A DNA stretch of 61,192 bases from an uncultured Pseudomonadota bacterium (lineage in GTDB: Bacteria > SAR324 > NAC60-12), in NCBI GenBank assembly GCA_913020725.1, contig CAJWCD010000004.1:1-61192 (forward strand). The letters run 5' to 3'. How positions within the stretch are numbered: the first letter of the stretch is position 1; each line of letters opens with the position of its first letter. Below, in pieces: positions 1 to 61,192 of this stretch. The notes under the pieces were generated by a model, which worked only from the letters and a program-made list of their open reading frames with translations, had not been told where the DNA came from and made no database searches. Both the position numbers and the translations under genes were made by a program.

Positions 1-118
1 ACCGCTGGACATTGTGACCCACGGACTCAACTCATAAGAGCAACAGGTGGGTTGATTCCACAGAAAGCTGATTCGGGGTCTTGGGAATCTAGGATTCCGG
101 AGCCAAAGCGGAACCTGC

Positions 119-149
119 TTGCAGCCAGCTTGGCTTTCTGTGCTACAAT
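119..149 (+). promoter_or_regulatory. candidate sigma70-type promoter upstream of bolA
   Basis: TTGCAG at 119-124 and TACAAT at 144-149, preceded by TG (extended -10 like). The 19-nt spacer is longer than optimal. Confidence 0.3.
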
Positions 150-180
150 TGAAGAATTGAAACCCAAGCCTCGGTGCCCC

Positions 181-513
181 ATGCAGATTCAACACGCCAT
201 CGAAAGTAAACTCCAAGACGCCTTCCAGCCCGAGTTTCTGGAAGTGGAGAACGAGAGCCACCGCCACAACGTCCCTCCGGGATCGGAGTCGCATTTCAAG
301 GTCACAGTCATTTCCGAGAAATTTTCCGGAGCCAAACTACGGGAGCGGCACCAGATGGTGTACAGCATCCTGTGCGACGAGGTTTCCGGACCTGTCCACG
401 CCCTCTCGATTCGCGCTCAGACTCCAGAGCAGTGGCAGGCCACGGGTGCAACCCCGCACCAGACACCCGACTGCCGTGGCGGCGATGGCGGGCAACGGCT
501 GGGGCTTTCTTGA
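181..513 (+). CDS. bolA: BolA family transcriptional regulator / morphoprotein
   Basis: Frame 52..513 trimmed to the ATG at 181. [41 protein letters not shown]...VHALSI...PDCRGG parallels E. coli BolA ([27 protein letters not shown]...VHALALH...PPCRGAG, from memory). Confidence 0.9.
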   Translation: [110 protein letters not shown]

Positions 514-516
514 TCC

Positions 517-2433
517 GTGCCCGCGAATTTTCAGGCACTTTACGGGCTGGCACTGCTCGCGTCCCTCGGCTACCTCACCCTGCTGTTTTGGAAGCGGCAC
601 CCCTTTCGCAAAACCAGTCTGTTCCTGCGCATTGGCTTGCTCCTGTTGTTGTTTACGCTCGCGCAGGTCACGATCACGCAGCAACTCCGGAACGCACGAC
701 CGCTGCATGTGCTGGTGGATTCCAGTGCCAGCATGGCCAAGTGGTTCGGTCTTCCGGAGGATGCCCACACTGGAAATTCACCAGACGAGTGGCTGCCCAC
801 TGCATTGGTTTCCACTATCGAGCAGAAATTTCCGGATCATGACCTCCATTTCCTTGATCTCTTTGCGGGCACAGCAGGTCCAGCGGGTTGGCCCTCGCAA
901 TCGCCGCTGATCGCCGCACTCCAGCGTTTTCACGACGACGCACGATTGCCTGCGGGCAGTGAAGTGCTGCTCGTCAGCGACGGATTGGACACCGAGCAAC
1001 CGCAAGCTTGGGAAGCGCTTGCACAGCAGTGGCAGAACTCCAAGCTCGTGATCCACACGCTGGTTCCACCGATTCGTCCGCAACCCGGAGCCGGACTGCG
1101 CATCGACACGGCGCTACGGGTGGCCTTTGTCAACCAGCCGCTCACGATGCAGGTGACGGTTCACGCCTCGCTCCCGGAACCGCAGCACACCGATGTGGTG
1201 CTGATGGACGGGCGTTCCGTGCTTGCCCGCAAGTCCGTCGAGCTTCCTGCCGGAGACTCCAAAACACCGCTCGAGCTTGCGTGGATGCCCGTGCTGCGGA
1301 GCGAAACCCTGCTCACCCTGAAACTGCTGCCGGTGGCTCCTGACAGCAATCCTCACGACAATCTCGCCTACCTGCCGATCACGGTTCGCACTCCAAAGCT
1401 CAAGGTGCTGCACATTGCCGGACGACCAAGCTGGGACGTGCTGCACCTGCGCCGTCAGCTCAAATCACTTCCGGAACTGGACCTGATCGCCTTCTTCATC
1501 CTGCGAAACCCCTTTGAGGACTCCCAGAACATCCCGGAAGCCGAACTCGCCCTCATCCAGTTTCCGGTTCGGGAACTGTTTCTGCGTGAACTCTTCAAGT
1601 TCGACACGGTACTGTTTCACAATTTCGACATCCAAACCTACCTCCGGAACCTTGAATTCCGCAAGAGCTTCCAGCGCTACCTCGCCGAGGGCGGCAGGAT
1701 CATCGTCATCGGAGGAGAGGACGCCAAACAATTTGAGGACTATCAGAAACTTTTTCTCACGGAAGGCACCAGACTCGGTTCCATCCGTTTTCAGCATCAA
1801 CCACAGTGGCGTTTCCGCGAGCAGGATTTGCTCTCACCAGTCCAGCTTCAGCAGCAGGCGGGTTTCCAAACGCTCCTTGCGAAATCCAGTGCCGCTCTGC
1901 CCCCGCTGCTGATCCGCACCCCCTATCGCTACGGTCGGGTGGACTGGATTCTGGAATCGGCGTCTTGGCAGTGGCGTCGTCCACCGAATTCCGGAAACCG
2001 CCTAAGCCACAACCTGCACTTTTCGCTGCTCTGGCAAGCCCTGCTCCAGCAACCCCGGCACGAGCGACAGAGGATTTTCCAAGGGTTCCGGACACGACCC
2101 TATCACGTTTCCGAGCCGATTCACGGCGTGATTCAACCTCCGACGCAGGCAACTCGCGTCTGGCTGGAGGTGCTGGATCCCCAGCTTGACGCGACCGTGC
2201 ATGAAGAAGCACTCGATCTTTCTGGACAAAATGCCTATATTCAACTCCCAGCCCTGTTGCCCGGCAGATACACGCTCCGGGTTTCTTGTCGCTGTACCGA
2301 CATGCGGGACGCCACCTTGCCCCTCACCGTGGTGGACGAGTGGTTGGAACAGCACGACGTCGCCCCCAATCTTCCGGCCCTGCACCAGCTTGCAGAACGA
2401 ACGGGAGGAAAAATCCGGACGGCACTGCCTTGA
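517..2433 (+). CDS. membrane protein with vWA-like and GATase1-like (BatA-type) regions, function unknown
   Basis: 638-aa ORF with a GTG start and two N-terminal hydrophobic helices. Has a DxSxS-like VLVDSSASM and VLLVSDGLD (vWA/MIDAS-like). The central block LIAFFILRN...TVLFHNFD...GGRIIVIGGE resembles the amidotransferase-like domain seen in such membrane proteins. Confidence 0.7.
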   Translation: MPANFQALYGLALLASLGYLTLLFWKRHPFRKTSLFLRIGLLLLLFTLAQVTITQQLRNARPLHVLVDSSASMAKWFGLPEDAHTGNSPDEWLPTALVSTIEQKFPDHDLHFLDLFAGTAGPAGWPSQSPLIAALQRFHDDARLPAGSEVLLVSDGLDTEQPQAWEALAQQWQNSKLVIHTLVPPIRPQPGAGLRIDTALRVAFVNQPLTMQVTVHASLPEPQHTDVVLMDGRSVLARKSVELPAGDSKTPLELAWMPVLRSETLLTLKLLPVAPDSNPHDNLAYLPITVRTPKLKVLHIAGRPSWDVLHLRRQLKSLPELDLIAFFILRNPFEDSQNIPEAELALIQFPVRELFLRELFKFDTVLFHNFDIQTYLRNLEFRKSFQRYLAEGGRIIVIGGEDAKQFEDYQKLFLTEGTRLGSIRFQHQPQWRFREQDLLSPVQLQQQAGFQTLLAKSSAALPPLLIRTPYRYGRVDWILESASWQWRRPPNSGNRLSHNLHFSLLWQALLQQPRHERQRIFQGFRTRPYHVSEPIHGVIQPPTQATRVWLEVLDPQLDATVHEEALDLSGQNAYIQLPALLPGRYTLRVSCRCTDMRDATLPLTVVDEWLEQHDVAPNLPALHQLAERTGGKIRTALP

Positions 2434-2453
2434 ACCTTGTTCCAGATTTTTTT

Positions 2454-2921
2454 ATGCTTGCTTCACTAGACTTACACAGAAATAACATTGTGAATCTTGA
2501 ACAAGCTGTTCCCCCTTTTCCGAAGGGGGAAGCCCTTGGGGTCCGTGCAAGTCTCCTATTCCACCTTGGATTGCTGCTGCTCGGCTTGGGGGGGGTGACC
2601 GCCTGTGCCACCTCGTCCGTCCTGCTTTCCCCCAAGGGGCAGAAGGTGGTGGTGGTGGGCAACCGCACTCAACTTCCCGGATGTTCCCTGCGCAGTGAGA
2701 TTCGTACCCTTGGGCTGGTCGGCACCGCCAACAGTCGCCATCAGGCGCTCATCAGAGCTCGGAACCAAGCGGCTGAAGCGGGCGCCACGCATTTGCAATT
2801 GGAACATGCGGAATCCAATCGCGTTTCCACAACCCTTGTGGGCAAGGCGCTCTTCTGTCTGGAGGATATTGCCCTTGAAGACCAAGACTTCGACCTCGAC
2901 AATCTCTACATTCTCGATTAA
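2454..2921 (+). CDS. putative small lipoprotein
   Basis: Frame 2286..2921 overlaps the previous gene. The first ATG after its stop is 2454; an in-frame GTG at 2490 is also possible. The hydrophobic stretch LLFHLGLLLLGLGGVTAC ends in a lipobox-like Cys. Start uncertain. Confidence 0.55.
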   Translation: MLASLDLHRNNIVNLEQAVPPFPKGEALGVRASLLFHLGLLLLGLGGVTACATSSVLLSPKGQKVVVVGNRTQLPGCSLRSEIRTLGLVGTANSRHQALIRARNQAAEAGATHLQLEHAESNRVSTTLVGKALFCLEDIALEDQDFDLDNLYILD

Positions 2922-2927
2922 CTCTCC

Positions 2928-4025
2928 ATGACCGACGGTCTGCTGGTTCTGAGCAACGGCCTCTATTTTCGGGGACGTCTGCTTGGAACGCCGCTTGAGG
3001 CGACTGGTGAAGTCATCTTCAACACCTCCCTGACAGGTTACCAAGAAATCCTCTCCGATCCCTCCTATGCGGGTCAGATCGTCACAATGACCTACCCGCA
3101 GATTGGTAATTACGGGGTCAATCCGGAGGACATGGAATCTGGAACGGTCCATGCGACGGCACTGGTGATCCGGGAATTGAGTCCGGTGGCCAGCAACTGG
3201 CGTTCTACGCAAACGCTGGACGGCTGGCTCGGCGAACAGCGCATCCCGATTCTGGCAGGCGTGGACACGCGGGCGCTCGCCCGCACCCTCCGGGAAACTG
3301 GAGAGTGCAGCGGCCTGATCGTGCCTGCCAACTTACAGCACACGCTGGACATGCTCCGGGAGGAAGCCCTTGCACTGCCGTCAATGGTGGGGCAGAATTT
3401 GGCCCGCCGGGTGTCCACCCGCGAACTGTACGCCTGGCCCACAGAGGGCGAGGTGCGCTTCCGGATCGTGGCCTATGACTTTGGGATCAAACACAACATC
3501 CTGCGCCTGATGGCCCAGCAGGGCATGCACATCACGGTGGTGCCTTGGAACACTCCAGTCTCGGAAGTGCTGGAAATTCAGCCCGATGGAGTCTTCCTCT
3601 CCAACGGTCCCGGAGACCCGGCAGCGGTCACAGAAGCCATTGAGGCAGTGTCGCAACTGCTCGGTCAGGTTCCCATTTTCGGTATTTGCCTAGGGCATCA
3701 GATTCTCTCCCTTGCACTGGGATGCCAGACCTACAAGCTCAAGTGCGGGCACCACGGGGTCAACCATCCAGTCATGGATTACGCCACCAAAAAAATCGAG
3801 ATCACCAGCCACAACCACGGATTTTCCGTGGACGAAACCTCCCTTCCCCATGACGTGCGCGTCACGCACCGCAACCTCAACGACCAGACCGTTGAGGGTC
3901 TCGAATCCCTCACCCATCCGGCATACTCCGTGCAATATCACCCCGAGGCTGCGCCGGGTCCCCACGATGCCCAATACCTCTTCAATCGCTTCGTGACCCT
4001 CATGCAGGCCCAAGGCCGGGCCTGA
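2928..4025 (+). CDS. carA: carbamoyl-phosphate synthase small (glutamine amidotransferase) subunit
   Basis: [38 protein letters not shown] (CPSase small-chain N domain), GICLGHQIL (GATase catalytic Cys) and YHPEA near the C-terminus. 365 aa. Confidence 0.96.
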
Positions 4026-4108
4026 GCACGTGCGGGACCGCAGGATCCGCCAGTTCTTTCTGCACCGGACAGCCCACAGCGACAGCGACCGCATGAGAAG
4101 GGAAGCTC

Positions 4109-5119
4109 ATGAGTGTTGGAAAACTCACCGGCCCCAAGAAGGCCGCCATCCTGCTGCTCGCCCTCGGCGAGGACGGCGCAGCGGAAGTAATGAAGAATCT
4201 GGACGAATCGGAAATCCAGCAGGTCGGTTACTACATGACCCGCTTCACCGACGTCGCACCGGAAGAACTCGACATCGTGCTGGAGGAATTCTACCGCAAC
4301 ACCGTCACGCAGGACGAGGGGGTCAACATCAACGCCTCTCCGGATTTCGTCAAGAACGCCCTCAGCAAGGCACTGGGTGCGGAGAAGGCCAAGGAACTGG
4401 AGGGCAGCCTGCACTCCGGACAGGAGGAAGGTGGGCTGGATGCCATCCGCTACGCCGACCCCGTGATGATCTCCAACTACCTACGGGGTGAACACCCACA
4501 AACCATTGCCTTGGTGCTTTCCTACATCCGCAACACCGACCAATCCTCCATCGTCCTCCGCAACCTTCCCGAAAACCTGCAAGCCGACGTCTTGTACCGC
4601 ATGGCGGTGCTTGAAAGCATCCCGCCCGGAGTCGTTTCGGAACTCAACGACGTGCTGTTCGAGGAAATGAAGAGCGCAAGCAGCATGGTCACCAAAGTGG
4701 GCGGGGTTGGCCCTGTCTCCGAAATCCTCAACGCGGTGGACAAGGCGACCGAGACCCGTATCCTTTCAACCATTGAGGAGGCGAACCCGGACCTCGCCGA
4801 ACAGATCCGCGAACTCATGTTCACCTTCGAGGACCTCTCCGCTATCGACGCCAAGCAGATGCAAACGGTCCTCAAAGATGTTGACATTCCGGACCTCACC
4901 ATGGCACTCAAGACCGCCAGCGATGCGGTGAAGGAGTTGATTTTCTCATCCATGTCCTCCAAACAGGCGGACATGGTACGGGACGATTTGGAAAACCTTG
5001 GGCCGGTGCGGGTTTCAGATGTGGAATCGTCTCAACAAAAAATCATCAAGGTCGTCAAAACCTTGGAGGAAGAGGGCAAGATCGTCATTGCCGGGTCCGG
5101 CGGCTCCGATGTCGTCTAA
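4109..5119 (+). CDS. fliG: flagellar motor switch protein FliG family
   Basis: 336 aa. KKAAILLLALGED, EHPQTIALVLSYI, MFTFEDL and the C-terminal torque-helix region LKTASDAVKELIFSSMS..ADMVRDDLE are typical FliG blocks. GAAGGGAAG RBS upstream. Confidence 0.9.
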   Translation: MSVGKLTGPKKAAILLLALGEDGAAEVMKNLDESEIQQVGYYMTRFTDVAPEELDIVLEEFYRNTVTQDEGVNINASPDFVKNALSKALGAEKAKELEGSLHSGQEEGGLDAIRYADPVMISNYLRGEHPQTIALVLSYIRNTDQSSIVLRNLPENLQADVLYRMAVLESIPPGVVSELNDVLFEEMKSASSMVTKVGGVGPVSEILNAVDKATETRILSTIEEANPDLAEQIRELMFTFEDLSAIDAKQMQTVLKDVDIPDLTMALKTASDAVKELIFSSMSSKQADMVRDDLENLGPVRVSDVESSQQKIIKVVKTLEEEGKIVIAGSGGSDVV

Positions 5120-5382
5120 CGTGAGTTTTGGAGGTGAACTCCGCTAATTCCTCCAGCCTCGGCTCCCCCTCACCCCAGCTGAAGACCGGGCAGTTCGTGC
5201 GCTTGTTGCCGGATCCATCCTCCCGGATGGACTGCAAGGCCAACCCGGTGCTGCCATGCTCAAAGAGATAGGAGATCGGCATATTGTACACCGTTCCAGA
5301 GACGCTGTCCGTCCGGTTCGCACAGTTGATGGACTCGCTCAGGCAATGATCTGGCCACAGTCATTTTGCCAAGGGAGGAAGT

Positions 5383-5604
5383 ATGGATCGTGATTACCGT
5401 GATGGTGAATTTCCAAAAATCCTGATTGATCCAGACTTGGATTTCGCTTCGATTCGGCTCCAAGACGACGTGGAGCAGAAGTCCTACCTCAAGGAGGGTA
5501 TCCTGTTTGCGGAGAACGCTGAGGGGCAGGTCATCGAAATCCAGACCCTCAATCTCAGCGCTCTCCGGCCTCGTCAAGCTCCCGCCTCGGAGGCGACGGC
5601 GTAG
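5383..5604 (+). CDS. DUF2283-like small protein
   Basis: 73 aa with an AGGGAGG RBS 6 nt upstream. The pattern IDPDLDFASIRL...EGILFAENAEGQVIEIQTLNLS resembles the DUF2283 family (small beta proteins, often antitoxin-like). Confidence 0.55.
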   Translation: MDRDYRDGEFPKILIDPDLDFASIRLQDDVEQKSYLKEGILFAENAEGQVIEIQTLNLSALRPRQAPASEATA

Positions 5605-5654
5605 GCCTCTATCGGCGCAGGGAAGTCCGGGCCACTCGTGGAGTGGCAGACATG

Positions 5655-7799
5655 CTAGCGATGACGAAAGGCCCACGCCCAGTGGACCTTGGGGGTGCGA
5701 GAGAAATCCTTGGGCACGGTGTGAGAATGGAGGTTTTCAACTGCGAATTCCTCCAACAGTTCTGGTTCCAGCTTGAACTGCCGGAAGTGGTTAGTGAAGA
5801 GCAGCACACCCTCCGGAGCCAAGCGTTGCATGGTCAGCCGAATGAGCTCCAGATGATCCCGCTGCACGGCAAAATCATGGGCCCGCTTGGAGTGGGAAAA
5901 GGTGGGCGGATCAAGGAAAATCAGCTCATAATCGCCGCGTCCTCGTTTCAGCCATTCAAGACAGTCGGAGCGTTGCAGACGATGTTCGTTGCCGTGGAAT
6001 CCATTGAGCGCGAGGTTACGGTCGGACCATTCCAGAAAACGCGGGGAGAGGTCCACGGTCGTCGTTGCGGACGCTCCGCCTTTGGCCGCCGCGACCGAGG
6101 CCGTTCCGGTGTAGCCGAAGAGGTTGAGAAAGCGCTGGCCCCGCGCTCGTTCCCGAAGCCACTGGCGGGTGAGGCGGTGATCGAGAAACAGTCCCGTGTC
6201 AATCGTGTCCGTGAAATTGACGAGAAAGCGCAAATCGCCTTCCCGGACTTCCAAAAACTGACGATTCTCAGTCTCCGCAGTGTACCGGAAACTCCGCCCC
6301 TGCCGTGCCCGCACCTTGAGGATCACCCGTGAGGGCGAAATCCCCAGTGCCTCCGGGAGCGATGTCACGACCGCCCGGAGCCGCTGCTGCGCCTTGATTG
6401 TGTCCACCGAATCAGGAGCCTGATACTCCTGCAGCACGGCCCAATCCTCGTACAGATCCACGGCAACATTGTACTCCCGGAGATCGGCATCGTAGGCGCG
6501 AAAGCAGTGAATGTCTTGCTGCTCCCGCCACTTCTTGAGGCGACGCAGGTTTTTGTGCAGTCGGTTAACAAACATCTGCTCCGGTCCACTCGCGATACTT
6601 CGTGAGGCTCCATTCGTGTCCGTACTTGAAGAAGCGAGCTTGGCTTCCGAATTCTGGTGAATCGTAAATCCGTAAAACACACACGGGATTGCACCGTTGA
6701 AGAGTTTGTCCTGCTGATCTGCCCGCATCCCGAGCGCGTGTCCCAGCTCAGGATCAGAAGTGAGCACCCCCGCTCGCCAACCCCCACAATATCGTTTGAG
6801 TTGTGTCCCCAAGTGCGCGTAAAGTGGCATCAAGTGTGTGGAAGTTCCCAGCCGTTCACCGTAGGGAGGGTTTGCCACCACCAGTCCGGTTGCTGAATCC
6901 GGAACCTCAAAGCGGTCCAAATCGCGCCGCTCGAAGTGGACTTGTTTTGCTAAACCCAAGCGGTCCCGGGCTTCCAATGCGGTGCGGATGGCTGTGCCGT
7001 CAGAATCGTACCCTAGCAACTGTGGCATACGCGCCAACCCTGCCTGCTTGCGCTTCTTCGCTTCCAGTGCCAGTTCAAACCACACTTTCCTGTCGTGGTG
7101 CCGCCACGCCTCAAAACCAAAGCCCCTCCGCAACAGTCCCGGTGCCCAGTCCGCCGCCATCAGCGCGCCTTCCAGCACCAAGGTCCCCGATCCACACATG
7201 GGATCGAGCAGGGGATTTCCGGATTGGGCAAAAGTAGGCCACTCCGCAAGCTTCAGGACAGCTGCCGCAAGTGTTTCTTTCAGGGGAGCGGGTCCGGATT
7301 CCTGACGGTAGCCCCGGCGGTGCAGGCTTGCTCCGGAGAGGTCGAGATAAACCTGTGCGGTTTCTTCTTGCAGATGCACGGCGATCCGCAAATCTGGAGC
7401 TTCAGGATCAACATTGGGCCGCCGTCCGACAAAATCGCGGAAGCGGTCCACGACGGCATCCTTGACGCGCAGGGCGGCAAAGTGCGTGTTGGAAATTGGA
7501 GCATGGAGAGCCGTGCAATGGACGGCGAAAGTCTTGTCCACCGTAAAATGCTCCTCCCACGGGAAGGTTTTCAGGGCTGAGTACAGCGTGTCCGTGTCTG
7601 GAGCCGAAACCTTGGTGAGCGGCCACAACACCCGACTGGCGACGCGGGACCACAAGCACGCCCGATAGGCAGTTTCCAGTGATCCCTGTACAGTCACCCC
7701 GGAGGTTCGCGCCTCGCAGGATTCTGCTCCCAACGCCTCCAACTCCTGCACTAACAGACGCTCCAGTCCCTTGGCGCAGGTTGCGAAAAAATGACTCAT
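5655..7799 (-). CDS. rlmL: bifunctional 23S rRNA methyltransferase RlmKL (THUMP + two SAM-MTase domains)
   Basis: 714 aa. N-terminus MSHFFATCAKGLERLLVQELEALGAE, then DPMCGSGT and VANPPYGERLG (N6-type MTase motif IV). The C-terminal second MTase has LNLFGYTG and IFLDPPTFS. Confidence 0.93.
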   Translation of the reverse strand: MSHFFATCAKGLERLLVQELEALGAESCEARTSGVTVQGSLETAYRACLWSRVASRVLWPLTKVSAPDTDTLYSALKTFPWEEHFTVDKTFAVHCTALHAPISNTHFAALRVKDAVVDRFRDFVGRRPNVDPEAPDLRIAVHLQEETAQVYLDLSGASLHRRGYRQESGPAPLKETLAAAVLKLAEWPTFAQSGNPLLDPMCGSGTLVLEGALMAADWAPGLLRRGFGFEAWRHHDRKVWFELALEAKKRKQAGLARMPQLLGYDSDGTAIRTALEARDRLGLAKQVHFERRDLDRFEVPDSATGLVVANPPYGERLGTSTHLMPLYAHLGTQLKRYCGGWRAGVLTSDPELGHALGMRADQQDKLFNGAIPCVFYGFTIHQNSEAKLASSSTDTNGASRSIASGPEQMFVNRLHKNLRRLKKWREQQDIHCFRAYDADLREYNVAVDLYEDWAVLQEYQAPDSVDTIKAQQRLRAVVTSLPEALGISPSRVILKVRARQGRSFRYTAETENRQFLEVREGDLRFLVNFTDTIDTGLFLDHRLTRQWLRERARGQRFLNLFGYTGTASVAAAKGGASATTTVDLSPRFLEWSDRNLALNGFHGNEHRLQRSDCLEWLKRGRGDYELIFLDPPTFSHSKRAHDFAVQRDHLELIRLTMQRLAPEGVLLFTNHFRQFKLEPELLEEFAVENLHSHTVPKDFSRTPKVHWAWAFRHR

Positions 7800-7872
7800 T
7801 CAATCAAGCAGAGAAATGTTCCAACATTTTACCACTGACGGCTGATGGCAAACAGCCAATAATTTGTCGCTG

Positions 7873-8793
7873 TTAAGGATTCGGGAACAAGCGGGCGAGC
7901 ACTTCGGCGGCTGAGGGAAGGTCATGGATAAAATCCAGTCCTTCTCCAGCGAAAATCGCCATCGTGTTCGTGTCTCCAATCATCGCGGCGGCTTGGTAGC
8001 ATTGCTGTTCTTTGACAAGATTAGCAGTCAGCTCCGATTCCCGACCTTGCCAACGCTTCAGAAAATCGTTGTGAAGCGTGCGGCCTGTGTAGAGCTGCGG
8101 CCAATCGTAGCCCCGGATGTGGTCAAACACCCGCGAGCGCACGGTGTCGGCCCCGGTTTTTTCCACCAGCACTTGCTTGACGTTGGGGTGCCCCAAGGCT
8201 TCCTGTGTGGCAAAGAAGCGGGTGCCGACAGCCACTCCGGAGGCTCCCAATGCGAATGCGGCTTGCACTCCACGGGCTTCGGCAATGCCACCTGCTGCCG
8301 CTACAGGTACAGGAGCGACGGCATCGACCACGGCAGGAAGCAGAGTGAACAAGGCTCGATCCGCGCCATGTCCTCCGGCTTCGGTGCCCTGTGCGACGAT
8401 CACATTGGCTCCCACAGTTTTAGCCCGGAGCGCGTCTGCCACGGTTTGTACTTGGCAAACCAGCAATGCTCCTGCTGAACGGATGGACTGGACATAGGGT
8501 TCCGGATCACCGAAGGAGAGCCAGATCGCTGCGGGTTTGTGCTTGAGGATTTCATCAAGCAGTGCAGGTTGTCGTGCCAGCGTCCATGTGATGAATCCCA
8601 CCCCGATCCGAGTTGCTCCGGCTTCTTGAAATTCCTGCTCCAGCCACTCCGCATCTCCATAGCCTCCACCGATGAACCCCAATCCTCCAGCGTCGCTGAC
8701 AGCGGCGGCAAGGCGACCTCCGGCGACAAAGGCCATTGGCGCGAGTAACAGCGGATGTCGAATTCCCAGCGTTTCAGTCAATGCGGTCGTCAT
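7873..8793 (-). CDS. nitronate monooxygenase (NMO / 2-nitropropane dioxygenase family)
   Basis: LGIRHPLLLAPMAFVAGGRLAAAVSDAGGLGFIG and VIVAQGTEAGGH motifs. ATG at 8793 is preferred over the upstream TTG at 8820 because it avoids overlap with the preceding gene. Confidence 0.85.
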   Translation of the reverse strand: MTTALTETLGIRHPLLLAPMAFVAGGRLAAAVSDAGGLGFIGGGYGDAEWLEQEFQEAGATRIGVGFITWTLARQPALLDEILKHKPAAIWLSFGDPEPYVQSIRSAGALLVCQVQTVADALRAKTVGANVIVAQGTEAGGHGADRALFTLLPAVVDAVAPVPVAAAGGIAEARGVQAAFALGASGVAVGTRFFATQEALGHPNVKQVLVEKTGADTVRSRVFDHIRGYDWPQLYTGRTLHNDFLKRWQGRESELTANLVKEQQCYQAAAMIGDTNTMAIFAGEGLDFIHDLPSAAEVLARLFPNP

Positions 8794-8806
8794 GGTATAT
8801 CCCAAA

Positions 8807-9907
8807 TCAATCGGCAGCAAGTTCCACCGTGGTTTTGCGTTGAGCAGTTTCCGTTTGCCGGAGAAAATCCAGTGAGCGGGTTTTCCCGTGTTGCATCACA
8901 AAAAAGCGATCCTCCGGAATTTCTGCAAAGGTTAAAGCTTGCTGCAAGCGTCGTGGTGGTTCGTCCATTGGTTCATCGGTGAGTTGAAAGGTGCCCCAGT
9001 GGATACCCACAGAAAAGCGGGCCTGTAGGTCGAGATGAATCTGCACTGCTTCCTCCGGATTGACATGCGCCGCCTGCATGAACCAGCGTGGCTCATACGC
9101 CCCAATGGGGAGGGCCGCAAGGTCGAAGCCGCCAAAGCGTTTGCCGAGGTCTTGGAAATCCTGCGAGTATCCCGTGTCGCCCGCAAAGAAGAAACGAAAC
9201 TCCGGATGCTCCAGCACCCACCCCGTCCACAGCACCGTGTTGCGGTCCCACGGGGTGCGGCTGCTCCAGTGCTGCACGGGCACGGCGTGGATTTGCCAGC
9301 CCCGGAACTCCGCACTCTGCCCCCAGTCGAGTTCCACCACATTTGGGATGCCCAAGTCATCAAACCATGCCTTCTGCCTGAGCGGAACGAAGAAGCGCGG
9401 CGGATGTTGGCGTTGGCGCTCGTAAAGCTGCTCGACGGTGCCTTGGTCGAGGTGGTCGTAGTGGTTGTGCGAAATCACCACCACGTCAATCTCCGGCAGT
9501 TCCTCGAAGCTGAGGCCCGGAGGCGTGTGCCGCGTGGGACCGAAAAAACTCAGCGGTGAGGCCCGCTCGGTGAGGTGAGGATCGGTGAGAATGTTCAGCC
9601 CGTCAAACTGGATGAGTAGCGTGGCGTGTCCGATCCACGTCAGAGTCGGCTCCATGCGGTTCTGCTGGAGAAAAGCTGGGTTGTTCTTGGCCAGCGGAAA
9701 GCGGATCGGCTCCGGTTTTTCCCCATTCCACCACCACTTGAGCAGATCAGAGAAGGGTTTGTTGATGGAACTCTGGTCGTTGTTGCGGAAGCTGCCGTCC
9801 GGAAGGTGGTGCCCGGGCAAGTTGCTGTCGGTTTCCGGTATTGCTTGCGAATGGACGCATCCAGACATGCTTAGGCAGGCAAAAAGGATCAGCACCGTGT
9901 GTTTCAT
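8807..9907 (-). CDS. MBL-fold metallo-hydrolase (NAPE-PLD-like), probable lipoprotein
   Basis: VVISHNHYDHLD (HxHxDH) and GHATLLIQFDGLNILTDP. ATG at 9907 gives the signal MKHTVLILFACLSMSGC. ATGA start/stop overlap with the upstream SMR gene. Confidence 0.85.
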   Translation of the reverse strand: MKHTVLILFACLSMSGCVHSQAIPETDSNLPGHHLPDGSFRNNDQSSINKPFSDLLKWWWNGEKPEPIRFPLAKNNPAFLQQNRMEPTLTWIGHATLLIQFDGLNILTDPHLTERASPLSFFGPTRHTPPGLSFEELPEIDVVVISHNHYDHLDQGTVEQLYERQRQHPPRFFVPLRQKAWFDDLGIPNVVELDWGQSAEFRGWQIHAVPVQHWSSRTPWDRNTVLWTGWVLEHPEFRFFFAGDTGYSQDFQDLGKRFGGFDLAALPIGAYEPRWFMQAAHVNPEEAVQIHLDLQARFSVGIHWGTFQLTDEPMDEPPRRLQQALTFAEIPEDRFFVMQHGKTRSLDFLRQTETAQRKTTVELAAD

Positions 9908-10227
9908 GTGTGCTGCGAACCGAGTTGCAGTCCCACCACTCCGGCGATGATGAGGGAGATCGAAGCCAGCTTCAGCACTGTGAAAGGTTCCTTGAACCAC
10001 CAAAAGCCAATGATCGTGACCAAGGCGGTGCCGAACCCGGACCAGATGGCGTAGGCCACGCTGACATCAATCTGCTTGAGCGCAAATGTAAGCAGCATCA
10101 AACTTATCAGGTAAAACACCACGATTCCCACGGACGGGCCCAGCTTGGTGAAGCCGTCGGAGAGTTTCATCGAGATGGTTCCGGCCACCTCAAAACAAAT
10201 TGCGATCACAAGATAAAGCCAAGGCAT
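9904..10227 (-). CDS. SMR family small multidrug efflux transporter (EmrE-like)
   Basis: 107 aa with four TM helices. Has a membrane-embedded Glu in FEVAGTISMK and an AYAIWSGFG motif, as in EmrE. Confidence 0.9.
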   Translation of the reverse strand: MPWLYLVIAICFEVAGTISMKLSDGFTKLGPSVGIVVFYLISLMLLTFALKQIDVSVAYAIWSGFGTALVTIIGFWWFKEPFTVLKLASISLIIAGVVGLQLGSQHT

Positions 10228-10257
10228 CCTGAAACTCCGAAACAGTGGTAAAGCGGG

Positions 10258-11523
10258 TTAGTGAAGGAGTAGGTTTCTCACCGTAGCGGCGATTTGGGTC
10301 GTCCACGCTTGTCCTGCCAGCACCGCTGCTGGCGGAAGCGAGCGGATCAGTTGGGTGTAAGGTAGCTGGGGGTCTCGATTCCTGCTTGCTTCCAGCGCCG
10401 TGCGGAAGGCTTCCGGGAGCGCGCTGGCAAAGCGTTCGACTTCCTGAAGCTCAGCTTGCAAAATCGGCCATTGGGACTGGAGCCAGCGATCTTTTGGAGC
10501 ATAGGACTCGTCGCGGCTAAGCACGGCATCAAGTTGGCGGATGCGCTCTTTCAGGTTGTCGCATACTGTTTCGCGTCCGGCGGCATAGACCGTTCGCAAG
10601 GCATTGGACGCAGCAAAAGGCATCCGCACCAACTCGTACCAATGCAGCAGCACAATCAACTGGGCGCAGTACTCGACTTGGCTACCGACAATCCGTCGCA
10701 AATTGCGGGGACGGTTGTCTGGATAAGGCGTGAAACCTGTGCGGTTTGCATCAGTAGGATTGAGTCCGCGCAGGAGCCGCCGCGAGCAGCGCCCACCCGC
10801 CGGGGTGAAGGTTCCATATTCTGCCTGCAACGGTCCAAGCAGGCTGTTGTTGCCGCCAATGAACAGGCGTTTGCAGTCGAGGAACAATCCGGATTCGACG
10901 TCTCCCAGCAGTGTTCCGGTGGCCTTGTCACCGTGAGCCGTGAAGTTGAAGTGAATGGTTCCACTACCCACCTCGGTGAAATGTCCCAATTCCGGGCCAT
11001 TGCCTCCGGAGATCAACAGGTCACAGAGGTTGCTGTTGCTGCCCAGCGTGACCCACGGAAAGAGGATCGTCATTTTCGTGTCGGTGTGCTGCGCGGTGGA
11101 AGCGTCTTCTTCGTAGAGCGATCCCTTCCGGACTCGAAAACCGTAGCCCGTAGTGAAATCGTTGAGCTGCGTTTCCTTGCCCAAGAACACACAGTCCTCC
11201 GCCACTCCGGAGCCAAGATCGCTGTGCGGCCCCACCGTTGTACGACAGAGGGTGACGGGTCCCAAACTGCCGACCACGGCTCCGTCACCGACCTCCGCAT
11301 CCTCAAGGGTCGCAGGGCCACACAATCCGATTTCCACCTGTGCGCCAATGGTCGTTTTTACTCCAGAAATTCGGGTTCCGGGGTGGAGCGTGGCCGTTGC
11401 CGAGATGCGTTCCAACACCACATCGGTTGCAATGTGGACTGCCTCTGAGTCCGGAAGCACCACACCCCGCTCCACAAGGGTCTGGAGTTGAATGGGTGTA
11501 TAGTAAATAGGTTGCTTCATCAT
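10258..11523 (-). CDS. hexapeptide-repeat (left-handed beta-helix) protein, function unknown
   Basis: Long frame 10258..11895 trimmed to the ATG-ATG at 11523, just after the hemD stop. The N-terminal half is rich in [LIV]-G-x-x-x-x repeats (IGAQVEIG, VGDGAVVG, VGPHSDLG). The C-terminal half is helical. Confidence 0.65.
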   Translation of the reverse strand: MMKQPIYYTPIQLQTLVERGVVLPDSEAVHIATDVVLERISATATLHPGTRISGVKTTIGAQVEIGLCGPATLEDAEVGDGAVVGSLGPVTLCRTTVGPHSDLGSGVAEDCVFLGKETQLNDFTTGYGFRVRKGSLYEEDASTAQHTDTKMTILFPWVTLGSNSNLCDLLISGGNGPELGHFTEVGSGTIHFNFTAHGDKATGTLLGDVESGLFLDCKRLFIGGNNSLLGPLQAEYGTFTPAGGRCSRRLLRGLNPTDANRTGFTPYPDNRPRNLRRIVGSQVEYCAQLIVLLHWYELVRMPFAASNALRTVYAAGRETVCDNLKERIRQLDAVLSRDESYAPKDRWLQSQWPILQAELQEVERFASALPEAFRTALEASRNRDPQLPYTQLIRSLPPAAVLAGQAWTTQIAATVRNLLLH

Positions 11524-11534
11524 CGCCTCCCTTG

Positions 11535-12335
11535 TTATGACGGCACGGTCATCGCTTGGACAAGTCCTGCAAGGGTTTGCTCGGATGCAGTCACCGTCAC
11601 ACAAAACCCGTGTTCGTGCAAGGCTTGACGGGTGGTGGGACCAATGCAGGCCACGGCGGTTTTGAGTTCGGCAAGCACGACTTGGGGAGTGGTCAGTTTC
11701 ACAAAATTGTTGACTGCCGAGGGGCTGCAAAACGTCAGCCAGTCCAACCGTCCAGACACCACCAGTTTCGTCAGAAAAGCTGGAGGAATTGGCGGACAAC
11801 CTGTTTCGTAAACCGGAGTCTGGATCACTTCTGCGCCTTGCTCTCGCAAGGACGCAGAAAGCAACTCGCGGGGTTGCTGCGCTCCGGGCATCCAAAACCG
11901 CTGCCCATGCAACTCCCGCTTGGAAAAACTGGCGACCAACCCCTCAGAACTGGCCTCGTCGGGTACGAGTTCCACCGTCCAGCCAAGCTCACGAAGCGCA
12001 GTCGCTGTGGTCTTGCCGATGCATGCTATCTGCAAATGCCGCAGTGCAGAGCATTCCACTTGCAGCGTCTTCAATCGTCGCACTAGCAGCCGCACCGCAT
12101 TCCGGCTTGTGAACACCAACCAATCCAAGTGGGGGAGTTCATTTTGAACCACTTGATCAAACGCACCCCACGATTTGACTGGTGCGATCTGGAAGGTCGG
12201 AAGCAGATAAACAAGCGCCCCGTGGTTCACCAGCAACCGACTCAGCCGAGGATCATCCTCCTCCGGGCGAGTGACCAGCACAGACTTTCTGTGCAGTTCT
12301 CCGGAAGCAGCGGACGATGCGGATGCGCCGCTCAT
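11535..12335 (-). CDS. hemD: uroporphyrinogen-III synthase
   Basis: VLVTRPEEDD...L, DWLVFTSRNAV and DWLTFCSPSAV duplicated half-domain signatures of the HEM4 family. ATGA overlap with the upstream gene. Confidence 0.85.
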   Translation of the reverse strand: MSGASASSAASGELHRKSVLVTRPEEDDPRLSRLLVNHGALVYLLPTFQIAPVKSWGAFDQVVQNELPHLDWLVFTSRNAVRLLVRRLKTLQVECSALRHLQIACIGKTTATALRELGWTVELVPDEASSEGLVASFSKRELHGQRFWMPGAQQPRELLSASLREQGAEVIQTPVYETGCPPIPPAFLTKLVVSGRLDWLTFCSPSAVNNFVKLTTPQVVLAELKTAVACIGPTTRQALHEHGFCVTVTASEQTLAGLVQAMTVPS

Positions 12336-12673
12336 CGTGGGTAGTGGTGGGACTCGATACGTGTCACTGTCGGCGGCGGCGGAACCACTGGCTCCGGAAC
12401 CACCTGCTGCCAGCGGCGCATCGCACAGTAGTAGAGCAGGTAAAAAAGCACCCCAATCCCTAGCACTCCGTAAAGTAAGAGCAGCAACCTCAAGATGCCA
12501 AGCGGAATGCCCACCTGACGACTAAAATCTTCGCACACCCCCAGCAGCCACGGCTTGCGCTTGGGGCGTTCCTCCAGCATCCCAGTGTGGTGACGGATCA
12601 AGCCGACCACGATCCACGCCGCGAAGAGCAGCGTGATCAGCCCGAAGAGCAGCAACGGTGGGTTCGACAACAC
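12332..12673 (-). CDS. PspC-domain membrane protein
   Basis: KPWLLGVCEDFSRQVGIPLGILRLLLLLYGVLGIGVLFYLLYY matches the PspC-domain pattern (GVC.G.A...G....RL.F). GTG start. Confidence 0.65.
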   Translation of the reverse strand: MLSNPPLLLFGLITLLFAAWIVVGLIRHHTGMLEERPKRKPWLLGVCEDFSRQVGIPLGILRLLLLLYGVLGIGVLFYLLYYCAMRRWQQVVPEPVVPPPPTVTRIESHHYPR

Positions 12674-12675
12674 AA

Positions 12676-12861
12676 TCAGATGCCTTCCGCGACGTGGCGG
12701 TACGCCTTGCGGAGTCCGTCGCGCAAGAGGGCTTCGGACGGTTGCCCGAACTGCTGCTCGAACTGCTGCTGCACGTCCGGAAAATCCGGAAAATCATCGG
12801 GTCCGGTCTGCTGGCGCAAGTGCTTCATCGCCGCTAGGATTGCTTCGTAGCCAACTCGCAT
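12676..12861 (-). CDS. small hypothetical protein
   Basis: 61 aa from the ATG at 12861, immediately after the htrA stop. Tightly packed between htrA and the PspC-domain gene. No recognisable motif. Confidence 0.4.
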   Translation of the reverse strand: MRVGYEAILAAMKHLRQQTGPDDFPDFPDVQQQFEQQFGQPSEALLRDGLRKAYRHVAEGI

Positions 12862-12862
12862 G

Positions 12863-14311
12863 TCAGTGGTTTCGAAGCACGATATACTGCCCACCGCTCC
12901 CGGAGGTGACATAGAGCAACACCCCTTTCTCTAAGTCCGCATCCGCAAGGGCTGTCCGGAAATCCTCTAAATTCGCCATCGGTTTTGAGTCCATTTCCTG
13001 AAGGACCAGCCCGGCCCGTAACCCTGCTTCGGCGGCGGGGGAACCTTCGGCGACTTCACGAATCACAACGCCGGACTCGACTTGCAGTCCGAATTGCCGT
13101 GCGCTCTCTGCTGTCAACTCCACCACCACAATGCCGAGCGGATTGTCCTGTTCCAGTGGCGGTGCCTGCGGAGTGGAAGGGGTAAAACGCCGCGAGAGGT
13201 TCTTGGGACGTTCGTCCAGACGGATCTCGAAGCGGAGGGATTCGTTGCTCCGGAGGATCATAATCCGGACGACGGCATTGGCACGGGCATTGGCAATCAT
13301 GTTGCGGAAGTGGTTGCTGTCCACAACCTTGCGGTCGTTCAGTTCAACCACAATGTCGCCCTTCTGCAACCCCTCCCGCTCCGCAGGAGTACCAGGCATG
13401 ACTCCGGTGACGAGCGACCCTCGCGTGCTCTCCAGATTAAACATCCGGGCCAAGTCCGGAGTGATATCTTGAATGCCAACCCCAAGCCAACCACGAGAAA
13501 CGCTGCCCCGATTAATCAAATCCTCTAGGATGCCCCGTGCCATGTTGATCGGCACGGCAAAGCCGATCCCTTGGTAGCCTCCGCTACGCGTGAAGATCGC
13601 CGTGTTCACCCCCACGATCTCGCCGCGCAAGCTGATCAGCGGCCCCCCGCTGTTGCCGGGGTTAATCGCCGCATCGGTTTGGATGAAGTCTTCATATTCG
13701 GTGATGCCCACTCCGGAGCGTCCCTTCGCACTGACAATTCCATAAGTGACCGTCTGCGAAAGCCCGAAGGGGTTGCCAACGGCGATGACGGACTCACCCA
13801 CCTCGATCTCATCTGAGTTGCCCATGGGCAAAACGGGCAGATCCGACCCCTCGATCTTAATCACAGAGATGTCGGATTCTGGATCTGTGCCGACGAGTTT
13901 AGCTTCCAGTTCCCGACCATCGTAAAGCTTGACGAGAATCCGATCGGCCTCACCCACCACATGATGGTTGGTGAGGATGTGCCCCTCTGCGCTGATGATG
14001 GAACCGGAACCCATGCCCTCCTGCCGAAACTCGCGCCCGCGCCCGCGCTGGGGAAGGCGAAGGTTTGGAAAGAAACGCTTGAGGAACTCATCGTTGTAGA
14101 GTTCTGACGGGTTGTTGAGTGGCTGACCGTCCGCCCCCCGCAGCACTTTCTCGACCTTGATATTGACCACGGCTTTCTGGACATTCTGCACCAGTGCCGC
14201 ACGAGTTTTGGATTCCCGGATGAGGTGTTCCAAGTCCTCCGTGCTCTGAGCGTGGAGCGGGATCGGCAAGCACAGCGACATCAAGAAAAGGGCAAACGAA
14301 TAAAGTTTCAT
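12863..14311 (-). CDS. htrA: periplasmic serine endoprotease DegP/HtrA family (trypsin domain + 2 PDZ)
   Basis: Signal peptide, TNHHVV (His), GNSGGPL (Ser) and two PDZ-like regions (GLQKGDIVVELN, GLRAGLVLQEM). Confidence 0.95.
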   Translation of the reverse strand: MKLYSFALFLMSLCLPIPLHAQSTEDLEHLIRESKTRAALVQNVQKAVVNIKVEKVLRGADGQPLNNPSELYNDEFLKRFFPNLRLPQRGRGREFRQEGMGSGSIISAEGHILTNHHVVGEADRILVKLYDGRELEAKLVGTDPESDISVIKIEGSDLPVLPMGNSDEIEVGESVIAVGNPFGLSQTVTYGIVSAKGRSGVGITEYEDFIQTDAAINPGNSGGPLISLRGEIVGVNTAIFTRSGGYQGIGFAVPINMARGILEDLINRGSVSRGWLGVGIQDITPDLARMFNLESTRGSLVTGVMPGTPAEREGLQKGDIVVELNDRKVVDSNHFRNMIANARANAVVRIMILRSNESLRFEIRLDERPKNLSRRFTPSTPQAPPLEQDNPLGIVVVELTAESARQFGLQVESGVVIREVAEGSPAAEAGLRAGLVLQEMDSKPMANLEDFRTALADADLEKGVLLYVTSGSGGQYIVLRNH

Positions 14312-14465
14312 GGCGAATTTGAGACTGGATCAGTTTCGAGTTAAGGAGTCAAAATTGGGACCACCTTGCTTTTTTCCTTGGACATCTCTCCAAGCAAGGC
14401 TAGATTAAACTCCGATTTAAGAGTCCGGCGACAGGGAACAGTCGCCCATTGATTACTCCTTTAGC

Positions 14466-14870
14466 ATGACACAACCCATGAGTGAAATTCCAGAGGAACT
14501 CCTCTACACCCGAGAGCATGAGTGGATCCGCCTTGATGGTAACAAGGGCGAAGTCGGGATCACGGCCTATGCCCAACAATCCCTTGGAGACATCGTCTAT
14601 GTGGAACTCCCCACCCCCGATGAAGAGATGGACAACGGAGATGAATTCGGGAACATTGAATCGGTCAAGGCCGTTTCCTCTCTCTTCATGCCCGCGACCG
14701 GCAAAATCTTGGAGGTCAACACGGCGCTCAAGGAGCGCCCGGAACTGATCAATGAGGCCTGTTACGACGAGGGCTGGCTGGTACGGATTTCCTTCGACAA
14801 TCCCGATGACCAAGAAGGTCTGATGGATGCCGAGGCGTACCGGGAGTTTCTGGAGGAGGTCGAGGGTTAG
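14466..14870 (+). CDS. gcvH: glycine cleavage system H protein
   Basis: YTREHEWIRLDG...GITAYAQQSLGDIVYVELP and the lipoyl-lysine motif ESVKAVS. Confidence 0.95.
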   Translation: MTQPMSEIPEELLYTREHEWIRLDGNKGEVGITAYAQQSLGDIVYVELPTPDEEMDNGDEFGNIESVKAVSSLFMPATGKILEVNTALKERPELINEACYDEGWLVRISFDNPDDQEGLMDAEAYREFLEEVEG

Positions 14871-14903
14871 CCTAGGGCCAACCCTCTTGCTCGGAGTGTC
14901 ATC

Positions 14904-16469
14904 TCAACCGGACTCGGAGGATTCCGTGGGCACGCTCACCTTGTGACGCTGTGGGTCGCTTTCTTCCGAGACGGTGGGGAGACCCATGAAGCACAGCCCC
15001 ATGATGATCGTGGGGATGAGGGCGGAGAGGGCGAGCTTTCCAGGGTTGACGCCGCCAGGAAAGTACTTTTGCAGGATCGACTGACCTGCCGGGTTCGGTG
15101 CATTGGCGATCACTGTGAGGCCACCTCCAGTCACGGCCCCAGCCACCACGGCGTACTTTGCGGTGATCGTAAACCCCGGAACCAGCGTACTCAAGAAGGT
15201 GATCGCGGCGTTGTCGTTGAACGCCGTGAGAATCGTGGCGCCGATCATCAGCAGCAAGTCCGGCAATGAGCCAAGGACCGGAGCAATCCACCACGCCTGC
15301 ACCCCCCCGTGCGTCACCAACCCTGCCAAAAAGAAGCCCACCAGCACTGCTGCCTTGAGGCTGCTTTCCCCCTGATGCCGCTGGGTGATCACCGCAAATC
15401 CGAGGAACATCAGAAAACCTCCGATGAACAAGGGAGGTTCATGCGCGTTGAGGACCGTCCATGCCATGAACAGCAGGTGGACGAGTGTGATCCACACCGG
15501 AGTCCCTTCCTCATCCCCGTCAGAGCTGCCTTCTTGCGGTTTGAGCGCCGCTAGGTCTTTCCGGAACACGAGGTAGTAGATGACGTTGGAAATCACGATG
15601 CCGAGCAAGGCCTTCCAACCAAAATGGGTCGCCATGAACCCCAGCGTCCAACCCCACGGTTCCGCAACCATCAGTACCGGAGGTGCTGCGAAATGCGTCA
15701 CGGTTCCTCCCACCGAAACGTTGACGAACAGCAACCCGATCGTGGCGTAAGCCAGTCGAGGGGTGGGTTTGAGGTCGTAGAACTGATGTGACAACAGCAG
15801 GGCGGAAATCGTCATGGCCGCAGGCTCGGTGATGAACGACCCCAGCATGGGGGCGATGGTCAAAATCGACAGCCACCACGCAGCGGGACTGTGTCCTCCC
15901 AAGCCCGCCACCACGCCTAGAATCTTCTCCGAAAGCTTGAGGACGGGTTTGGTGGAGGCCAAGGTCATGATCACCACCAAAAACATCGGCTCGATGTAGA
16001 TGACCGTATGCGCCATGTAGTGCTTGAAGGTCCCCCAGTCGTAAAAGCCGATGACCGCCGCCGCCAATGCAATCACCCAGATTCCGAAGATCGCCTCCAC
16101 CTCGCCCAGGAAGTGCAGCAGATGCACCTTCATCGGCGTTGTGCGCTCGATCTCCTCGTACGAGGCTCCCTGCTGCTGCATCACCGATTCGTGTTCGTGG
16201 TGCAGGTGTTCCGCCTTGGCCCGGAGCGGTCCCGCCACAAAGGTATGGAGAATGGCACAGAGGAAGATCAGCGACCCCACGAGATTGAACGGAGCGAAGC
16301 TGATGCGGTGCAGCAGGATATCGCCAATGCCCTTGCCCTGCGCACTAAAGTCCCCGTCGCCGTAAGCATCCAGTGAAGTCGGGAAGGTCGCCGTGGCTCC
16401 GGAACTTCCTCCAGCCAGCAGAATTTCTGGAAGGAAGAGCAAGGTGATGTAGAAGAGAATTCGCAACAT
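14904..16469 (-). CDS. polytopic membrane protein, 'putative Na+/H+ antiporter' (Pfam Na_H_antiport_2-like, from memory) paralog 1
   Basis: 521 aa with more than 10 hydrophobic segments. Conserved blocks are shared with the neighbouring paralog (HHEH loop, GGHSxAAWWLSILTIAP, GGLTVIANAPNPAGQSIL). Confidence 0.8.
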   Translation of the reverse strand: MLRILFYITLLFLPEILLAGGSSGATATFPTSLDAYGDGDFSAQGKGIGDILLHRISFAPFNLVGSLIFLCAILHTFVAGPLRAKAEHLHHEHESVMQQQGASYEEIERTTPMKVHLLHFLGEVEAIFGIWVIALAAAVIGFYDWGTFKHYMAHTVIYIEPMFLVVIMTLASTKPVLKLSEKILGVVAGLGGHSPAAWWLSILTIAPMLGSFITEPAAMTISALLLSHQFYDLKPTPRLAYATIGLLFVNVSVGGTVTHFAAPPVLMVAEPWGWTLGFMATHFGWKALLGIVISNVIYYLVFRKDLAALKPQEGSSDGDEEGTPVWITLVHLLFMAWTVLNAHEPPLFIGGFLMFLGFAVITQRHQGESSLKAAVLVGFFLAGLVTHGGVQAWWIAPVLGSLPDLLLMIGATILTAFNDNAAITFLSTLVPGFTITAKYAVVAGAVTGGGLTVIANAPNPAGQSILQKYFPGGVNPGKLALSALIPTIIMGLCFMGLPTVSEESDPQRHKVSVPTESSESG

Positions 16470-16509
16470 GGTTTCCTAAGTTGAGCGCAACATGGTTTCC
16501 TAAGTTGAG
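16462..16509 (-). repeat. perfect 24-bp tandem duplication spanning the SD-like box, ATG and first codons of the transporter gene
   Basis: cgcaacatggtttcctaagttgag at 16462-16485 is repeated exactly at 16486-16509. Confidence 0.95.
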
Positions 16510-16717
16510 AGGGATGATTGTTCCGGCTGCAAAAAATCCGGATGAACACATTCTACCGTTGCACTCCTCCTCACGCTGTCACTGTTTCTTTGTAAATTTC
16601 TCAGCAGATTTGATGAAACTCACACAAGGCCTAGCGAAAAGAACACAAGAACGGAAATATTTAGCGTAGCGGAATCCGGAGCACAAGCCCGAGAGAGGCA
16701 GAAAAGGTAGGAGAAAG

Positions 16718-16751
16718 CCCCGCCAGCCAGAATACACACAGGCTAGCGGGG
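16718..16751 (-). terminator. candidate intrinsic terminator after transporter paralog 2
   Basis: ccccgccagcc (16718-16728) pairs with ggctagcgggg (16741-16751): 10 bp with one mismatch and a 12-nt loop. A moderately T-rich tract follows on the minus strand. Lies 20 nt after the stop at 16771. Confidence 0.4.
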
Positions 16752-16770
16752 AAAACTAACAGCTAGTAAA

Positions 16771-18411
16771 TTAGCCGCTGAATGGGATGCCCATGAAACA
16801 CGCGCCCATGATGATGGTGGGGATCAGAGCACAGATCGCCAGTTTCGCCGGATTGACCCCGCCCCCAAAGAAGCGGCCCAAGATGGACTGCCCTGCCGGG
16901 TTCGGCGCGTTGGCAATCACGGTCAGGCCACCTCCAGTGACGGCTCCGGCCACCACCGCATACTTCGCACTATCAGCCAGTCCGGGCACCAGCGTAGCGA
17001 GATAGGTGATAGCGGCATTGTCGTTGAACGCAGTCAGGATGGTTGCCGTCAACATCAGCGGCAAGTCATCCAAGGAACCTAACACCGGAGCGATCCACCA
17101 CCCCTGAAGGCCACCGAGCGTGACCAGCCCGGCAAGGAAGAAACCCACCATGACCGGACTCTTGAGTTCAACATGGTTCTGATGAGTGCCCGTCACGACC
17201 ATGAAGCCCAGGAAGAAGAGGAAACCGCCAATGAAGAGCGGTGGGTAGTGAGCGTTGAACACCGTCCACCCCATGAAGAGAATGGACACCAGCGTCACCA
17301 TGACCGGAATTGGCGCATCGCGCTCCGCCCACATGTTTTCAAAGTCCTCGTGACTCATCTGCCTTGGCTTGAGTTTGGAATCGTCCTCCGCGACCTCTCC
17401 CCGTGCCATCTTGGCAAACTCCCCCTTGAAGGCCATGTAGTAGATGATATTCGCGATCACAATCCCCAAAGCGGCCTTCCAACCGAAGTTGGCGGCCATG
17501 AAGCCCAGCGACCATTCCCATGGACCCGCGACCATCAACACAGGAGGCGCCGCAAAATGCGTGAGGGTTCCTCCCACCGAGATATTCACGAACAACAACC
17601 CCAGCGTACCATAAGCAAACCACGGGGATGGCTTGAGCTTGTAGAACTGGTTGGCCAGCAACAAGGCGGCAATCGTCATTGCGGCAGGCTCAGTGATGAA
17701 CGATCCCAGCAAGGGCGCAATCGTCAAAATAGACAGCCACCACGCAGCTGCGCTGTGTCCGCCGATTCCTGCCGCAAGGCCCAAGAGTTTCTCGGCAAAC
17801 TTGACGACGGGGCGTGTTGAGGCGATTCCCATGATCACCACCACAAACATTGGCTCGACGTAGTTGCGGTCATGCGCAATGTAATCCTTGAAGGTGCTCC
17901 AATCTCCGTAGTAACCGATCATGATCACCATCAACGCGATCACCCACATGCCAAAGACCGCCTCCACCTCACCGAGGAAGTGGAGCACCTCCGCCTTGAG
18001 GGGGATGTCGTGCGAAATCTCGTCCCCCGTAGCACCGGCGGCTTTCATCCGCTCATCGTGCTCGTGGTGAATCTGATGCGCCATTTCGGTGAGCTTGTTC
18101 GCCATGAAGGTGTGGAGAATGGCGATCAAGAAGATCAGCGAGCCGATCAGGTTAAACGGGTTGGCGCTGATGCGGTGCGAGAGGCGTTCTCCAATTCCAA
18201 CTTCAACTCCAACTGGGTCGCGGTAGCCCTCAATGTCCGGGACTAAATCGCAGTGAGCTGCCTCAAACTTCGCTGTGCCCGGATCCTCTGAGTAACACGC
18301 AAGCGGTACCGGGAATGGCGCTTTCTGGTCATCGTCGGCCTTGGCCCACGCGAGTCCAGCAAGGGTGGCCAGCAACAGGGTTGCGATACTCAGTTTCAGT
18401 AATCGGTCCAT
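16771..18411 (-). CDS. polytopic membrane protein, 'putative Na+/H+ antiporter'-like paralog 2
   Basis: 546 aa. Strong AGGAGG RBS, signal-like N-terminus, and the same conserved blocks as 14904..16469. Confidence 0.8.
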   Translation of the reverse strand: MDRLLKLSIATLLLATLAGLAWAKADDDQKAPFPVPLACYSEDPGTAKFEAAHCDLVPDIEGYRDPVGVEVGIGERLSHRISANPFNLIGSLIFLIAILHTFMANKLTEMAHQIHHEHDERMKAAGATGDEISHDIPLKAEVLHFLGEVEAVFGMWVIALMVIMIGYYGDWSTFKDYIAHDRNYVEPMFVVVIMGIASTRPVVKFAEKLLGLAAGIGGHSAAAWWLSILTIAPLLGSFITEPAAMTIAALLLANQFYKLKPSPWFAYGTLGLLFVNISVGGTLTHFAAPPVLMVAGPWEWSLGFMAANFGWKAALGIVIANIIYYMAFKGEFAKMARGEVAEDDSKLKPRQMSHEDFENMWAERDAPIPVMVTLVSILFMGWTVFNAHYPPLFIGGFLFFLGFMVVTGTHQNHVELKSPVMVGFFLAGLVTLGGLQGWWIAPVLGSLDDLPLMLTATILTAFNDNAAITYLATLVPGLADSAKYAVVAGAVTGGGLTVIANAPNPAGQSILGRFFGGGVNPAKLAICALIPTIIMGACFMGIPFSG

Positions 18412-18639
18412 ATTCCTCCTAGGTTAAAGTTGACACACAACGGCTATACATACCGAGATCGGACAGATAAGGCAATCAAAAAAATTAAAAAAGTCGCACA
18501 ATTTTTCAGTAATTCTGAAAATGTGGTCGCCTGCCGGGGATTTCGCGTGATTTTTTCAGGGAGATTTGCCATCCTAAACGGTTCCATCTGTCGTTACTCA
18601 ACAGCCAGCAACTTCACGTCCTCCAACCTCGATTTACGC

Positions 18640-19563
18640 ATGGCGAAAAAAGGCAAGAGCAAGAAAGCCGGAATGGTGCGCCGCCAACAGCAGAAGCAGC
18701 ACAAGAAGGCATTGCAGCGTCACAAAACCATAGCCCGCCCCGGACGCAGCGGTTCCTCACAGCAGCTCAAGCAACTCCTGCACGCCCTGCCGCGTCTTGC
18801 CTTCGCCCCGGAACTGGACGACCTCCGCATGGACACTCAGCGGCTGGAGGCCCTCCAGCAAGAGAACCTGCCGGAACCGATTCAGGTGATGCGACTGTTG
18901 ACCCCGGAATTCCTTGATAAGTTGGACCAATACTTGGCGCAGATGGAGGAAGGTTCCGGGCCACAATCTTCCAAGAACATGCTCGCCAAGGCCACTCGGC
19001 ACCAGCTTGAGAACAGCGAGCAGATTCCACATCTTTCCAATCCACTGCTCATTGCGCTCTACCTGCGCACACAAGCTGCATTGCAAGGTTCCACACTGGA
19101 GGCGGATGAAATCTACCCCGCGATGCGAGACTTCGAGTCCCGCAACAGCGAGTTCATTGAGCAGATGACCGCAGACCCGGACCTGCTCAAAAACACCATG
19201 CTGACTCCGGAAGGAGAAGAGGCTTCCACTGCGCAAAGCGAAGGCTTCTTCCAGAGCTTGAGTGGGCAACCGGAGACGGACGTCCGGCGCATTCGAGAGG
19301 ATGTGGAGTTGTTCCTTGAGGATTTTGACGCACCCGCGCCCACAGAGTGGACGTCCGCCACCATCAGTGAGTTTGTCGCGTGGTTCATGGCAGAGGCCAA
19401 TCCCGTGCAGGATGACCTCCAGAGCATTCAGTCTTCGCTGAGTATTTATCTTGGATTCCTCGCCTCCACCGGAGTTCTTGATACGGAGAACACCACCGCG
19501 CTTCAAGGAGAACTGGAGCGCAAAATCAAAGATGCCGAAGCGCAGTTCGCCATCGCCTCATGA
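18640..19563 (+). CDS. hypothetical protein with basic N-terminus
   Basis: Frame 18430..19563 trimmed to the ATG at 18640 (MAKKGKSKKAGMVRRQQQKQHKK...); the upstream part is AT-rich and TTG-initiated. Predicted helical, no recognised motif. Confidence 0.6.
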   Translation: MAKKGKSKKAGMVRRQQQKQHKKALQRHKTIARPGRSGSSQQLKQLLHALPRLAFAPELDDLRMDTQRLEALQQENLPEPIQVMRLLTPEFLDKLDQYLAQMEEGSGPQSSKNMLAKATRHQLENSEQIPHLSNPLLIALYLRTQAALQGSTLEADEIYPAMRDFESRNSEFIEQMTADPDLLKNTMLTPEGEEASTAQSEGFFQSLSGQPETDVRRIREDVELFLEDFDAPAPTEWTSATISEFVAWFMAEANPVQDDLQSIQSSLSIYLGFLASTGVLDTENTTALQGELERKIKDAEAQFAIAS

Positions 19564-19577
19564 CCTTAGGAGTTCCC

Positions 19578-20840
19578 ATGACCAAGCTTCTCATGTGCCC
19601 AACCCCTTCCGGACTTTTGCGTTCTGCCGTTTGCATGGTTGTTTTGAGCCTCACGGTTTTGCTGATTGGTTGCAGCCAGTCCGGTCCCCGCAAGGCTTCC
19701 GGAAAACTGGACACTCCGGGACATCACGTTCTGCGGGGCATGGACGCCGTCGAGCAAGGCCGCTGGAATGCGGCGGCACAGGAATTCGAGTTAGCGCTGG
19801 AACTGAACGCGGAGCATAGCCCAGCCCTTGCGGGAAAGGCGTTGGTGCAGGCGCATCGTTCCAACGAAGATGGCCGCACCTCCGAAAAACAGGCCGAACT
19901 CAAGGAGCAGGCACGAGACAATCTGGAAGCAGCACTCTCGGCAGCAGAATCGTCCCGGGATCGCTTTGCAGTGCGGGTCACCGCCATTCGTGTTGAGACC
20001 ACACTCAAGAACAACGAGGATTGGCTGGAGGAAGCTCAGGACCACGCCGCCATTGCCGCTGAGATTCTGGAGAGCCATCCGAATCTGCAATCTCAGCGTT
20101 CCGAACCATTGTTTTTTCTGGGGATTGCCTACCGGGAGGGTTTGGAATTCAACCCCGCTGCTGACCAATTCCGCAAAGTGCTGGACCTGAACCTCACCCG
20201 TGTTCGTGAGGCCGACAAAGCTTTGGAACAACTCAATCGTGTGACCCGCGCACGTCCGGGCACCCGGCATGGCCGTACCGTTGCGCTCGCGCAGCAAATC
20301 ACCCGCGCCGACTTTGCAGCGTTGCTCATCGAGGAGTTCCAGCTTGCCGAGCTTTACGCACGCGGGATCAAAAATAATGTATCCGGATACACCTCGCCCA
20401 CCAAAAACTTTGCATCGGGCACCAAGGAACAAATTCTTGCCGCCGACATCGCCAACCATCCCCTCAAGGCAGACATTGAGGATGTGCTGCAACTGGGGGT
20501 GCGGGGCTTGGAAGCCAATCCACAGAAATTATTCTTTCCAGATCGTCCGGTGACGCGGGCGGAGTATGCCCTGATGCTGGAGGACATTCTCATCAAAGTC
20601 ATGCAGGATCAGACCTTGGCCACACGGTTCATTGGCGAAAAATCCCCGTGGTCGGATGTCCGTGCTGATGCCTATTACTACAACGCCGCACGAACGCTCA
20701 CCTCTCGAAACATCCTCTCGGTCCGCAATCGGATTCGGGGCGAGTTTGGTCCGGAAGATTCGATCTCCGGAGCCGATGCCCTGCTGAGTTTGCGGATGCT
20801 CAAAGACGAACTGAAGGGCTATGTCCGGACAAGTGGCTGA
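19578..20840 (+). CDS. lipoprotein with TPR-like N-region and SLH-like C-terminal repeats
   Basis: AGGAG RBS. Signal peptide with lipobox LLIGC. TPR-like GRWNAAAQEFELALELNAEHSPAL. SLH-like segments ITRADFAALLIEEF..., FFPDRPVTRAEYALMLEDIL and ISGADALLSLRML. Confidence 0.75.
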   Translation: MTKLLMCPTPSGLLRSAVCMVVLSLTVLLIGCSQSGPRKASGKLDTPGHHVLRGMDAVEQGRWNAAAQEFELALELNAEHSPALAGKALVQAHRSNEDGRTSEKQAELKEQARDNLEAALSAAESSRDRFAVRVTAIRVETTLKNNEDWLEEAQDHAAIAAEILESHPNLQSQRSEPLFFLGIAYREGLEFNPAADQFRKVLDLNLTRVREADKALEQLNRVTRARPGTRHGRTVALAQQITRADFAALLIEEFQLAELYARGIKNNVSGYTSPTKNFASGTKEQILAADIANHPLKADIEDVLQLGVRGLEANPQKLFFPDRPVTRAEYALMLEDILIKVMQDQTLATRFIGEKSPWSDVRADAYYYNAARTLTSRNILSVRNRIRGEFGPEDSISGADALLSLRMLKDELKGYVRTSG

Positions 20841-22323
20841 CCCTGTTCAGGTTCTCATTGTTGACGATGAGGTTAGCATCCGCTGGGTGCTGAGACAGGC
20901 GTTGCGAGAGGCCGGATATACCGTGCATGAGGCAGAAAGCGCTGAAGCTGCGCGGTCGCTCTTGGGCAGGCACTCCCTCCAGGTGGCCTTGGTGGACATC
21001 AACCTGCCCGGAGAGGATGGTCTATCGTTCACAAAATCGTTACTGAAAATGATTCCTGATCTCGCCGTGCTGGTCATGACCGGGCAGGATTCAATGTTTC
21101 ACACCATTGAGGCGATGAAGGCGGGCGCGTATGACTACATCACCAAGCCCTTCGACTTGGAGGCCGTCGAACAACTCGTTGCGAAGGCTGCTCAAGATCA
21201 GCGCCGCCAGCCTGCTTCTGCAAAACGGAAGCAAGCTCGTTCCGGAAAATCGGATTTGCTGGTGGGTTCCAGTTCATCAATGCGGGAGCTGTACAAGGCG
21301 ATTGGCCGCGTAGCCGACACGGACTTGACCGTGCTGATTCAGGGGGAAAGCGGAACCGGGAAGGAATTGGTCGCTCGTTCCATCCACCAGCATTCTGGAC
21401 GTGCCGCCCGTTCGTTTGTCGCCATCAACTGCGCAGCGATTCCTTCCGAACTCTTGGAATCCGAACTGTTCGGACATGAAAAAGGGTCGTTCACGGGTGC
21501 CGTGGAGCGTAAACACGGGAAGCTGGAAATCGCCTCTGGAGGAACGCTCTTCCTCGATGAGATTGGCGACATGCCCCTTGTTCTGCAAAGCAAGCTACTG
21601 CGCGTGTTGCAGGAGCAGCAATTTGAGCGCGTCGGCGGGCACCAGTTGGTCTCCACGGACTTGCGGGTGATCGCCGCGACCCACCGGAACTTGGAGCAAC
21701 GGATCAAGGATGGGCAGTTCCGGATGGACCTCTACTATCGGCTCAACGTCTTTCCCGTGAAAATCGCGCCGCTACGCGAACGACCGGAGGACATTCCGGA
21801 GTTGATCGAACATATCCTGCAACGGGGGTGCCGCGAGTTGGCCGTCAGCCGCAAGGAAATGGCTGCGGAAACGATGACGGCGCTCCAGCGCTATCCGTGG
21901 CCGGGAAATGTCCGAGAACTGGAGAACACGGTCAAGAGCCTCATGATCACCAACTTTGCGAGCGTGATCCCTTTGGAAAGCCTACCCCAGAGTTTTGTGG
22001 CCCCCGTGCCATCCCAGCCCGTGCAGGAATCGCTGGAGGATTTGGTACTGAGCCAACTGCGTCCGGTGGTCAAACAGTATGTGCAGCAGGAGGGACAGGA
22101 GTTGATGGACTTGGTGATGCCGCAGGTGGAACGTCCGTTACTGCATTTGCTGCTCGAGGAAACCCGCTGGAACCAACAACGCGCCGCACGCATCCTCGGC
22201 ATCAACCGCAACACCCTGCGGAAACGCATCGAAAACCTTGGACTCAAGCGGCAGCAAACCTACCAACCTCCTTCCGGAGTCGCTGAATCGGCGCCAGAGG
22301 CCTTGGCCGCAGCCACGCAGTGA
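20821..22323 (+). CDS. sigma54-dependent response regulator (NtrC family: REC + AAA+ + Fis HTH)
   Basis: VLIVDDE...VDINLPGEDG (REC Asp), GESGTGKELVARSIH (Walker A), GSFTGA (GAFTGA-type loop), LFLDEIG (Walker B) and C-terminal QQRAARILGINRNTLRKRI. Confidence 0.93.
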   Translation: MSGQVADPVQVLIVDDEVSIRWVLRQALREAGYTVHEAESAEAARSLLGRHSLQVALVDINLPGEDGLSFTKSLLKMIPDLAVLVMTGQDSMFHTIEAMKAGAYDYITKPFDLEAVEQLVAKAAQDQRRQPASAKRKQARSGKSDLLVGSSSSMRELYKAIGRVADTDLTVLIQGESGTGKELVARSIHQHSGRAARSFVAINCAAIPSELLESELFGHEKGSFTGAVERKHGKLEIASGGTLFLDEIGDMPLVLQSKLLRVLQEQQFERVGGHQLVSTDLRVIAATHRNLEQRIKDGQFRMDLYYRLNVFPVKIAPLRERPEDIPELIEHILQRGCRELAVSRKEMAAETMTALQRYPWPGNVRELENTVKSLMITNFASVIPLESLPQSFVAPVPSQPVQESLEDLVLSQLRPVVKQYVQQEGQELMDLVMPQVERPLLHLLLEETRWNQQRAARILGINRNTLRKRIENLGLKRQQTYQPPSGVAESAPEALAAATQ

Positions 22324-22652
22324 GTGAAATTTTCTCTCAGATCGAGGCCGTGATTCAGGCGCGACAACAAAGTGCGAATCCGGACAGTTCCTATGTCGCC
22401 GCGCTGCTCAATGCAGGAACCGACCACATCCTGAAGAAAATCGGCGAGGAGGCCACCGAGGTGGTGATCGCCGCGAAGGGCGAGGCTCCAGAGCCATGTG
22501 TTCATGAAATCGCCGACCTCTGGTTTCACCTGATGGTGCTGATGGCCCACAAGGAGATTGCGCTCACAACCGTTGAAACCGAACTGGAGCGTCGTTTTGG
22601 TACCTCCGGATTGGAAGAAAAAACCGCTCGACCAAAAAATAAACCGGTGTGA
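22320..22652 (+). CDS. hisE: phosphoribosyl-ATP pyrophosphatase
   Basis: SYVAALLNAGTDHILKKIGEEATEVVIAAK...EIADLWFHLMVLM is typical HisE (MazG-like). GTGA overlap with the preceding stop. Confidence 0.9.
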   Translation: MSEIFSQIEAVIQARQQSANPDSSYVAALLNAGTDHILKKIGEEATEVVIAAKGEAPEPCVHEIADLWFHLMVLMAHKEIALTTVETELERRFGTSGLEEKTARPKNKPV

Positions 22653-22691
22653 TCCACGCCATAACGTGACTGACAACAAACCCCGTAAATT

Positions 22692-23741
22692 ATGCCCAAC
22701 ACGACGAAAGCAACCACCACTTTAAAAGCATCGGAACTGACCGCCCCGCTCGCCACCTTGTTTACTCCAGCGAAAATTCTTGGCATTTCATCCCCAAACC
22801 GGATCATGGCCTCGCCAACGAAGGTAGAGAACCAGGCCGACACTGATGGCACGGTGACTCCGGCGCTCATCCGCCACTACACCACGCTAGCCCGTCAGGG
22901 CATCGGAACGATTCTCGTGGAATCTGCCTATGTGGCTCGTCAGGGGCGTATGCACCGGACCCAGCTTGGCATCTCCGAGGAGCAGCATTTGGAGGGTTTA
23001 CAGCAGCTTGTCAAGCGCGTCAGGCAGGAAGGTGCTGCCATCGGCATCCGACTTTCCCATGCGGGAGCGAAGACTTCTGCGGAGTTGAGTGGCGAGTATC
23101 CCGTGGCACCTTCGGAGATCAACTTTGGGCGCGACTTCGACATCAGCCGGGAGTTTGACGAAGGCGACTGTGAGGAGATCATCCTGCATTTCATCCATGC
23201 GGCGGAACGTGCGGAAGAGGTGGGCATGGACTTTGTGGAAATCAACGGTGGCGATCAACTGCTGCTCGACCAATGCCTCTCTGTCAAATTCAATAACCGT
23301 GAAGATGGATATGGCCCGGACAGCATCCCCAACCGGATGCGGCTTGCGACGGAGATTGTGCAAGGCATCCGCAACCGTGAGAGCGTCCACATTCCCATTG
23401 CGTATTACTTCTCGGTCATGGACAAGGTCGAGGACGGTTTCACCCCCAAGGACCTTGCCGCAATCATCAGAGTGCTTGAGAAGAGTGGCGTGAACATCCT
23501 CCATCCGATTACCGTCCACGCGCTCAACCACTGCTTTGAGCGCAAAAAAACGCTGATTGAATGGACGGCCCGCACCTTCAAGGGTCTACAGATCATGGAC
23601 GGCAGCATCAAATCCCCACAACTGCTGCAAGAGGCAGAGGAACTCAAAATCGCTGATTGGTATGTCATGGATCGGAGTCTCCTTGCAAGACCGCAGTGGT
23701 TCGCTTTCCTGAAACGAAAACTGATAACCGAGCAGAGCTGA
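22692..23741 (+). CDS. NADH:flavin oxidoreductase (Old Yellow Enzyme family)
   Basis: NRIMASPT...ALIRHYTTLARQGIGTILVESAYV...IGIRLSHAGAKT pattern of OYE-like TIM barrels. Confidence 0.8.
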   Translation: MPNTTKATTTLKASELTAPLATLFTPAKILGISSPNRIMASPTKVENQADTDGTVTPALIRHYTTLARQGIGTILVESAYVARQGRMHRTQLGISEEQHLEGLQQLVKRVRQEGAAIGIRLSHAGAKTSAELSGEYPVAPSEINFGRDFDISREFDEGDCEEIILHFIHAAERAEEVGMDFVEINGGDQLLLDQCLSVKFNNREDGYGPDSIPNRMRLATEIVQGIRNRESVHIPIAYYFSVMDKVEDGFTPKDLAAIIRVLEKSGVNILHPITVHALNHCFERKKTLIEWTARTFKGLQIMDGSIKSPQLLQEAEELKIADWYVMDRSLLARPQWFAFLKRKLITEQS

Positions 23742-23742
23742 C

Positions 23743-25065
23743 ATGAGCGAAAGGACACCAACGCGAGTTGCCATCGCCGGACTGGGAACGGTTGGCAGTG
23801 GGGTTGCCAAGGTGCTGGAGCAGCACCAGAAAGAAGCCTCCGCGGCCTCTACCTCTCAACCAAGGCTGGTCCGGATTCTGGAGCGCAACCCCAATGCTCC
23901 TCATGCGCAGCCGTGGTACGCTGCAAAGCCGGAACTCTTCAGTGCTGACCTGAACGACCTGCTCCGGGATGATGTGGACGTGATCGTTGAAACCATCGGA
24001 GGGTGCGACTTTGCCCGGACATTGATCACCGAAGCCCTCAAAGCCGGCAAGCACGTTGTAACCGCCAACAAGGATTTGATCGCCCAACACGGCCCGGAAC
24101 TGACCGCGCTGGCTCACGAACAGGGGCGGCATCTGCTATTTGAAGCTGCGGTGGCCGGAGCGATTCCGGTGCTACGCCTCCTGAAGGATTACTTTCAGGT
24201 TCAGGACCTGCTGGAATTGAAGGGCATCCTCAACGGCACCACCAACTACATCCTGAGCGAGATGGAGTCTCAGCAACTCGCTTTCGCCACGGCACTGAGC
24301 CAAGCCCAAGAACTAGGATTTGCCGAGCAAGACCCGACCAACGACATCAAGGGCTTTGATGCCCGCTACAAACTGGTGATCCTCACACACCTAATCACAG
24401 GACAGTGGCTGGACCCGGAAGACATCACGCTGGAGGGGATTGACCACCTCGACACTGCTGATTTTGAATACGCCAATCGGCTGGATCGGCGCATCAAACT
24501 GGTCGCCCTGCTGCAACGAACCGATGATGCGCTCCGTGCCTATGTGCTGCCGTTGATGATTCCGAAAGACGATTTGCTGGCCAAAATCAGCGGCTCCACC
24601 AATGTCGTCACTCTGCATGGGCGCTTCTCCGAGGACATCTCGTTGATCGGCAAAGGAGCCGGAAGCCTCCCAACGGCCTCGGCGATTGTCGCGGACCTCA
24701 ACCGAGTGCAGCACCCGCAGCATAACCGCCCCGTGGATTCCGGAGTGCCGGCACGGCCCTTGGAAGCTTTTGACCAGTACCGCTTCCAGCACACTTTGCG
24801 GTTTGAAGTCCGAGATGCTCCCGGAATCGTGGGGCACATCGGACAGGTGCTTGCGAGACACGGCATCAACATCTACGCACTCGAACAACTGCCCCACTAC
24901 CTGGATCATGAAAACAAGCAGGCCCTCTTCACGCTCACGCTGGAGCCTGCGCGGGAAGGCTTGGTGCAAAAGGCGCTCGCGGAGATTCAAGCCGCCGACT
25001 TCATGGTGGCTCCAGTGGTCATTCTCCGAGAGCCGATTCCGGAGCAAAAGGGTGCGTCCGCCTGA
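23743..25065 (+). CDS. hom: homoserine dehydrogenase (with C-terminal ACT domain)
   Basis: VAIAGLGTVGSGVAKVL Rossmann motif, GILNGTTNYIL, DIKGFDARYKLVIL, and an ACT-like C-terminus. Confidence 0.95.
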   Translation: MSERTPTRVAIAGLGTVGSGVAKVLEQHQKEASAASTSQPRLVRILERNPNAPHAQPWYAAKPELFSADLNDLLRDDVDVIVETIGGCDFARTLITEALKAGKHVVTANKDLIAQHGPELTALAHEQGRHLLFEAAVAGAIPVLRLLKDYFQVQDLLELKGILNGTTNYILSEMESQQLAFATALSQAQELGFAEQDPTNDIKGFDARYKLVILTHLITGQWLDPEDITLEGIDHLDTADFEYANRLDRRIKLVALLQRTDDALRAYVLPLMIPKDDLLAKISGSTNVVTLHGRFSEDISLIGKGAGSLPTASAIVADLNRVQHPQHNRPVDSGVPARPLEAFDQYRFQHTLRFEVRDAPGIVGHIGQVLARHGINIYALEQLPHYLDHENKQALFTLTLEPAREGLVQKALAEIQAADFMVAPVVILREPIPEQKGASA

Positions 25066-25067
25066 CA

Positions 25068-25916
25068 ATGCTGGAATTTCTCCGCAAACAGCGCCTGAGC
25101 CTTGTGGTCCTCATCACCCTGCTTGGCCTACTGCTAGTGGTGTTCCGGGATCAAAAATCGCCCAAGGACTCCATTCTCCAGCAGACGGTCCAAACCTTGG
25201 TGCATCCCGCACAAGCCCTCGCCCACTGGATTGTCACGGAGGTGGAGGGGGGGATTGATGACTACATCAACTTGGTGGACACGAAGGCGGAAAACCGGCG
25301 GCTCCAGCAGCGCATCGCGTCGCTGCAAGAGCAGCTCAACCAGTTTCGGGAGGAGTCGATCCAATACCGCAGGCTCAAGCACCAGCTCGCCTTTGCCAAG
25401 CAGAATCCGGATCGGAAAGTCTTTGCGGAAATCATTGGGGAATCCGCCGACAGCATTCACCAAACCCGAATCGTCAACCGGGGACAAAACGACGGTATTC
25501 ACCGCAATCTCGCCGTGATCCTGCAGGAAGGCGTGGTCGGGCACGTTCAGGCCGTTTCCCCCTTCCAATCGGTGGTGCAGCTAGTCACGGACCGCCGCAG
25601 TCGTGTCCCTGCGCTGATTCAACGCAACCGTGTTCGGGGATTGGCCTTTGGCACTCACTACGGCTTGGAACTCCGGCAAATCAACCGCCGGGCAAAAATC
25701 AAGGAGGGTGATCGGGTGATCACTAGCGGCTTGGGTCGGATGTACCCGAAAGGGGTGTTGTTGGGAACGGTTGTGGAGGTGAAGCACAAAAGCTACGAGT
25801 TGTTCAAAACCGCCGTACTGGAACCCGCCATCAACTTCGATCAGATTGAGGAGGTGTTCGTCATCATCCGGAGCCACACCCAACCTCAAGGCCCCCTGTT
25901 TTCGGACAAACCATGA
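25068..25916 (+). CDS. mreC: rod shape-determining protein MreC
   Basis: N-terminal TM, the coiled-coil ENRRLQQRIASLQEQL, and VVGHVQAVSPFQSVVQLVTD...VITSGLGRMYPKGVLLGTV. Confidence 0.9.
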   Translation: MLEFLRKQRLSLVVLITLLGLLLVVFRDQKSPKDSILQQTVQTLVHPAQALAHWIVTEVEGGIDDYINLVDTKAENRRLQQRIASLQEQLNQFREESIQYRRLKHQLAFAKQNPDRKVFAEIIGESADSIHQTRIVNRGQNDGIHRNLAVILQEGVVGHVQAVSPFQSVVQLVTDRRSRVPALIQRNRVRGLAFGTHYGLELRQINRRAKIKEGDRVITSGLGRMYPKGVLLGTVVEVKHKSYELFKTAVLEPAINFDQIEEVFVIIRSHTQPQGPLFSDKP

Positions 25917-26413
25917 TGCGGATGTTTCTGCTCTATTTCGGACTGGGGGTTGTGGTCCTCTGGTGGCACGTCACGTTGGGGCGGGCGTTTCTCACTCCGG
26001 ATCTGCGTCCGAACTGGGTTCTCCTTTACCTCCTGCCCCTCTTGCTTCACCGTCCAGAAAGCTGGGTGCTGTTTTACGGGGCCGCTTTGGGATTGGCACT
26101 TGACGGGCTTTCCCACCTGCACACCGGCGTGTACGCCTTCTCGTTTCTCGCCACTTTGGTTTTGGCCCGCACAACCACGAACTGGTTTTACTCGGGAAAC
26201 TCTCTTTTCCTTGGCATTGCCACAGCATTCTTCTCCCTCACCTCCGGATTGATTTCCCTGCTGCTGCTCAACTCGCTTGAATCCGAGTTGGGCTGGGGAG
26301 CGATCTTTTGGAGTATCACCCTCCCCACCTCCGTGTTGCATGGCTTGCTCGCTCCGGTGGTCGTCTGGGGGTTGGCTCGTCTGGAACATAGCCTTCTGGA
26401 GCCAGCATCGTGA
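25913..26413 (+). CDS. mreD: rod shape-determining protein MreD
   Basis: 166-aa polytopic membrane protein. ATGA overlap with mreC and GTGA overlap with mrdA, in the canonical position. Confidence 0.8.
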   Translation: MMRMFLLYFGLGVVVLWWHVTLGRAFLTPDLRPNWVLLYLLPLLLHRPESWVLFYGAALGLALDGLSHLHTGVYAFSFLATLVLARTTTNWFYSGNSLFLGIATAFFSLTSGLISLLLLNSLESELGWGAIFWSITLPTSVLHGLLAPVVVWGLARLEHSLLEPAS

Positions 26414-28305
26414 AAGTCGATTCCTTTCCCTTGGAAGAACTGGGACGGCTCCGGATTCGGATTCTAGTGATCGGAATCGCCGTTGTGCTCGTTTTCTCGC
26501 TGTTGGCCGCACGGTTGTGGTACTTACAGGTGATTCAAGGCTCGCAGTATGCGGATTATGCCCAAGGGAATCGCATCCGGATCGTGTCGGACCCCGGACT
26601 CCGAGGCGTGATCCACGACCGCAATGGGGTCGTACTCGCCGAGAACCGCCCGGCCTATCAGCTTCAACTCATCCGCGAAGACACTCCGGATTGGCGGGTG
26701 TCGGTCGCAACGGCGGCGGAAGCCCTGCATCTCTCCCACAACGAGTTGGTCCAGCGCGTCAAGCAGACCAAAGGACAGGTTCCGTTCCAGCCGATTGTGC
26801 TGGTGGATGATCTCGACTACCAGAAAGCCATGCTGGTGGAGACCTACCAAGAGGAATTCCGGGGCATCTCCATCGTGGTGAAGCCCCGGCGTTACTACCC
26901 GAACAAAGCCGTGCTTTCACACGCACTTGGCTATGTGGGCATCACCAGCGAAAAACTGGCGCACCTTCCCGCCAAAAGACGCTTCTCCAGTGAAATCGAA
27001 GGCAAAGCCGGAGTGGAACTGGTCCGCAACAAAATGCTGATCGGGACCGATGGTGGACGCCAAGTGGAGGTGGATCATCTTGGTCGGGAACTGAAGACCT
27101 TGAGCGAGTTGGTGCCCTCCATTCCCGGCAAGGATTTGCACCTCACCATTGATGCACGGCTGCAAAAAATCGCCTTTGAGGCCATGGGTGAGCAAACGGG
27201 CGCAGTCATTGCCATGAACCCCAAGACGGGTGAAATCCTTGCCTTGAGCAGTCTCCCCAGCTACGATCCTAATCTTTTTTCGGGCGGCATCGATCCCAAG
27301 GAATGGCAGGCATTGCTGAACAACCCTCAGCATCCTTTGGAGAACAAGGCTATCCAAGGACTCTATCCGTTGGGGTCAATTTTCAAACTGGTCACGGCCT
27401 ACGCCGGACTCGAGTTGGGGGCCATCTCTCCAGACACAACCCACACCTGCAACGGGAAATTTTACATCCCTGGTAGGTCAACCCCGTATCGCTGCTGGTT
27501 GGAAGAAGGCCACGGCACCCTGAGTGTGGTGGATGCCATCAAGCAATCCTGTAATGTGTTTTTCTACAATGTTGGCACGGACGTGGGTGTAGATGCCTTG
27601 CACGAATACGCCTCGTGGTTCGGCTTGGGCAAGCAGACGGGCTTCATTTTGCCCAACGAAAAAGCAGGGTTGATTCCCAGCACCGAATGGAAGAGGCGGA
27701 CCTTTGGGGAACCGTGGTACCTTGGGGAAACCCCAACCATTTCGATCGGGCAAGGTTATGTCAGCGTGACGCCACTGCAAGTTCTCAACATGGTCAACAT
27801 CGTTGCCAACAATGGGGTCTGGGCACCACCACGGCTGTTATTGGATGAGTCGATCCGTCCTTCCGTGGACCTCGGCCTCTCTCAGGAACTGCTGGGCATT
27901 CTCCGGCAAGGCATGGTTGCCGTGGTCAATGCCCCCGGAGGCACAGCCACTCGCGTCCGCTTTGCGGACTTCATCGTTGGAGGAAAAACCGCAACTTCTC
28001 AGGTGATCAGCCTTGAAACCCGTGACTCCCTCTCGGAAGAGGACCGCAAAAAGCGGGAGTTCCAAAACCATGCGTGGTTTGTGGCCTATGGCCCTGCGGA
28101 AGACCCGGAAATTTCCGTGCTTGTTTTGGTCGAACACGGTGGCGGCGGATCGCGGGTGGCCGCCCCGGTGGCACGGACCATCCTGCAATTTTACATCGAC
28201 ACCATCGCAACCCCTCGGCAAAACGCCCGGACAACTCCCAGTGGAGCGATGCCACCGACTTCGCTTGCATATCGTACCCGGCTGCAAACTGCCTTCCTGC
28301 CCTGA
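26410..28305 (+). CDS. mrdA: penicillin-binding protein 2 (elongasome transpeptidase)
   Basis: GSIFKLVTA (SxxK), KQSCNVFF (SxN) and GGKTATSQ (KTG-like). N-terminal TM plus the PBP dimerisation region. Confidence 0.93.
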   Translation: MKVDSFPLEELGRLRIRILVIGIAVVLVFSLLAARLWYLQVIQGSQYADYAQGNRIRIVSDPGLRGVIHDRNGVVLAENRPAYQLQLIREDTPDWRVSVATAAEALHLSHNELVQRVKQTKGQVPFQPIVLVDDLDYQKAMLVETYQEEFRGISIVVKPRRYYPNKAVLSHALGYVGITSEKLAHLPAKRRFSSEIEGKAGVELVRNKMLIGTDGGRQVEVDHLGRELKTLSELVPSIPGKDLHLTIDARLQKIAFEAMGEQTGAVIAMNPKTGEILALSSLPSYDPNLFSGGIDPKEWQALLNNPQHPLENKAIQGLYPLGSIFKLVTAYAGLELGAISPDTTHTCNGKFYIPGRSTPYRCWLEEGHGTLSVVDAIKQSCNVFFYNVGTDVGVDALHEYASWFGLGKQTGFILPNEKAGLIPSTEWKRRTFGEPWYLGETPTISIGQGYVSVTPLQVLNMVNIVANNGVWAPPRLLLDESIRPSVDLGLSQELLGILRQGMVAVVNAPGGTATRVRFADFIVGGKTATSQVISLETRDSLSEEDRKKREFQNHAWFVAYGPAEDPEISVLVLVEHGGGGSRVAAPVARTILQFYIDTIATPRQNARTTPSGAMPPTSLAYRTRLQTAFLP

Positions 28306-28316
28306 AGATTTTCGGA

Positions 28317-28913
28317 ATGCTCCAGCAAAACCGTTCCCTCTGCCTTGCGTCCTCGTCTCCACGGCGGCGGGAACTGCTCACTCGCTTCGGCTTGGATTTT
28401 CTGGTGCAGTCCCCGGACACCGACGAATCTGTGCGTAGCCACGAATCTCCAGAGGCGTTCGTGACAAGAATAGCACTGGAAAAAGCTCAGCAGGTCGCTC
28501 CGGACCATCCGGAGCGCATTACGCTTGCCGGAGACACAGTGGTGGTGCTTGATCAAAAAATTCTTGGGAAGCCGATGGATCGTGCGGACAGCGTCCGGAT
28601 GCTGGAGCAACTCAGCGGCAAGACCCATGAGGTGTTCACCGCCTATGCGCTGCTGGATGGCATCAGCGGCCCCTGTGTTCAGGAGTTGGTGCGGACGCGG
28701 GTGTCTTTTCGGAGCCTCACTTCCGAACTGATCCAGACGTATGTGCAAACCGGGGAAACCGACGACAAGGCCGGTGCCTACTCCATCCAAGGATTAGGCA
28801 CCATGCTTGTTGCTGCTATCGAAGGCTCCTACAGCAACGTTGTCGGCTTTCCTGTTGAGCGTATTCTCGACGAGATGATGCGCCGCGGCTGGCTCTCCTG
28901 CAAACCCTCGTAA
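28317..28913 (+). CDS. maf: Maf-like nucleoside triphosphate pyrophosphatase / septum formation protein
   Basis: Frame 28074.. trimmed to the ATG at 28317. LCLASSSPRRRELL, DTVVVLDQKILGKP and DKAGAYSIQG are Maf signatures. Confidence 0.9.
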   Translation: MLQQNRSLCLASSSPRRRELLTRFGLDFLVQSPDTDESVRSHESPEAFVTRIALEKAQQVAPDHPERITLAGDTVVVLDQKILGKPMDRADSVRMLEQLSGKTHEVFTAYALLDGISGPCVQELVRTRVSFRSLTSELIQTYVQTGETDDKAGAYSIQGLGTMLVAAIEGSYSNVVGFPVERILDEMMRRGWLSCKPS

Positions 28914-28920
28914 ACGTCTG

Positions 28921-29877
28921 ATGCTTCGGATTCTCCTGTTTTTGTTCGTCGCCGTTGAGTTACTGGCCCACGCGATTCCTGCGCTTGCACTTGAGTTGAC
29001 TCACCGGATTCCAGAGTCTGTCCAAAGGCTAGAAATCCGGATGGAGCACACGCCGAGCTACCAAGAGGTTTACGGGCGCTACGAAAAGCGGGTGCCCCTG
29101 CGAGAGTGGCTGTTTGAAAACGAGGCCACCACCGTTTCCGGAACGGTGAGCCGTTCAGAAACCAGAATTCACTTCGACTATGATTGGGGTTGGATGGACG
29201 ACTGGACCGTGAGTGTCGCCAGTGCGGTTGTCCACAAGTCCCAAACCGTCAACCTGTCAGGAGGAAGTGGACTGGAATTACCCGAATCCGGATCGGTCAC
29301 GGGGCTGGGAGACACCACGATTAGCCTGCGCAAGGCACTGTTCGCCAGCACCACTTGGTTCTCGGTGGGCGGGATGCAGTTGGTGCTGCCCACAGGAACT
29401 GCGGGCAAGGCCATCGGTCACTCCCCCAACGCCATTGGGGAGCGGCAAACCGATGTTGGTGGTTTTTTCCGTTTCACTTGGTATCCCCTCGCTCCGGGCT
29501 GGAGAAACGGACTGGGCCTGCGGGTCTTGAGCCAGCTCAAAGGAACCCGGAAAAATTATCGGGGGGAGCGTGTGACCTATTACCCCGGAAACCGGAGGGA
29601 GGTGTATTATAACTGGTCTTATGAGGTGGACAACCTCTTTTTCGGAGGAGAACTGAAGCGGATCGAACAGGGGCCAACCACCCTTGGCACTTCCCAGCGC
29701 AATTCCCTATTCGCAGATCAGGGAACGCTGGAGGTGGGATTCGGAAACCTCACAGACTTGGAAAAGCATCCGCTGCCGTTGCCGTGGCAGTTTCGGCTGA
29801 GTTGGAGCAAGTACCTGCGGGCGCGTCATGTTCCCGCCGCCCCAACCCTGGGTCTCACGTTGATGCTGTTTCTCTGA
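28921..29877 (+). CDS. secreted / outer-membrane protein of unknown function
   Basis: Signal peptide MLRILLFLFVAVELLAHAIPALA. The alternating beta-like pattern is possibly a beta-barrel of the MetA-pathway/transport type. No firm motif. Confidence 0.55.
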   Translation: MLRILLFLFVAVELLAHAIPALALELTHRIPESVQRLEIRMEHTPSYQEVYGRYEKRVPLREWLFENEATTVSGTVSRSETRIHFDYDWGWMDDWTVSVASAVVHKSQTVNLSGGSGLELPESGSVTGLGDTTISLRKALFASTTWFSVGGMQLVLPTGTAGKAIGHSPNAIGERQTDVGGFFRFTWYPLAPGWRNGLGLRVLSQLKGTRKNYRGERVTYYPGNRREVYYNWSYEVDNLFFGGELKRIEQGPTTLGTSQRNSLFADQGTLEVGFGNLTDLEKHPLPLPWQFRLSWSKYLRARHVPAAPTLGLTLMLFL

Positions 29878-32784
29878 TCAGCGCAAAACTACGCGAATTT
29901 TCTGCTCGCCCAACGTGAAAGCCCGCTTGAGGGCGTTCCCGACACTCAAGTAATACCGCCCCACGGGAAGGACCATTTCCGTGATGCTGTCCCGGTCGGT
30001 GCGGTAGTGTTGCCACAGATTGCTGCCCAACCGCACCCGGAAGTTCACCCGTCCCGCCCGCCGCCAAACCGAGGCTTCCGTCAGATCAAGCCGGAACCTG
30101 CCCACGACAACGGCCTCGCTTGTGTACTCCGGTCCAAGCGGAAGACGGGACGGGGGGTGCGGATCCTCGGTTCCGGACACCCGCTCCACTTCGCGCAGCA
30201 GGCGGTTCTGGAACTCTGCGGCGGTCAGACCCCGGAAATCCCGGAGGTCGCTCAAGCGGGGGATCGAGGTCGCCTTCATCACGAACTCTTCTGGGAGGCT
30301 GGCCAGCGCGAGCGGCTCCGGAAGTGTGGCGGGGCGTGTTTGATCGTGACAATCGATGACCTCCAAGTCCAAAGCCCTGCCGCGCCGTTGAGACGCTTGG
30401 TCAAACACCTCACGGCCCCAGTAGGCAAGAGTGTTGCGCACCTCAATTTCCGTGGAATACTGATACCGCTCCGGGTAATAACGTGCTCGATCCGAGAGCC
30501 GCACCGCAATCAGGGTGAGTCCAAAATCCCCTCGTGCCGAGGACGTGCGGACCAAAACATGGTAAGCCGTCAAATCATCCGGAACGTGATCCAGCACCTG
30601 AAAGGCCACTTTTTCCAGACGATCCTGCGTGTCGCAGAACTCGCCTTTCAGCAAGAGGGCATTGAGCTGGATTTGAAGCTGCTGGGCACGGTTTGAAACT
30701 TTTTTAAGCGGTGGGGGCGCGTACACCTGCAGCTCCTCCGGAGACATGCGCCGCGCTTCGGTTTCCAGCAAATCCTGAAGTTCCATGCTCTCATCGGTTG
30801 CCAGTTCGTCGTCGGATTCACTCGTCTCCTCCGCTGTACTCTCGATACCTTCCTCAGCCTCGTCCCCACGCTCCACTTCGATCTGCGCCATCAACTCCAA
30901 GGCGTCATCCGGATAGGCCACCAGTGAAACCTCATTGAGCATGTTCGCCACGGCGATCAAACTCCCATCCGGACTCAGCATCCCATCGCTGAGCGGTGTG
31001 CGCTCGCCATTGAGAATCCGGACGAGGCTGCCGCTTTTCAAATCCCACAAGCGCACCGTCTTGTCCCGGGACACCGAAACCAACCCGCGGCCATCCTGTG
31101 CAAACAAGACACGGGAGACGATGAAGCCGTGCCCCTCTAGCACTGCTTCAAAAACGGGGCGTCCCGGTAACGTAACGTCCCACAGACGGATAGTCGAATC
31201 CTGCGACGCGGAGGCCAACTCACGACCGTCCAAACTGAACGCAACATCGGTCACGCCTTGGTGATGCCCTTCCAATGTGGAGAGCAGTTCCCCCTGCGGG
31301 TAACTCCAGAGCAGCACCTTATTGTCTCGACCGCCAGTGGCAAAAACCGCCCCGTCCGGAGAAAACGCAACACTGGAAATTTGATCTCCGTGGGCTTTTT
31401 CTCGGCGAATCACCTCGTTGCTCTCAAGGTTCCAGAGCAACCACTCCTTGTCTGTGCCTCCAGAAAGCAGCACCCGCCCGTTAGGATGAAACGCCAAAGC
31501 CGTCACCTTGCCTCGGTGCTGGCGCAGGTTGCGGGTTTCCTCCCCGCTTTGGGTGTTCCAGAAACGGATGGAGGAATCCCCCCCACCCGTGGCGAACGTC
31601 TTGCTGTCCGTGGCAAACCGCAGCACTTGCACACGGTGACTCTCGGTTTCGTAGGTGCGCACCACCTCGTGCTTCTCCATGTCCCAAAGCTTGATCGTCT
31701 TGTCCGCGGAAGCCGTGGCGAGGTAGCGTCCGTTGCTGGTGAAATCTAGGCTATTGACCGGACGTTCGTGCCCTTTGAGCGTGGCGAGGAACGAGGAGCT
31801 TCCCAACCCCCATGTCAGCAGGGTGCCATCGGAAAGCGCCGCGAGGACCTGCTTGCCGCTGTTGGCAAACCGCACCTTTTCCACGGATCCGCTGACTGAA
31901 TCGAGCGCACCTGCGGATTCCTCATCGCCCAGCACCCAACGGTGGATGGCTCCGTCCTTGCCGCCGGACAGCACCTCGCGTCCCAGAGGGCTGATGCCAA
32001 ACCCGTTCACGGACTTGGTGTGCTGCGTGAGCTTTTGCAGTTCCTTGCCGTTTTTCCAATCCCAAACGATCAGTGTCCCATCCGCAGAACTGGAAATCAG
32101 ACGCTCGCCATTGGGCGTGAATCCCACCTGTGTGATCGATTTTTGATGCCCAACCAGCGTCCGGATCGGCTTCAGCCCGTCAAGATTCCAGAGCCGCACC
32201 TTGCCGTCCTTGCCACCGCTGGCCAGCAGTGACTCTCGTGGATGGAGGTGAACACTGCGAACAGGACCTCGGTGTGCCTTGATTTCGGAATGGACCAACT
32301 TCAGCACCTCCAAATCCCAGACGATCAGCGCACCATCCTCGCTTCCGGACACCAACGTTTTTGCGGAACCGTCCAGTGCCAATGTCTGGACCGGAGCCAA
32401 ATGTCCCCGTAACGCCTCCAAGGGTTCGGCACGATCCGTGTCCCAGACGCGAATGGTATCGTCGCTCCCTCCGGAATAGAGGAGCGACTCGCTGGGGTGT
32501 GGCACAAACGTCAACGCCTGATGCTCTCCGGTGGGAAAGGCGCGCAACCTGCGACCTGTGGAAGCCGACCAGAAGCTCAGCTTGTGGTCATCGGCAAGCG
32601 TGATCAGCAAGCGAGCATCCGGACTGAAGTGGGCTTCGTGGAGGAAGGCCTTCCCTGCCTTGATGGATTGTTGCAACAGGAAGGTTTCTTCGGAGGCCAG
32701 CACGGTTGTCTGCAAGTACCCCGAGAGCAGGAACAGGCCGATACCCAAAGCCGATTTTAATTGTAGGAGAGTGTGTTTACGCAT
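29878..32784 (-). CDS. secreted WD40-repeat protein (about 14 repeats) with acidic linker and unknown C-terminal domain
   Basis: 968 aa with a signal peptide. Repeated GH...S...F.P.G..L.SGS.D.T.+LW(D/N) units run up to about residue 620. These are followed by the acidic stretch EVERGDEAEEGIESTAEETSESDDELATDE and then about 300 aa with no recognised motif. Confidence 0.85.
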   Translation of the reverse strand: MRKHTLLQLKSALGIGLFLLSGYLQTTVLASEETFLLQQSIKAGKAFLHEAHFSPDARLLITLADDHKLSFWSASTGRRLRAFPTGEHQALTFVPHPSESLLYSGGSDDTIRVWDTDRAEPLEALRGHLAPVQTLALDGSAKTLVSGSEDGALIVWDLEVLKLVHSEIKAHRGPVRSVHLHPRESLLASGGKDGKVRLWNLDGLKPIRTLVGHQKSITQVGFTPNGERLISSSADGTLIVWDWKNGKELQKLTQHTKSVNGFGISPLGREVLSGGKDGAIHRWVLGDEESAGALDSVSGSVEKVRFANSGKQVLAALSDGTLLTWGLGSSSFLATLKGHERPVNSLDFTSNGRYLATASADKTIKLWDMEKHEVVRTYETESHRVQVLRFATDSKTFATGGGDSSIRFWNTQSGEETRNLRQHRGKVTALAFHPNGRVLLSGGTDKEWLLWNLESNEVIRREKAHGDQISSVAFSPDGAVFATGGRDNKVLLWSYPQGELLSTLEGHHQGVTDVAFSLDGRELASASQDSTIRLWDVTLPGRPVFEAVLEGHGFIVSRVLFAQDGRGLVSVSRDKTVRLWDLKSGSLVRILNGERTPLSDGMLSPDGSLIAVANMLNEVSLVAYPDDALELMAQIEVERGDEAEEGIESTAEETSESDDELATDESMELQDLLETEARRMSPEELQVYAPPPLKKVSNRAQQLQIQLNALLLKGEFCDTQDRLEKVAFQVLDHVPDDLTAYHVLVRTSSARGDFGLTLIAVRLSDRARYYPERYQYSTEIEVRNTLAYWGREVFDQASQRRGRALDLEVIDCHDQTRPATLPEPLALASLPEEFVMKATSIPRLSDLRDFRGLTAAEFQNRLLREVERVSGTEDPHPPSRLPLGPEYTSEAVVVGRFRLDLTEASVWRRAGRVNFRVRLGSNLWQHYRTDRDSITEMVLPVGRYYLSVGNALKRAFTLGEQKIRVVLR

Positions 32785-32891
32785 CGCTGACTGTCAAAAC
32801 CATGAAGCGAGACAAGGTTTGTCGTGCAACTCCACGAGAAATGTGTAGATTAATCAAGTATTATACACTCCTGAATCATGACCAAACCGCT

Positions 32892-33689
32892 ATGAGTGAA
32901 TCGTCTAACGATTCGGCCCAACCTTCAGACAAGCATTCGGAAGACACCCCCATGCCGCTAACTGCGCACCTGACCGAGTTGCGCACTCGGCTGGTTCGCA
33001 GCTTAGCAGGCATTATGATCGTCTTCATTGCAGCGTTCTACTGCGAAATGGAGTTTAATCAGCCGATCTTGGCCATCTTCCGGAAGCCGCTTGACGACCG
33101 CAACATCCCGCTGCATTTTCTGGAGCTGACCGAACCTTTCTTCACTTACCTACGCATCGGCCTTTACGCTGCGCTCTTCCTGACCTTTCCTTACATTCTT
33201 GGTCAGTTCTGGTTGTTTATCCGCCCGGCCCTCTATTCTCGTGAACAAAAGGCAGTGTGGCCCTTTGTGCTGCTCTCCTACCCTCTTTTTGTGGGTGGCG
33301 GGATGTTTGGCTACTTTGTCGTGCTGCCCTTCGGTTACGATTTCTTCCTTGGCTTCCAGAATGACGTCACCTTGCCGACGCTCAGCATGGCTTCGTATCT
33401 GTCATTAACGATCCACCTGCTGTTTGCGTTCGGATTCGTTTTTGAAATGCCCACGGTCACCTTCATCCTCACCCGGCTAGGCATCATTGACGCAGATTGG
33501 CTGAGGAACAACCGCAAGTATTCCCTTGTAGTCATCTTCATCGGCGCAGCAATCCTCACTCCTCCAGACGTGTTCACGCAAACGCTGATGGCCGGGCCGC
33601 TGATTATTCTATACGAAATCAGCATCTGGGTGGCCCATTTCTTCGGAGGCGATTCACCTGCAAAGGAACCCGCAAAGTCCGCCGCCTAG
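32892..33689 (+). CDS. tatC: twin-arginine translocase subunit TatC
   Basis: Frame 32706.. trimmed to the ATG at 32892. MPLTAHLTELRTRLVRS, six TM segments and LTPPDVFTQ are typical TatC. Confidence 0.93.
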   Translation: MSESSNDSAQPSDKHSEDTPMPLTAHLTELRTRLVRSLAGIMIVFIAAFYCEMEFNQPILAIFRKPLDDRNIPLHFLELTEPFFTYLRIGLYAALFLTFPYILGQFWLFIRPALYSREQKAVWPFVLLSYPLFVGGGMFGYFVVLPFGYDFFLGFQNDVTLPTLSMASYLSLTIHLLFAFGFVFEMPTVTFILTRLGIIDADWLRNNRKYSLVVIFIGAAILTPPDVFTQTLMAGPLIILYEISIWVAHFFGGDSPAKEPAKSAA

Positions 33690-33692
33690 CCT

Positions 33693-34691
33693 TCAGATCA
33701 TCGGCAAGCGGTCGGTCGGGTTCCGCTCCAGAAATTGCTGGTCGTGGTAGTAGCGGATCGTGGTGTTTGCCGACGCATGCCGCGCATAACTCTGCACCTT
33801 CTGAAGCGGTTCTCCCAGTTCTAAGGCTAGGGTAATCGCCGTGTGCCGCAGGTAGTGTGCCGAGATGTTCAGGCCCACAGCACGACCCAAGCGCGCTACC
33901 ACATCGTTCACGCCCTTGCCTGACATCGCCCCTCCCCTCGTCCGGAACCCCAGTGATGGAAACACCCAGAGGCTGTTCACGCCATGCTCCTGGAGCATCC
34001 TGCGCCATTCCTGCAAACCCTCGTTCAACTCCCAACGCAGCTTGATCCGTTGAGGGGCTCCACTCTTGGTTTCCTGCAACACAATCACATGGTACTGGCC
34101 GTCCGGTTGAATATTGTTCCACTGCAAACCGGCGGCTTCACTCCGCCGTGCTGCGGTCAAATAAAGAAACTTCAGAAGCAGGGCATTGCGCTGCCGGAGC
34201 AACGGTGCCATGCGGGCATCGTAGTCTAGTCGCTCGTTCGCCTCAAGCATCGCGTTGAGTTGCGAGATCTGAAGGGCCCCCTTGTTGCTAAACGCCGCAA
34301 CTTTTTCCGTCCGTAAAACCGAGGGCTGGATTGGATTTTCCGGAAGGTGCCCGAATTCGGTGAGTACCTTGAAAATCTTGCGCAACGCACTCATTGACTG
34401 ATTGACGCTTGCCGGTTTCCACCCTAACCCTTTCAGGTGCTGCTTGTACTCCAGCAACCGCAAGCTGTCCACCTGACGCAATTCTTCCAGCGAACGTACT
34501 TGCGCCCACTCCTGAAGCTGCCGAAAGGCGCGGGTATAGGCCCGTCGTGTGTTCGGTGCATACTCCCGGAACAGCAAATCCAGAGCTTCAGCAGGCCCCA
34601 GTTTTGGCTTTTCCGAGACCGCCATCTCCATGGTTTTTGGCAGTGTTTTTTTATCAGAAAAATCCTGTATAATCAAAGCATTGAGTGGCAT
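33693..34691 (-). CDS. tyrosine site-specific recombinase (phage integrase family, XerC/D-like size)
   Basis: N-terminal SAM-like NTRRAYTRAFRQLQEW. Catalytic AARRSEAAGLQW (Arg), HYLRHTAIT (HxxR) and HASANTTIRYYH (His...Tyr). Confidence 0.9.
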   Translation of the reverse strand: MPLNALIIQDFSDKKTLPKTMEMAVSEKPKLGPAEALDLLFREYAPNTRRAYTRAFRQLQEWAQVRSLEELRQVDSLRLLEYKQHLKGLGWKPASVNQSMSALRKIFKVLTEFGHLPENPIQPSVLRTEKVAAFSNKGALQISQLNAMLEANERLDYDARMAPLLRQRNALLLKFLYLTAARRSEAAGLQWNNIQPDGQYHVIVLQETKSGAPQRIKLRWELNEGLQEWRRMLQEHGVNSLWVFPSLGFRTRGGAMSGKGVNDVVARLGRAVGLNISAHYLRHTAITLALELGEPLQKVQSYARHASANTTIRYYHDQQFLERNPTDRLPMI

Positions 34692-34693
34692 TT

Positions 34694-35932
34694 TCAGGGC
34701 TTGAGGGTGATGTTGACCACATAGGGTGGATTCCAGACCAGCACCTCTTGCGGGGATGGAAGTTCCAGCGCATCAATCGCTTTCAGCAACTCTTGGTTGA
34801 ACAAACGGGAGCTGCTGGGAAACAACAACGCGCGCTCCACGATCCTTCCGGTGGCATCAATGCTCAGCCGGATTCGTGCTTTAATCGCAGTCCGCTCCAG
34901 TTTATGCAGTTTCCGAAAAAACAGTAGCCGAGTCTTGATCTGCTTCCAGATCGCCTGGTTGTAGCGTTTCTCGGCCACCCGGAACCGCAGCTTGTCCAAG
35001 GCATTGAGGGGCTTGGGAAGCAGTGCTTTTTTTTCCGGAGTAGACAGAGACGGGGGCATGAGTGCGGCAAGCAGTTGCTGTGGCTCGTCCGCTACGGGTG
35101 TAGGTGAAACCTTCTCGGCACGAGGTTCCGTTTCTGTCACCACGATTTGCTTCGGGAGAGGTTTTTTCTCAGATTTAATCCGAACCCTTGCCATTGGTTG
35201 CCGGGCCTCCACCGCTGACCGTTTAGGCCCCACGACAGGCTGCAAGCTTTGCTGTTGCAATACGTCCGTGATGCGCTTTTTGGTGTCCGAGTTTGAGCGT
35301 GGGAGCGTGTTTGCCTTCGCAATCCGAGTCGGTTCCATCGGGCGCAGTTTGAGAGTGGTCGTTTCTGGTTTTGATTCTGCCTCAGCCTCTTTCAAAGCAG
35401 GGGATTGAACTAGCACTACTGCCACTGCTGTCACCTTCTCAAGACGCTCCGGACTGACGGCCACCACATAGTTTTCCAGAAAGGGAAGCTGTTGTAACAC
35501 TTGTAGTGTGACCGATTCTGGCCCATCCCCGGACACTCCAAAGGTTTGGTACTGCCAATCTGGTCCTCGCCAGTACACGCGCACTGTGTTTCTGCGGTGT
35601 CGAACCCAGAACAAATGCGCTCCCGGCAGGGCTTCCAGAGCATCCACCGCACAGGAATCATCCACGCATGATGGAGTGGGGGCACTCTTCAAGCGGGCCT
35701 GCTCCTGCTCAAAGGTGGCTTGCAGGGAGAAGTCAAAACGCTTCTGCAACTGTTCCAACACCCCAGCCTGAAGTTGCTGCATTGCCACCTCGGGAGTTGC
35801 CTCCCCGCCTCTGGGTTCCGCCAAAACGGCATACTGTCGAGCCTGCACCAATCCGGGACTCAAACACAGTCCCCCCAACCCTGCGAGGATCAACCCGATG
35901 AGCAGTTGGTGGGAGCTTTGAAAAAGGGTCAT
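34694..35932 (-). CDS. secreted protein with TonB C-terminal-like domain
   Basis: ATG at 35932 gives the signal MTLFQSSHQLLIGLILAGLGGLCLSPGLVQA. Low-complexity K/P/E-rich middle. C-terminus ARIRLSIDATGRIVERALLFPSSSRLFNQELLKAIDALELPSP...VVNITL is TonB_C-like. Sits 2 nt upstream of the recombinase gene. Confidence 0.65.
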   Translation of the reverse strand: MTLFQSSHQLLIGLILAGLGGLCLSPGLVQARQYAVLAEPRGGEATPEVAMQQLQAGVLEQLQKRFDFSLQATFEQEQARLKSAPTPSCVDDSCAVDALEALPGAHLFWVRHRRNTVRVYWRGPDWQYQTFGVSGDGPESVTLQVLQQLPFLENYVVAVSPERLEKVTAVAVVLVQSPALKEAEAESKPETTTLKLRPMEPTRIAKANTLPRSNSDTKKRITDVLQQQSLQPVVGPKRSAVEARQPMARVRIKSEKKPLPKQIVVTETEPRAEKVSPTPVADEPQQLLAALMPPSLSTPEKKALLPKPLNALDKLRFRVAEKRYNQAIWKQIKTRLLFFRKLHKLERTAIKARIRLSIDATGRIVERALLFPSSSRLFNQELLKAIDALELPSPQEVLVWNPPYVVNITLKP

Positions 35933-36084
35933 CCTGTTCACGAAAGCATCGAGAAACGAAATAATCATAAGCGCATGATGGCGCACCTGCCTGCTGCTTT
36001 GCAAGCATTCTTCCCACATCCCCGGCGGCTGGCAAAGAATTCGCAGCACTGTCTCTTGCAAGACCGACTCCCTTCACGGATAAA

Positions 36085-36357
36085 ATGACACAGAAAACCA
36101 CCTCCGAGTTCTCTCCCTCCGAAAGCCGACAACGGCAGCGCGTTGTGGACACCCTAACCCGATTGATGGTCACGGACCGCACCATCTCGGATGCTGAGAT
36201 GCGGTTCCTCAAGGATATGTTTCAGCGGCTGGACGACGGCCAACTCAAGCAAGTCCTCCACTCTTGGTTCCCCGACGAACGGCAAGCACAGGCGGTGTAT
36301 CTGGAAAAGCGGTTTCACCAGTACCAACAGATGTATGGTGGTGCAGGAATCTGTTGA
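36085..36357 (+). CDS. small hypothetical protein
   Basis: 90 aa. LMVTDRTISDAEMRFLKDMFQRL is faintly TerB-like. No firm assignment. Confidence 0.5.
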   Translation: MTQKTTSEFSPSESRQRQRVVDTLTRLMVTDRTISDAEMRFLKDMFQRLDDGQLKQVLHSWFPDERQAQAVYLEKRFHQYQQMYGGAGIC

Positions 36358-36366
36358 CCGCTGCTC

Positions 36367-37668
36367 TTGATGAACCGAGACATCCTGCGGCTCGCCCTTC
36401 CTAGCATTGCCGCAAACATTTCTGTGCCCCTGCTGGGCATCGCAGACATGGTGTTGGTCGGGCACATGGAGTCCGTGTACTACATCGGCGCCCTCGCCTT
36501 GAGCACCACGGTTTTCAATTTCCTCTACTTCGGCCTCAATTTCCTTTCGATGGGCACCACGGGCCTGACGGCTCAGGCGTTTGGTGCTCAGGATTTCACC
36601 GAAATGACACGGGTGCTGGAGCGGGCTTTGCTGCTGGCCTTCACGCTCGGCGGATTGTTGATCCTTCTGCAACCCCTGCTCACATTCCTGATTTTCTCAT
36701 GGGTGGAGACCTCTCCAGAGGTGATGTACCACGCCAAAGCCTATTTTCACATCCGGATCTGGGCTGCTCCGGCTACTTTGGGGCTGATGACAATTCAGGG
36801 TTGGTTCCTTGGATCGCAGGATGCGAAAACCCCGATGATCCTGATGATCGCGGCCAACGGTTTCAATATTGTGGGAAACATCGCCTTTGTCTATGGCCTA
36901 GGGATGCAATCCGAAGGAGTCGCTTGGGGGACGTTGGTCGCACAGTATTCCGGGCTGGCGCTTGCCGCATTGTTGCTGCATCGACGTGTTTCGCTCCAGA
37001 GTTTGGGAAGGCGTTGGTCCGAAACCTTCGATCTTGGGAAACTCCGGAACTACTTCGCTGTCAATGGCAATATCATGATCCGCACCGTGCTGCTGATCGG
37101 CACTCTCTCGTTTTTCACCATCGCCTCAGCGTGGGATGGAGACCTCATTCTTGCCGCGAATTCCCTGCTGATGCAACTCTGGGGGCTTGCTTCCTACGGA
37201 ATGGACGGTTTTGCCAATGCCGGGCAGAGCCTGACGGGGCGTTTTGTTGGCGGGAAGCACCCGCAAGAATTACGACGGTGCGTGCACCTGCTCATGCTCT
37301 GGGGCGGCGGCATCGGACTTGGGTGCGCGATCGTTTACGGATTGGCAGGAGAAGTGCTCCTCGGATGGTTTACCGACAAGGTCAATGTCATCGCAACCGC
37401 CGTGGAATTTCTTCCTTGGGTGGTAGCGGGTGCTCTGCTCAACATGCCGGCGTTCATCTGGGATGGCGTATTCATCGGCGCAACCGCTTCCCGGGCCATG
37501 CGCAATGCCATGTTGGTTTGCACTGCCACCTTCTTTCCGGCGTACTGGGTCATGCACCCCCTGCTTCAGAACCACGGACTCTGGTTCGCTCTGACGCTCT
37601 TCATGGTCGCCCGCAGCGGTACTCTTACACTGCTCGCACCTCGTCACGTCTTCGCCCGCGCTAGGTGA
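36367..37668 (+). CDS. MATE family efflux transporter
   Basis: ILRLALPSIAANISVPLLGIADMVLVGHM and 12 TM segments. TTG at 36367 or ATG at 36370. Confidence 0.9.
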   Translation: MMNRDILRLALPSIAANISVPLLGIADMVLVGHMESVYYIGALALSTTVFNFLYFGLNFLSMGTTGLTAQAFGAQDFTEMTRVLERALLLAFTLGGLLILLQPLLTFLIFSWVETSPEVMYHAKAYFHIRIWAAPATLGLMTIQGWFLGSQDAKTPMILMIAANGFNIVGNIAFVYGLGMQSEGVAWGTLVAQYSGLALAALLLHRRVSLQSLGRRWSETFDLGKLRNYFAVNGNIMIRTVLLIGTLSFFTIASAWDGDLILAANSLLMQLWGLASYGMDGFANAGQSLTGRFVGGKHPQELRRCVHLLMLWGGGIGLGCAIVYGLAGEVLLGWFTDKVNVIATAVEFLPWVVAGALLNMPAFIWDGVFIGATASRAMRNAMLVCTATFFPAYWVMHPLLQNHGLWFALTLFMVARSGTLTLLAPRHVFARAR

Positions 37669-37671
37669 GGT

Positions 37672-39324
37672 TCACTCTGAAACCGACTCCAACTGGACAG
37701 ACAGTTTCATCAGCGCCGAGCGGATGCGCTCGTTGTCCGGCTCCACCTGCAGTGCCCGTTCCCACGCCTGTTGTGCTTGCTTCGGTTGACGCAGCTTCCG
37801 GTGGAGTACCCCTAGGTTCCACCATGCCACCGCATAGTCCGGATACTTGCTTGTGAGGCTTTCCAGAAAGCTCTGGGCTTCGTTGTAACGCTTGCGCCGA
37901 ATCAACACGGTGCTGAGACGGAGCAAGGCCCGTGGACTGTCCGGGCGCAAGTTCAGCGCATGGCGGTAGGCATCCTCGGCACGGTCATTCTGACCGAGTT
38001 TTTCATGAGCGTAACCGAGGTAGAGCGCCACTTCGGATTCTTCCGGGAACTGCCGCTGTAACCCCTGCAACCGCCTCAGCGCAGTTTCGGGGGCGCCACG
38101 TCGAATTTCAATGCGGGCGAGATAAATCTGAGGTTTAGCAATCGTGGGCACAGTGGCACTCAGGTCTGCAAACACCTGCTGCGCCTGATCGAACTCGCCT
38201 TTCCGAAAATACTTCTGCCCTTCGGCTATCCGTTCCTCATAATCGGGCCGGGACTGTGAAGACCCCGAGACCAGCCATTGCCCCAGCGGACGGATCAAGG
38301 TGTGGTAGGGCGGCAGTGTGTCGTAAGTGCTGTCCGCCAGAAAAGGGTAGAGGCGCAAGCCTTTCTGGATGAAGGACTTGCCCTCTTGTGGAGTGCGCCC
38401 AATCACCAGCCCATAAATCATCAGTGCTGGCCCCGCAAACGGGTTTTTCGCGTTGGCAATCACTGCCTCGGACTTGGCTTGCAGAGTCTCGCCCTGAAGG
38501 TAGTAACTCAGTGCCAGCAACGTGCTGATTTCGGAATTCCCCGGTTGACGGGCCTTCAGGAGTTGTAACCGCTCGTCCGCTTTTTTCAGGATCGGCACAT
38601 ACGCAGGGGTCTGCTCTCCGGCTTCCAAGATGTCGAGCAACGCCTCGTATTCCAACACCTGCTCCTCCAACGAAGGATGATCGGCCACCAAACCGCGAAG
38701 TTGGCTGCGGAAGTTACTCCATTCCGGAGAACCTCGCTGTGGGACTTGCTGACCCCGCCACTGATAAAACGCACGGACGGCCTTCCACGTCTGCCCCCTT
38801 GGGAATCCTTGCAGCCCGGAAAACTCCGGAATCTCGGTCTCCAAGTCTGCAAACATTGCGACAACGAACTCATCCGGAGTGTCCAGCGGGTAGCTTTTGG
38901 AGAAGTGAACCGCCTGAGTCACGTTGTCCGTGCCCCGAACAATCTGCCACTCCACACCCACCCGGCGCAGCACTTTTTGGATTTTGACGTCAACCAAAAG
39001 CTCTAACTGAGCCTGCTGGAAGAACATCTTCAACGCTTCAGGGGAGCGGGAGTCATAGCGTTCCTGCCAAAGCCGTGCAGTGAACGGGGACATCACCGCA
39101 AAACGATTGGAGAAGCGGAATTGCTGTGACAACTCGTCCTGAAGGAAACTTCCGAACCACTCGTGCCCTTGAGATGGGTAGGCGACACGGGGAGCCAGAA
39201 TTCCTATGTGAGGACGGCTGTGAAGGGCCGAAGGAAAAGCAAGCGTCAACAGGAGCGTGAACCCACCTGCGGCAAGAAAACCCCTCAAGCGAGAGATCGG
39301 AGAGAAAGAGAAGCAGCCCACCAT
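37672..39324 (-). CDS. TPR-repeat protein with N-terminal signal/anchor
   Basis: Frame 37672..39546 trimmed to the ATG at 39324 so that it does not overlap the zapB-like gene. The C-terminal half has clear TPR units (AEDAYRHALNLRPDSPRALLRLSTVL, YNEAQSFLESLTSKYPDYAVAWWNLGVL, QAQQAWERALQVEPDN). Confidence 0.8.
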   Translation of the reverse strand: MVGCFSFSPISRLRGFLAAGGFTLLLTLAFPSALHSRPHIGILAPRVAYPSQGHEWFGSFLQDELSQQFRFSNRFAVMSPFTARLWQERYDSRSPEALKMFFQQAQLELLVDVKIQKVLRRVGVEWQIVRGTDNVTQAVHFSKSYPLDTPDEFVVAMFADLETEIPEFSGLQGFPRGQTWKAVRAFYQWRGQQVPQRGSPEWSNFRSQLRGLVADHPSLEEQVLEYEALLDILEAGEQTPAYVPILKKADERLQLLKARQPGNSEISTLLALSYYLQGETLQAKSEAVIANAKNPFAGPALMIYGLVIGRTPQEGKSFIQKGLRLYPFLADSTYDTLPPYHTLIRPLGQWLVSGSSQSRPDYEERIAEGQKYFRKGEFDQAQQVFADLSATVPTIAKPQIYLARIEIRRGAPETALRRLQGLQRQFPEESEVALYLGYAHEKLGQNDRAEDAYRHALNLRPDSPRALLRLSTVLIRRKRYNEAQSFLESLTSKYPDYAVAWWNLGVLHRKLRQPKQAQQAWERALQVEPDNERIRSALMKLSVQLESVSE

Positions 39325-39355
39325 CCACAGACTCCAAGGAGGTGGGCCGAAAAGC

Positions 39356-39730
39356 TCAGTAGCCCTGATTGGGCGTATCGTAGGAAGGCGCCTGATAGGT
39401 CGTTGTTCCCGAATCTGAACCCTCACTGTCCGAATCTCCAGAAGCGGATGCCGCAGTGTCTGCATCGCCTTCTTTGTCCGGGGCCACCTCGGCACTTGAC
39501 GAAGACTCGGCCTCGCTGCTGGAACCCTCGCTTTCGATTTTCTCAAATTTTTCGATGAGTGCCGTCAGCTTCTGTTCCCACTCCAACTGCTGCTCTTCCA
39601 GCGAGGATTTGGTGGTTTGCAACTCCTCATTGGCTGCCTTCAAATCCGCATTCTCCATGCGGTAGAGTTCGAGGGTGTCCACCATTTCCTGGACTTTGCC
39701 CTCCAGCCGACTCATTAACTCATTACCCAT
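39356..39730 (-). CDS. ZapB-like coiled-coil protein with acidic Ser-rich tail
   Basis: LMSRLEGKVQEMVDTLELYRMENADLKAANEEL...WEQKLTALIEKFEKIE parallels E. coli ZapB ([32 protein letters not shown]...WQERLQALLGRMEEV, from memory). Confidence 0.7.
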   Translation of the reverse strand: MGNELMSRLEGKVQEMVDTLELYRMENADLKAANEELQTTKSSLEEQQLEWEQKLTALIEKFEKIESEGSSSEAESSSSAEVAPDKEGDADTAASASGDSDSEGSDSGTTTYQAPSYDTPNQGY

Positions 39731-39922
39731 GGTTCATTCCTTGATGTTATTTTGGGAGGCTCCACCTCCTTGGGGAGCTTAAAATTTAGTCCTAGCCAAT
39801 CCGTCCACCAGCAGAAGCGTTTGTGTGCTGGAACAGGGATTTCAAGACTCAAAGTAATGGACAGAAACGGACATGAAGTCAAGCGAAAAACGTCAAGGCT
39901 GCCTTCTGACCTTCTGACTTGC

Positions 39923-41851
39923 TCACGCAGGCATCCGTTGCTTAGTTCGGCCTTGACGTGGGGACGCATGAAGCGCAAACAAGCGCTCCCGGATTTTAGC
40001 AAGCACTTGTTCCGCCGAAAGCCCGGCCTCCTCGCGTTGCTGGTCCGGAGACCCTTGCGCGATGAAGCGATCCAGAATACCGAAAACTTGCGTGGGCACC
40101 GTGACTCCAGCCTCGCTCAACACCTCCAGCACTCCGCTACCGAATCCACCGTGTACCGTGTTTTCTTCCAGTGTCACCAACAGGTGTGCGGTGGAGGCAA
40201 GCGCCGTGATCAATTCGGAGTCCAGCGGCTTGACAAAGCGGCCGTTGACCACGGCTACTGAAAACCCAGTGTCCTTCAATGGCTCGGCAATCTCTTCTGC
40301 AACTGCAACCATCGTTCCTACTGCCAGCAGCACCACATCCCTTCCGGGTTGCAACAAGTGGGCTTTCCCCAACTCGATGGGCGGCACGGAGCTTTCGTCC
40401 AAACTCGCGGTGTTCCCTCGGGGGTAGCGCACCGCACTGGGACCATCCTCATGCCTATGCGCAAATTCGACCATGCGCCGCAATTCCGCTCCGTCTTTTG
40501 GAACCATCACCACCATTTCCGGGATCATCCGGAGGTAGGTGAGGTCATAGGCGCCGTGGTGGGTGGGACCATCCGCTCCCACCAAGCCGGCCCGATCCAG
40601 CATGAAGCGCACGGGGAGCCGCTGCACAGCAACATCGTGGATGATGTGATCAAGCGCACGCTGAAGAAAGGTCGAGTAGATCGCCACGAAGGGCTTGATC
40701 CCAGTGGTGGCCATTCCTGCTGCCGAAGTCACCGCATGTCCTTCTGCGATGCCTACATCCAACACGCGCTCCGGAAATTTCGCTTGCAGGTCCAGAATAC
40801 CAGTTCCACTCACCATCGCTGCGCTGGTAACCATCACCTTGGGATCCTGTTCCATCAACTCGCCGAGCTTGTCTGCGAACACCTTGGAGTAGCTGACTTC
40901 CTTGACCAACCCCGGTTTTTTGATGATGAACTCTCCGCTTTCCGGAACAAAGGGCTTCACCCCGTGGTACTTAAAGGCGTCTCCCTCCGCAGGTTTGTAG
41001 CCCTTGCCTTTTTGCGTCAAGGCGTGGACCACGATAGGTCCTTCCAGTTCCTTGACGTGTTCCAACAGATCGACCAAATCCTTGAGGTTGTGCCCATCGA
41101 CGGGTCCAAAGTAACGCCAGCCCAACTGCTCAAAGAGCATTCCGGGAGACCAGAACGACTTCACCGAATCGTGTATCCGCTGGAGTCCGCTGTGGACGGT
41201 TTTGGAGAAGGGCACTTTCGTAGCCATTTCCAGTGCCTCTTCCCGGATGATGTTGTAGGGTTTGGAGATGCTGATACGGGTGATGAACTTGGAGAGTGCG
41301 CCAACGTTGGGGTCGATGCTCATGCCGTTGTCGCTGTAAATCACCAACATGCGCTTGTCGAGGAAACCGTTGTGGTTGAGCGCTTCAAACGCCAAGCCTC
41401 CAGTCATGGCGCCATCGCCGATGACCGCGATCACCTGATGCGACTGCTCCTGAAGATCCCGACCAACGACCATGCCGACTCCGGCGGAGATGGACGTCGA
41501 GGCGTGCCCCGCCCCAAAATGGTCATAAGGACTCTCATCCCGGGAGAGGAATTTCTTGATCCCCCCCTGTTGAGCCAAAGTTTCAAAACGCTCGTTCCGT
41601 CCGGTCAGCAGCTTGTATGCATAGGCTTGATGCCCCACATCCCAGAGCAGCCGATCCTGTTCCAGATTGAACACCTTGAACAAGGCCACTGTCAGTTCGA
41701 TCGCGCCTAGGGACGAGGCGAGGTGTCCCCCACGTTTGCTGGTCACTTCGACGATGCGATCACGGCAATCTTGTGCAAGTTGTCCCAACTCCTGCAAAGA
41801 GAGAAGTTGAACATCCCGTGGTTGTGCGATATGGTCTAGCAGTTTTCCCAT
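39923..41851 (-). CDS. dxs: 1-deoxy-D-xylulose-5-phosphate synthase
   Basis: GGHLASSLGAIELTVAL, DVGHQAYAYKLLTGR, VIGDGAMTGGLAFEALN and DVGIAEGHAVT. ATG at 41851 (GTG at 41863 is also possible). Confidence 0.96.
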   Translation of the reverse strand: MGKLLDHIAQPRDVQLLSLQELGQLAQDCRDRIVEVTSKRGGHLASSLGAIELTVALFKVFNLEQDRLLWDVGHQAYAYKLLTGRNERFETLAQQGGIKKFLSRDESPYDHFGAGHASTSISAGVGMVVGRDLQEQSHQVIAVIGDGAMTGGLAFEALNHNGFLDKRMLVIYSDNGMSIDPNVGALSKFITRISISKPYNIIREEALEMATKVPFSKTVHSGLQRIHDSVKSFWSPGMLFEQLGWRYFGPVDGHNLKDLVDLLEHVKELEGPIVVHALTQKGKGYKPAEGDAFKYHGVKPFVPESGEFIIKKPGLVKEVSYSKVFADKLGELMEQDPKVMVTSAAMVSGTGILDLQAKFPERVLDVGIAEGHAVTSAAGMATTGIKPFVAIYSTFLQRALDHIIHDVAVQRLPVRFMLDRAGLVGADGPTHHGAYDLTYLRMIPEMVVMVPKDGAELRRMVEFAHRHEDGPSAVRYPRGNTASLDESSVPPIELGKAHLLQPGRDVVLLAVGTMVAVAEEIAEPLKDTGFSVAVVNGRFVKPLDSELITALASTAHLLVTLEENTVHGGFGSGVLEVLSEAGVTVPTQVFGILDRFIAQGSPDQQREEAGLSAEQVLAKIRERLFALHASPRQGRTKQRMPA

Positions 41852-41944
41852 CGAGGTTTTCACCAGATCAGTTCAGTATTTAGCCATGAGCAGTTTAATA
41901 AACGAAGTTCCGTATTCGCAACTCCTTATTCTCTGGAGAATCTC

Positions 41945-44359
41945 GTGAGTGATCAAGCTGTCCTTGCACAAGCCAAGAAAATCCAATCGTCTCTGAAGAA
42001 GCAACGCCAGCCCGTTTCGCAGGTTCAAGACGCCCAGCACGAGGCTCAGGCGATCAGCCAGTTTGTGCGGGCGGCCCTCAGCCCGGAGCATCGCTGGTTC
42101 ATTCCTAGGGAGCAGCAGCAGGCCCTCGCGGCGACCTTCAAGCTCATCAACCAAACCTTCGCCCGACTCTACGAACAGTGTCGCACACCGCACCTCTTCC
42201 AGCAACAGGCGGCGAAGTACATTGCGATGGGCAAACAAATCTCTCACCTCTCGCACTGCATCCACATGAGCCTCGACCACGGATTCTACATGACCGAATC
42301 GCGCGGCATCTCTCCCGGAAATGCCCTTGCGCTCTCGTGGCAAGAAGTGGAACGGATCAGGATTGGTATTGAAGAGCAAGGTCGGTGGGTCCGGAATCCG
42401 CTGTCCACCCCGGTCGATGACGAGGCCAAACAACAGTTTTTCGAACTGCACCAGAAAGCCTCCGGGCTTGTGCAGGAACTGCTTGCGAATAGCAAGCTCA
42501 AGGACACCGGCCACCCCCTCTCGGTGGAGGAACTTCAAGCGGTGTACAAGTATTTTCAATTCGCCCGGAAGATGCTTGAGCTTGAAGAGCAAGCTCAGGC
42601 GAACTCCATGAAATCGGCTCCAGAAGCAGAGCAAGACAGCGTGGATTCCGAACACCTTCACAAGCAACTGGATCAACTCAAGCAACGCCTCGCTTTGCAA
42701 TCCACTACCAATGCCAACGAACTCCGGACTAGCGCCTCACTGGAAGAGGTGATACAGACCGACGCGCAACTCCGGTTGGAACTGCTCTACGTCTCGCTTG
42801 AGCCGATTCGCTACCTGAAAATCTGTAATGACCGGATGGAGATCCTTTGTGCAGAGAACCTAGAGTCCGGGATAGCGCAGTTCGACAAGGAAACTGCAGA
42901 CGCGCAATCTCAGCTACAACTGATCGTGAGCGCCCTTCAAGAAGCCCACGATGTCCTTTCGCAAATTGCGTCCGTGCTCAACAATCTCTCCATCTCCTTC
43001 GGCAAGATTTACAACAACGCCTCCGCCCGTAGCATCACCCACACATTCCTCCAGAAAACGTTGGAGACCATCCGGGGGTTGCTCCAGAAAGCCGTGCGGG
43101 TTGCCCAAACACGACAGCAGGTTCTGGTGAACCTCAACAACCATGTTGAGCGTTCCGGGCTTTTTGAGCGGGTGGTCATTGAGGGGGTTGCCCACGGCAT
43201 CACGCTGGTGGATGAAAGTCGGCTGCACTTGGAGGAATATGAGGAGCGTCTCAACGACCATCTCGGACTCATCCTGCAAGCCCCCGACATGCAAGGGATT
43301 GCGTTGTTTCAGCGATTCCACAAGGCTTATGAGGAGCGGACTTCGCTTTCTTCTGCGTGCATGGTGCTTGGTAGCGTCTCACTTGTTTTCGATCAGTTGC
43401 TTACCACCATGTGGCAGATGCAGGAAACCCAAGACGCACTCCGGGCAGTGGTGAAGGACGATGCTGCTTCCGAGGCGAAAAAAACCAAGCTCACCGAGAT
43501 TGTGCAGCAGATTCCGGAGGCGGCTCAAGAGCGTCTGAACATTTGCCAATCCCAAACAGAGGAACTGGAATGGATGGTTACTGAAATGCTGGACTCGGTG
43601 GGAACCGAGGAACGGAGATTCCTTAAGGAGTTGCATCAGGAATTGGAACCCGTCCGGGCACGCCTGAAGGCCAAAGAAGGAGCCGCCAAAGAGCTTGCGA
43701 GCCGGGAATCCACAAGCCCTGCGACTGGCGTAGTTGCTGCTCAGAAGGAAAAAACGCTCTCTCAGGGGCTGCTCCAGCACCAGTTGCATCAGGGGGCAAC
43801 CGGGGAAAGCCACTTCGATCCTCTCCCGTCCAACATCATGGTGATTCTCAAGGCGACACTGAAGGACATCCCGCGCTCACGACGCGCCAAGATGCTCCTC
43901 CAGGTCCTGACTCACCCCCACATGTTCTTCAACGTTCTGGACAAGTTGGAGGCGCAGTTCGATCCCGATGGAGATCCCATTCTCGACCTAGAAAACGACC
44001 TGCACGAAAGCCGGGAGACTATTGATTTTCTACTGAATTTTGTGCGCCTGAAGTTTTTGGCTTCCGGGTATTTCAATCCGGAAGGGCAGGCTTACCCTTA
44101 CGACGCTGAGGGCAGACGCTTCGAGATTTCTGGACCGATGGAAAAGTACCTGAAGCTCAGGAGGGGTTCCTTTGAAACCCCAAAAAATATGTTCACTCGG
44201 TTGGTGCGTGGATTGCTGGGCATGGACGAAGCCAAGCTTTTGGCGAACGCCTTGTCTGAACAGGCGTTGATGATCTTCAGCAGCGATTTTGTGCTTCGCA
44301 AGCAAGAGCAACAAACCGTGCAGGACGCCCTGACTCGGGCCAACACGCCGATCACCTGA
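41945..44359 (+). CDS. large hypothetical protein (804 aa, Q/E/L-rich, predicted helical)
   Basis: GTG start with a GGAGA RBS. An uninterrupted 2.4-kb frame with no motif I recognise. The antisense 275-aa ORF is rejected. Confidence 0.75.
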   Translation: MSDQAVLAQAKKIQSSLKKQRQPVSQVQDAQHEAQAISQFVRAALSPEHRWFIPREQQQALAATFKLINQTFARLYEQCRTPHLFQQQAAKYIAMGKQISHLSHCIHMSLDHGFYMTESRGISPGNALALSWQEVERIRIGIEEQGRWVRNPLSTPVDDEAKQQFFELHQKASGLVQELLANSKLKDTGHPLSVEELQAVYKYFQFARKMLELEEQAQANSMKSAPEAEQDSVDSEHLHKQLDQLKQRLALQSTTNANELRTSASLEEVIQTDAQLRLELLYVSLEPIRYLKICNDRMEILCAENLESGIAQFDKETADAQSQLQLIVSALQEAHDVLSQIASVLNNLSISFGKIYNNASARSITHTFLQKTLETIRGLLQKAVRVAQTRQQVLVNLNNHVERSGLFERVVIEGVAHGITLVDESRLHLEEYEERLNDHLGLILQAPDMQGIALFQRFHKAYEERTSLSSACMVLGSVSLVFDQLLTTMWQMQETQDALRAVVKDDAASEAKKTKLTEIVQQIPEAAQERLNICQSQTEELEWMVTEMLDSVGTEERRFLKELHQELEPVRARLKAKEGAAKELASRESTSPATGVVAAQKEKTLSQGLLQHQLHQGATGESHFDPLPSNIMVILKATLKDIPRSRRAKMLLQVLTHPHMFFNVLDKLEAQFDPDGDPILDLENDLHESRETIDFLLNFVRLKFLASGYFNPEGQAYPYDAEGRRFEISGPMEKYLKLRRGSFETPKNMFTRLVRGLLGMDEAKLLANALSEQALMIFSSDFVLRKQEQQTVQDALTRANTPIT

Positions 44360-44926
44360 TCAAAATCCGGTACGGATGCCGAGTGCGAGTTGGGCTTCGC
44401 CTCCCGAGTTTTTCGGAAGTTTGAGGGACGCGAGGTCCAGCCCTAGCAGCCAAACGACAGGGTGGGTGTCCCATGTGGTCCAACTCCAGCCCATATGCAG
44501 CACCTCCGCTTTGGCGGAAGGCCCTGCCACTCCGTCAACCATCACCGACTTCCACTCCAGATTGCGGTAGGTCAGGCTGGCCGCTTTTCTAGAAACTTCG
44601 CTCCAGCGATTGTGCAGGCCGATTTCGTAGCCGGAACCGTCCTCAAGTGGCTTCAGCCCACCAATTTGTGAGGCAAATCCCAAAAACGACTTAGGGCTTC
44701 GCAGCACTAAAAGCTGGAGGTAAAGCCCCGGATCGCCACCGCCTTCGTCAAACAAATGAATGGCGAACCCGGCAGCACCTGTGGTATACATACTCCCTCG
44801 TGTTCCTACCGATTGATACAGTTGGAATTCCGGAATGACCGGGAACGATTGCGCTGGTGCCGTGGAGGCGAGCAACAAAAGCAGCGTTCCCCAACCGCAT
44901 GCGCCGAGCAGTCTTTGAATCAGCAT
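44360..44926 (-). CDS. small outer-membrane beta-barrel-like protein
   Basis: Signal peptide ...LLLLLASTAPAQS, an alternating hydrophobic pattern, and a C-terminal ...LALGIRTGF (terminal Phe typical of OMPs). Confidence 0.6.
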   Translation of the reverse strand: MLIQRLLGACGWGTLLLLLASTAPAQSFPVIPEFQLYQSVGTRGSMYTTGAAGFAIHLFDEGGGDPGLYLQLLVLRSPKSFLGFASQIGGLKPLEDGSGYEIGLHNRWSEVSRKAASLTYRNLEWKSVMVDGVAGPSAKAEVLHMGWSWTTWDTHPVVWLLGLDLASLKLPKNSGGEAQLALGIRTGF

Positions 44927-44997
44927 ATCCCTGTGAAGTTAACGTGGTTCATGGTGGTACCACACTTTCGCACAGGTCACAACCTCAAGCACACATC

Positions 44998-46383
44998 ATG
45001 CGCTACCTGAGTACACGTGGAGGCATGCGGGGGCTGTCCTTTGAGGACACCCTGATTGCGGGGCTGGCCGAGGACGGTGGCCTGTTGATTCCGGATGCAC
45101 TGCCGCAGGTGCAGGCTCAACTCCCACAGTGGCGCAAGCTGTCCTATCAGGAACTCAGCCTTGCAATCGTCCGGAGTTTTATCGGAGAGGCTATTCCGGA
45201 AGCTGACCTCCGTGCCCAAATCGAGCAAGCCTACCGTAACTTCACACACCCGGATATTACGCCTGTCCGCACCCTTGGCCGTTTGCACCTGCTGGAACTG
45301 TTCCACGGTCCCACCTTTGCGTTCAAGGATGTAGCGCTTCAGTTACTGGGCCAGTTCTTTGAGCATGTCCTGAAAAAACGGCAGCAGCCCTTGCGCATCC
45401 TCGGCGCAACTTCCGGAGACACCGGCAGTGCCGCGATCCATGGAATGCGCGGACACGAGGGCATTTCCGTGTTCATGCTGCATCCCAAGGGGCGAGTGAG
45501 TCCGGTGCAGGAACGGCAGATGACCACCGTTCTGGATGCCAACATCCACAACATTGCGCTGGAAGGCTCGTTCGACGACGCGCAGCGCATCGTCAAGGAA
45601 CTGTTCGGCGATCTCGAGTTCAAGGCCCGGCACCACCTCGGTGCGGTCAACTCGATCAACTGGGCACGCATCCTCGCCCAAATCGTGTACTACTTTTATG
45701 CGTGGGGGCGGGTTTCCCGCAATTCTGGGGAGGCCATCAATTTCGTCGTCCCCTCCGGGAATTTCGGCAACGTCCTCGCAGGCTACTACGCCCAGCAGAT
45801 GGGGCTGCCGATCCGTCGGCTTGTCGTCGCCACCAATGAAAACGATATCCTGCACCGCTTCTTCAGCAAAGGAGAGTACCACACTGCCAGAGTCCATCAG
45901 ACGCTGAGTCCCTCGATGGACATCCAGATCTCCAGCAATTTTGAGCGCTACCTCTTTGACCTCGGCGGTCGCTCTCCGGAGCAACTCAAACACTGGATGC
46001 AGGATTTTCAGGAAACCGGACGCCTCACCATTGAGGGCGAGCGTTTGAAAACAGCGCAAGCCGCCTTTGGCTCCGCACGAGTGGACGAAGCCGGAACGCT
46101 CAGGGCCATCCGGGAGGCTTACGAGGAACACGGCTACCTGCTCGATCCCCACACGGCAGTTGGGGTTGGAGCCGCCAAACAGGTGGACTTGGAAGGCCCG
46201 GTGGTCTGCCTTGCTTGCGCCCATCCTGCCAAGTTCGGTTCGGCAGTTCAAAAAGCCGCAGGCACGACTCCGGAACTGCCGCCACCGCTTGCCGAATTGG
46301 AGAACTTAGAGACGCGCTGCACCGTGCTTCCTGCTCAGGCGGGTGCTGTCCGCGAGTACCTCACCCAAATCATCAATAACTGA
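44998..46383 (+). CDS. thrC: threonine synthase (long form)
   Basis: Frame 44857.. trimmed to the ATG at 44998. MRYLSTRG, LELFHGPTFAFKDVALQ (PLP Lys) and ATSGDTGSAA. Confidence 0.95.
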   Translation: MRYLSTRGGMRGLSFEDTLIAGLAEDGGLLIPDALPQVQAQLPQWRKLSYQELSLAIVRSFIGEAIPEADLRAQIEQAYRNFTHPDITPVRTLGRLHLLELFHGPTFAFKDVALQLLGQFFEHVLKKRQQPLRILGATSGDTGSAAIHGMRGHEGISVFMLHPKGRVSPVQERQMTTVLDANIHNIALEGSFDDAQRIVKELFGDLEFKARHHLGAVNSINWARILAQIVYYFYAWGRVSRNSGEAINFVVPSGNFGNVLAGYYAQQMGLPIRRLVVATNENDILHRFFSKGEYHTARVHQTLSPSMDIQISSNFERYLFDLGGRSPEQLKHWMQDFQETGRLTIEGERLKTAQAAFGSARVDEAGTLRAIREAYEEHGYLLDPHTAVGVGAAKQVDLEGPVVCLACAHPAKFGSAVQKAAGTTPELPPPLAELENLETRCTVLPAQAGAVREYLTQIINN

Positions 46384-46384
46384 G

Positions 46385-47452
46385 ATGGCGGCAACTCCGA
46401 TCTTCAGCAGCGAAAGTCCGGACACGTCCAGTTCTATGGAGCGCGACCCTCTTGGGTTTGAGACCGCTGATGCTGCCGATTCCATTTCCTACGAACCCTT
46501 CCGGAAGCATCGTGCGTCTTGGGCCACTTCCTTCCGTCGAGAGCTCGAGTACCGCATTTTCTGCTTTGGAGCGTGGCTGGGGCAAACGCTGTCTGTGCCT
46601 CAGCTTCAACGGCTGGGCCGCTTCATCGGGTTACTGGTGTACTTCCTGTTCCCAAAAGACCGAGGCATTGCCGACACACAACTGGAACGGGTCTTCCCGG
46701 AGGTGAGCACGATGGAGCGCAAGCAGTGGTGCCGGGAGTGCTTCCAGAGTTTTGGACAGTTTTTGTTTGAGTTCTTGGGCATGTCGCAGATTGCAGCGGC
46801 TCCAGAAGATTGGCTGAGCATCGAGAATCCCCAAGTGCTGGAAAACGCCCTCAAGCAGCAAAAGGGTGTGATTGTGCTGACCCTGCATCTGGGCAACTGG
46901 GAACTCTTCAGTGTCCTTGCCGAACACCTGAACCAGCCAATGGTCGCCGCCGTTGCCAATGTCCCGGAACCCCGGATCAACCAAAGGCTACAAGCAATGC
47001 GGGAGCGCGGACCGATGCAGATTGTACCTCGTGGAGACTCAAAGGCGCTGGGAAAAATCCTCCAGTGTTTCCAGAATCGCGAGGTGTTTGTGCTGGCGAT
47101 TGATCAAGACACCAACGTTCCTAGCATTTGGGCTCCTTTTTTCAACTTGCCCGCGAAGACGCCCATCGGTGCCACTGCTTTTGCTCTCATGAGCGGAGCA
47201 CCTGTGGTGAGCGGACTCTTTGTCCGGGAGCAGGACGGTCGGTTCCGGCTGCACCTGACTGACCTCGGAGTGCAGAAAAAACTCCCCCAAGAAGACGAGG
47301 ATCACGCGGTGTTCCGCATCACCCGCAGCCTGAACCGGCACATGGAATCGCTCATCCGGCAGCACCCGCAGCAGTGGGCATGGTTCCATCGGCGCTGGCG
47401 GCACAAACCCACCGAGGCCGAACTGTCCCGGATGCAAGCTCTGGAGGACTGA
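46385..47452 (+). CDS. lipid A biosynthesis (Kdo2-lipid IVA) acyltransferase family, LpxL/HtrB-like
   Basis: VLTLHLGNWE (HxxxxE-type acyltransferase motif) and HPQQWAWFHRRWR at the C-terminus. 1 nt after the thrC stop. Confidence 0.85.
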   Translation: MAATPIFSSESPDTSSSMERDPLGFETADAADSISYEPFRKHRASWATSFRRELEYRIFCFGAWLGQTLSVPQLQRLGRFIGLLVYFLFPKDRGIADTQLERVFPEVSTMERKQWCRECFQSFGQFLFEFLGMSQIAAAPEDWLSIENPQVLENALKQQKGVIVLTLHLGNWELFSVLAEHLNQPMVAAVANVPEPRINQRLQAMRERGPMQIVPRGDSKALGKILQCFQNREVFVLAIDQDTNVPSIWAPFFNLPAKTPIGATAFALMSGAPVVSGLFVREQDGRFRLHLTDLGVQKKLPQEDEDHAVFRITRSLNRHMESLIRQHPQQWAWFHRRWRHKPTEAELSRMQALED

Positions 47453-47454
47453 CC

Positions 47455-48225
47455 ATGCCGTTTGTGATCGCCAACCACCAACGCATCCACTACGAGACTG
47501 CTGGAGAACGGGGGCCATACCTGTTTCTGCATGGACCTTTTCTAGTGAATCTGGATACCTGGTGGCAGACAGGCTACATCGAGCAATTACAGGAAACCTT
47601 CCGGCTCGTGGTCATCGAGCCCCTTGGGCAAGGCCGCAGCGATGCCCCTTTGGAATCCGAGCATTACTCCATCAGCGCCCGTGCGGCGCATGTGCTGGAG
47701 GTCCTCCGCGAGGTTCAAGTGGACTACATCCACTTTCTCGGATTTGGCCTTGGGGCGCAGGTGGGCTTTTCTCTGGCGGTCTCGCACCCCGAGAGCATCC
47801 GCACCCTTGCCGCCGCCGGAGCACATCCTTATCCGTTGATCGACGAACTTCAGGTGCTGGAGGAGTCGCGAAGCCAGCTCCGCGACGGGCACATTGCTGC
47901 GTACCTCCAACAGTGGCGCTCAGAAGAACACCTTTCCAGCGAGCAGCAGCAGCAAATCGCCAACGGGAATCCGGAAGTGTATTCAATCAGCTTAACCGAG
48001 TCCTGCCGTTGGGAAGGGGTCAGCGAACAGCTCAACTCGATCCGGGTCTCCACTCAGCTTTTCACGGCCACCTCCGAACCCCGCTTTCTGTCGGTTCGAG
48101 AAGCCGGGCGTCAGCTGCCCAATGGGCGTTACACGATCCTACCAAAAATCCAGTACACTCACGGGCTTTGGCACCCGGACTTGATCCTGTCGCCACTCCA
48201 AGAATTCTACCGCCGCCAGCGCTGA
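47455..48225 (+). CDS. alpha/beta hydrolase fold protein with Gly at the nucleophile position
   Basis: YLFLHGPF (HG oxyanion motif) and a nucleophile-elbow-like HFLGFGLGAQVG, where GxSxG reads G-F-G-L-G (GGC at 47746-47748). Confidence 0.8.
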   Translation: MPFVIANHQRIHYETAGERGPYLFLHGPFLVNLDTWWQTGYIEQLQETFRLVVIEPLGQGRSDAPLESEHYSISARAAHVLEVLREVQVDYIHFLGFGLGAQVGFSLAVSHPESIRTLAAAGAHPYPLIDELQVLEESRSQLRDGHIAAYLQQWRSEEHLSSEQQQQIANGNPEVYSISLTESCRWEGVSEQLNSIRVSTQLFTATSEPRFLSVREAGRQLPNGRYTILPKIQYTHGLWHPDLILSPLQEFYRRQR

Positions 48226-49151
48226 TGCGTATCCATCGGATAACCCGCACGTTTCCGTTGCTCGTCAGTGCCCTGCTCTGCCTTGCGCCGAGCTGCGTCA
48301 GCGCAGTCCCCATCGCTGTGCTGTCCCAAGTGTCCGGGGAAGTGCGGGTGTGGCAGGATCAGCAGCAGACGACCCAAAAAGTCACAGAGGGGGCGTTGCT
48401 TTCCTCCAACCATCACCTCCGTACTCTGGATGACGGCAAGGTGACACTCTTGCTCAGGGACGGCTCGGAAATCCGGGTGCTGGAAAAAACGCAACTGCAC
48501 CTCGTCCGCAAGGCAGAGCGAACGCTCACTCCGAGCGGAAGCCTTCAGATCACGCTCTACCACGGCACGCTCAGTGCTTGGTTTCGGCAGCGTTCGGCCC
48601 ACCACCAGTTGACGACTCCCGCACTCAGCATTGAATCCGGGAAAGCTGAGTTTCAGGTTCAGGCCACTAAGTCGCGCACAAGCGTCGTGGTGGCCGCAAA
48701 TTCCGTGCGAGTCCGCAACCGTGCTTCAACTCTGCTGCTGAAAACAGGCTCCCGGATTTACCGAGCGAAAGTCAACGACAAGCTCTTCCGGACCGTGAAC
48801 CCGGTGCCCCACGCCCTGCACCTGAAGCTGGTGGTGCCACTGAAAATCCAGAAATTGACCACCGACACTCCGCTTGAGTTTTGGGTGAATCTGGTACGCC
48901 GAGGCCGCAACGATCCGGTGGACCGACCGGGATTGATCCGCCTCAGCACCAACTACTACGGACTCGACCTCCCGGAACTGGTGACGCTGAAACGCGATGG
49001 GAAAGCCGTGGTACGAGGCACCCTCAAACCGCCTCATCCGGAGGATCGGCTGTTCAACGGCAAAGTGGTGATTCGTGCGGCCACAGACAACCTCGGACTG
49101 TTTGGAGTGGAGCGCGGCACCTTGGGCTTCACCATCCCGGCATCTGATTAA
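48225..49151 (+). CDS. FecR-domain secreted protein
   Basis: Frame 47562.. trimmed to the ATG at 48225 (TGATG overlap). Signal peptide LLVSALLCLAPSCVSA. GEVRVWQ...LSSNHHLRTLDDGKVTLLLRDGSEIRVLEKTQLHL is FecR-like. Confidence 0.65.
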   Translation: MRIHRITRTFPLLVSALLCLAPSCVSAVPIAVLSQVSGEVRVWQDQQQTTQKVTEGALLSSNHHLRTLDDGKVTLLLRDGSEIRVLEKTQLHLVRKAERTLTPSGSLQITLYHGTLSAWFRQRSAHHQLTTPALSIESGKAEFQVQATKSRTSVVVAANSVRVRNRASTLLLKTGSRIYRAKVNDKLFRTVNPVPHALHLKLVVPLKIQKLTTDTPLEFWVNLVRRGRNDPVDRPGLIRLSTNYYGLDLPELVTLKRDGKAVVRGTLKPPHPEDRLFNGKVVIRAATDNLGLFGVERGTLGFTIPASD

Positions 49152-49172
49152 CCCACATAAGGAGGTGCGGCC

Positions 49173-49898
49173 ATGCCCACGGAATTCAGCTGGATCGGGG
49201 CAGGCATCACGGCGGGAATCACGGCAACGCTTGTCCTCCAGTGGTGGTTGCGACGAATCCCTGCCGCATTTGCGCTCGATCCCGAAGTTCCAGAATCCTC
49301 TGCTCTCGACACAGGCGAGCTTTTAGACGCAAGGCTACCGAGAGCCGTTATTCTTGCTCTCATTGCAACCACGGCGATTCTGGGGATGCTTCGGCAGGAT
49401 TATGGGCGACTGCTAAGCGACAGCCTCCTACTGGCCGCCCTGACGGGCATCGCGTGGTGGGATTGGCGGCACCTCACCATTGACATTCGTTTGATCGCCC
49501 TCACCGCCTTGCTCCAGAGTGGTTGGTCTGTTTTGTTTGTGCCTGCCAGCACAATAGAGCTGTTGCTCGGCGGGGTGTTCGGAGCTGGAGGGCTCTACTG
49601 GCTGGGGATGCTTTATGCCGCCGTGCGCGGCATCGAGGGGCTGGGGGAGGGCGATCCCGCCGTGTTGGGGCTGATCGGTCTTTGGGTGGGGTGGCAGGGC
49701 TTGCTCACCACCGTCCTCATTGCCGCCCTGTCCGGACTTCTCATTGGCGGGTTTGTGCTGTTGCGCACTCGCCAACCTCTGCTGCAAACCCGGATTCCGT
49801 TTGCCCCGTTCCTCTGTTTGGGTGGAGTTAGCACCATCCTGCTCCAGCAAGCCTGTTTGTGCAAGTCACCGTGGCTGGCGTTTTTGCACAGCTTCTGA
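49173..49898 (+). CDS. A24 family prepilin peptidase (no N-terminal Cys-rich domain; TadV/CpaA-like)
   Basis: Polytopic membrane protein. WWDWRHLTID (first Asp region), GLGEGDPAVLGLIG (GxGD second Asp) and IPFAPFLCLGG. Confidence 0.85.
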   Translation: MPTEFSWIGAGITAGITATLVLQWWLRRIPAAFALDPEVPESSALDTGELLDARLPRAVILALIATTAILGMLRQDYGRLLSDSLLLAALTGIAWWDWRHLTIDIRLIALTALLQSGWSVLFVPASTIELLLGGVFGAGGLYWLGMLYAAVRGIEGLGEGDPAVLGLIGLWVGWQGLLTTVLIAALSGLLIGGFVLLRTRQPLLQTRIPFAPFLCLGGVSTILLQQACLCKSPWLAFLHSF

Positions 49899-51190
49899 AA
49901 TTCGCAATTCCCCCTACCGTGCCCTTCCGGTTCACTCGCCAAAACCCCCTGCACCTCGTGCTTGGAGAAAAAACCCTCGGTCTCGTCAGCGACCAAGGCG
50001 CCACCACCCATCAGGCACTGGACCTCCGCTTGACTCCGGATGAAGTGCTGGTCCAGTGCAAGGCATTGCGCTTCAAACAGGCGGCGGCGTGGCTGGAGTT
50101 TCCGTGGGTGCAAATCGGCTTCGAGACCATCGTCCAGCCGTCCCACGAAGAGGCGTACCACTACGCGCAAGCCCAACTTTCCCGGCTCACCAAACTCCCG
50201 GACTCAGCCCCCATCGGTTTGCAGTTTTTTGAATCCGGAGAGCATGACCGGATCGGCTTGTTCTATGCCCGCCCTAGTTCGGCAACTCTGCAACTGGTAC
50301 AAGCATTCCGCCAGCAGTTTCGAGTCCAGTTGCAGGTGGTCCCCCTGGTTGCCGGGTGGTTTCACCTGCTTCCGGACGAACCTTCCAAACTCTTGCTCTC
50401 CGGGCTGGAACAATCCTGCTTTGTTGAGCAGCAGAAAGGAGTCTTTCTACAGATTTGCGAACTCCCGCAGCTTCCACAAGCTGCAGCGACCACTTGGGCC
50501 GCCGATCACTTTGGCACACGCAATGACTCCATCACACACACACGGCTCTCCCTTAAAACCGAAGTATCCGGAACGCCATCCACCGCTTCGGATACGCTTG
50601 AAATGCAGACCTTGCTGCAGGCATGGCCCGGATTTGCCAAGCATCCCAGCCGGGGGTTCCTGTGGATGAACCGTGTCCGGAAGCCTTTTCCCTGGGTTGA
50701 AGCGGGGCTGTCGCTGCTGCTGCTTGTCGTGCTTGCTTGGGGTGTGGGGTTGTGGCGAGACAGCGAGCAACAGCTTCAAAGCTTGCACACCGAACTGGCC
50801 TCGCAAAACCAGTTTCTGCAAGCCCGCTTACAGGAGCAGGAGGCCTGGCAAGCGTTGCAGCAGCAACAAGCGCAGGTGCAGAAACTCCAAAACCTGTGGG
50901 ACGAAACTTATGTGCGCCCGGCTATGAGTTTCCATCAGGTGGAGTTGTGGCTACAACTCGTGCGGGGTGCTTGGGTAGCCCAGTTCAGCTACCAACCCGC
51001 AGGAATGGAACTCACTCTGCTGACACTCAATCCCAAGGCGTTGCGGACGATTCGGGATCGTTTTGCCCAGCGTCCCGAGGTGCAGTCAGCAACCCTGCTC
51101 GCACTTGAGCAGGTGGAATTGCGCGGAACGCCAGTGCGCCAAGGCACCCTCCGAGTGACACTGAATCCGAAAAACGCACTGAAACCATGA
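49859..51190 (+). CDS. bitopic membrane protein, PilM/PilN-like (GspL-like) architecture
   Basis: About 270 aa cytoplasmic, a TM (WVEAGLSLLLLVVLAWGVGLW), then a coiled coil and a PilN-like C-terminus (VELWLQLVRGAWVAQFSYQPAGMELTLLTLN...). GTG start overlaps the upstream gene by 40 nt. Start uncertain. Confidence 0.55.
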   Translation: MQVTVAGVFAQLLKFAIPPTVPFRFTRQNPLHLVLGEKTLGLVSDQGATTHQALDLRLTPDEVLVQCKALRFKQAAAWLEFPWVQIGFETIVQPSHEEAYHYAQAQLSRLTKLPDSAPIGLQFFESGEHDRIGLFYARPSSATLQLVQAFRQQFRVQLQVVPLVAGWFHLLPDEPSKLLLSGLEQSCFVEQQKGVFLQICELPQLPQAAATTWAADHFGTRNDSITHTRLSLKTEVSGTPSTASDTLEMQTLLQAWPGFAKHPSRGFLWMNRVRKPFPWVEAGLSLLLLVVLAWGVGLWRDSEQQLQSLHTELASQNQFLQARLQEQEAWQALQQQQAQVQKLQNLWDETYVRPAMSFHQVELWLQLVRGAWVAQFSYQPAGMELTLLTLNPKALRTIRDRFAQRPEVQSATLLALEQVELRGTPVRQGTLRVTLNPKNALKP

Positions 51191-52014
51191 GTGGAAATCC
51201 CTCCCCAATTGGAGTCCTCGGACTCGGTTTCCTTGGACAAACCCTGCTGAGAGAACACACCTTTACTCCGGATTCATGGGGAACGTGGCGGAATCACCAA
51301 GTGGCTGGACTGACCTTTGCCCAGCACTGCTTTGATTGGGAAAATCCCGAATCATTCCAGCAGTTGCCCAACGATGCTACGGTGCTGCTTCTCACCATTC
51401 CTCCAGTGGAGAAAAATCCCGAAACCGAAGCTTTGCGCTTGCGAGCTTGGGGGGTGTGGATGCAGCAGAACCGTCCGCAGCAGCAACGGCTCATCTACAT
51501 TTCCACGACAGGCGTTTACCCCCGGCAGCCGGGGTTGTGGAACGAGGACATGCCACTCCGCCCAGATTCGCCATCTGGCCAACTTCGACTGCAAACGGAG
51601 CAGGTGCTGTGCGAGTTTTTCAAGGTGCAGGTCGTGCGGCCCGGAGGGATTTACGGGCCCGGTCGCAACTTGGTGGAACGCCTCAAGGCAGGAAAGGGGA
51701 TTCCGAAAACACCGAAGTTGACGCACCGCATCCATGTCTGTGATTTGGCGGGAATCGTGGCTTGGCTGGTGCAGCATCCGGAGGGGCCGGGTTGTGTCAA
51801 CGCGGTGGATCAGGAAGCACGATCCTCATGGGAAGTGGCAGAGTGGCTGGTGCAGCACCACCCAGAGTTGAACCCGGAAATGCTGCCGGAACAATCGAAA
51901 AGCGTGTTGCCAGAAAATGCCCCGGAGCGCCGCATCGACAACCAGCGACTACTCCGGGAAATGGATTACAAGTTGCGCTTCCCAACTTTCCGGGAAGGCA
52001 TGCGGCCTCACTGA
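51187..52014 (+). CDS. NAD(P)-binding Rossmann-fold protein (atypical SDR / epimerase-like)
   Basis: IGVLGLGFLGQTL (GxGxxG), ISTTGVY and RPGGIYGPGR. ATGA overlap with the upstream gene. Confidence 0.7.
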   Translation: MSGNPSPIGVLGLGFLGQTLLREHTFTPDSWGTWRNHQVAGLTFAQHCFDWENPESFQQLPNDATVLLLTIPPVEKNPETEALRLRAWGVWMQQNRPQQQRLIYISTTGVYPRQPGLWNEDMPLRPDSPSGQLRLQTEQVLCEFFKVQVVRPGGIYGPGRNLVERLKAGKGIPKTPKLTHRIHVCDLAGIVAWLVQHPEGPGCVNAVDQEARSSWEVAEWLVQHHPELNPEMLPEQSKSVLPENAPERRIDNQRLLREMDYKLRFPTFREGMRPH

Positions 52015-52856
52015 TCCTTGACAACCATCGTGCGCTGTTCCCCAAGACCGTCAATCCCCAACCGCATTTCTTGCCCGGCGTTGAGATAAACAGGGTTGGG
52101 TTTATTGCCGTGCCCAACTCCAGGCGGGGTACCGGTGGAGATGATGTCGCCGGTTTCCAGCGTGAAGAGTTGGCTGAGGTAGGAGATCAGGTGCGCGATG
52201 CCATAGACCATCGTTTTGGTGGTGCCGTCTTGGTAGCGTTTGCCGTCCACTTCCAGCCAAATGCCGAGCTTTTGCGGGTTTGGAACTTCGTCCGCCGTGA
52301 CGAGCCACGGGCCAATCGGGCCGAAGGTGTCGCAACTCTTGCCCTTCGTCCATTGCCCTGCTCGTTCAAGCTGGAACTCGCGCTCGGAAACATCGTTCGC
52401 CACGCAGTAACCCGCCACATGCTCCAGCGCCTGTTTTTTGGTGACATACTTCGCAGGCTTGCCGATCACCACAGCCAATTCCACTTCCCAGTCCATCTTC
52501 TTGGCTTTTTTGGGAATGACTACATCGTCGTTTGGACCGATAATCGCGCTCGTTGCCTTCATGAAAACCACGGGTTCCGGCGGTACTTCCATACCGGTTT
52601 CAGCGGCGTGGTCAGAGTAGTTGAGGCCGATGCAGATCAGTTTGCCCACTCCGGTCACGCACGGCCCGATTCTTGGACGCCCCTTGACGAGCGGAAGTTT
52701 CTCCGGCTTGAGTTTGATGAGCTTGTCAAGGCTCCGAGGCAGCAGGGCATCGCCCCCTAGATCCGCGATGACCCCGGAGAGGTCACGGATTTTGCCCTGA
52801 TCGTCCAGCAGTCCGGGCTTCTCCTTGCCTGCTCGCCCAAATCGCAGTAATTTCAT
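52008..52856 (-). CDS. fumarylacetoacetate hydrolase (FAH) family protein
   Basis: MKLLRFG...PGLLDDQG N-terminus, ICIGLNYSDHAAE, WEVELAVVIGK and GDIISTGTPPGVG. Confidence 0.92.
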   Translation of the reverse strand: MKLLRFGRAGKEKPGLLDDQGKIRDLSGVIADLGGDALLPRSLDKLIKLKPEKLPLVKGRPRIGPCVTGVGKLICIGLNYSDHAAETGMEVPPEPVVFMKATSAIIGPNDDVVIPKKAKKMDWEVELAVVIGKPAKYVTKKQALEHVAGYCVANDVSEREFQLERAGQWTKGKSCDTFGPIGPWLVTADEVPNPQKLGIWLEVDGKRYQDGTTKTMVYGIAHLISYLSQLFTLETGDIISTGTPPGVGHGNKPNPVYLNAGQEMRLGIDGLGEQRTMVVKDQ

Positions 52857-52960
52857 GGTTCTCCTTTTAGGTGAAGGTTTGTTTAAACGAAAAATATAAC
52901 AAGGACACGGTCCATGTCAATCTCAATACCGGACCAAAACAAAGGCTGCCGCCCTCGGTT

Positions 52961-53992
52961 ATGAAGCGCATTCTGCTCATCCGCACGGATCGCATCGGCG
53001 ACACGGTCCTCACACTCCCCGCCGCAACTGCGCTCAAAGCTGCGTTTCCGGAAGTCCAAATCAGTTTTCTGGCCCGCAACTACACCGAGCCGCTGGTCCG
53101 ACTGTACCAAGATGTGGATGAGGTGCTGGTTTATGAACCGGAAGGTCGGCACCGTGGGTGGTCCGGACACCGCGTGTTGGCACAGGAACTCCGAGAGGGA
53201 GGCTTTGACGCAGCTCTGTTATTTTTGCCACGCCCGGAATTGGCACTAGCGTTGAGGTGGGCGGGAATTCCGGTACGCATTGGCAGCGGTTTCCGTTGGT
53301 ACTCCTTCCTGCTCACCCACACCATCAAGGAGCATCGCAAAACCTGCAAAAAGCACGAAGCGGATTACAACCACTCTCTGCTGCGACCCTTGCTGGGCGA
53401 AGCGTTGCCTCCCGTGAAGTTCGCCTTTCGACCGTTCCAAGTATCATCCGCCACGGAGCCAACCTACGCAATCCTCCATCCGGGTAGCGGCCAATCCGCC
53501 CCCAACCTTTCGGTGGAGCAGTACCGGGTGCTCATCGCAGGGCTGCTCGTCCAAACGCCATGGGACATTCGCCTCACTGGCACTGCTGAGGAAATCGAAC
53601 TCAGCCAGCAACTCGCAGCGGGCTTCCCGGAAAATCGAGTACAGAACCTTGCCGGACAGCATGACCTCGGCTCGCTGTTTGAGTGCATCGCTGGGGCACA
53701 ACTGCTCATCACCTCCAGCACGGGACCGCTGCACCTCGCCAACGCAATCAACACGCCCACGCTCAGTTTCTTCTGCCCGGCGCGTCCGCACACTCCCAAA
53801 CGCTGGGGTCCTTATCATCAACAGGAGTGGGTGGTCGCTCCGGACCTTGCGGGTTTCGACTGGTGCCAGCAGAGCCGCTGTCCGTATGGAGGCTGCTTGA
53901 GTGAGTTGAGCGCGGAAGCAATTCGGCAAGCGCTGGAGCGACGCCTCAACGGTTTGCTAAATCCGGAAGCAGCGATTCAGGAATCCGCCTGA
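52961..53992 (+). CDS. glycosyltransferase family 9 (LPS heptosyltransferase-like)
   Basis: Frame 52871.. trimmed to the ATG at 52961. MKRILLIRTDRIGDTVLTLPA, ILHPGSG and LITSSTGPLHLANAINTPT. Confidence 0.9.
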   Translation: MKRILLIRTDRIGDTVLTLPAATALKAAFPEVQISFLARNYTEPLVRLYQDVDEVLVYEPEGRHRGWSGHRVLAQELREGGFDAALLFLPRPELALALRWAGIPVRIGSGFRWYSFLLTHTIKEHRKTCKKHEADYNHSLLRPLLGEALPPVKFAFRPFQVSSATEPTYAILHPGSGQSAPNLSVEQYRVLIAGLLVQTPWDIRLTGTAEEIELSQQLAAGFPENRVQNLAGQHDLGSLFECIAGAQLLITSSTGPLHLANAINTPTLSFFCPARPHTPKRWGPYHQQEWVVAPDLAGFDWCQQSRCPYGGCLSELSAEAIRQALERRLNGLLNPEAAIQESA

Positions 53993-54462
53993 TAATCTCC
54001 GGATTTGCCGCCGCGCTTTTCCAGCAAACGGACGGACTCGATGACCATGCCCTTCGTGATGGATTTGCACATGTCGTACAGCGTGAGTGCCGCTGCGCTG
54101 GCCGCTGTGAGTGCTTCCATTTCCACTCCGGTGAGTCCGGTGGTGCGCACAGTGACCTGAATGCAGGCGTGTTCTCCTGCAAGTTGGATGTCCACATCCA
54201 CCCCCGAAAGTGCAAGCGGGTGGCACATCGGTATCCAATCCGAGGTGCGCTTGGCGGCTTGGATGCCAGCGATCACAGCTGTCTGGAACACCGGTCCCTT
54301 CTTGGTGCTGCCCGTTTCCCGAAGTTGCTTGGCGAGTTCCGGGCCTAGCGCCACTCGTGCTTCGGCGACGGCAATGCGCTTCGTGGCCGTTTTCTCGGAG
54401 ATGTCCACCATCCTCGGCTGGTCGCCGTCGCTCAAGTGGGTGAAGGTGGGAGTGTCGTTCAT
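53977..54462 (-). CDS. moaC: cyclic pyranopterin monophosphate synthase MoaC
   Basis: ATG at 54462 (ATGA overlap with bpt). MVDISEKT.T.R.A.A, KGPVFQTAVIAGIQAAKRTSDWIPMCHPL, TGVEMEALTA and YDMCK. Confidence 0.93.
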   Translation of the reverse strand: MNDTPTFTHLSDGDQPRMVDISEKTATKRIAVAEARVALGPELAKQLRETGSTKKGPVFQTAVIAGIQAAKRTSDWIPMCHPLALSGVDVDIQLAGEHACIQVTVRTTGLTGVEMEALTAASAAALTLYDMCKSITKGMVIESVRLLEKRGGKSGDYQADS

Positions 54463-55205
54463 GCTCCGATTGGTTTGGTGGTTTTCGGAAATTGGTTCAG
54501 CAAGCGCCATTGCCCACATACCAACACCTCGGCGGGGCGGTATTCGGCCTTGTAACCCATCTTCTGCGAATCCGGAACCCAGTAGCCAAGGTACAGCCAC
54601 GGCAGACCAAGTCGCCGACAGTATTCGATTTCACACAACAGAGAATAAACACCTAGCCGACGCGCAGCAAATTCCGGATCAAAGATGAAGTAGACGGAAC
54701 TGAGCATCTGTGGCAGGCAGTCCACCCAGCCGATGCCGATCAATTGGTCGTCGAGGTGGTAGTGCAGCATCTCGGTGGAAACCGGACTCGACACCAAGAA
54801 CTCATGAAAATCCTCTGCGTCCAAACCTGAATCTGACTTGTGCCAACCGATTTGGTAGCGGCGGTAGAGGTCGTAGGCGGCGTCTGAGAATTCCGTGCTG
54901 CGGGACACCACCCGGAGATCTTGGTTGCGACGCCAAGTGCGGCGTTGACTCTTGCTGGGGGTAAAGCGATTGACATCCACCCGGATCGGGATGCAGCTTT
55001 CACAGTTTTGGCAGATGGGATGATAAATGGAGTTGCCGCTTCTGCGGAATCCTTGATTGAGCAGGGAGGCGTAAGCTGCGTCCGAAAGCTCGCTGGTGTA
55101 AAAGGAGAGATTTTCCCAGACTCCGGATTCCCGATAGGGGCAGGAGCCATTGTTGGTCTGAAAAAGTTGGATGCGCTGTCCGCCCATGACTCCCTGCTGG
55201 TTCAT
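54459..55205 (-). CDS. bpt: arginyl/leucyl-tRNA--protein transferase (Bpt/ATE family)
   Basis: CPY...E, GFRRSGNSIYHPICQNCESCIPIRV, FTPSKSQRR and YLGYWV motifs of the ATE N and C domains. Confidence 0.9.
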   Translation of the reverse strand: MNQQGVMGGQRIQLFQTNNGSCPYRESGVWENLSFYTSELSDAAYASLLNQGFRRSGNSIYHPICQNCESCIPIRVDVNRFTPSKSQRRTWRRNQDLRVVSRSTEFSDAAYDLYRRYQIGWHKSDSGLDAEDFHEFLVSSPVSTEMLHYHLDDQLIGIGWVDCLPQMLSSVYFIFDPEFAARRLGVYSLLCEIEYCRRLGLPWLYLGYWVPDSQKMGYKAEYRPAEVLVCGQWRLLNQFPKTTKPIGA

Positions 55206-55256
55206 CCTCAGATCGTCTCTATATCATCAGCAAGCAAGTCAGTCCCGCTCGCTGGC

Positions 55257-56267
55257 TCAGTCCGGAAGCCCTGTGGCAATGACGGTGACAGTGATCTGGT
55301 CGGAAACATCCTCGGAGAAAGACGCACCCCAGATCAGGTTGACGTCCTCATCGGCCAATTCCGCGATCTTCGTCATCGCATCGTTGATCTCTAGTGCGCT
55401 GGTATCGCGTGGCCCCACCACATGCACCAGAATCCCTCGTGCGCCCCGGATGTCCTGATTGCCCATCAGCGAACTGTGCATGGCATTGTGGACGGCGCGT
55501 TCCAGTCGGTCTTGTCCGGAAGCAGTGCCACGTCCAATCACGGCTCGGCCCATGTTCTCCATGATCGTCTGCACGTCGGCGAAATCGACGTTGATGTCGC
55601 CCACCCCATTCAGCAAATCCGTGATCCCTTGGATGGCGTTGATGAGGACCGAATCCACCATGTGGAACGCCTCCAGCAGACTGGTCGTCTGAGTTGAAGC
55701 ATCCTGAAGCTTATCATTGGGGATGACGAGCAGGGTGTCAGTGTGCTGTCGCAGTTCCTCCACCCCCTCAAGGGCGACCTGCATGCGGCGCTTGCCCTCA
55801 AACGAAAACGGCAGCGTGACCACCCCCACAGTGAGAATCTGCCGGGCCTTGGCGATCCGGGCCACCACCGGGGCAGCTCCGGTTCCGGTGCCCCCGCCCA
55901 TGCCTGCTGCAATGAACACCATGTGTGCTCCAGCCAATGCCTGTTCAATCTCGCTTGCGGTCTCTTCGGCAGCGTTTGTGCCCACTTCCGGACGTGCCCC
56001 GGCCCCCAACCCACGAGTCATGTCCTTTCCCAACTCGATCTTGTGGTCCGCCTTGTTGCGCTGGAGCGCCTTGAGGTCCGTGTTGCAGATCACCATCTCG
56101 ACTTGGCGGATGCCCACGTCCACCATCTTGGTGACCACGTTGCCCCCAGCACCTCCGGCCCCAAAAACCTTGATATTGGGAATGAACGCCTCTTGCACCG
56201 AGAGAAACGCCCGAGATTTCGGCTCGTCGGTGCTGAGGCCAGGACTTGTCATTGCAGGGTCAATCAT
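55257..56267 (-). CDS. ftsZ: FtsZ-family tubulin-like GTPase lacking the C-terminal linker and tail
   Basis: IKVFGAGGAGGN, GLGAGARPEVG, AAGMGGGTGTGAAPVVA and NVDFADV (T7 loop). Ends ...VTVIATGLPD-stop. 336 aa. Confidence 0.9.
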   Translation of the reverse strand: MIDPAMTSPGLSTDEPKSRAFLSVQEAFIPNIKVFGAGGAGGNVVTKMVDVGIRQVEMVICNTDLKALQRNKADHKIELGKDMTRGLGAGARPEVGTNAAEETASEIEQALAGAHMVFIAAGMGGGTGTGAAPVVARIAKARQILTVGVVTLPFSFEGKRRMQVALEGVEELRQHTDTLLVIPNDKLQDASTQTTSLLEAFHMVDSVLINAIQGITDLLNGVGDINVDFADVQTIMENMGRAVIGRGTASGQDRLERAVHNAMHSSLMGNQDIRGARGILVHVVGPRDTSALEINDAMTKIAELADEDVNLIWGASFSEDVSDQITVTVIATGLPD

Positions 56268-56451
56268 TGCGATTTCGTAAGAATCTGTGGACTGTCAGCC
56301 CGTGGAGTGCTGAGTCCTCCCGGTTTTGGCTCAACGGCATCTGGGAGAAAACGATGAACCAGATTGTGACCTGTCTTTCTGCCATGATGCGCGCAAAAGG
56401 TCAATCTGCATCCGAGCAGCCCCGCACTTTCGTGCCTCCGAAAAAATTGGA

Positions 56452-56479
56452 TTGACTTCCCGGCAACTGCCTTTAGACT
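56452..56479 (+). promoter_or_regulatory. candidate sigma70-type promoter for the tRNA pair
   Basis: TTGACT (56452-56457), a 16-nt spacer, then TAGACT (56474-56479). Lies about 22 nt upstream of tRNA-Glu. Confidence 0.4.
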
Positions 56480-56501
56480 AAAAGACTTTCGTTTTGTGCG
56501 A

Positions 56502-56577
56502 GTCCCCATCGTCTAGAGGCCTAGGACATCGCCCTTTCACGGCGAGAACAGGGGTTCGACTCCCCTTGGGGACGCCA
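56502..56577 (+). tRNA. tRNA-Glu (anticodon UUC), CCA encoded
   Basis: Acceptor GTCCCCA/TGGGGAC, anticodon stem TCGCC/GGCGA with loop CTTTCAC, T-arm AGGGG-TTCGACT-CCCCT. Very close to the canonical bacterial tRNA-Glu. Confidence 0.95.
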
Positions 56578-56591
56578 CACTTCACGAAGCT

Positions 56592-56667
56592 GGGGACGTA
56601 GCTCAGCTGGGAGAGCGCAACGCTGGCAGCGTTGAGGTCAGGGGTTCGATCCCCCTCGTCTCCACCA
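56592..56667 (+). tRNA. tRNA-Ala (anticodon GGC), CCA encoded
   Basis: Acceptor GGGGACG/CGTCTCC with the G3:U70 Ala identity pair, anticodon stem CAACG/CGTTG with loop CTGGCAG, T-arm AGGGG-TTCGATC-CCCCT. Confidence 0.95.
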
Positions 56668-56740
56668 TTCCTCTCTGTAACATATAGAATATATTGAAGA
56701 AAATCTCAAGTCAGGGATTTTCAAGGGATAAAGAAGAGAC

Positions 56741-56764
56741 TTAGGTGTCTGTTTAGGTGTCTGT
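56741..56764 (+). repeat. perfect 12-bp tandem repeat TTAGGTGTCTGT x2, overlapping a palindrome
   Basis: Copies at 56741-56752 and 56753-56764. The palindrome GTCTGT-TG-ACAGAC spans 56759-56772. Lies about 20 nt upstream of the integrase ATG. Confidence 0.95.
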
Positions 56765-56784
56765 TGACAGACAGAAAGGTCTTT

Positions 56785-58554
56785 ATGAACTCCCTTCTTA
56801 CCAAGTCAGAGTACTCCTACCTCTTTGTTTCCTATATCCCCAAAGATTTGAAAAACCACTTTGGGGGTAGAATCAAATTCAGAGTTTCCCTCAAATCTGG
56901 TATATATTCAGAATCTAGAAGACTGTCACAGTCACTTAAGGTTGTGATGGATAGAATCTATGGAGAGGTCAGAGAAGGTATGAAATCAAATCTTACCCTT
57001 GATGATGTCAAGGATATACTCAGGAAAGAGATTAGAAGGTCACAGTCCCATTCTAATTACTTTTCCTATCTTGGAGTTGATAGAAGAAATGAAACTTCAA
57101 TAGAGGAGGGACTCAAACAATTGGAGGACGAAGAGAACGAGTTAAGGAGTAGGAAGAAATCAGATTTTGACTCTGAAGTTGAAACAATTCTGAGAAAAGA
57201 GGGATTCAAGATGGAAAAGGATTCCCTCTATTTCAAAAGACTGTTTAGACAACTCAAAGAGAATCTAATTGAAGTCAAATACAGAACTATCAAACGAAAA
57301 AGAGAACTGGTCTTAGGTGAGAAGAAGTCTGAATGGGATTTAGTTGATGATTTAATGGATGAGGTGAAAGAAGAAATAGTCAAAGGTGTCATTAAATCAA
57401 TCCCAGAATCAGAGAAGGAATTGGAATCCCCCTTGTTAAGTGAGGTGAGAGAAAAATTCATTGATAGTAGAAGACAAATGGAGTTAGTTGAAAAAACTGT
57501 CTCAGAGTATGGATATTACTTGAATGAAATGATGGAAGTCATTGAAGACAAACCCATTCAAGAAGTTACTCATTCAGATGGAAGACGATATGTGGATACT
57601 CTCAGTCAACTCCCTGTAAATAGAGATAAGAATCAAAAATACAGAGAGAAGACCATCCTAGAAATTTTGAAGATGAAAGGGGTAAAACCTCAGAATCCTC
57701 AGAATGTAAACAAGAAACTTGGACGGATTTCAACCTTCTGGAAATGGGTAGGAGATAAATATCCTGATTATGTGAAAGAACAGGTATTCAAAGGGAAAGA
57801 ACTAACTACTACCAAGTCCATTAAGAGAAAAGAAGAGAGATTTCCTTTCACTAATAATGAGGTCAAAGAAATCTTTAATCCCCATAATTACTTGTTCTAC
57901 ACAGTACAGATGAGTACAGGTGGAGAAGTAATGAATTATCATTATCATTCTGTAAGAACTCATCACTTACCCTATTACTGGGTTCCTTTGATTGGAGTTT
58001 TTTCAGGAATGAGACTTGATGAAATCTGTCAGTTGAGAATCCAAGATGTTTACAAGGAAGGAAAACATTGGGTAATGAATATCCGTGAATCAGAAGACAC
58101 CAAGATTAAAACCCAATCTTCTGAGAGGATCATCCCCGTACACTCCCAACTGATAAAACTTGGTTTTCATGAATATGTCAAAACCCTCAAGGATTTGGGA
58201 AAGGATAGGGTTTTTTGGGAATTGAAGAAGACCAGAGATGGATACTCAAAACACATTGGAAGATTTTTCAACGAAAAGTATCTGAAGAAACTTGGTATCC
58301 ACCTTCCACGAAAGAAGGTCTTCCACAGTTTCCGACATACCGTAGATGGATTACTCCAATACAAGGGTGTGAGGAAAGAATTGATTGAGGGGTTTATGGG
58401 TCACAGTCACGGTTCTATGTCACTTGATAGATATGGAGATAGATTTTCTACAGATGTTCTTTGGAAAGAATGTATTAAGAAGATTTCGTATGATGGAGTT
58501 AAATGGGATGATTTGAAGATTGATTGGAAACAACGAATCAGACCTGAGAAATAA
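56785..58554 (+). CDS. tyrosine integrase (phage integrase family) with long charged insertion
   Basis: ATG at 56785 (AAAGG RBS; the track starts at TTG 56764). N-terminal arm-type domain YLFVSYIPKDLKNHFGGRIKFRVSLKS. Catalytic GMRLDEICQL (Arg), HSFRHT (HxxR) and GHSHGSMSLDRYG (His...Tyr). Confidence 0.9.
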   Translation: MNSLLTKSEYSYLFVSYIPKDLKNHFGGRIKFRVSLKSGIYSESRRLSQSLKVVMDRIYGEVREGMKSNLTLDDVKDILRKEIRRSQSHSNYFSYLGVDRRNETSIEEGLKQLEDEENELRSRKKSDFDSEVETILRKEGFKMEKDSLYFKRLFRQLKENLIEVKYRTIKRKRELVLGEKKSEWDLVDDLMDEVKEEIVKGVIKSIPESEKELESPLLSEVREKFIDSRRQMELVEKTVSEYGYYLNEMMEVIEDKPIQEVTHSDGRRYVDTLSQLPVNRDKNQKYREKTILEILKMKGVKPQNPQNVNKKLGRISTFWKWVGDKYPDYVKEQVFKGKELTTTKSIKRKEERFPFTNNEVKEIFNPHNYLFYTVQMSTGGEVMNYHYHSVRTHHLPYYWVPLIGVFSGMRLDEICQLRIQDVYKEGKHWVMNIRESEDTKIKTQSSERIIPVHSQLIKLGFHEYVKTLKDLGKDRVFWELKKTRDGYSKHIGRFFNEKYLKKLGIHLPRKKVFHSFRHTVDGLLQYKGVRKELIEGFMGHSHGSMSLDRYGDRFSTDVLWKECIKKISYDGVKWDDLKIDWKQRIRPEK

Positions 58555-58569
58555 AATGAATGTCCATAA

Positions 58570-58695
58570 AACAATAGGGAAAATCTCTTAAAAGGAAAAT
58601 CTCTGTCCTATCGGAAAATATCAGAAGTCTTGAAATCAGATTATGGTCACAAGGTTTCACATGATACGGTGGGAAGGATATTGTCGGGGGGATGA
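58570..58695 (+). pseudogene. start-less 41-codon frame encoding a helix-turn-helix (possible gene remnant or non-canonical small ORF)
   Basis: NNRENLLKGKSLSYRKISEVLKSDYGHKVSHDTVGRILSGG-stop. No ATG/GTG/TTG lies upstream of the HTH. The TGA overlaps the next ATG (ATGA). Confidence 0.25.
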
Positions 58696-59105
58696 AAATG
58701 ACAGGAAAAGAGAGGGGAGACTATATCAGGGAACTCCTGTTCACTTTGACTTCAAGAGAAGAAAAAGTATTAAGACGGTATTTTGGAATACAGGAATTAG
58801 AAAGACAAACACTTGAAGAGATAGTGAAAGATGATGATGTTTCAAGTGGTCAAACAAGAAGGACAAAAAACAGGGGAGTGAGAGAATTCAGGAACCGAGT
58901 CATTCATGTTAGAGAGATACTAAGGGACAATCAACAAGGGGAGTTTTTTAATGAAAAGGAAGACCATATAGGAACTTGTGATAAACTCAAAGAATATGTT
59001 GAAAGTGTCAATCCAGACCTTGTTCATGAAGACCTTCCCTATCATCACTCAAAGTTTCTGGACGAGTTCATGTTGATTTTGATTGATGGAGTGGATTGGA
59101 GTTAG
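58692..59105 (+). CDS. sigma70 region-4-only protein (HTH) with unknown C-terminal extension
   Basis: 137 aa. Residues 18-67 LTSREEKVLRRYFGIQELERQTLEEIVKDDDVSSGQTRRTKNRGVREFRN align gap-free to RpoD region 4.2 ([49 protein letters not shown], from memory). Confidence 0.8.
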   Translation: MKMTGKERGDYIRELLFTLTSREEKVLRRYFGIQELERQTLEEIVKDDDVSSGQTRRTKNRGVREFRNRVIHVREILRDNQQGEFFNEKEDHIGTCDKLKEYVESVNPDLVHEDLPYHHSKFLDEFMLILIDGVDWS

Positions 59106-59147
59106 AATAATATACCACCTCTGGAAAAAGAAAAAGGAGAAGAACAA

Positions 59148-59345
59148 ATGAGTAACCTCAAAGTGACCATCAGGGACGACAGTGGAAGGGAGTGTCCCAT
59201 AGAGAACATCCGAACCTTCCAGAAACACCTCCAACTCTTCCACAAGACCGGAGTCTCCATCCATGACGAGAACGGACACCACTTCACGGTGGACGACTCG
59301 TTTCGTAAGAAGGTGGATGACTTGGTAAGAGGACTATCTGACTGA
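59148..59345 (+). CDS. small hypothetical protein
   Basis: 65 aa with a strong AAGGAG RBS 8 nt upstream. No recognisable motif. Confidence 0.6.
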   Translation: MSNLKVTIRDDSGRECPIENIRTFQKHLQLFHKTGVSIHDENGHHFTVDDSFRKKVDDLVRGLSD

Positions 59346-59364
59346 AGGACTTCCAAGACAGGAT

Positions 59365-59562
59365 GTGATGACGGTTTCAAAGTCCAGAGGAAGAGAGAGG
59401 AAACTTAGAAGTGAAGGGACTGAGAAGAAGAGGGAATCAAAGAAGGACTGGACGAAGAAGAAACTCAAGGAGATTACCGGAGTCGTTCAGGAACTGACCG
59501 ATGAGGAGTTTGATGGACTACCGGAATCCCTCAGGGTGAGTCTGAAGAATCTGAGGAAGTAA
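59365..59562 (+). CDS. small hypothetical protein with basic N-half and acidic C-half
   Basis: 65 aa (GTG 59365 / ATG 59368): KSRGRERKLRSEGTEKKRESKKDWTKKKLKE followed by ELTDEEFDGLPE. Confidence 0.5.
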   Translation: MMTVSKSRGRERKLRSEGTEKKRESKKDWTKKKLKEITGVVQELTDEEFDGLPESLRVSLKNLRK

Positions 59563-59798
59563 GTAACCGAAGGGACTGACCCCCTCCACACCGTGTGTGA
59601 ACCACTACACAAAACCCACCCCCTTCCCCATTCTTGAACTCTCCTTTCTTATAAATATTCCAAACAGAATATCCCAAATATCTGGTGACGATTTTGGTAG
59701 ACCATTATCGTCTTGGAACAATCCTTGTGTCTTGTGGGAAAATGTAATTAACAGATTTGACACAGGGTTCTCATTACTTACAGGTTACATTGACACCA

Positions 59799-59820
59799 CC
59801 CACCAACACCCCACCAACAC
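59799..59820 (+). repeat. perfect 11-bp tandem repeat CCCACCAACAC x2 (minus strand GTGTTGGTGGG)
   Basis: Copies at 59799-59809 and 59810-59820, ending 15 nt before the ATG of the 434-aa ORF. Confidence 0.95.
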
Positions 59821-59835
59821 GGAACGAAGAATACA

Positions 59836-61140
59836 ATGTTTTCAATTCCTGAAATCCTGTTGACGGACACATTCAGAACGATAGTCCGTAGTGACATTCA
59901 GTTCGGGGAAATAAAACACAGGTCTACTTTAAAGAGACACCGTAAAATCACTGATGGGATGATACAGTTGATTGTCAACACCTGTGACAAGTTTCAAAAT
60001 CATCAAGATTACCCCATCTGGAACTACGTCAAATTGACAAGAGACTATCAAAAATCATTGTTCCCCGAAGGATACAATGACTTTCAAGGTGTTCTCTCAA
60101 AGAATGGATTTGTGATAAATCATTCTTATTCTTTTCAGGTGGGAAAAAACAAAGGTAAGACCAAATCGGTGATGATCCCATTCGACAAGATCGAAACCTG
60201 TGAGAAGTATCTACGGGAGATTAATCGGTCAAGATTGAATGGTGATGTCTTTGTTGACTGGAACAATCCCATAACGGTTGATGGGGTTGAGTTACCGAAG
60301 AGAATAAAGGTGGATACAAGGACAATGTATGACTTTTCCAACCGTATCAAGGACTACAGTGAAAGACTTTATAATAATCTAAACTTACAATTGAGACTTT
60401 CTGAAATGGATGATGAAGGGTTCTTGATCCAGAATTACAGTAAATCTGATTTCGGTAGGATTATCGGTCAAGGGGTTTCGTCCATTCAGTTTACACCTAA
60501 AATCATTCTCAATCAAATCCTGAAGGGTTGTTTTGATCTGGATGTCAATACTTGTGTCTACTCCATTCTTCCTGTCATCTACAAGAGAATGACCGGAAAA
60601 ACCCCTAGAACTGTCTGTATTGAAAGATACGTCCAAGACAAGACAATCATAAGGGAAGACCTTTCTCGTTCACTGGGGGTGGGTTTGGATAGGGTTAAGG
60701 AGTGTTTCACCAGTATGTCCTTTGGAATGAGAGACAATACCAGTTCCTACTTTGTGAATGACCGGATGGTTACACCCACACTTGTTGAAATCCTTGGTAG
60801 TGTGGAAAAGTCAGTTAGGTTCAGGGAACATCCATTCGTCAAGGGTCTATGGGATGAAATGAGGATACTCTTTTCTGGACTGTCAAAAGTCTCAAAGGGG
60901 AAAATACCCATTAAAGGGTTGAGAAGTCCTCAAAGGGTTTCTTATCTGTTTCAACAGGAAGAAGTGAAGGTGTTGAAGGAAATGATAAGGTTTGTTGGTC
61001 ATGACTTGATTTGTCCCAAACATGATTCAGTGATTCTGTTGAACCCGTTGAGTAATGACAGGATTGAGGAGTTACAGGAAATCATTCATGACAAGTTGGG
61101 TTACAGGATCACATTGTCACAAGAGATGATTGGTGGTTGA
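59836..61140 (+). CDS. 434-aa protein with family-A (Pol I / T7-like) polymerase motifs; putative minimal polymerase / replication protein
   Basis: Uninterrupted 1.3-kb frame. Motifs appear in order: SDFGR (204-208), SIQFTP (216-221), CFDLDVNTCVYSIL (232-245), RVKECFTSMSFG (286-297, K-x7-FG) and KHDSVIL (395-401). The function is an inference from these motifs only. Confidence 0.6.
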   Translation: MFSIPEILLTDTFRTIVRSDIQFGEIKHRSTLKRHRKITDGMIQLIVNTCDKFQNHQDYPIWNYVKLTRDYQKSLFPEGYNDFQGVLSKNGFVINHSYSFQVGKNKGKTKSVMIPFDKIETCEKYLREINRSRLNGDVFVDWNNPITVDGVELPKRIKVDTRTMYDFSNRIKDYSERLYNNLNLQLRLSEMDDEGFLIQNYSKSDFGRIIGQGVSSIQFTPKIILNQILKGCFDLDVNTCVYSILPVIYKRMTGKTPRTVCIERYVQDKTIIREDLSRSLGVGLDRVKECFTSMSFGMRDNTSSYFVNDRMVTPTLVEILGSVEKSVRFREHPFVKGLWDEMRILFSGLSKVSKGKIPIKGLRSPQRVSYLFQQEEVKVLKEMIRFVGHDLICPKHDSVILLNPLSNDRIEELQEIIHDKLGYRITLSQEMIGG

Positions 61141-61167
61141 GTAATGGTTTCTTTGATTGTCATTACT

Positions 61168-61192
61168 GGTGTCTGGTGGGTGTCTGGTGGGT
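61168..61192 (+). repeat. 11-bp tandem iterons GGTGTCTGGTG x2 plus the start of a third copy, truncated by the window edge
   Basis: Copies at 61168-61178 and 61179-61189, then GGT. Preceded by the hairpin AGTAATG-N14-CATTACT (61140-61167). Confidence 0.9.

Follow-up and report, generated by a model that had tools for sequence, protein, structure and literature searches.

A 434-aa protein encoded in the 61,192-nt stretch of DNA analysed here (the window) is a minimal family-A polymerase of the TV-Pol type (59836–61140, + strand, as are all features given below), and a low-GC integrative island of a SAR324-like marine bacterium carries its gene. We consider it likely (probability about 0.7) that this TV-Pol is the element's own replication enzyme, proposed to act as a primase-polymerase that starts replication. 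TV-Pols were defined by Iyer, Abhiman & Aravind (2008, Biol Direct 3:39; PMC2579912) and include the N-terminal domain of Sputnik V13, an ORF of Ma-LMM01 and proteins of bacterial islands. They were predicted in 2008 to be prim-pols and to represent the Pol I / T7 superfamily in a minimal and possibly ancestral shape, and mobile elements are thought to start the copying of their own DNA with them (PMC2579912). The sole relative tested biochemically is the atypical CcPol-MP of SCCmec, which has primase activity (PMC7581432, PMC10061031); for standalone TV-Pols the literature holds no biochemistry (PMC7581432). As TV-Pol was described in 2008, the present gene adds a member to a known, barely studied kind and the polymerase kind itself is not new; a first-pass annotation of this DNA had known of no such island replication module, a statement that TV-Pol and its CcPol-MP relative overturn. 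What the gene contributes is a compact 434-aa TV-Pol in a clear genetic setting.

Motifs, conservation and predicted fold

The gene was recognised as an ATG-to-stop ORF with homologues, and its assignment draws on conservation, a structure model and Foldseek. The translation carries S204-D-F-G-R208, S216-I-Q-F-T-P221, C232-F-D234-L-D236, R286-V-K288...F296-G297 and K395-H396-D397-S398 (the codon of residue n begins at 59836+3(n-1)), which confirmed the ORF, its length and the places of all five motifs as first annotated. The motif set exceeds chance because it is kept across divergent relatives. In a wide alignment of 124 relatives with 15–49% identity to the 434-aa protein, the only invariant columns were R208, D236, K288, E376 and D397, and G207, Q218, Y265, G297, Q373 and H396 were at least 90% conserved. 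The first-pass annotation proposed to check whether its listed residues are invariant; this held for K288, D236 and D397 and nearly so for G297 and H396, but position 296 is F or Y across the family and D234 is variable. Among 13 subfamily members (about 45% identity) the motifs were invariant except for D234, which is Glu in the other twelve, and in the wide alignment this position is E, D or K. Judged from the alignment, the catalytic Asp conserved in motif A is thus D236, not D234 as had been supposed, and S204, D205, F206, S216, P221, K395 and S398 are features of the subfamily only.

To relate these residues to known polymerases, profiles were compared by hhalign. Against E. coli Pol I the score was 38.9 (best of 30 shuffles, 24.7), in a register that pairs R208 with R668, Q218 with Q677, K288 with K758, F296-G297 with Y766-G767, Q373 with Q849 and H396-D397 with H881-D882. 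The alignment with MAP_030 of Ma-LMM01 was stronger (89% probability, E 2e-6, score 51.2; 30 shuffles ≤22.8). MAP_030 adjoins IS transposases, and because of these neighbours and its size we take it to be the published Ma-LMM01 TV-Pol. The comparison with T7 DNAP, as a single sequence, stayed at noise level. Conventional searches were negative: hmmscan of the protein against Pfam gave no family at E≤10, including PF00476 and PF00940, the two models proposed for a HMMER check, and HMMER searches of the ORF against NCBIfam, PHROGs and PADLOC gave no informative match, nor did those of distant relatives. Phmmer and hmmsearch against PDB sequences yielded nothing significant, the sole match of the profile being the Pol I 8jrb (E 0.37). 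A survey of relatives returned about 1000 representative clusters at 50% identity. The members that were checked had no match among Pfam, NCBIfam, PHROG and PADLOC models, and those few of the sampled members with a database name were all called 'hypothetical protein'. For the marine subfamily (14 clusters), no relative was found in the 185,579 species genomes scanned with the subfamily alignment.

The structure was modelled with AlphaFold2 on the 124-sequence alignment (pLDDT 93.1, pTM 0.91); this run replaced an earlier one on a shallow 13-sequence alignment, which had given a pLDDT of 63 and no Foldseek match with E<0.001. All 17 PDB matches of the new model at E≤1e-3 were family-A DNA polymerases (T7 DNAP at 1.5e-5, DpoZ, Aquifex Pol I, Pol theta, Bst, Pol nu and others; probability 1.0), with apPOL, Klentaq and Klenow ranking just under this set, so that the combined AlphaFold and Foldseek check suggested earlier bore out the proposed family. 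The model supports a family-A palm/fingers/thumb fold in which motifs A, B and C are present. Together with conservation and the hhalign register, it also sustains the original view that this is a right-hand polymerase from the Pol I / T7 superfamily, highly divergent and lacking an exonuclease: no Pfam match to an exonuclease domain was found in the 434-aa protein, and both the 3'-5' and the 5'-3' activity domains are absent. Three other folds were considered and rejected, namely an AEP primase (no AEP motifs or Pfam matches), a family-B polymerase (Foldseek E≥0.03) and a winged-helix Rep as the main fold.

Among viral structures in BFVD, the top matches were uncharacterised phage proteins (4e-15, TMq 0.63), followed by helicase fusions of virophages and giant viruses, among them the Zamilon 'DNA replication protein' V6BPG7 (2.8e-8) and a Qinghai Lake virophage 'helicase/primase/polymerase' (3e-6). 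Virophage polymerase-helicase fusions of the Zamilon and Sputnik V13 type outscored canonical phage PolA. These structural matches to V13-type proteins and the Ma-LMM01 profile match support membership of the TV-Pol family. The core elements of TV-Pols were found in the model as a hairpin of residues 201–211 with R208, a strand (233–238) that has D236 at its end, and the hairpin 391–401 with D397.

The polymerase core begins at about residue 160 and comprises about 275 aa, and ahead of it a distinct N-terminal domain takes up about 135 aa; the protein had been likened in size to a bare Klentaq domain, and its core is smaller than that. In the model the thumb is minimal, a predicted antiparallel helix pair (residues 161–170 and 174–189; 60316–60402) that fits the coiled-coil thumb described for TV-Pols (PMC2579912). 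It is followed by the beta-hairpin with G207-R208 of the T/DxxGR motif and then by L-Q218-x-x-P-K, which is NLQNIP-like (60421–60510; conservation, hhalign and model strands 196–198, 201–203 and 209–211). Position 225 is Leu in the 434-aa protein; the family consensus is Arg, which aligns with Pol I R690. The motif A strand (residues 232–238; 60529–60549) has the invariant D236 at its end in the alignment and runs from 233 to 238 in the model before passing into a helix. Motif B, the O-helix (residues 284–298; 60685–60729), holds K288-x7-F296-G297, assigned from the alignment and from the hhalign pairing with Pol I. Further on, Q373-x-x-E376 (60952–60963) places Q373 at the QGxAAD motif of Pol I by hhalign. 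Q-x-x-E is also present in the Ma-LMM01 ORF, and the invariant E376 is, on alignment evidence, a hallmark of this polymerase's family alone. Motif C forms a hairpin (residues 391–401; 61006–61038) with H396-D397, which was located by alignment and hhalign and has strands 391–394 and 398–401 in the model.

Several positions bear on whether the protein could instead be a T7-like single-subunit RNA polymerase or RNA primase, using NTPs for transcription of the element or for RNA primers. At D236+5, the position of the Pol I steric-gate Glu E710, the family has H, V or S and the 434-aa protein has Val; the missing Glu had been noted at first reading. Position 292, equivalent to Pol I F762, is Thr and neither Phe nor Tyr, the consensus past the hairpin (G-R-x-Y) resembles RGRVY of T7 RNAP, and motif C of this protein reads H-D-S. 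The likeness of HDS to T7 RNAP, which along with the missing Glu had kept DNA versus RNA specificity from being called, did not survive the alignment, as the family has G, A, C or S at position 398. Moreover, T7 RNA polymerase (1cez) reached a Foldseek E of only 0.71 against the 17 DNA polymerases at E≤1e-3, hhalign to T7 RNAP, as a single sequence, stayed at noise level (1% probability over 76 columns), and CcPol-MP works with dNTPs (PMC7581432). Unlike T7-like RNA polymerases (PF00940), the protein has no Pfam match to that family, and its 434 aa leave no room for a promoter-binding N-terminal domain or a specificity loop. We therefore regard an RNA polymerase as very unlikely. The choice of the 434-aa TV-Pol between dNTPs and NTPs is something we infer.

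Island, relatives and flanking repeats

At about position 56700 the GC content falls from 57% to 39%. The left boundary of the island is marked by a tRNA-Ala(GGC) gene found by ARAGORN (56592–56667), with the GC shift and the integrase immediately downstream, and this tRNA gene is probably the integration target. The integrase is of the tyrosine type (56764–58554; PF00589 E 6.6e-12, phrog_1 E 1e-26). The window extends 52 nt past the polymerase stop codon and covers 4.5 kb of the island. One relative, L016, is 98% identical; downstream of its polymerase gene lies only a 61-aa ORF, which by eye looks ribbon-helix-helix-like.

The closest relatives lie on circular marine elements of ~12,558 bp (12.6 kb), which were assembled independently in permuted form. 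The 12.6-kb circle also carries ParA and a small integrase, and no replication gene besides the polymerase was recognisable on the marine circles. A conserved 215-aa gene follows the polymerase gene there; it was considered as a RepA-type initiator, but BLASTP against Polaromonas RepA showed no similarity and Pfam and PHROGs gave nothing. Plasmid proteins of 670 and 518 aa were considered as helicases, and no match was found for them. On a Polaromonas plasmid the polymerase gene lies directly upstream of repA. Profile matches also include fusions to D5_N / DUF5906 / VapE helicase modules, and a recurrent linkage of the family to integrases, plasmids and D5-type helicase domains is evident from these contexts.

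In distant members the polymerase gene belongs to a conserved island module adjoining integrases, with R-M genes as cargo. Some relatives adjoin type I R-M systems and some PolA-SSB pairs contain vestigial Pol components (Rice 2023), which would suit a gene that the island carries as cargo, for a catalytically dead polymerase-like scaffold or for a non-replicative enzyme, such as one of defence or repair synthesis. Such a role appears extremely improbable to us: the residues expected for catalysis are all invariant, in the 124-sequence alignment and in the survey of ~1000 representative clusters, PADLOC gives no match, and small circles, which need a replication function, retain the gene. It is also the polymerase gene that forms the conserved integrase-proximal backbone, against which the R-M genes are the variable cargo.

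The gene is flanked by 11-nt repeats, first annotated as bracketing iterons. Repeats do exist on both sides, but they are minimal. Upstream, two tandem copies of CCCACCAACAC (59799–59820), 16 nt from the start codon, are candidate protein-binding sites; downstream, 2.3 copies of GGTGTCTGGTG (61168–61192), approximately the reverse complement of the upstream unit, run into the window end. L016 has the upstream repeats too and a single downstream copy, so that the downstream array is either not conserved or affected by assembly. The polymerase may use these repeats. Further repeats lie at 56741–56765. A promoter and terminator scan around the polymerase gene gave a count no better than that of shuffles.

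The N-terminal domain (residues 1–135; 59836–60240) was delimited by the secondary structure of the model and by the alignment limits of distant relatives, which align only from about residue 150–190 on. Residues 29–113 have the predicted topology H-beta-H-H-beta-beta and are predicted to resemble a winged helix. The domain may serve in DNA binding or origin recognition.

Proposed role in replication

Beside its thumb, the core has the template-contacting R208 on its hairpin and an RRM palm with the metal-binding D236 and D397, and its short fingers supply the O-helix K288 and F296-G297. In the mechanism that we propose, after excision of the island, or on the 12.6-kb circles, the TV-Pol would start DNA synthesis at the element origin and extend a short stretch, and the host replisome would then take over. 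De novo priming by the 434-aa TV-Pol is suggested by analogy with CcPol-MP and by the argument that TV-Pols displace prim-pols.

An enzyme that only extends primers would behave differently: it would elongate a 3'-OH from a host or transcript RNA primer or from a nick, much as host Pol I does when the leading strand of ColE1-type plasmids is first synthesised, with no de novo priming of its own. CcPol depends strictly on a primer when MP is missing (PMC7581432), the closest solved folds all belong to primer-dependent DNA polymerases, and no OB-fold partner resembling MP or SSB, and no helicase, was recognisable in the 4.5 kb of the island, in L016 or on the marine circles. On Polaromonas plasmids the polymerase gene is paired with a classical RepA initiator, and the polymerase there need not be the initiator. 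On the other side, relatives stand N-terminal to D5-type helicase modules in fusion proteins, in the usual place of an AEP or DnaG primase domain (argument of PMC2579912), and the marine circles carry no other candidate primase or initiator. Weighing these points, we consider a purely primer-dependent polymerase unlikely and retain the primase-polymerase reading.

Several observations count against the proposal as a whole. CcPol primes only with its OB-fold MP (PMC7581432), of which the surroundings of the 434-aa gene, L016 and the circles hold no recognisable counterpart; the Arg of the RxxxK motif is apparently absent, HMMER-level searches were negative and the Polaromonas plasmids have their classical RepA. 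Four residues before K288, at position 284, the family has V, I or E and the 434-aa protein has Leu, with the Arg of Pol I (R754) absent. A conserved [KR]269-x3-R273 is present in the helix preceding that of K288; the RxxxK of TV-Pols, placed by its authors in the first helix of a tri-helical HTH, was compared by description only.

A bolder version of the proposal, which we find doubtful, is that the TV-Pol subfamily is a self-sufficient, origin-specific replicase, in which the N-terminal domain would read the 11-nt repeats and the core would prime and extend without an SSB partner or an element helicase. If true, a single protein would define the replicon of the ~12.6-kb marine plasmids and of SAR324-type islands, and a third primase class would act as a plasmid Rep. 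The marine circles, with the polymerase as their sole recognisable replication gene, would be a tractable system for testing priming by a bare family-A core.

Comparison with known replication systems

With canonical family-A polymerases (Klenow/Klentaq, T7 gp5, Pol theta, apicoplast Pol) the protein shares the predicted palm/fingers/thumb fold and the motifs T/DxxGR, LQ-x-x-P, A, B (K-x7-[FY]-G), QG and C (HD) in the same order and at similar spacing. It differs from them in its core of ~275 aa versus ~400 or more, in lacking even a vestigial exonuclease domain, and in two shortened stretches, by about 10 residues from the LQ motif to motif A and by about 8 ahead of the O-helix. It also has no equivalents of R754, the steric-gate Glu and F762, possesses the additional invariant E376, and falls under the detection limit of Pfam PF00476.

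The CcPol-MP and Cch2 helicase system of SCCmec (Bebel et al. 2020; PolA-SSB primases, Rice 2023) is similar in that an exonuclease-less A-family polymerase is encoded in an integrative element next to a recombinase, with the initiation of element replication as its proposed task. Iyer et al. assigned CcPol to the TV-Pol group. CcPol, however, lies near Pol I and the CHEAP subfamily and can be recognised as PolA by sequence, whereas the 434-aa protein cannot. CcPol furthermore requires the small OB-fold MP and works with a same-operon helicase, and neither was detected near the 434-aa gene within the 4.5 kb of island.

AEP prim-pols (pRN1 ORF904, NrS-1, ICE prim-pols) have an unrelated catalytic domain, AEP versus family A. 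Their niche and predicted job are nevertheless the same, as one-protein primase-polymerases of small plasmids, islands and viruses, and they too are often fused to D5-type helicases.

The marine subfamily departs from the description of TV-Pols in its own N-terminal domain, predicted to be alpha/beta where TV-PolN is described as all-helical, in the apparently missing Arg of RxxxK at K288-4 in the 434-aa protein (a comparison by description) and in nearest relatives that lie on 12.6-kb circles, not in transposon-like units. Shared with TV-Pols are the standalone 400–600-aa class, the two-helix thumb, the beta-hairpin Arg, the two catalytic Asp residues, the short, probably HTH-type fingers with Lys and the missing nuclease domain, together with linkage to lambda-type integrases in R-M-rich islands and relatives fused to D5-like helicases.

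A polymerase gene in an integrative island

The ORF at 59836-61140 on the forward strand runs from ATG to stop in the window translation and encodes 434 aa. The first-pass annotation had claimed it as a candidate minimal family-A polymerase, and every motif that it listed was found in our translation at the same residues and nucleotides. GC content falls from 57% in the host region to 39% at ~56700, directly after tRNA-Glu(TTC) and tRNA-Ala(GGC) (within 56502-56800), and the low-GC segment, which includes the polymerase ORF, opens with the gene of a 596-aa tyrosine integrase (PF00589 and phrog_1). The polymerase gene is therefore part of an integrative island, the right-hand end of which lies beyond the window edge. 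The N-terminus of the integrase weakly resembles DUF6538. A 137-aa ORF (58692-59105, forward strand) with a sigma-70 region-4-like HTH (PF04545, E 7e-5; phrog_351, E 1e-7) is a probable island regulator; it also showed a weak PADLOC match to MzaA (E 3.5e-4). On the host side, FtsZ (55257-56267, reverse strand) is only 336 aa long, and its best matches were SAR324-cluster MAGs at 68-69% identity. This makes the source a rather distant SAR324-like lineage, which is absent from the set of 185,579 species genomes.

Two tandem pairs of 11-nt units, one at 59799-59820 and the other at 61168-61192, are candidates for protein binding; the window ends inside the second array. This downstream pair was not conserved in L016, a 98%-identical relative: comparing L016 1597-1700 with window 61140-61192, divergence began exactly at the repeat, and L016 carried a single GGTGTCTGGTG copy and then repeats of the GATTGACTAGTG type. 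As the window contig stops within the repeat where L016 diverges, the array is variable or the assembly was interrupted at this point. A second perfect tandem repeat (TTAGGTGTCTGT x2.1, 56741-56765) separates tRNA-Ala from the start of the integrase. Its core GGTGTCTG recurs in the repeats that follow the polymerase gene (61168-61192), and 4 of the 6 GGTGTCTG sites in the 61-kb window are located in the 4.5-kb island. These repeats may serve the integrase as arm sites or be recognised by a common regulator.

Conserved motifs and predicted fold

Sequence libraries did not recognise the polymerase: no significant match was obtained in Pfam (PF00476 and PF00940 included), PHROGs, NCBIfam, PADLOC or PDB sequences. 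When the family profile was aligned with E. coli Pol I by hhalign, 212 columns aligned with a score of 38.9 (E 2.9e-4), while the maximum among 30 shuffled Pol I controls was 24.7. The register paired R208 with R668, Q218 with Q677, K288 with K758, F296-G297 with Y766-G767, Q373 with Q849 and H396-D397 with H881-D882; Pol I R690 aligned with a family consensus Arg at 225, which is Leu in the window protein.

A word-indexed search returned only 14 relatives, all metagenomic and of ~45% identity, and in their alignment the listed motifs were invariant except for D234, which was Glu in all others. The full HMMER profile search, covering 1.84 billion representative proteins, gave 978 matches at E<=1e-3, of which 365 reached E<=1e-10, mostly proteins of 430-600 aa that matched only at profile positions ~190-432, the motif-bearing half of the polymerase. 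Across a wide alignment (124 sequences, 15-49% identical to the query) only R208, D236, K288, E376 and D397 were invariant, placing the catalytic motifs beyond chance; G207, Q218, Y265, G297, Q373 and H396 were conserved in at least 90%. The observed motif set thus stands, with one correction: D236, and not D234, is the catalytic Asp of motif A. The family consensus reads S-x-F-G-R-L-Y-G-x-G-L-x-N-L-Q-N-V-P-K-x-V-R-x-A-A-L in the hairpin/LQ region, C-Y-E-Y-D-I in motif A, K-x3-T-A-I-G-[FY]-G-A around K288, Y-Q-G-x-E around Q373-E376 (60952-60963) and L-L-x-H-D-G in motif C. E376, invariant family-wide and also present in the phage Ma-LMM01 ORF, is a family-specific, active-site-proximal residue, whereas Pol I has Ala at the matching position (QGxAAD). 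In the family alignment the polymerase lacks not only the steric-gate Glu, as already noticed, but also equivalents of F762 and R754; its substrates may be dNTPs or NTPs.

Structure prediction settled the matter. A model built from 13 sequences was poor (pLDDT 63); with the 124-sequence alignment, pLDDT was 93.1 and pTM 0.91. All 17 Foldseek matches of the latter model in the PDB at E<=1e-3 were family-A DNA polymerases, among them T7 gp5 (1.5e-5), DpoZ, Aquifex Pol I, Pol theta, Bst Pol I and Pol nu. Apicoplast Pol, Klentaq and Klenow scored slightly short of this cut-off; family-B enzymes scored E>=0.03 and T7 RNAP E 0.71. In the model, residues 1-135 form an N-terminal domain and residues 161-189 a thumb of two helices. 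Then come, in this order, the R208 hairpin, the motif A strand with D236 at its end, the O-helix that bears K288, a long helix on which both Q373 and E376 lie, and the motif C hairpin with H396-D397. The predicted H-beta-H-H-beta-beta topology of the N-terminal domain suggests a winged-helix DNA-binding domain. The model contains no exonuclease domain, in agreement with the first reading.

Relatives on circles, islands and plasmids

The closest relatives (P0007 and P0012) lie on contigs of different marine samples that are mutually circular permutations. Independent assemblies from Tara Oceans and other marine metagenomes (L001, L002 and L003) were circular permutations of one element, which implies a circle of ~12,558 bp with 33% GC. 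It carries the polymerase, a conserved 215-aa gene downstream of it, a ParA-like ATPase, a 189-aa integrase, an Asn-synthase-like PP-loop protein, a 670-aa unknown protein and many other unknowns; besides the polymerase, no recognisable replication gene was found in this gene content. The distant members P0175 and P0040 share an island backbone of DUF6641, a small integrase, two unknown genes and then the polymerase, which is convergent with a 306-365-aa integrase; the island cargo includes type I R-M systems.

Among isolates the family is rare: members occur in a single Desulfovibrio phage, which has two database records, and on two small plasmids of Polaromonas. On one of these, pW9NP1 (NZ_MG869627, 37-2497), a 538-aa member stands 10 nt upstream of repA (RepA_C), which suggests that polymerase and initiator form one operon. 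As the plasmid is only 7.2 kb long and its bacterium is in culture, this pair would lend itself to testing. The 538-aa protein is annotated as hypothetical. A 711-aa fusion of the polymerase domain to a DUF5906/VapE helicase (10001-12136) was found on L013, a 21.5-kb contig of 29% GC; faint Pox_A32 and DUF5754/DUF5872 matches suggest that this contig is a virophage or a polinton-like virus.

Function and relation to the TV-Pol family

Among predicted viral structures, the top matches were uncharacterised phage proteins (E 4e-15), followed by proteins 700-1000 aa long from virophages and giant viruses, with the matching domain fused to a helicase, including the Zamilon 'DNA replication protein' (E 2.8e-8) and the Qinghai Lake virophage 'helicase/primase/polymerase'; canonical phage PolA ranked below these fusions. 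The profile search also yielded members fused to helicase modules of the D5_N, DUF5906 and VapE types. The family is distributed on mobile elements, its catalytic residues are invariant, and in helicase fusions it takes the place of primase domains. On these grounds the polymerase most likely serves its element as an active enzyme of replication, probably a primase-polymerase. It would replicate its own element, probably by both priming and extending DNA. This large family lacks annotation, and with the small marine circles one could test cleanly if a family-A core primes when bare.

The structural and functional inference of the first-pass annotation is thus supported; its claim that no such module had been described is not, as the TV-Pol family was published in 2008 (PMC2579912). 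Iyer, Abhiman and Aravind defined TV-Pols there as proteins 400-600 aa long that occur in mobile elements of bacteria, in Sputnik (V13), in phage Ma-LMM01 and in SCCmec. Their thumb consists of two helices, their hairpin bears an Arg and their fingers are of HTH type; two Asp are present, and nucleases are absent. They are linked to D5 helicases or, in R-M-rich islands, to lambda-type integrases, resolvases or transposases, and were predicted to be primase-polymerases (PMC2579912). Scanning Ma-LMM01 with the family HMM found a single ORF, MAP_030 (506 aa), which adjoins two transposase genes. By hhalign it matched the family profile with 89% probability (E 2e-6, score 51.2; maximum of 30 shuffle controls 22.8) and every motif aligned, Q-x-x-E and H-D-G included; phmmer with MAP_030 as query weakly matched many family members. 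The sole biochemically studied relative is SCCmec CcPol, which together with the OB-fold protein MP primes DNA synthesis from dNTPs and has the helicase Cch2 as working partner; according to its authors, characterisation of any further TV-Pol is lacking (PMC7581432). The 2023 PolA reclassification leaves the TV-Pol-type group uncovered, and a 2024 review writes of 'PolA, also referred to as TV-Pol' in small viruses. The category has been in the literature since 2008, and the window polymerase is a new compact marine member of this known, essentially uncharacterised TV-Pol family.
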